From Candidatus Thorarchaeota archaeon (GTDB taxonomy: Archaea; Asgardarchaeota; Thorarchaeia; Thorarchaeales; Thorarchaeaceae): DNA of 15,783 nucleotides. The notes under the pieces are model-generated. The model was not told the DNA's origin. It saw nothing but the letters and a program-made list of their open reading frames with translations, and searched no databases. Made by a program: the position numbers and the translations under genes. Location of the stretch: NCBI GenBank assembly GCA_016839605.1, contig JAEOTX010000235.1, positions 1 to 15,783 of the forward strand, given 5' to 3'. Every line of letters starts with the position of its first letter. The stretch's first letter is position 1. Below, in pieces: positions 1 through 15,783 of the stretch.

Positions 1-207
1 AGCCATTGAGCCCCAGATGCATATGGCTAGTATGATCAATATGATCACAAACCACGAACCAAAAGCCACTGGCTCATAAAGCCCATAACCAAAGTCCACG
101 AGCAAGGAGGGTAGAAGGAGAAGGTCGACAAAAATCCACACTGTGAAAATCAGTACACCAGCAACTATGGATGCCAATCTTCTAGGATTGCTAAACAGAG
201 AACTCAT
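1..207 (-). CDS. Hypothetical membrane protein, N-terminal part (runs off the window start)
   Basis: Manual translation from ATG at 207 gives MSSLFSNPRRLASIVAGVLIFTVWIFVDLLLLPSLLVDFGYGLYEPVAFGSWFVIILIILAICIWGSMA, open to base 1, with two hydrophobic segments. Not in the ORF track because it is truncated. Confidence 0.7.
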   Translation of the reverse strand, partial: MSSLFSNPRRLASIVAGVLIFTVWIFVDLLLLPSLLVDFGYGLYEPVAFGSWFVIILIILAICIWGSMA

Positions 208-316
208 TTTGAAACATTGATTCCACAGATGCCCGCTTCTTAAGTCGTATTCTGTATGCATTCGTCCACTGAAAGCGTATAAGGAAGTAGTCACACCAAG
301 CGAGTTTGATTCTACA

Positions 317-1393
317 TTGTCACAAGATACCATAACTCTCATTGATCAGTCTGGAAGCGACAAACACGTCGCTCCTTTTGTCAAACCCAGTCTCGAGGCA
401 TTTGAGAATCCAGAACGAATAGAGATGACATTGCAGTATCTTGAAGAAACAAAATCACTAGAAAGCGTTAAGACGTTCAAGACCACTCCGGCAACAAAAG
501 AAGAGGCCCTGCTTGTGCATAAGCCATATCTCGTTCAGTCTATTGAATTGATGTCTGATCTTGGTGGCGGTGAGTTAGGCGAATCAGCTTGGGCAAGTGA
601 GGATTTGTGGTCTTCAGCTATGCACGCACTAGGAGGTGCCCTTCTTGCAGGAGAATTGGTCGCTTCAAGGGCATGCAGACACTCGTTTGCTCTAGTTCGC
701 CCACCAGGACATCATGCTACAACCTCTTCATCCATGGGCCTCTGTTTCTTCAACAATGTGGCAATTGCAGTAAGAAACATTCAGGCAGAGAACGGGATTC
801 AGAAAGTCTCAATTCTTGATATAGACGACCACTTTGGGAATGGTACTTCGGAGATATTCTATGAAGACCCAAATGTTCAGTTCATTAGCATTCATGAGTA
901 CGACTACACAAGCTATGGAATCGGGCACTACCGAGAGATTGGACATGGTCGTGGATACGGCACCAACATCAACATCCCTCTACATCGGGAGGCACATGAT
1001 TCATCCTATCAGACAGCGATTGACAAGATTGTGACTCCCGCCATAGAGAGGTTCAATCCAGACCTGATTGCGGTTTCAGCTGGATATGACGCCCATTTTG
1101 CAGACCCCATCGGAGAAATGGCTGTGGATTCCGAGACCTATTGGTACATAGCATCCGGGGTTGAGAGACTTGTTCGCTCTTGTGGGATGAAAGGGTCATT
1201 CTGGGTCTTGGAAGGCGGTTACAACCCATTGACTCTTGGACCATGCGTCAAGGCAACGTTGGAGGGGCTACAAGGAAAGCCTTGTCCCGAACTCGAGGAC
1301 CAAAAAGAGGCGCGAGAGATAGAAGAAGAAGTGGTGAGACTTAACCGCAGGACCATCAAGAAGATCCTGGATACGGTCTCCCCATTCATGTGA
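317..1393 (+). CDS. Zn-dependent histone deacetylase / AcuC / acetylpolyamine amidohydrolase family protein
   Basis: Motifs ENPER, RPPGHHA, GLCFFNN, DIDDHFGNGT (DxH Zn ligands), SAGYDAH and LEGGY. TTG start. Confidence 0.95.
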   Translation: MSQDTITLIDQSGSDKHVAPFVKPSLEAFENPERIEMTLQYLEETKSLESVKTFKTTPATKEEALLVHKPYLVQSIELMSDLGGGELGESAWASEDLWSSAMHALGGALLAGELVASRACRHSFALVRPPGHHATTSSSMGLCFFNNVAIAVRNIQAENGIQKVSILDIDDHFGNGTSEIFYEDPNVQFISIHEYDYTSYGIGHYREIGHGRGYGTNINIPLHREAHDSSYQTAIDKIVTPAIERFNPDLIAVSAGYDAHFADPIGEMAVDSETYWYIASGVERLVRSCGMKGSFWVLEGGYNPLTLGPCVKATLEGLQGKPCPELEDQKEAREIEEEVVRLNRRTIKKILDTVSPFM

Positions 1394-1395
1394 CC

Positions 1396-2817
1396 TCAAG
1401 GCTTCTTGTAGAACGTGACTTCTGGATAGGCGGTAGAAGGCCCATCAAGCAGGGATGATGTATCACCCATCAAATGGGTGTCGAAAAACGCAACGACATA
1501 CTCAGTGAGGATCTCAAGCATTCGATAACCGTCTATTGACCCAAGAAGACCGAAGCTCCTGAGAAGGGAGGTCCAGATGTTCATATCGCCGAAGTTATAG
1601 TGACGTGTGCCATCTACGTAGAGACCGTAGCAGGTGCTTTCTGAGTGAGTGAATACTGTGTCATTCAGTTCAGGATTCCCATAGTCCGGACCAAAAAGAA
1701 GCATGAATGGTTTAGTCATGTTTGCAGTCCTTGCCAGGTTTCCGTGGGGGCTATCGAAGCTAATTCCAGCTTGAAGTCTTGAATCAGCCAGACAGACTTG
1801 TTCAGCTGTTGTGCCTCCGAATGAGTGTCCTAGGGCACCAATGCGACTGAAGTCTAGCTTGCCCCAGAAGATGTTTGGAATGTCTGGATTACTTGTAATT
1901 TCAAGCTGGTCAACTAAGAATAGAGTGTCGTTTGCCCAGATGTCGAGACTACTGCCTATGTTGTCAAATGTGTCCTTATCATCCTCATAGATAACATCCC
2001 CATTAGGAAATGCTGTGACGACTGCCTCATATGGATGAGCGATGCTAAAGACTACATACCCATGGCTAGCCAACTCCTCCATGAGCACAGTGTTTTGCAT
2101 TATGACTCCGCCATAGCCATGGGAGAAAATCAAAACAGGAAATGTTGCTTCTGCATCAGATAAGGGCGCATCCTCGTATGAATGCGTGACTGTCAGCGAG
2201 AAGTGACTCACAATAATCGATGGAAGACCCCAAGCCCGTTGAATCCCAGTTGTAAAGGCAGATGGGTTGTATAAATATGGAGCCCTGTTCAGACCAGTCA
2301 CATCATCTGCGGGATACCATGCTTGTATCAGTATCCTTCGAAAATCATCTGGGTCTGCTGTGAAGGTCTCATTTCTGTTTTGATCAGTGAGTTCGAAAGT
2401 TGTTGTTCCAATATTGTATTCGCCAGTCGGATTTGGAAGGACAAATACCGGGAGCAGATTATCAAGAAGCAATGTGGTCGATGACGCAATAATAGTCAGA
2501 ACAATAATTGCGGCTACAACTCTCCTTCTCGGTGGAGCTTTCAAAGGAGCAGATGATTCAATCCTGTAGATGTCTTTCAGTTGGAATATCCCTCGAATAA
2601 GGAACAGCGCTGTGATGAGATAGACAGGGAGCATCTGCCATCGAAGTCCCTCGATTAAGGCATGAATGGGGATTGTAGCTGTTGCCACGATGCTCAACCA
2701 GCCCAGCAGCAGTTTTCGGTCGATTCTCCCAAAGGCTGAAGGTAGGAAAGTCTGAATTGATAAAAGAAACAGCAGGATAATGAGGATGATCTCGAAGAGC
2801 CGCATAGACATCGCCAC
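1396..2817 (-). CDS. Membrane-anchored alpha/beta hydrolase, PAF-acetylhydrolase-like
   Basis: About four N-terminal TM segments, then LPNPTGEYNIGT, IFSHGYGG, ELASHGYVV, nucleophile elbow GHSFGG and a late His (GTRHYNF). Confidence 0.9.
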   Translation of the reverse strand: MAMSMRLFEIILIILLFLLSIQTFLPSAFGRIDRKLLLGWLSIVATATIPIHALIEGLRWQMLPVYLITALFLIRGIFQLKDIYRIESSAPLKAPPRRRVVAAIIVLTIIASSTTLLLDNLLPVFVLPNPTGEYNIGTTTFELTDQNRNETFTADPDDFRRILIQAWYPADDVTGLNRAPYLYNPSAFTTGIQRAWGLPSIIVSHFSLTVTHSYEDAPLSDAEATFPVLIFSHGYGGVIMQNTVLMEELASHGYVVFSIAHPYEAVVTAFPNGDVIYEDDKDTFDNIGSSLDIWANDTLFLVDQLEITSNPDIPNIFWGKLDFSRIGALGHSFGGTTAEQVCLADSRLQAGISFDSPHGNLARTANMTKPFMLLFGPDYGNPELNDTVFTHSESTCYGLYVDGTRHYNFGDMNIWTSLLRSFGLLGSIDGYRMLEILTEYVVAFFDTHLMGDTSSLLDGPSTAYPEVTFYKKP

Positions 2818-2946
2818 ACTGGTATCTTTTGGTTAGAAATTTGACCCTGCTAAAACGTTTCGATTTGTTATGAAGAGGCTCCAATGCTTAATCCGCTAAC
2901 CATAATATAGGCAGAACATGATGTTTCTTAGGTAGTTGATAGAAAA

Positions 2947-4647
2947 ATGTCGCACGATGATGACTCTTCGCATTCATGCCCAGCCCATAATGCACACAAT
3001 CTGAGGAAAAGGGGGCTTTGGACATTAGGAATTCTCGCTGCTGTGAGTGGGTTCTGGATTGCACTAAGGTCAGGGAGCAAGCCCACGAGAATCATATATC
3101 CTTGTCAGCAAGTCGCGCTTTCAAACATCCAGATTTTCAAAGTAGCTATCCTCGCTCTTATCCCTAGTATAGGAAGAGTCCGTGCGTTCTTAGGACGGAT
3201 GAAGCCAGTTGCTATTCTAGCCAGCCTAATTTTAGGAACAGTGTTTCTTAGTAGCAACTATGCGGACCTTGGATTTGACTTCATTCCCGCCCAGGAGGGT
3301 GATAACACTCGAGTTCCTCTAGACCTGCCGACCTTCATATCAGATGATTGTGTATCCGAACTCTACATAGTTCAGAATGCTACAGGAGCGCAGGGAAACA
3401 TGGATTCGGCTGTCAGTGTATTGCTTGACATGATGGAGTCAGAAGAACTTGATTTCTATGAGACCGAATCAACTCCTTCCGGATTAATCGGAAGCGACGA
3501 TGTTATCATTCTGAAGGTGAACGGCCAATGGGGTTACAGAGGAGGAACCAATACAGATTTGGTCAAGAGTGTCATCAGCGCAATCACCAATCATCCAGAT
3601 GGTTTCACTGGAGAGGTGGTAGTCGCTGATAATGGACAGGGGCTAGGTAATCTCGATTTCTACTACTCCAACTCGTTCTATCGCAATCAGTCCTTGGAAG
3701 ATGTAGTGAGCTCATTTGGTAATTTCAATGTTTCAACATGCTTGTGGGACACCCTCCGATCCAGCACTGTAGATGAATATTCCAATGGAAACCTCGATGA
3801 TGGCTATGTCTTGAACAGCACCTGGACTTCTGAAACAGAGATTTTTACCTCTTACCCCAAGTTTAGGTCGGATCATGGGATATACATCAGTTTCAGGAAT
3901 GGGGTATGGGACAGCGAAACAGGTTATGACTCCGACAGACTGAAGGTCATTAACATGCCAGTCATGAAGTCTCACTTCAGATATGGTGTGACCGGGTGTG
4001 TCAAGAACTACATGGGCCTTCCAAAGGGTCACATTGTTGGTTCAGTTGACCTAGGAATTCCACACGAGCACTTTTCCATTGCGCTCGGCGGAATGGCGAC
4101 CCTTATGGCCCAAACAAGGGCTCCGATTCTCAATATCCTAGACATGGTTCGGGTGAATGCCCATCCATTGGAGAGCTCGTCCAGACGAGGTCCATGGAGC
4201 AGGTATACTGATGCCAGTTTCACTGACATCATTGGAGCCAGTCAGGATCCCATAGCTTTGGATTATTGGGCATCCAAGAATGTACTCTGTGCAACAGCTG
4301 AGTATCTGAACTACACCGAATACTCATCCCTGAGTCCCGATTATGAGCCGTTGAGTGCCCAGTACAGCGGGTTCGATCCAATGGATGAGTCGTTCCACAA
4401 TTACCTCGAAAGATCAATGAATGTGCTGATAGATGCAGGATATGCATCTACAATGAACGAAACGAAGATAACTGCCTACGTGACACAGCTAGTTGGAAAC
4501 ACGATACCAGAGCCCACAACTACGCCCACACCCACCGAACCACCTAATGGTGGACCTGACCTCCCAATCAATTCGGTATTGATGCTGCCAATATCAGCCG
4601 CAATCATCGTACTTGTTGCTGCCATGGTCAAACGGAGGAATGCATAG
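2947..4647 (+). CDS. DUF362-family domain protein with N-terminal membrane segments and C-terminal anchor (cell surface)
   Basis: DDVIILKVN, TNTDLVK, VVVADNG, INMPVMKSH..GVTGCVKNYMG, LNILD and ASQDPIALD match DUF362 motifs. A Pro/Thr linker (PEPTTTPTPTEPP), a hydrophobic helix and a KRR tail form the C-terminus. Confidence 0.8.
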   Translation: MSHDDDSSHSCPAHNAHNLRKRGLWTLGILAAVSGFWIALRSGSKPTRIIYPCQQVALSNIQIFKVAILALIPSIGRVRAFLGRMKPVAILASLILGTVFLSSNYADLGFDFIPAQEGDNTRVPLDLPTFISDDCVSELYIVQNATGAQGNMDSAVSVLLDMMESEELDFYETESTPSGLIGSDDVIILKVNGQWGYRGGTNTDLVKSVISAITNHPDGFTGEVVVADNGQGLGNLDFYYSNSFYRNQSLEDVVSSFGNFNVSTCLWDTLRSSTVDEYSNGNLDDGYVLNSTWTSETEIFTSYPKFRSDHGIYISFRNGVWDSETGYDSDRLKVINMPVMKSHFRYGVTGCVKNYMGLPKGHIVGSVDLGIPHEHFSIALGGMATLMAQTRAPILNILDMVRVNAHPLESSSRRGPWSRYTDASFTDIIGASQDPIALDYWASKNVLCATAEYLNYTEYSSLSPDYEPLSAQYSGFDPMDESFHNYLERSMNVLIDAGYASTMNETKITAYVTQLVGNTIPEPTTTPTPTEPPNGGPDLPINSVLMLPISAAIIVLVAAMVKRRNA

Positions 4648-4712
4648 GGGCCCGCCCAATCTCAGGCGAGAAATGCTAACCAAATGAAACTAGCAAGTTC
4701 AATGAAACAAGA

Positions 4713-5486
4713 CTAGAAAAGCCAGCCAAGAACCATAGAGAAGAAATCGAAGAGAAAATGTCCCGCTACTACTGGCCAGATGCTTCTTGTTTTGGTGAAT
4801 ACAACTCCGAGGATGAAACCAAACAATGTCTGAAGACAGAGTGCTAACACTGAGAATAATGGATCTTGACCACCTAGCTGCCAGAAATAGCCAAAGAAGT
4901 CTGTCGGAATATGAAATAATCCAAACATCAAGCCAGATGCAATCCATGCTCTCTCCGGCCCTATTGACCTCTCGAGTTTGGTCTGGTATACAGCTCTAAA
5001 TTCCCACTCCTCGAAAAATGCAGGTGTGAGTAGCCAGTACAAGAATAGCAGGGGCCCAGCTGGATCCGTAGAGGGAGCTAGAAAGAACTTCAGGAGCCCC
5101 CAAACGACTGTGAAGAATATTAGAAAAACTGCGATTCTTGCTCCAGATTTGGCAAACCCAACCAGTCCCAGATCTCTTGGATTCCTTCGATGAACACCAA
5201 ACTCAAGAATCACTGTCAATATCATAATGACGAAGAAGCGCAGATTGAATGACACTCCGGGCATTATTGGTAAGTCAGGTAAGCCCCAAGTCCAGAATAT
5301 GACACTCAGAATAAACGAGGTTGTATATAGCACAAGAACCTCTGATATCTCGCGTCTAGGTTTCTGAACGGGTTCCAGAGGAGGTGGGAATGGTCCTAGT
5401 CGTTTGTATACAATCCATAGGACGATTAGTAGCAGAACATCACCCGCTGCTTGTGTGAGAAGTAAGCCTGGTGAAGCCATTTGCAA
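4713..5486 (-). CDS. CPBP-family intramembrane glutamic endopeptidase (type II CAAX protease/Abi, Rce1-like)
   Basis: EEWEFR (EExxxR), FGLFH (FxxxH) and GHFLFD motifs in a multi-TM protein. Confidence 0.9.
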   Translation of the reverse strand: MQMASPGLLLTQAAGDVLLLIVLWIVYKRLGPFPPPLEPVQKPRREISEVLVLYTTSFILSVIFWTWGLPDLPIMPGVSFNLRFFVIMILTVILEFGVHRRNPRDLGLVGFAKSGARIAVFLIFFTVVWGLLKFFLAPSTDPAGPLLFLYWLLTPAFFEEWEFRAVYQTKLERSIGPERAWIASGLMFGLFHIPTDFFGYFWQLGGQDPLFSVLALCLQTLFGFILGVVFTKTRSIWPVVAGHFLFDFFSMVLGWLF

Positions 5487-5598
5487 TACTATGGAACTGC
5501 TTCTTCATTAAGCCTCTGAATAGCCTAGTTTGGACGAATTGTGGCGTTGAAATGAACAACTATATTGTTTCAACGGTAAGTATTCCTAATGCATCAAG

Positions 5599-6219
5599 GT
5601 GATTGGAATGGCTGATGAGCTATCTTTCAGAGTCCTATTCGTTATCCTCTACGTTATCTTCATCATTCCGAGGGGATACTATCGGTTTGTAAAGCCAAGG
5701 CGAGAGAAGGAGGAAACAGGGGAAACAGATCGTGCTTCTGTTGGAAGAATCCAAGCAGTCCTGACCCTTATCATTCTAGGTGGTCTCATATCATCGGTTC
5801 TCTATATTCTGGGATTACCTTTGATGGATTGGTTTCAGATACCACAATATCCATTCCTGCTCCGTTTTGCTGGAGTGCTCCTTGTGCTCATCACGATACC
5901 ACTAATTGCGTGGATTCATCGTGAACTCGATCGGCAATACTCGGCAGTATTGGAGATTCAAAGCGACCATCAATTAATCACAACTGGACCCTACGAAAGA
6001 GTTCGTCATCCTATGTATACAGTATTGATTCTGTTCTTCTTTGGATTGTCGTTGGTCAGTGCAAACCTGATTGTCATCGTCTTCGCTGTCTTGCTCATGG
6101 TGGCATTCCCGTTCTGGGTTCGAATTGAGGAAGAGAAGATGATTGAGGTGTTTGGCGAGGAGTACATTGAATACGTGAAGCGAACCGGTCGTTTCTTCCC
6201 TTCGATAAGCAGAACCTAA
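5599..6219 (+). CDS. Isoprenylcysteine carboxyl methyltransferase (ICMT/PEMT/Ste14) family membrane protein
   Basis: HQLITTGPYERVRHPMY and RIEEEKM..FGEEYIEY...RFFP are hallmark motifs. The true start may be the ATG at 5608. Confidence 0.9.
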   Translation: MIGMADELSFRVLFVILYVIFIIPRGYYRFVKPRREKEETGETDRASVGRIQAVLTLIILGGLISSVLYILGLPLMDWFQIPQYPFLLRFAGVLLVLITIPLIAWIHRELDRQYSAVLEIQSDHQLITTGPYERVRHPMYTVLILFFFGLSLVSANLIVIVFAVLLMVAFPFWVRIEEEKMIEVFGEEYIEYVKRTGRFFPSISRT

Positions 6220-6280
6220 GACCTTGCTTAAGCCTGGCATCTGAGTAACGAATAAAACAGACACACAATCATATCAGCCT

Positions 6281-7117
6281 ATGAGTATCCTGATAACCAC
6301 CTTGGCCATACTTGCCATCCCAATTGGGGTACTAATAGGACTTGGAGCCGGGGTAATCGGTCTGACTGCATGGCCCATATTGGTCCCGCTCCTACTCGTT
6401 TTCGGTGGATTCCCTCTTCACGAAGTCCTTCTATCTAGTCTGCTTGTTGATCTGACAATTGCGGTTGTTCTTTCAGTCTTCTACATCCAAAAGCAGGAGG
6501 TTGAGGTAGATAGTACATATGGCGTGAAATTAGGTGGTGTTGCAGGGATTATAGCATTAGTCACTGCAATTCTCGTTTTTCCAATCTTAGAACAATACTC
6601 AAGTCTATTCGAGGGCGGGTCATCTATTGTCACTCTGTTTTTTGGAAGTCTATTCATCATTCAGGCTATTAGAATGGAGAATTCCACTGGCGTACGAGAA
6701 GCAAAACCAAACCAAAGACAAACACAGCTCTCTAGCAGACAAAAGGATATCATCGCTTACGGATTCTGCATCTTTCAGGGGTTCCTCACAGGTCTTATTG
6801 CCATAGGTGGAGCGATGAATATCGTTCTTGTTCTTATGTTCATTCTAGGATATCCTACGCTTAGGGCAGTGGGGACTGCAATGGTGGCAACGACTGTCAT
6901 GCTATCCATGACGGTGATAGGATTCCTCATTCTTCTCCAGTTCAGTGTGTCTATCCTGCCAATTGTTGTCTTGTACGTCTTGATTGGAACAACAAGCAGC
7001 TATCTAGCTGTATCGAGAGTTCAGAACATCTCGGAACGCAAACTGCGGTTCACGATTGGAATTGTTATTCTGACTGCTGCTATCTTCGCTACAGCACAGG
7101 TCTATTTCATAGGGTGA
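6281..7117 (+). CDS. Sulfite exporter TauE/SafE family membrane protein
   Basis: Two repeated halves with glycine-rich motifs (GLGAGVIGLTA..ILVP; GFLTGLIAIGGA..IV..L....G....RAVGT) and about eight TM segments. Confidence 0.8.
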   Translation: MSILITTLAILAIPIGVLIGLGAGVIGLTAWPILVPLLLVFGGFPLHEVLLSSLLVDLTIAVVLSVFYIQKQEVEVDSTYGVKLGGVAGIIALVTAILVFPILEQYSSLFEGGSSIVTLFFGSLFIIQAIRMENSTGVREAKPNQRQTQLSSRQKDIIAYGFCIFQGFLTGLIAIGGAMNIVLVLMFILGYPTLRAVGTAMVATTVMLSMTVIGFLILLQFSVSILPIVVLYVLIGTTSSYLAVSRVQNISERKLRFTIGIVILTAAIFATAQVYFIG

Positions 7118-7270
7118 CTTCTGGGATCCGGGAAATTCTATGGAAGCCACACATATGATTCCGGGCAAGTGCTGACACTGACAATCCTATGACAAATTAG
7201 TTAACACTAGTTATCATCAATAGATTATCCTTTGGCTATATGACTTCAGAGTTATGTCGAAGAAATCACT

Positions 7271-7750
7271 CTATTCCTGATGGTGTTTTGATTTGTAGAG
7301 AGTTAGTAACGCACAGAAAAGCAACAGAAAGGGAATTGGAATCATAATTGGGATGAAGTTCTCTCCTTCTGAATTAAGAAACAAAGCTCCCGGTATAGAG
7401 ATGAGTATTGGAATTAGTTCAGATACCAATCCATGTGTCATGAGCCTTTTTGATTTAATCTTCCCTAATGAGAACTTCCAGATCGCATTCAACACAACTA
7501 GACGATAGAGATAGTAAATGAAGTATTCAAGAGCAGTAAAGGGCATGATGCCAGGATACTCCGGAAGGATTTGAAACTCGGGGAGCTCCCAAGTGATAGC
7601 CATGAACCCACCTGGTCCAGGTCCGAGATCTACATGATAACCATAGGGGAAAATGAAGACAACAATAATAGCTAAGACGATTATGATGCTCATGATTCCA
7701 GATGTGAATGAGGAATTGGTTCCCATTTTCATCGTGGTGCAAGCTGTCAT
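7271..7750 (-). CDS. Hypothetical membrane protein (about 4 TM)
   Basis: 159-aa ORF with hydrophobic segments. The start codon is ambiguous (several Met codons). Confidence 0.7.
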   Translation of the reverse strand: MTACTTMKMGTNSSFTSGIMSIIIVLAIIVVFIFPYGYHVDLGPGPGGFMAITWELPEFQILPEYPGIMPFTALEYFIYYLYRLVVLNAIWKFSLGKIKSKRLMTHGLVSELIPILISIPGALFLNSEGENFIPIMIPIPFLLLFCALLTLYKSKHHQE

Positions 7751-7808
7751 TTTGGTATTATAGCATTTTGAACAGAGTAATGTGAAAGCTTGAACAAAAG
7801 AGAGAAAC

Positions 7809-7830
7809 GAGAGCCCTCACGGGGGCTCTC
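7809..7830 (-). terminator. Hairpin just downstream of the acs stop codon
   Basis: Perfect 8-bp stem GAGAGCCC/GGGCTCTC with a 6-nt loop, 10 bp after the acs TAA. On the minus strand it is followed by a pyrimidine/T-rich tract. Confidence 0.6.
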
Positions 7831-7840
7831 TTCAGAATCA

Positions 7841-8113
7841 TTATAGTCGTTCCTTGATCAGGGTCTCAACGACTGTCGGGTCTGCCAGCGTTGTGGTGTC
7901 ACCGATGTCGTCAATCCTGCCTGCTGCAATCCTCTTGAGAATCCTGCGCATGATTTTGCCGGAGCGGGTCTTTGGCAGTGCATCAGCGAACTGAATCTTC
8001 TCAGGAGTTGCAATTGGACCAATGTCTGATCGTACGTGGTTCCTGAGCTCGAGCTTCAGGTCGTCGGTCTTGTCGATTCCCACCTTTAGGGTCGCGAAGA
8101 CATAGATTGATTC
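7841..8113 (-). pseudogene. acs: 3'-terminal fragment (~90 codons) of acetyl-CoA synthetase
   Basis: Reads [79 protein letters not shown]..., the Acs C-terminal domain. An in-frame TAG at 8123-8125 lies just upstream and the N-terminal ~550 codons are absent. Confidence 0.92.
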
Positions 8114-8267
8114 GGAAAAAGGCTAGAGCGTGCTCAGAGCAGAGTAAAATTGTGGTTATGAGGGGGAAGTTTCGAATTGAGAAAAATAGTGATGGTTTTT
8201 GCATGCAACAAATCCCTGCTCATCATCGCACACTCCTATATTCTGATATCTTGGGATTCTTAATAAA

Positions 8268-9587
8268 CTACCCATGAACGGCGGTTGTGGTTGAGGCATT
8301 GTCCTTAAATGAATCATCAAGGATGCCCCAACCTGTCTTCTCCATAAGATAGAAGATGATGGAAGATGCCGTGTCATGGATGTGTTTCATCCTAGCCTGA
8401 ATGTCTTTGGCTGTAACTCTGTATCGCGCCAAATACTGTGGAGCAGTTGTTGGGAGATTGAAGAAGGAACAGACGACATAGGCCACTCCTTCTGCGTCAA
8501 CTTCTCTCAAGTGCTTAGGTGAAACCATCCTGAGCTTAGAGGACTGCTTCGGCCCGTCCCAGTGGACGAACTCATGAGCGACCTCGTGAACCATGATTGA
8601 GAGCTGTTGATTGATGGAGCAATCGTTGCTGATATGGATCTCACGTCCAGCCGCGTAGCCCCCAGCATCAAGGAGCTTGGCGAAGTCGTACTTGATTCCG
8701 TGCTCATCGCAGAAGGTCTTCATCGCCTCAAGGAAAACAAGACCCTCTTCTCCCTCAATATCTGGAACGTTCAGTCCCTCTGGAATAGGCTCTCCCTCTG
8801 TCTGTGAGATATCATAAACAGGCAGAGCAAGAAATCCATTCAACACCTTGTCCTCTACCCACTCGCCCAGCTCCTTATCGAACTCTCGGACCTTCTTGAA
8901 TCGAGGACCTAGAATGATTATCGGCTTCTCTCCCCACTTCACATGGCGTCCAAGAGAGTTCCACTTGCGCTCGCCTGTAACAAGGGTTGCGTGTGGACAC
9001 TGAATCAGTATTGAGACCGTGTTGTTCCAAGAGTACTTTTTGAAGCCGTTAACAAACTTGAGCAACTGCCCGAAGCCCTCGCTATCACGCTCCGCCTGGG
9101 TGGCCTCGGCCAGTCGCTCTATAGCCTGCTTGGGACTGTCCCTGACCTCCTTCCACCACCTCCGGCGGGCTCCCTCTGGGACCTCGGGTACGTCATACAC
9201 GATGCCCTTTGCTAGAGCTGACAGGAAGTCGGCTAAGTCGTCCCTGTGATAGAGCCTAGCCTGCCATGTGTACAGCTCCCAGCACCCCTCGAACTTGTTC
9301 CATCCGAAGTGCATCCTCTTCAAGATATCTCGGACCCACTCAGCCGGCTTGCGTTGGAACATGACCTCGAACCTCTGGGAGTCGGGGTTGTAGGTGATGG
9401 CTGAGGGGACCAAACGCGCATGATCGTCTAGGACTGTCTTCCCTGTGAAGCCCTCTGTTGCCTGTTCAAGAAGGGCCTCCATCTCCAAGGTCAGAGGGGT
9501 CTTCTCTGAGATCGGAACGGGCTGTGAGGTGGTGTGGTGTGCATGCTCCATCACACCAGCCTCCTTGCTGTAGTCGGTGTCTGTCAT
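8268..9587 (-). CDS. ArdC-like polyvalent protein: ssDNA-binding ArdC-N (DUF1738-like) domain plus zincin-like metallopeptidase
   Basis: FKKYSWNNTVSILIQCPHATLVTGERKWNSLGRHVKWGEKPIIILGP...VYDISQTEGEP matches ArdC-N. HEVAHEFVH...REVDAEGVAYVVC is a HExxH peptidase signature. There is an extra N-terminal domain. Confidence 0.88.
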   Translation of the reverse strand: MTDTDYSKEAGVMEHAHHTTSQPVPISEKTPLTLEMEALLEQATEGFTGKTVLDDHARLVPSAITYNPDSQRFEVMFQRKPAEWVRDILKRMHFGWNKFEGCWELYTWQARLYHRDDLADFLSALAKGIVYDVPEVPEGARRRWWKEVRDSPKQAIERLAEATQAERDSEGFGQLLKFVNGFKKYSWNNTVSILIQCPHATLVTGERKWNSLGRHVKWGEKPIIILGPRFKKVREFDKELGEWVEDKVLNGFLALPVYDISQTEGEPIPEGLNVPDIEGEEGLVFLEAMKTFCDEHGIKYDFAKLLDAGGYAAGREIHISNDCSINQQLSIMVHEVAHEFVHWDGPKQSSKLRMVSPKHLREVDAEGVAYVVCSFFNLPTTAPQYLARYRVTAKDIQARMKHIHDTASSIIFYLMEKTGWGILDDSFKDNASTTTAVHG

Positions 9588-9609
9588 GTCCCTATATAGC
9601 CGAGGCCGC

Positions 9610-9617
9610 TATTTAAG
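9610..9617 (-). promoter_or_regulatory. TATA-like box for the ArdC-like gene
   Basis: CTTAAATA on the minus strand 23-30 bp before the ATG at 9587, consistent with leaderless archaeal spacing. Confidence 0.45.
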
Positions 9618-9914
9618 CTCAGATAGAAATAAATGCTTATACCACAGTCGCGGTTTATGTATCTTTTATTAGAGATGTGAAGATATATCACTGTAGATAG
9701 CAATCATCTGCGAGATTTCCCTTGGTTCCTAATTAGAGTCGAGTTTGATGTGATAATCTGATGATGACTTAGCAATCTGCAGAAATGGGCGAAGATGACT
9801 AATCACTGTAGAGTCCGCTCATAGTATAAGTCTGTTCTTCAGTGGCAATACAAGTTTAAACGGCAGTCTAAGTTTAGGGACCTCTTTAAATTGTACCAAG
9901 AACAACCATCTGGT

Positions 9915-10784
9915 ATGCCAGAAGAGAGAATACCCATAGTCATTAATCCCAGAATCGAAGACCTTCAATCGGGTAAAGTGAAGAACCCCAAGATTATCTC
10001 AGTCACAACCACCACTTTTGGCGGGGTCGGAGAGGACAGACAGGTCAGGTATCACACACGATGGGCACCCCAGTACTCTGGTCCTAGTAAGGGTGAAACG
10101 TTCTACGTGGATGGTGAGTACGATTCGGGGATGCGGGTTGAGATAATGATGCCGTGGGTGGTTCCCAAGCCTCATAAGCTCAAGGCCAGTGAGGCAGCGG
10201 GAATCATCTTCAACAAGAGTCCCTACAGGTTCCTACGGATGTATGGGAGCAGAGACTCCGATTCATATGAGATGGTACATGTCGCGGTAGCGAGGGATGG
10301 TGAAGGTGACATCATCCATCAGGTGTTCTCTGACCCAGAGGATTCAGAACTCTGGACTTTGTTGACGAAGCTCATTGATGAAGAAGACATCTCAATCATT
10401 GGAATCTATTCTGTGAGGCCGAAGCTCTATTCAGGTAAGCACTATCTTGCCGTTGGGAAGGATTCAGATGGAAGGCCAATACACAGACTATATGACAGTC
10501 CTGAGAGTGCGAAGAGGCCCTCCCGATGGAGCTTCGATGTCGAAGAAGTCTATCATGTGGATCCATTTGAGGATGCTATTCCAAGGAACCCTCAGATTCC
10601 CACGAGGATATTCGAGATTGCGCGAAAGAACAGTATGTTCGAACGATACAGACTGTATCTATTGCTGGAAGACGTCGCTAGGGGAAGAACAGCTGAAAAA
10701 CTATTGAAGGGCTTTAGTCCAAAATGGATAGAGAAGGCTTGGCACGCCCATGCTGGTGAGGAGGAGAAGCCTCCCAGCATTTAG
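9915..10784 (+). CDS. Hypothetical soluble protein (~290 aa) of the element
   Basis: Long ORF (track 9891-10784). ATG at 9915 (MPEERIP) lies ~25 bp after CTTTAAAT at 9884-9891 and is the likelier start. No family recognised. Confidence 0.75.
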   Translation: MPEERIPIVINPRIEDLQSGKVKNPKIISVTTTTFGGVGEDRQVRYHTRWAPQYSGPSKGETFYVDGEYDSGMRVEIMMPWVVPKPHKLKASEAAGIIFNKSPYRFLRMYGSRDSDSYEMVHVAVARDGEGDIIHQVFSDPEDSELWTLLTKLIDEEDISIIGIYSVRPKLYSGKHYLAVGKDSDGRPIHRLYDSPESAKRPSRWSFDVEEVYHVDPFEDAIPRNPQIPTRIFEIARKNSMFERYRLYLLLEDVARGRTAEKLLKGFSPKWIEKAWHAHAGEEEKPPSI

Positions 10785-11056
10785 TCAATAAGATAAGTCA
10801 GTTCATTTCCAGTGATTTTATGGGGGTTTATATGCCCAAGCAAGAAACAGCAAGATACATTCGATTCTGAAAGGAGTCGTGTGCTGTCATAGGTCGGAAG
10901 GATTGTTCTGCAGTTCTTTCGGCCGCTATATTCATTCTGTCATCTCCAAAATCAGCATTCATGCATTGCTTGCTTCTTCTGCTTTTCAGCTGCCTTATCC
11001 TCAGTTGTCATCTTCATCAAACCGAGCAGCATTTCCAAAGATTAGTTTTGCGACAC

Positions 11057-11479
11057 TCACCAGAGGCCATCATAAGAGGATTTCAGATATTCCTCAATCT
11101 TGGTGAGATTGTCTGGCACTTCTGGCAGTTCCACCATCTCCACTTCGAGATTGAAACCTGGATTGCTCCTCTTGTATTTCGCAATCTTGTCATCGATGGT
11201 TTCAGCCTTAGGCTTTGTTTCAATCTCATAGATTCTGCTATCAATCAGATCAATGACATCAGCCTTGCCTCCTTGGATTCTGGCCTCGGTGACATAGTTA
11301 CCCTCAGCATCGAGGATCAACTTTGCGATTGCTGCCTTCACAAGGAAGTGTTTCATAGTTTCACTTCCAGGATTGTGTCTGACCACGTTCATGTTGTGGT
11401 TCCAGTTGCCAATCTGAATCTTGTTCACTCGTTTCAAGTGGTTGAGTTCTTGAATCTCAAGTCTTGATAGTCTCACCAT
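11057..11479 (-). CDS. Small PD-(D/E)XK (restriction-endonuclease-fold, CoiA-like) nuclease
   Basis: SETMKHFLVK (ESxxHxxxK-like), TE..I.GGKADVID and IYEIETK (ExE variant). Strong SD GAGGTGAT at 11486-11493. Confidence 0.65.
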   Translation of the reverse strand: MVRLSRLEIQELNHLKRVNKIQIGNWNHNMNVVRHNPGSETMKHFLVKAAIAKLILDAEGNYVTEARIQGGKADVIDLIDSRIYEIETKPKAETIDDKIAKYKRSNPGFNLEVEMVELPEVPDNLTKIEEYLKSSYDGLW

Positions 11480-11491
11480 TTTCTAATCACC

Positions 11492-11580
11492 TCATTCCAT
11501 GTATCTAAGAAGGCCCTGTCGCTCTGTTCGCCTCACAGTGCCAACATGACACTGTACTGTACACTGTCTACAGCCTGAGT
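11492..11580 (-). pseudogene. Orphan 3' end of a paralog/allele of the radical-SAM-like gene
   Basis: Translates SGCRQCTVQCHVGTVRRTERQGLLRYME*, versus SGCRQCTVQCHVGTVRRAEKQGLLRYMTGDSR* at the end of the 14794-15783 ORF. Its stop overlaps the SD of the nuclease gene. Confidence 0.9.
11498..11580. repeat. Imperfect direct repeat, copy A (83 bp; identical core 11559-11580)
   Basis: Ungapped alignment to 14812-14894 (offset 3314) gives 71/83 identical. The core GTACACTGTCTACAGCCTGAGT is 22/22 identical. Confidence 0.95.
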
Positions 11581-11870
11581 CGTCGGAATTCGGGGAATAC
11601 TCCTGACGGCCCTAATATTCCAGTTATGGGTCTATGTTTAGCCTGCTGGTTCATCATCAACAAGTGCCACCTTCCAAAACTCACTTGGAGAGGATCCAAG
11701 TATCCCTTCCTTAATTCGTCTAGCGGCTTGAACTGTTGTATCATAATAGACATACATGGATCCTGCTTGATGCAGGGCTATTGACATGTCAGTATGCTAG
11801 ATCCTGCATGACAAGCAGTGGTCGAAATTAGTGAAATCCTGGTGGAAAGGGGTTTTTGAGGACCTTTGCT
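11581..11870 (-). pseudogene. Degraded GNAT-family acetyltransferase fragment, truncated at the repeat junction
   Basis: One frame gives ...ILGSSPSEFWKVALVDDEPAG*. After a frameshift the next frame gives RPITGILGPSGVFPEFRR, resembling GNAT motif A (GxxGVxPEyRxxGxG), cut just before the Gly loop. The upstream boundary is approximate. Confidence 0.55.
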
Positions 11871-12103
11871 CCACCGAAACCCAACCACCATCAATAGATA
11901 GTTGATCTACACGATTTATGCATTACCATTTAATCTCGATTGTAATGGATTGGAAACAGCCCTCTTCTGAGAAGCACCTCTAATAGGGAAATGGGTGAGG
12001 GCTATTCGACCTCACTCTTGGTTAGCATGGTATATTGTCTAGGACAAGTCCATAAAACCTTGTAACTCAGGTTATTGCATCCATGGTGCATTGATCGTTG
12101 TCA

Positions 12104-12754
12104 CTAATAAAATGCCCACGATATTCGTGTCACCTCTAGGCTTGCTGCGTCACTGCCTGTGTAGCTGTTGCACTGAGCAGCATTTTTCAACGTCAACTGA
12201 AACTTCACGCAAGCATAATAGGTATTGCCTTCCAATAGAGTATAACCGCCAGTCATTGACCACTTATCATCGTAGGAGAAAGCTTCAGTGTCTGCATATG
12301 TGTCACTGTGACCTATAGATTCATGATAGATTGTATAGTAATCCTTTTCATTCATGTTTGAGTCACATATCACTACCGACACAGTAACAGCTGCATAAGC
12401 AGGCCAAAAGCCTGTCGCTAGTTTGACTGATAAAGATCCAGTGAATCCAATCATAATATGATAATCATCACCAGGAACAACTTCAACGCCCAACCACATT
12501 TTGCCATAGTTATAATCAGCCCACCAAGGAGAATACCCCTCGTCTTCCATGTCCCCATTCGTCTTACTAACAACAACTTCGTGATTATCATGGTGCCATT
12601 TCTTCTGTTTATCAAAGGGCAGGTTTTGATAGGCAGCAATAGCGAATCCCTCTTCAGCGGTTGGTTGAGTCCCAATGACACCAATAGAAATCTGGCTCAA
12701 TGGCATCAGGGCAAACAGAAACAATATCAAAGCGATCTTAGCATTTCTTTCCAT
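12104..12754 (-). CDS. Secreted beta-rich hypothetical protein
   Basis: N-terminal signal-like segment (MERNAKIALILFLFALMP), aromatic beta-strand pattern, three Cys, and a perfect SD GGAGGTGA at 12761-12768. Confidence 0.8.
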   Translation of the reverse strand: MERNAKIALILFLFALMPLSQISIGVIGTQPTAEEGFAIAAYQNLPFDKQKKWHHDNHEVVVSKTNGDMEDEGYSPWWADYNYGKMWLGVEVVPGDDYHIMIGFTGSLSVKLATGFWPAYAAVTVSVVICDSNMNEKDYYTIYHESIGHSDTYADTEAFSYDDKWSMTGGYTLLEGNTYYACVKFQLTLKNAAQCNSYTGSDAASLEVTRISWAFY

Positions 12755-12795
12755 ATTTTCTCACCTCCAGTACTTACTCTGCTAAGATAGAAACC

Positions 12796-12979
12796 CCGAT
12801 ACATCCCCAGCCATATATACTGCACAGGTTTTATTTAAACCATCTGCTCTTTTTTGGTTCACTTTTTTGGAGGGGTGCGTTCAATGCAGAAGTAGATATT
12901 GCAGATTTACAATGGTGTGGTCAGATTGGAACTGATCTTAGCAGTGTCGGACCCATACATAGCTTTTGGGATGTATCGG
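12796..12979. repeat. 12-bp perfect inverted repeat pair (12796-12807 / 12968-12979)
   Basis: CCGATACATCCC and GGGATGTATCGG are separated by 160 bp that contain AT-rich TATA-like boxes. Confidence 0.8.
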
Positions 12980-13056
12980 TCTGATTCTCCTCTCTGACCA
13001 CGAATACATATTCCTTATGCTTTGATATTAATCTTAGTATCTAAAGAAAGGTCTTC

Positions 13057-13073
13057 TATAAGAAATTCTTATA
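13057..13073. promoter_or_regulatory. 17-bp palindrome, candidate operator upstream of the membrane protein gene
   Basis: TATAAGAA-A-TTCTTATA, located ~35 bp before the GTG at 13108 and next to TTTATATAA (13085-13093). Confidence 0.4.
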
Positions 13074-13107
13074 ATCTTCATAACTTTATATAATTAGAGG
13101 CTAGATT

Positions 13108-14529
13108 GTGGACGGAAACGGAGCAACAAAGTCATTGCGAGCAATCTTTAGGAGCATTCCAAGGAGTAACCTGCTTTATTGGGGATTGGCCTCACTCATA
13201 TCTGTAATTGGAGCTTTGCTCACTCTTCCCGGTGTAGTTTACACAGAAATATCATCTTTTGAACTTGCGATGAGAACTATTAATGTTGTTGCATATGCTT
13301 TTACGCTTTCAATACCTTTCCTCATTGGGGCTAGTGTCTTACTCACCACAGAAGACTCGCACAAGAGCTTTGTCGATCTTTCAATGAGTGGCACTACACA
13401 TAGAGGAATGTACACATCATGCTTCATTCTCCTCCTTATGTTATGTTCCTCTTTCACAGTCCTTTTGACAGTTGGGTCTTTCATATTATCTCAGTTAGCT
13501 AGTAGCCTCTTTATGCTGCAATATATTCTAGGAACTGCCATTGCTGCCATATTGATGACAGTCCTTCTTTGCCCGATGGGAGTGTTGCTGGCGGTAGTAT
13601 TTGACGACTGGAAGACTTCAACTGGCTTTGGTTGTGGACTGTTCTTAGCTGTGGCATTCACAACGGGGATGCCGAGCTCACCAGCAAGATATACTGAATT
13701 AGTATTCTTAGGTCCTGCTCAGTATTTCAGAGCACTTGCAGCTTCATTATCTGGAATAGAGTTTCCCTCAGCATTGGAGATGATAAATCACTTCGGAGTC
13801 TACTTCACTCTGGAGTCACTCATTGTGCCTACAATCGTGATTATTCTGCTCTCGGTGCTTTCACTATGGACATCGAACAGGGTCTTTAAACAGAATATTC
13901 AGGTCTGGTGCTTTGACCATGATCCATGGGGGAGCCAACATCTGGATGAAACACAGCTAACTGGTCAACCCCCTCGAGAGATGCTTGAAAGGGCGAGAAC
14001 CATCAAAAAGAAGCGAAAGCAACTTAGACGATATGCGATGGCTATATTGGTCCTAGGGATATTCCTCATTCCCACCGCAGGGTATGGCTATACGGTCTAT
14101 AGAGAAACAAGTGACACGACCCTTCTATACCAGAACCAACATTCGCTCCCGATTGGTCAGTGGCTCTACGGCGAGTTCTCCGCCACACGGCCGCAATGGC
14201 CTCTCAGTCTGATGGTACGTTATGAGATTAGTGTTTTGGATTGGAATGGGTGTCCGGATAGTCTAATTCGTCAACATGGCTGTCAGATGTTGACATTTGA
14301 AGAATTCGGAACCCTAAATGACACCGAACGTTGGAATGCAGGATATGCCATGGGAAGTGGCTTGGTAAATCCAGAAACTAGAGATGAAGGCTCGTATGGT
14401 GTCAATCTCTCTAATGAGTCGTCCTACATGGTCTGGGCGTTAAGGTTTGTTGATTCCAATTGGAATATTACCTCAGGCGTTCTTACGTTCTCAATTTCAG
14501 TTTATTTGCAGGTGTTTTCCCCTAATTAG
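13108..14529 (+). CDS. Polytopic membrane protein, ABC-2 permease-like N-terminal half plus C-terminal extracytoplasmic domain
   Basis: Six TM segments in an ABC-2-like arrangement, a basic loop (KKKRKQLRR), a seventh TM, then a beta-rich soluble domain with two Cys. No ATPase partner is present in the window. Confidence 0.7.
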   Translation: MDGNGATKSLRAIFRSIPRSNLLYWGLASLISVIGALLTLPGVVYTEISSFELAMRTINVVAYAFTLSIPFLIGASVLLTTEDSHKSFVDLSMSGTTHRGMYTSCFILLLMLCSSFTVLLTVGSFILSQLASSLFMLQYILGTAIAAILMTVLLCPMGVLLAVVFDDWKTSTGFGCGLFLAVAFTTGMPSSPARYTELVFLGPAQYFRALAASLSGIEFPSALEMINHFGVYFTLESLIVPTIVIILLSVLSLWTSNRVFKQNIQVWCFDHDPWGSQHLDETQLTGQPPREMLERARTIKKKRKQLRRYAMAILVLGIFLIPTAGYGYTVYRETSDTTLLYQNQHSLPIGQWLYGEFSATRPQWPLSLMVRYEISVLDWNGCPDSLIRQHGCQMLTFEEFGTLNDTERWNAGYAMGSGLVNPETRDEGSYGVNLSNESSYMVWALRFVDSNWNITSGVLTFSISVYLQVFSPN

Positions 14530-14716
14530 AATGATGTGCTAAAGCAGAGAGATTTCAGCTACATGCTTCGTAGCGAGTTTGGTTATCATGAGGATCTCTT
14601 GTCCTAACAGACTGTCTTGCAATCCAGAGACATTGGTTTCAAGAAGGACCTGAACGACCCCGCCCACCCCTATCATCAACATCGTAGCAACGAGTCCCAA
14701 TCCCAGCCACAGTATT

Positions 14717-14743
14717 CTGTTATGGTCCGTGTGCCTATAACAG
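14717..14743. terminator. Hairpin between convergent genes
   Basis: CTGTTAT...ATAACAG 7-bp stem (14717-14723 / 14737-14743) about 50 bp downstream of the 14794 stop. Confidence 0.35.
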
Positions 14744-14793
14744 GGAATGTGTCATGAATTACGGTGTCTACTGGAATACTATTGGACCTAGCA

Positions 14794-15783
14794 TTATCTT
14801 GAATCTCCAGTCATATATCTTAGAAGTCCCTGTTTCTCCGCTCGCCTCACTGTACCGACATGACACTGAACCGTACACTGTCTACAGCCTGAGTAGCAGG
14901 TTGGATAATTACCACCGTAGACATCCCCCGAGGTCCAGTTGTGGTTATACGCGCTGAACCTGTGGTCCCTTGTGGTAGGAGCCTTGAAGAGCGCCCAGTC
15001 GGGAACATAGTCCAAGTGTGGATTTCGCTGCTTCTCTCCCTTCATGTACCGAGTGGGAGTCTGAAGGACGAGCGGTTTCCTGTCATAGGTGGCTCCGAAA
15101 TCCCCACTCATCAAGAAGTCCTGCCGGTCCCATAACTTCTGACCCTCCTCTGTGATGTCATCGAAGTGGGATGTGACGACTCGCTGGACCCAGTATCCAC
15201 CGTACTGAAGGTAGATCTCACCAGCCTTCTCTCGCGGTCTCAGGAAGTCATCATCATCGAAGGCACAGATAGAGGAGTGGATGATCGTGCCATAGTCGAT
15301 GAGTTCCTTAGTCTGTGACTTGGATGGACGCTTCCAGAGTCTAGTAAAGACAACTGGAATGACACGCTCCCTCTTGGCTAATTCTGCCAGTTCCAACTGG
15401 ACATCCCAAGACACGCAGGGCTCACCCATCTTCCCAGAACGTATCCAGCCTATCTTCTGAGCGACCTTCCTCAGTTGAGGGACTAGGACGCCCTCATCGA
15501 GAATCATTTGGACAGGATGGGTGAAGTCAGCCTTGAGCTTCTTGCATCCGAACTTAGCATAGCATCCCCAAGGGCATCCCAGGTCGTTGTTTGTGTAGGA
15601 CCAAGGACACCCGTAGATCATATCGACTACATTCTTCTGGTTCTTGGAGTCAGCCCTGACCTCGGCATTTCTTCTCCTGAAGTGGCCGGTCTCAGGGTCC
15701 ACCCACTTCTCAGTCCTCTTCTGGAATGCTGACTTCTTGGGAGTTCCATCGAAGATATGCTGAATGTCTACCTCTGTGGTCAC
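14794..15783 (-). CDS. Cys-rich radical-SAM-like protein (SPL/DUF5131-like), probably 5'-truncated by the window edge
   Basis: GCPWSYTNNDLGCPWGCYA (Cx10Cx3C-YA), WIRSGKMGEP, PVVFTR and IIHSSI fit the strand order of a radical-SAM barrel. There is a second cluster, CYSGCRQCTVQCH (Cx3Cx2Cx3C). The frame is open at the window edge. Confidence 0.6.
   Translation of the reverse strand: MTTEVDIQHIFDGTPKKSAFQKRTEKWVDPETGHFRRRNAEVRADSKNQKNVVDMIYGCPWSYTNNDLGCPWGCYAKFGCKKLKADFTHPVQMILDEGVLVPQLRKVAQKIGWIRSGKMGEPCVSWDVQLELAELAKRERVIPVVFTRLWKRPSKSQTKELIDYGTIIHSSICAFDDDDFLRPREKAGEIYLQYGGYWVQRVVTSHFDDITEEGQKLWDRQDFLMSGDFGATYDRKPLVLQTPTRYMKGEKQRNPHLDYVPDWALFKAPTTRDHRFSAYNHNWTSGDVYGGNYPTCYSGCRQCTVQCHVGTVRRAEKQGLLRYMTGDSR
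14812..14894. repeat. Imperfect direct repeat, copy B (identical core 14873-14894)
   Basis: Partner of 11498-11580. Lies within the 3' end of the radical-SAM-like ORF. Confidence 0.95.

Follow-up and report, generated by a model that had tools for sequence, protein, structure and literature searches.

How does a gene in a mobile island of an Asgard archaeon come to have two ends, lying 3.3 kb apart? The window analysed here is 15,783 nt long and constitutes a whole contig (JAEOTX010000235.1) of a Candidatus Thorarchaeota MAG (GCA_016839605.1; 80% complete, 4.6% contamination). In an island located at acs, the terminal 83 bp of a cysteine-rich, radical-SAM-like gene (rsl) occur twice in direct orientation, an arrangement that the original prediction interpreted as a non-autonomous cassette bracketed by attL/attR-like sites. 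The locus was compared with 87 Thorarchaeia genomes and with individual loci designated G012, G015, G066, L053 and L057, among others. The relevant features are:

11057-11479, minus strand: predicted nuclease of 140 aa with a PD-(D/E)xK fold (AF2 pLDDT 91)
11498-11580, minus strand: copy A, the cast-off old rsl end (repeat and codon comparison)
11571-11770, minus strand: decayed internal fragment of a GNAT acetyltransferase (residues about 207-273 of 326 aa)
12104-12754, minus strand: p216, ORF; product secreted or anchored, with a hydrophobic segment at the N-terminus
13108-14529, plus strand: p473, ORF convergent with rsl, encoding a polytopic membrane protein (about 6 hydrophobic segments)
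14530-14793: spacer of 264 nt, holding a 53-aa ORF with no homologs
14794-14811, minus strand: new extreme end of rsl, TGDSR-stop in place of the ancestral E-stop, with junction J1 at 14811/14812
14794-15783, minus strand: rsl, intact, 329 aa (ORF and structure model)
14812-14894, minus strand: copy B, the working rsl end or new tail, residues about 297-324 (repeat and codon comparison)
14873-14894, minus strand: the 22-mer common to both copies, on the copy B side (repeat comparison)

Two diverged ends of one gene

Copies A and B, spaced by 3314 nt, agree at 71 of 83 positions (BLAST E 3e-19) and are the sole long repeat in the contig. Codon comparison bore out the original reading of their differences: the first 22 nt, at the gene-proximal end, are identical, and the 12 mismatches lie in 10 codons, eight of which are purely synonymous while the others are T/A and R/K substitutions. 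Nine of the mismatches occupy third codon positions, and the resulting counts (Sd 9.5 / S 19.3, Nd 2.5 / N 61.7) give a dN/dS of 0.05 (Fisher 5e-6) at a dS of about 0.8. Both ends carry the signature of purifying selection and have diverged as working gene ends, which rules out duplication of the rsl end in situ.

Copy B forms the true end of the 329-aa rsl on the minus strand, reading ..SGCRQCTVQCHVGTVRRAEKQGLLRYM-TGDSR-stop. Copy A is still open, reads ..SGCRQCTVQCHVGTVRRTERQGLLRYM-E-stop (..RYME), and is coupled to the nuclease gene, whose start at 11479 lies 15 nt after the copy A stop. The RYM-E ending (ATGGAATGAGG) is shared by G015, L057 and copy A and represents the common ancestral rsl end; copy B alone departs after the ATG. 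In the 61-nt tail downstream of the 22-mer, copy B matches G015 at 51 of 57 positions and L057 at 56 of 61, a level like that of the adjoining gene body, the corresponding values for copy A being 48 of 60 and 51 of 61. This would place tail A in a more distant lineage than tail B, a comparison based on 61 nt and not significant alone. The identical 22-mer sits in conserved Cys-cluster codons, and the probability of such a match by chance is 0.008 at the nucleotide level and 0.037 once the low degeneracy of its Cys, Gln and Arg codons is counted.

Each contig end overlaps another contig by exactly 127 nt, one end falling inside rsl, so that the true start of the gene probably lies in the next contig, C80; this contig, joined by the 127-nt overlap, carries a paralog in tandem upstream (C80:124-1059). 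The AF2 model of rsl (pLDDT 87.6) retrieves radical SAM enzymes with Foldseek (AprD4 at E 1e-4, anSME, MgmA and, at TM 0.44-0.47, spore photoproduct lyase), and we predict a partial TIM-barrel fold of the radical SAM superfamily. The invariant cysteines are C59-x10-C70-x3-C74 together with C296, C300, C303 and C307; the CX3CX2C cluster motif of the superfamily is absent, and the protein has no Pfam match, including none to Radical_SAM at E 0.1.

An insertion with an illegitimate far junction

In two relatives (G015:C17 and G012:C19) rsl is followed directly by the nuclease gene, and because of these empty sites, seen in other species only, we conclude that 3.2 kb was really inserted between the two genes in the window. 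The same gene order, together with the L057 end, agrees with the expectation that recombination between the copies would rejoin rsl to the nuclease. What stands of the proposed replacement-end insertion is thus that 3.2 kb came in with a second, diverged, selection-shaped gene end; site-specific recombination at the 22-mer is not supported.

The truncated GNAT gene noted at the junction is a decayed fragment with a 26-nt deletion and a frameshift. Its intact homologs occur in another genus only (G073, G078 and G069; 75-83% nt identity), and the MAG itself holds no intact copy. At junction J2 (11580/11581) the fragment meets the old rsl end through approximately 3 nt of microhomology, ACT(..GG); J2 is an illegitimate join.

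The remaining cargo does not recur as a unit: p473 and p216 were not found together elsewhere. The p473 family is present in 35 of the 87 genomes, its closest homolog (54% aa identity) being in G066:C40, where it also adjoins an orphan rsl end, and a weak homolog of p216 with a similar intergenic stretch occurs in G015:C15 without p473. The 264-nt spacer matched nothing in its own genome or in the 87 Thorarchaeia genomes, and its 53-aa ORF has no Pfam match. No donor carrying tail B followed by the p473/p216 cargo was found.

As predicted, Pfam and PHROGs detected no recombinase inside the insert. A scan with the same collections of ORFs with possible coding capacity in window positions 8130-15783 and of most larger ORFs of C80:1-5007 yielded no integrase, transposase or resolvase in the insert or the acs island. 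Nor does the insert qualify as an integron gene cassette: no IntI-type integrase was found, and the repeats at its boundaries derive from the end of a coding gene and are not attC hairpins.

The 3' end of rsl in relatives

Further rsl ends with different cargo had been anticipated and were found at two loci. On a metagenome contig, L053, three rsl ends are separated from one another by different genes, and the second end retains its native adjacency to a '493-like' gene; in another genus, G066:C40 holds an orphan rsl end with a 4-codon nuclease stub, 29 nt behind the p473 homolog. The expected breakpoint at a shared core did not materialise: orphan ends start at residue about 297 in the window, at 292 and about 281-284 in L053, and at 283 in G066:C40. 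These starts fall at different codons, so a fixed core is lacking. Fragments of the rsl 3' end in various loci are decayed, a common finding (G015:C17, L057, G066:C18, G074:C78 and G061:C50), and the content downstream of rsl differs at nearly every locus, with the paralog-rsl pair conserved. These comparisons point to the rsl 3' end as a rearrangement hot spot.

At G012:C19 a foreign tail (QCHTSNKQTTLEEFKIGATD-stop) overlaps the nuclease start, and a decayed remnant of the native tail follows the nuclease. We interpret this as a unit of foreign tail plus nuclease that sits in rsl with the old tail left behind. The same tail type with a nuclease stub was found again in another genus, and two nuclease-free rsl copies in the G012 MAG retain the native tail.

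A putative nuclease behind rsl

The 140-aa protein has no Pfam match of its own, and its model matches restriction-endonuclease-like structures throughout (I-Bth0305I, Z 6.4; Vsr, 6.2; Can2, 6.5-6.8; Hjc, 4.8); the whole range, including Can2/Card1 and VRR-NUC, is a modest Z 4.6-7.6. Across 40 homologs, H44, K48, E65, D74 and E85 never vary, and from these residues and the restriction-endonuclease-like alpha/beta core of the model we assign the protein, as a prediction, to the PD-(D/E)xK nuclease superfamily. It occurs in 3 of the 87 genomes, each time directly behind rsl, with no other setting seen. Nuclease-linked rsl ends all read QCH, whereas nuclease-free ends read QCL or QCV, a difference that hints at allele-specific cleavage by the putative nuclease. 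A six-frame profile search found neither the gene nor a relic of it between the two tails of the window, nor in the L053 stack.

Explanations for the 3.3-kb insert

We propose, at about an even chance, that the 3.3 kb represents the latest layer added by a 'tail swap' at the rsl 3' end and not a self-contained cassette: a diverged sister element would have replaced the gene end through homology-anchored recombination and an illegitimate join. The proposal builds on four points that the data show: DNA was inserted, both ends bear the marks of purifying selection, J2 is illegitimate, and such ends recur at other loci with different borders. The resident element would originally have read rsl, tail A, nuclease. 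DNA of a diverged sister element, in which tail B had already been joined to foreign membrane-protein genes at a point two codons (Glu and stop) short of its reading-frame end, would have paired with rsl, and recombination or repair synthesis would have proceeded through tail B and the cargo. The far end would then have been sealed illegitimately at the approximately 3 nt of microhomology inside the GNAT pseudogene, just before the resident tail, leaving rsl whole with a new end and displacing the old end and the nuclease 3.3 kb downstream. The order of these steps, like their trigger, is inferred. Homologous recombination between the repeats (22 to 83 bp) could occasionally delete the insert.

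Several observations sit less comfortably with this history. An incoming tract that began further upstream would not predict the identical 22-mer (P 0.008 to 0.04), which fits better with a crossover at that very point. The failure to find a donor counts against the history too, and, with neither nuclease gene nor relic between the tails of the window or in the L053 stack, the strict layout of the WHO and mORF elements discussed below was found in G012:C19 only.

As to what started the tail swap, we regard it as an even call whether the break was made by a mobile unit of replacement tail plus PD-(D/E)xK nuclease, which targets the same gene end in relatives; the other possibility is homology-facilitated illegitimate recombination pure and simple, at the border of a conserved module. 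A broader version, which we hold to be rather doubtful, is that small PD-(D/E)xK homing nucleases of a family not described before use the rsl 3' end as their homing site and travel with a replacement gene end, and that integrase-free stacks of surface-protein genes build up inside Asgard mobile elements when the cuts are repaired from diverged sister elements. Nuclease-free and nuclease-bearing copies coexist in G012, a situation not expected with an active homing enzyme; these may be resistant copies, or the MAG may be composite.

It is also conceivable, though unlikely, that two related elements lay in tandem behind acs or coexisted, and that a deletion or unequal illegitimate exchange ran from the first rsl end to the Cys-cluster codons of the second rsl, leaving accessory DNA of the first element in between. 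The diverged lineages of the rsl ends and the illegitimate J2 would both follow, the close p473 homolog beside an rsl end of another genus is a sign that genes of the p473 type are carried by such elements, and decayed 3' fragments at the five loci listed above are in keeping with this history. However, in relatives of the tail-B lineage the gene ends in RYME-stop with the nuclease next to it, which makes J1 a further breakpoint in its own right and calls for at least two events; no intermediate acs tail survives, and three further loci with short orphan ends starting within about 16 codons are left unexplained. A form of this idea, in which pieces of two related elements were joined illegitimately to captured DNA, had been offered as the alternative in the original prediction and comes closer to the data than the cassette.

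The cassette itself we consider quite improbable. It would be a 3314-bp non-autonomous integrative element, with copy B as attL and copy A as attR, whose 22-bp core is exchanged by a recombinase acting in trans. The layout does resemble attL/attR of gene-targeting elements, in that the gene-proximal end of each copy is the same 22-mer and the sequence beyond it has diverged under coding constraint; relatives show the empty site, and a nested, circularising 2.6-kb mini-Yucahu-i whose listed genes include no integrase has been described inside an integrated Asgard element (PMC11529989). Yet a recombinase was found in neither insert nor island, orphan rsl ends elsewhere begin at other codons with no common core, and the 'P arm' beside the core is the decayed GNAT fragment with its microhomology join. 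Its cargo forms no unit elsewhere, a degenerate core pattern had no other match in genome or viral collections, and the codon-aware significance of the core is only 0.037. The outer acs tails likewise have no identical core.

An assembly or binning artefact joining strains or elements contiguous in no cell, as the incompleteness and contamination of the MAG and the 127-nt graph overlaps at both contig ends (one inside rsl) might suggest, is very improbable: a k=127 assembly cannot have joined the copies through a repeat whose longest exact match is 22 nt, both junctions are unique sequence within the contig, and stacked ends of this kind were recovered in other, independent assemblies too (L053 and G066:C40).

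Comparison with known systems

Like the integrative elements that target genes and supply a replacement 3' end, and like the nested mini-Yucahu-i, the insert is flanked by direct repeats, leaves its target gene whole and lies nested in another element; those elements depend on a tyrosine integrase and an invariable att motif (11 bp in Yucahu-i), whereas here no integrase was found and the borders vary (PMC11529989). For annotators, the caution is that 'att-like' direct repeats built of gene ends may not mark an excisable element. Another parallel is homology-facilitated illegitimate recombination (HFIR) in naturally transformable bacteria, which combines a one-sided homologous anchor with a join at 3-10 bp of microhomology (de Vries and Wackernagel 2002, summarised in PMC6382021). 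It likewise brings in foreign DNA without a site-specific enzyme, but it has been shown experimentally in bacteria alone, during transformation, and does not itself explain why joins cluster at the rsl end. If the tail-swap reading is right, accessory genes, mostly for surface proteins, are acquired and reshuffled by Asgard mobile elements at conserved gene ends without an integrase. G012:C19 offers a concrete candidate for the enzyme that opens such sites, a 140-aa PD-(D/E)xK nuclease moving with a replacement end.

We found no published report of this layout of replacement gene end plus 140-aa PD-(D/E)xK nuclease in archaea; comparable units are described in fungi. Fungal mitochondrial mORFs carry a C-terminal duplication of their target genes (atp6 in Allomyces; atp6, atp9, cox2 and nad3 in Glomus; PMC3630166), and as in the window a foreign C-terminus is in frame, the native one is left downstream and the copies differ mostly synonymously. 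In mORFs the two ends enclose the endonuclease ORF and inserts run to about 1 kb, which is true of G012:C19 but not of the 3.3-kb insert. In Torulaspora and Lachancea yeasts, each arrival of a WHO element at FBA1 gives the gene a diverged yet functional 3' end in place of its own and shifts the earlier one downstream, so that stacks of end fragments build up; the mobile unit consists of a new end and the gene of an endonuclease (Coughlan et al. 2020, PMC7282813). That layout is seen in G012:C19, and the window shares the diverged, functional new end and the old end, copy A, displaced 3.3 kb downstream. The differences are that the host is an archaeon, that the target gene resides on a mobile element, that the enzyme is a predicted 140-aa PD-(D/E)xK protein known from sequence and model instead of an intein-like LAGLIDADG fusion, and that the DNA between new and old ends of the window carries membrane-protein genes and no nuclease. 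Should the homing proposal prove true, the rsl nucleases would be the archaeal counterpart of the yeast WHO elements and, in addition, an engine of gene capture.

Results

An end of rsl, the 329-aa Cys-rich gene at 14794-15783 (minus strand), does occur twice, as originally observed. Positions 14812-14894 (copy B) and 11498-11580 (copy A), 3314 bp apart, are identical at 71 of 83 nt (E 3e-19). The gene itself ends in copy B (..RYMTGDSR, stop), and copy A reads ..RYME, stop, and leads on to a nuclease gene with its ribosome-binding site and start codon. Third codon positions hold 9 of the 12 mismatches, and dN/dS between the copies is 0.05 at a dS of about 0.8 (Fisher 5e-6). Each copy was therefore a functional gene end evolving in a lineage of its own, and the synonymous differences at that dS rule out duplication in situ followed by drift. 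The 22 nt of identity that open the repeat have a chance probability of 0.008 at the nucleotide level and of 0.037 when codons are considered, the latter being higher because Cys, Gln and Arg codons offer few synonymous choices. As an attachment core the 22-mer is suggestive and not compelling; its likeliest explanation is that a crossover would be expected to resolve there, the ends being 86% identical, or else that it arose by chance, at about 4%. A lineage switch at the 22-mer was rejected, since tail B (copy B) is as near to G015 and L057, a genomic and a metagenomic relative, as the rsl gene body is (61 nt compared), and no crossover is visible. Tail A (copy A) is more distant from these relatives than tail B, on the small numbers that 61 nt provide.

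The fold of rsl resembles those of AprD4 (E 1e-4) and, closest in coverage, spore photoproduct lyase (TM 0.44-0.47). The invariant cysteines are spaced non-canonically, as C-x10-C-x3-C with a further cluster, C-x3-C-x2-C-x3-C, at the C-terminus. No Pfam family matches rsl, and the earlier designation as radical-SAM-like therefore holds at the level of fold only. With a tandem paralog (C80:124-1059, minus strand; 28% identical) rsl makes up a module of two genes whose pairing is kept in 14 of 87 Thorarchaeia genomes and at 20 metagenome loci; the downstream neighbor of rsl differs at almost every locus.

In a decayed relic, G015:C17, rsl runs directly into the nuclease gene (82% and 81% nucleotide identity to the window), and G012:C19 shows the same adjacency. 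The ending ATG-GAA-TGA-GG is common to G015, L057 and copy A; copy B alone departs after ATG. The ancestral state was thus rsl-RYME-stop-nuclease, and the region between the copies is, by comparison with these relatives, an insertion. No further old rsl end was found behind the nuclease of the window.

Breakpoints and principal gene of the inserted region
14811/14812: junction J1, breakpoint
11580/11581: junction J2, breakpoint
13108-14529, plus strand: p473, predicted polytopic membrane protein

The insert comprises a 264-nt spacer, p473, a divergent intergenic region, p216 (a predicted secreted or anchored protein), ~300 nt of non-coding DNA and a ~200-nt GNAT piece, and its ORFs have no match in Pfam or PHROGs. 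The GNAT gene at the junction is indeed truncated: the piece corresponds to residues about 207-273 of a 326-aa acetyltransferase, carries a 26-nt deletion and a frameshift, and has intact 326-aa homologs only in another genus (G073, G078 and G069). The GNAT gene beside the p473 relative in G066:C40 was ruled out as its source, being a different gene. The piece and copy A join where both read ACT (partly ACTnnGG), and J2 is, as judged from sequence, an illegitimate, microhomology-mediated join, unlike an attachment-site arm. The cargo genes are not found together at other loci; the best relative of p473 lies in G066:C40 without p216, and G015:C15, which lacks p473, has a weakly similar p216 gene next to intergenic DNA resembling that of the window.

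The p473 family consists of ~470-aa polytopic membrane proteins and is large, fast-evolving and multi-copy, occurring in 35 of 87 Thorarchaeia genomes without a Pfam family. The p216-p473 intergenic region (window 12911-13036) is 73% identical over 126 nt to the region beside the p216-like gene in G015:C15, and may have a conserved role in regulation or as a leader. A 38-nt stretch (window 11759-11796) has a 95% match at C156:5863-5900 in the same MAG; a promoter common to both, the end of a small element or chance could each account for it.

Further rsl ends with other cargo, as the original prediction anticipated, were found on the metagenome contig L053 (Ga0114923_10000879) and on G066:C40. 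At L053, three rsl ends are stacked within 755-3133, interspersed with two genes, one encoding a membrane protein and the other 385 aa long.

rsl ends at L053, at G066:C40 and in the window
L053, about 755-871: working rsl end, not an orphan
L053, 1731-1815: copy 2, open; orphan end from about residue 292
L053, 3014-3120: copy 3, decaying, then a 197-aa gene; orphan end from about residue 281-284
G066:C40 (L082), within 1184-2750: orphan rsl end plus the first four nuclease codons; starts at residue 283
Window, 11498-11580: copy A, coupled to the nuclease; orphan end from about residue 297

The membrane-protein gene lies between the working end and copy 2, which is fused start-to-stop with the 385-aa gene; the same gene directly follows rsl in G012:C67 and C96. 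At G066:C40 a gap of 29 nt separates the orphan end from the p473 homolog ahead of it, the closest known here (54% amino acid identity, against 23-31% for the other ~60 family members), and its orientation relative to p473 is opposite to that in the window. The starting residues of the orphan ends vary and share no core, contrary to a fixed 22-mer. Additional rsl 3' fragments are scattered through other genomes and metagenome contigs; searches of genome and viral contig collections with the protein, an alignment and a degenerate core pattern gave no matches. P0001, the closest rsl relative (88% identical, from an NCBI Thorarchaeota MAG, locus tag ACFFER_12015), departs at ..RFSAH/IRHEST.., about 40 codons before the end, and is without the C-terminal Cys cluster, another breakpoint in the same region of rsl.

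The nuclease unit is seen in G012, which has three paralog-rsl copies, 85-90% alike. Those on C67 and C96 end in ..VQCLVPRVRKSKQSCVEEFV, stop, with the next gene 4 nt on. The copy on C19 is colinear with them to the VQC codons, continues into a foreign end (HTSNKQTTLEEFKIGATD, stop) that overlaps the nuclease start, and past the nuclease stop retains the native end in decayed form (..KQSCIEESV, stop, with an internal stop), followed by the same next gene.

G012:C19 (L015), 10429-10950: foreign rsl end plus nuclease unit, ~490 bp, right after the VQC codons; missing from the two sister copies in the same MAG

No copy-specific drop in identity, as from a co-conversion tract, was seen upstream of this insertion. 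The orphan end of G066:C40 is of the same HT..QT.LE.FKIG type and carries a nuclease stub; tail and nuclease have therefore moved together between genera. The model of the 140-aa nuclease (pLDDT 91) matches only restriction-endonuclease-like folds. The Z scores are modest: 6.4 for the homing endonuclease I-Bth0305I, 6.2 for Vsr, 6.4-6.8 for Can2/Card1 and 4.6-4.8 for Hjc. H44, K48, E65, D74 and E85 are invariant among 40 remote homologs. The gene occurs three times in 87 genomes, each time directly behind rsl, and is absent from the 20 metagenome loci. Every end linked to the nuclease has QCH, against QCL or QCV in nuclease-free ends; this would fit a target site destroyed by the unit, but is only a hint.

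The Thorarchaeota MAG is 80% complete with 4.6% contamination. Its 15,783-bp contig C190, which is the window, overlaps C188 on the left (1-127) and C80 on the right (15657-15783) by exactly 127 nt each; the right overlap falls within the 5' part of rsl, suggesting that strain variation made the assembly graph branch inside the element. The surrounding island of ~12.5 kb has a complete copy of acs on one side and a cast-off end of that gene on the other.

C80:5008-6999, minus strand: complete acs, first in the minus-strand layout
Window 7841-8083, minus strand: cast-off acs end, 80 codons, 84% amino acid and 70% nucleotide identity to the working acs end

Between them, on the minus strand, lie small ORFs, a TPR protein, the Cys-rich paralog, rsl, the study region, the nuclease, a 297-aa orphan gene and an ArdC-like gene, whose homologs in relatives have no context in common with rsl. 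Pfam and PHROGs scans, covering the potentially coding ORFs of window 8130-15783 and the majority of larger ORFs in C80:1-5007, found no integrase in the island, and the two outer acs tails share no identical core. Searches of the window for tRNAs, RNA genes and terminator or promoter patterns gave nothing informative.

Discussion

We read the window as a tail swap at the rsl end, a proposal about as likely to be right as wrong. A diverged sister element, its rsl end already fused at J1 to foreign membrane-protein genes, would have paired with rsl; exchange or repair synthesis would then have run through tail B and the cargo, and the far end would have been sealed through microhomology just upstream of the resident end, at J2. 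In this way rsl would stay whole, as selection would demand, the old end and nuclease would be stranded, and an integrase would be unneeded. A tail swap accounts for a decayed fragment standing at J2, for borders that shift from locus to locus and for cargo that varies. The trigger may have been either a break made by a tail-carrying nuclease unit that targets the rsl end, or homology-facilitated illegitimate recombination (PMC6382021) at the edge of a conserved module. Against the nuclease as trigger, none was found between the tails in the window or at L053, nor any relic of one (family profile, six frames), and G012 tolerates nuclease-free copies alongside a nuclease-bearing one. The acs island may owe its placement to the same kind of process, a tail swap instead of integrase-mediated integration.

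Fusion by deletion of tandem or coexisting sister elements overlaps with the tail swap, but requires extra events for J1 and leaves the clustering of orphan ends unexplained; we regard it as unlikely. The site-specific cassette of the original prediction fits the geometry, and mini-Yucahu-i of Atabeyarchaeia, a nested element that circularises, is an analogue from the literature (PMC11529989). The cassette fails on recombinase, fixed core, arm structure and cargo unity, given an island in which no integrase was found, orphan ends with no common core, a microhomology join at J2 and cargo genes dispersed at other loci, and we consider it improbable. An assembly chimera is highly improbable, and repeat-induced misassembly is ruled out, because the copies have at most 22 bases in common and could not mislead an assembly at k=127.

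A literature search found no report of tail stacking behind gene ends in archaea. The layout at G012:C19, a replacement end, an endonuclease gene and a displaced old end, is that of the fungal mORF 'gene hybrids' (PMC3630166) and of the yeast WHO elements (PMC7282813).
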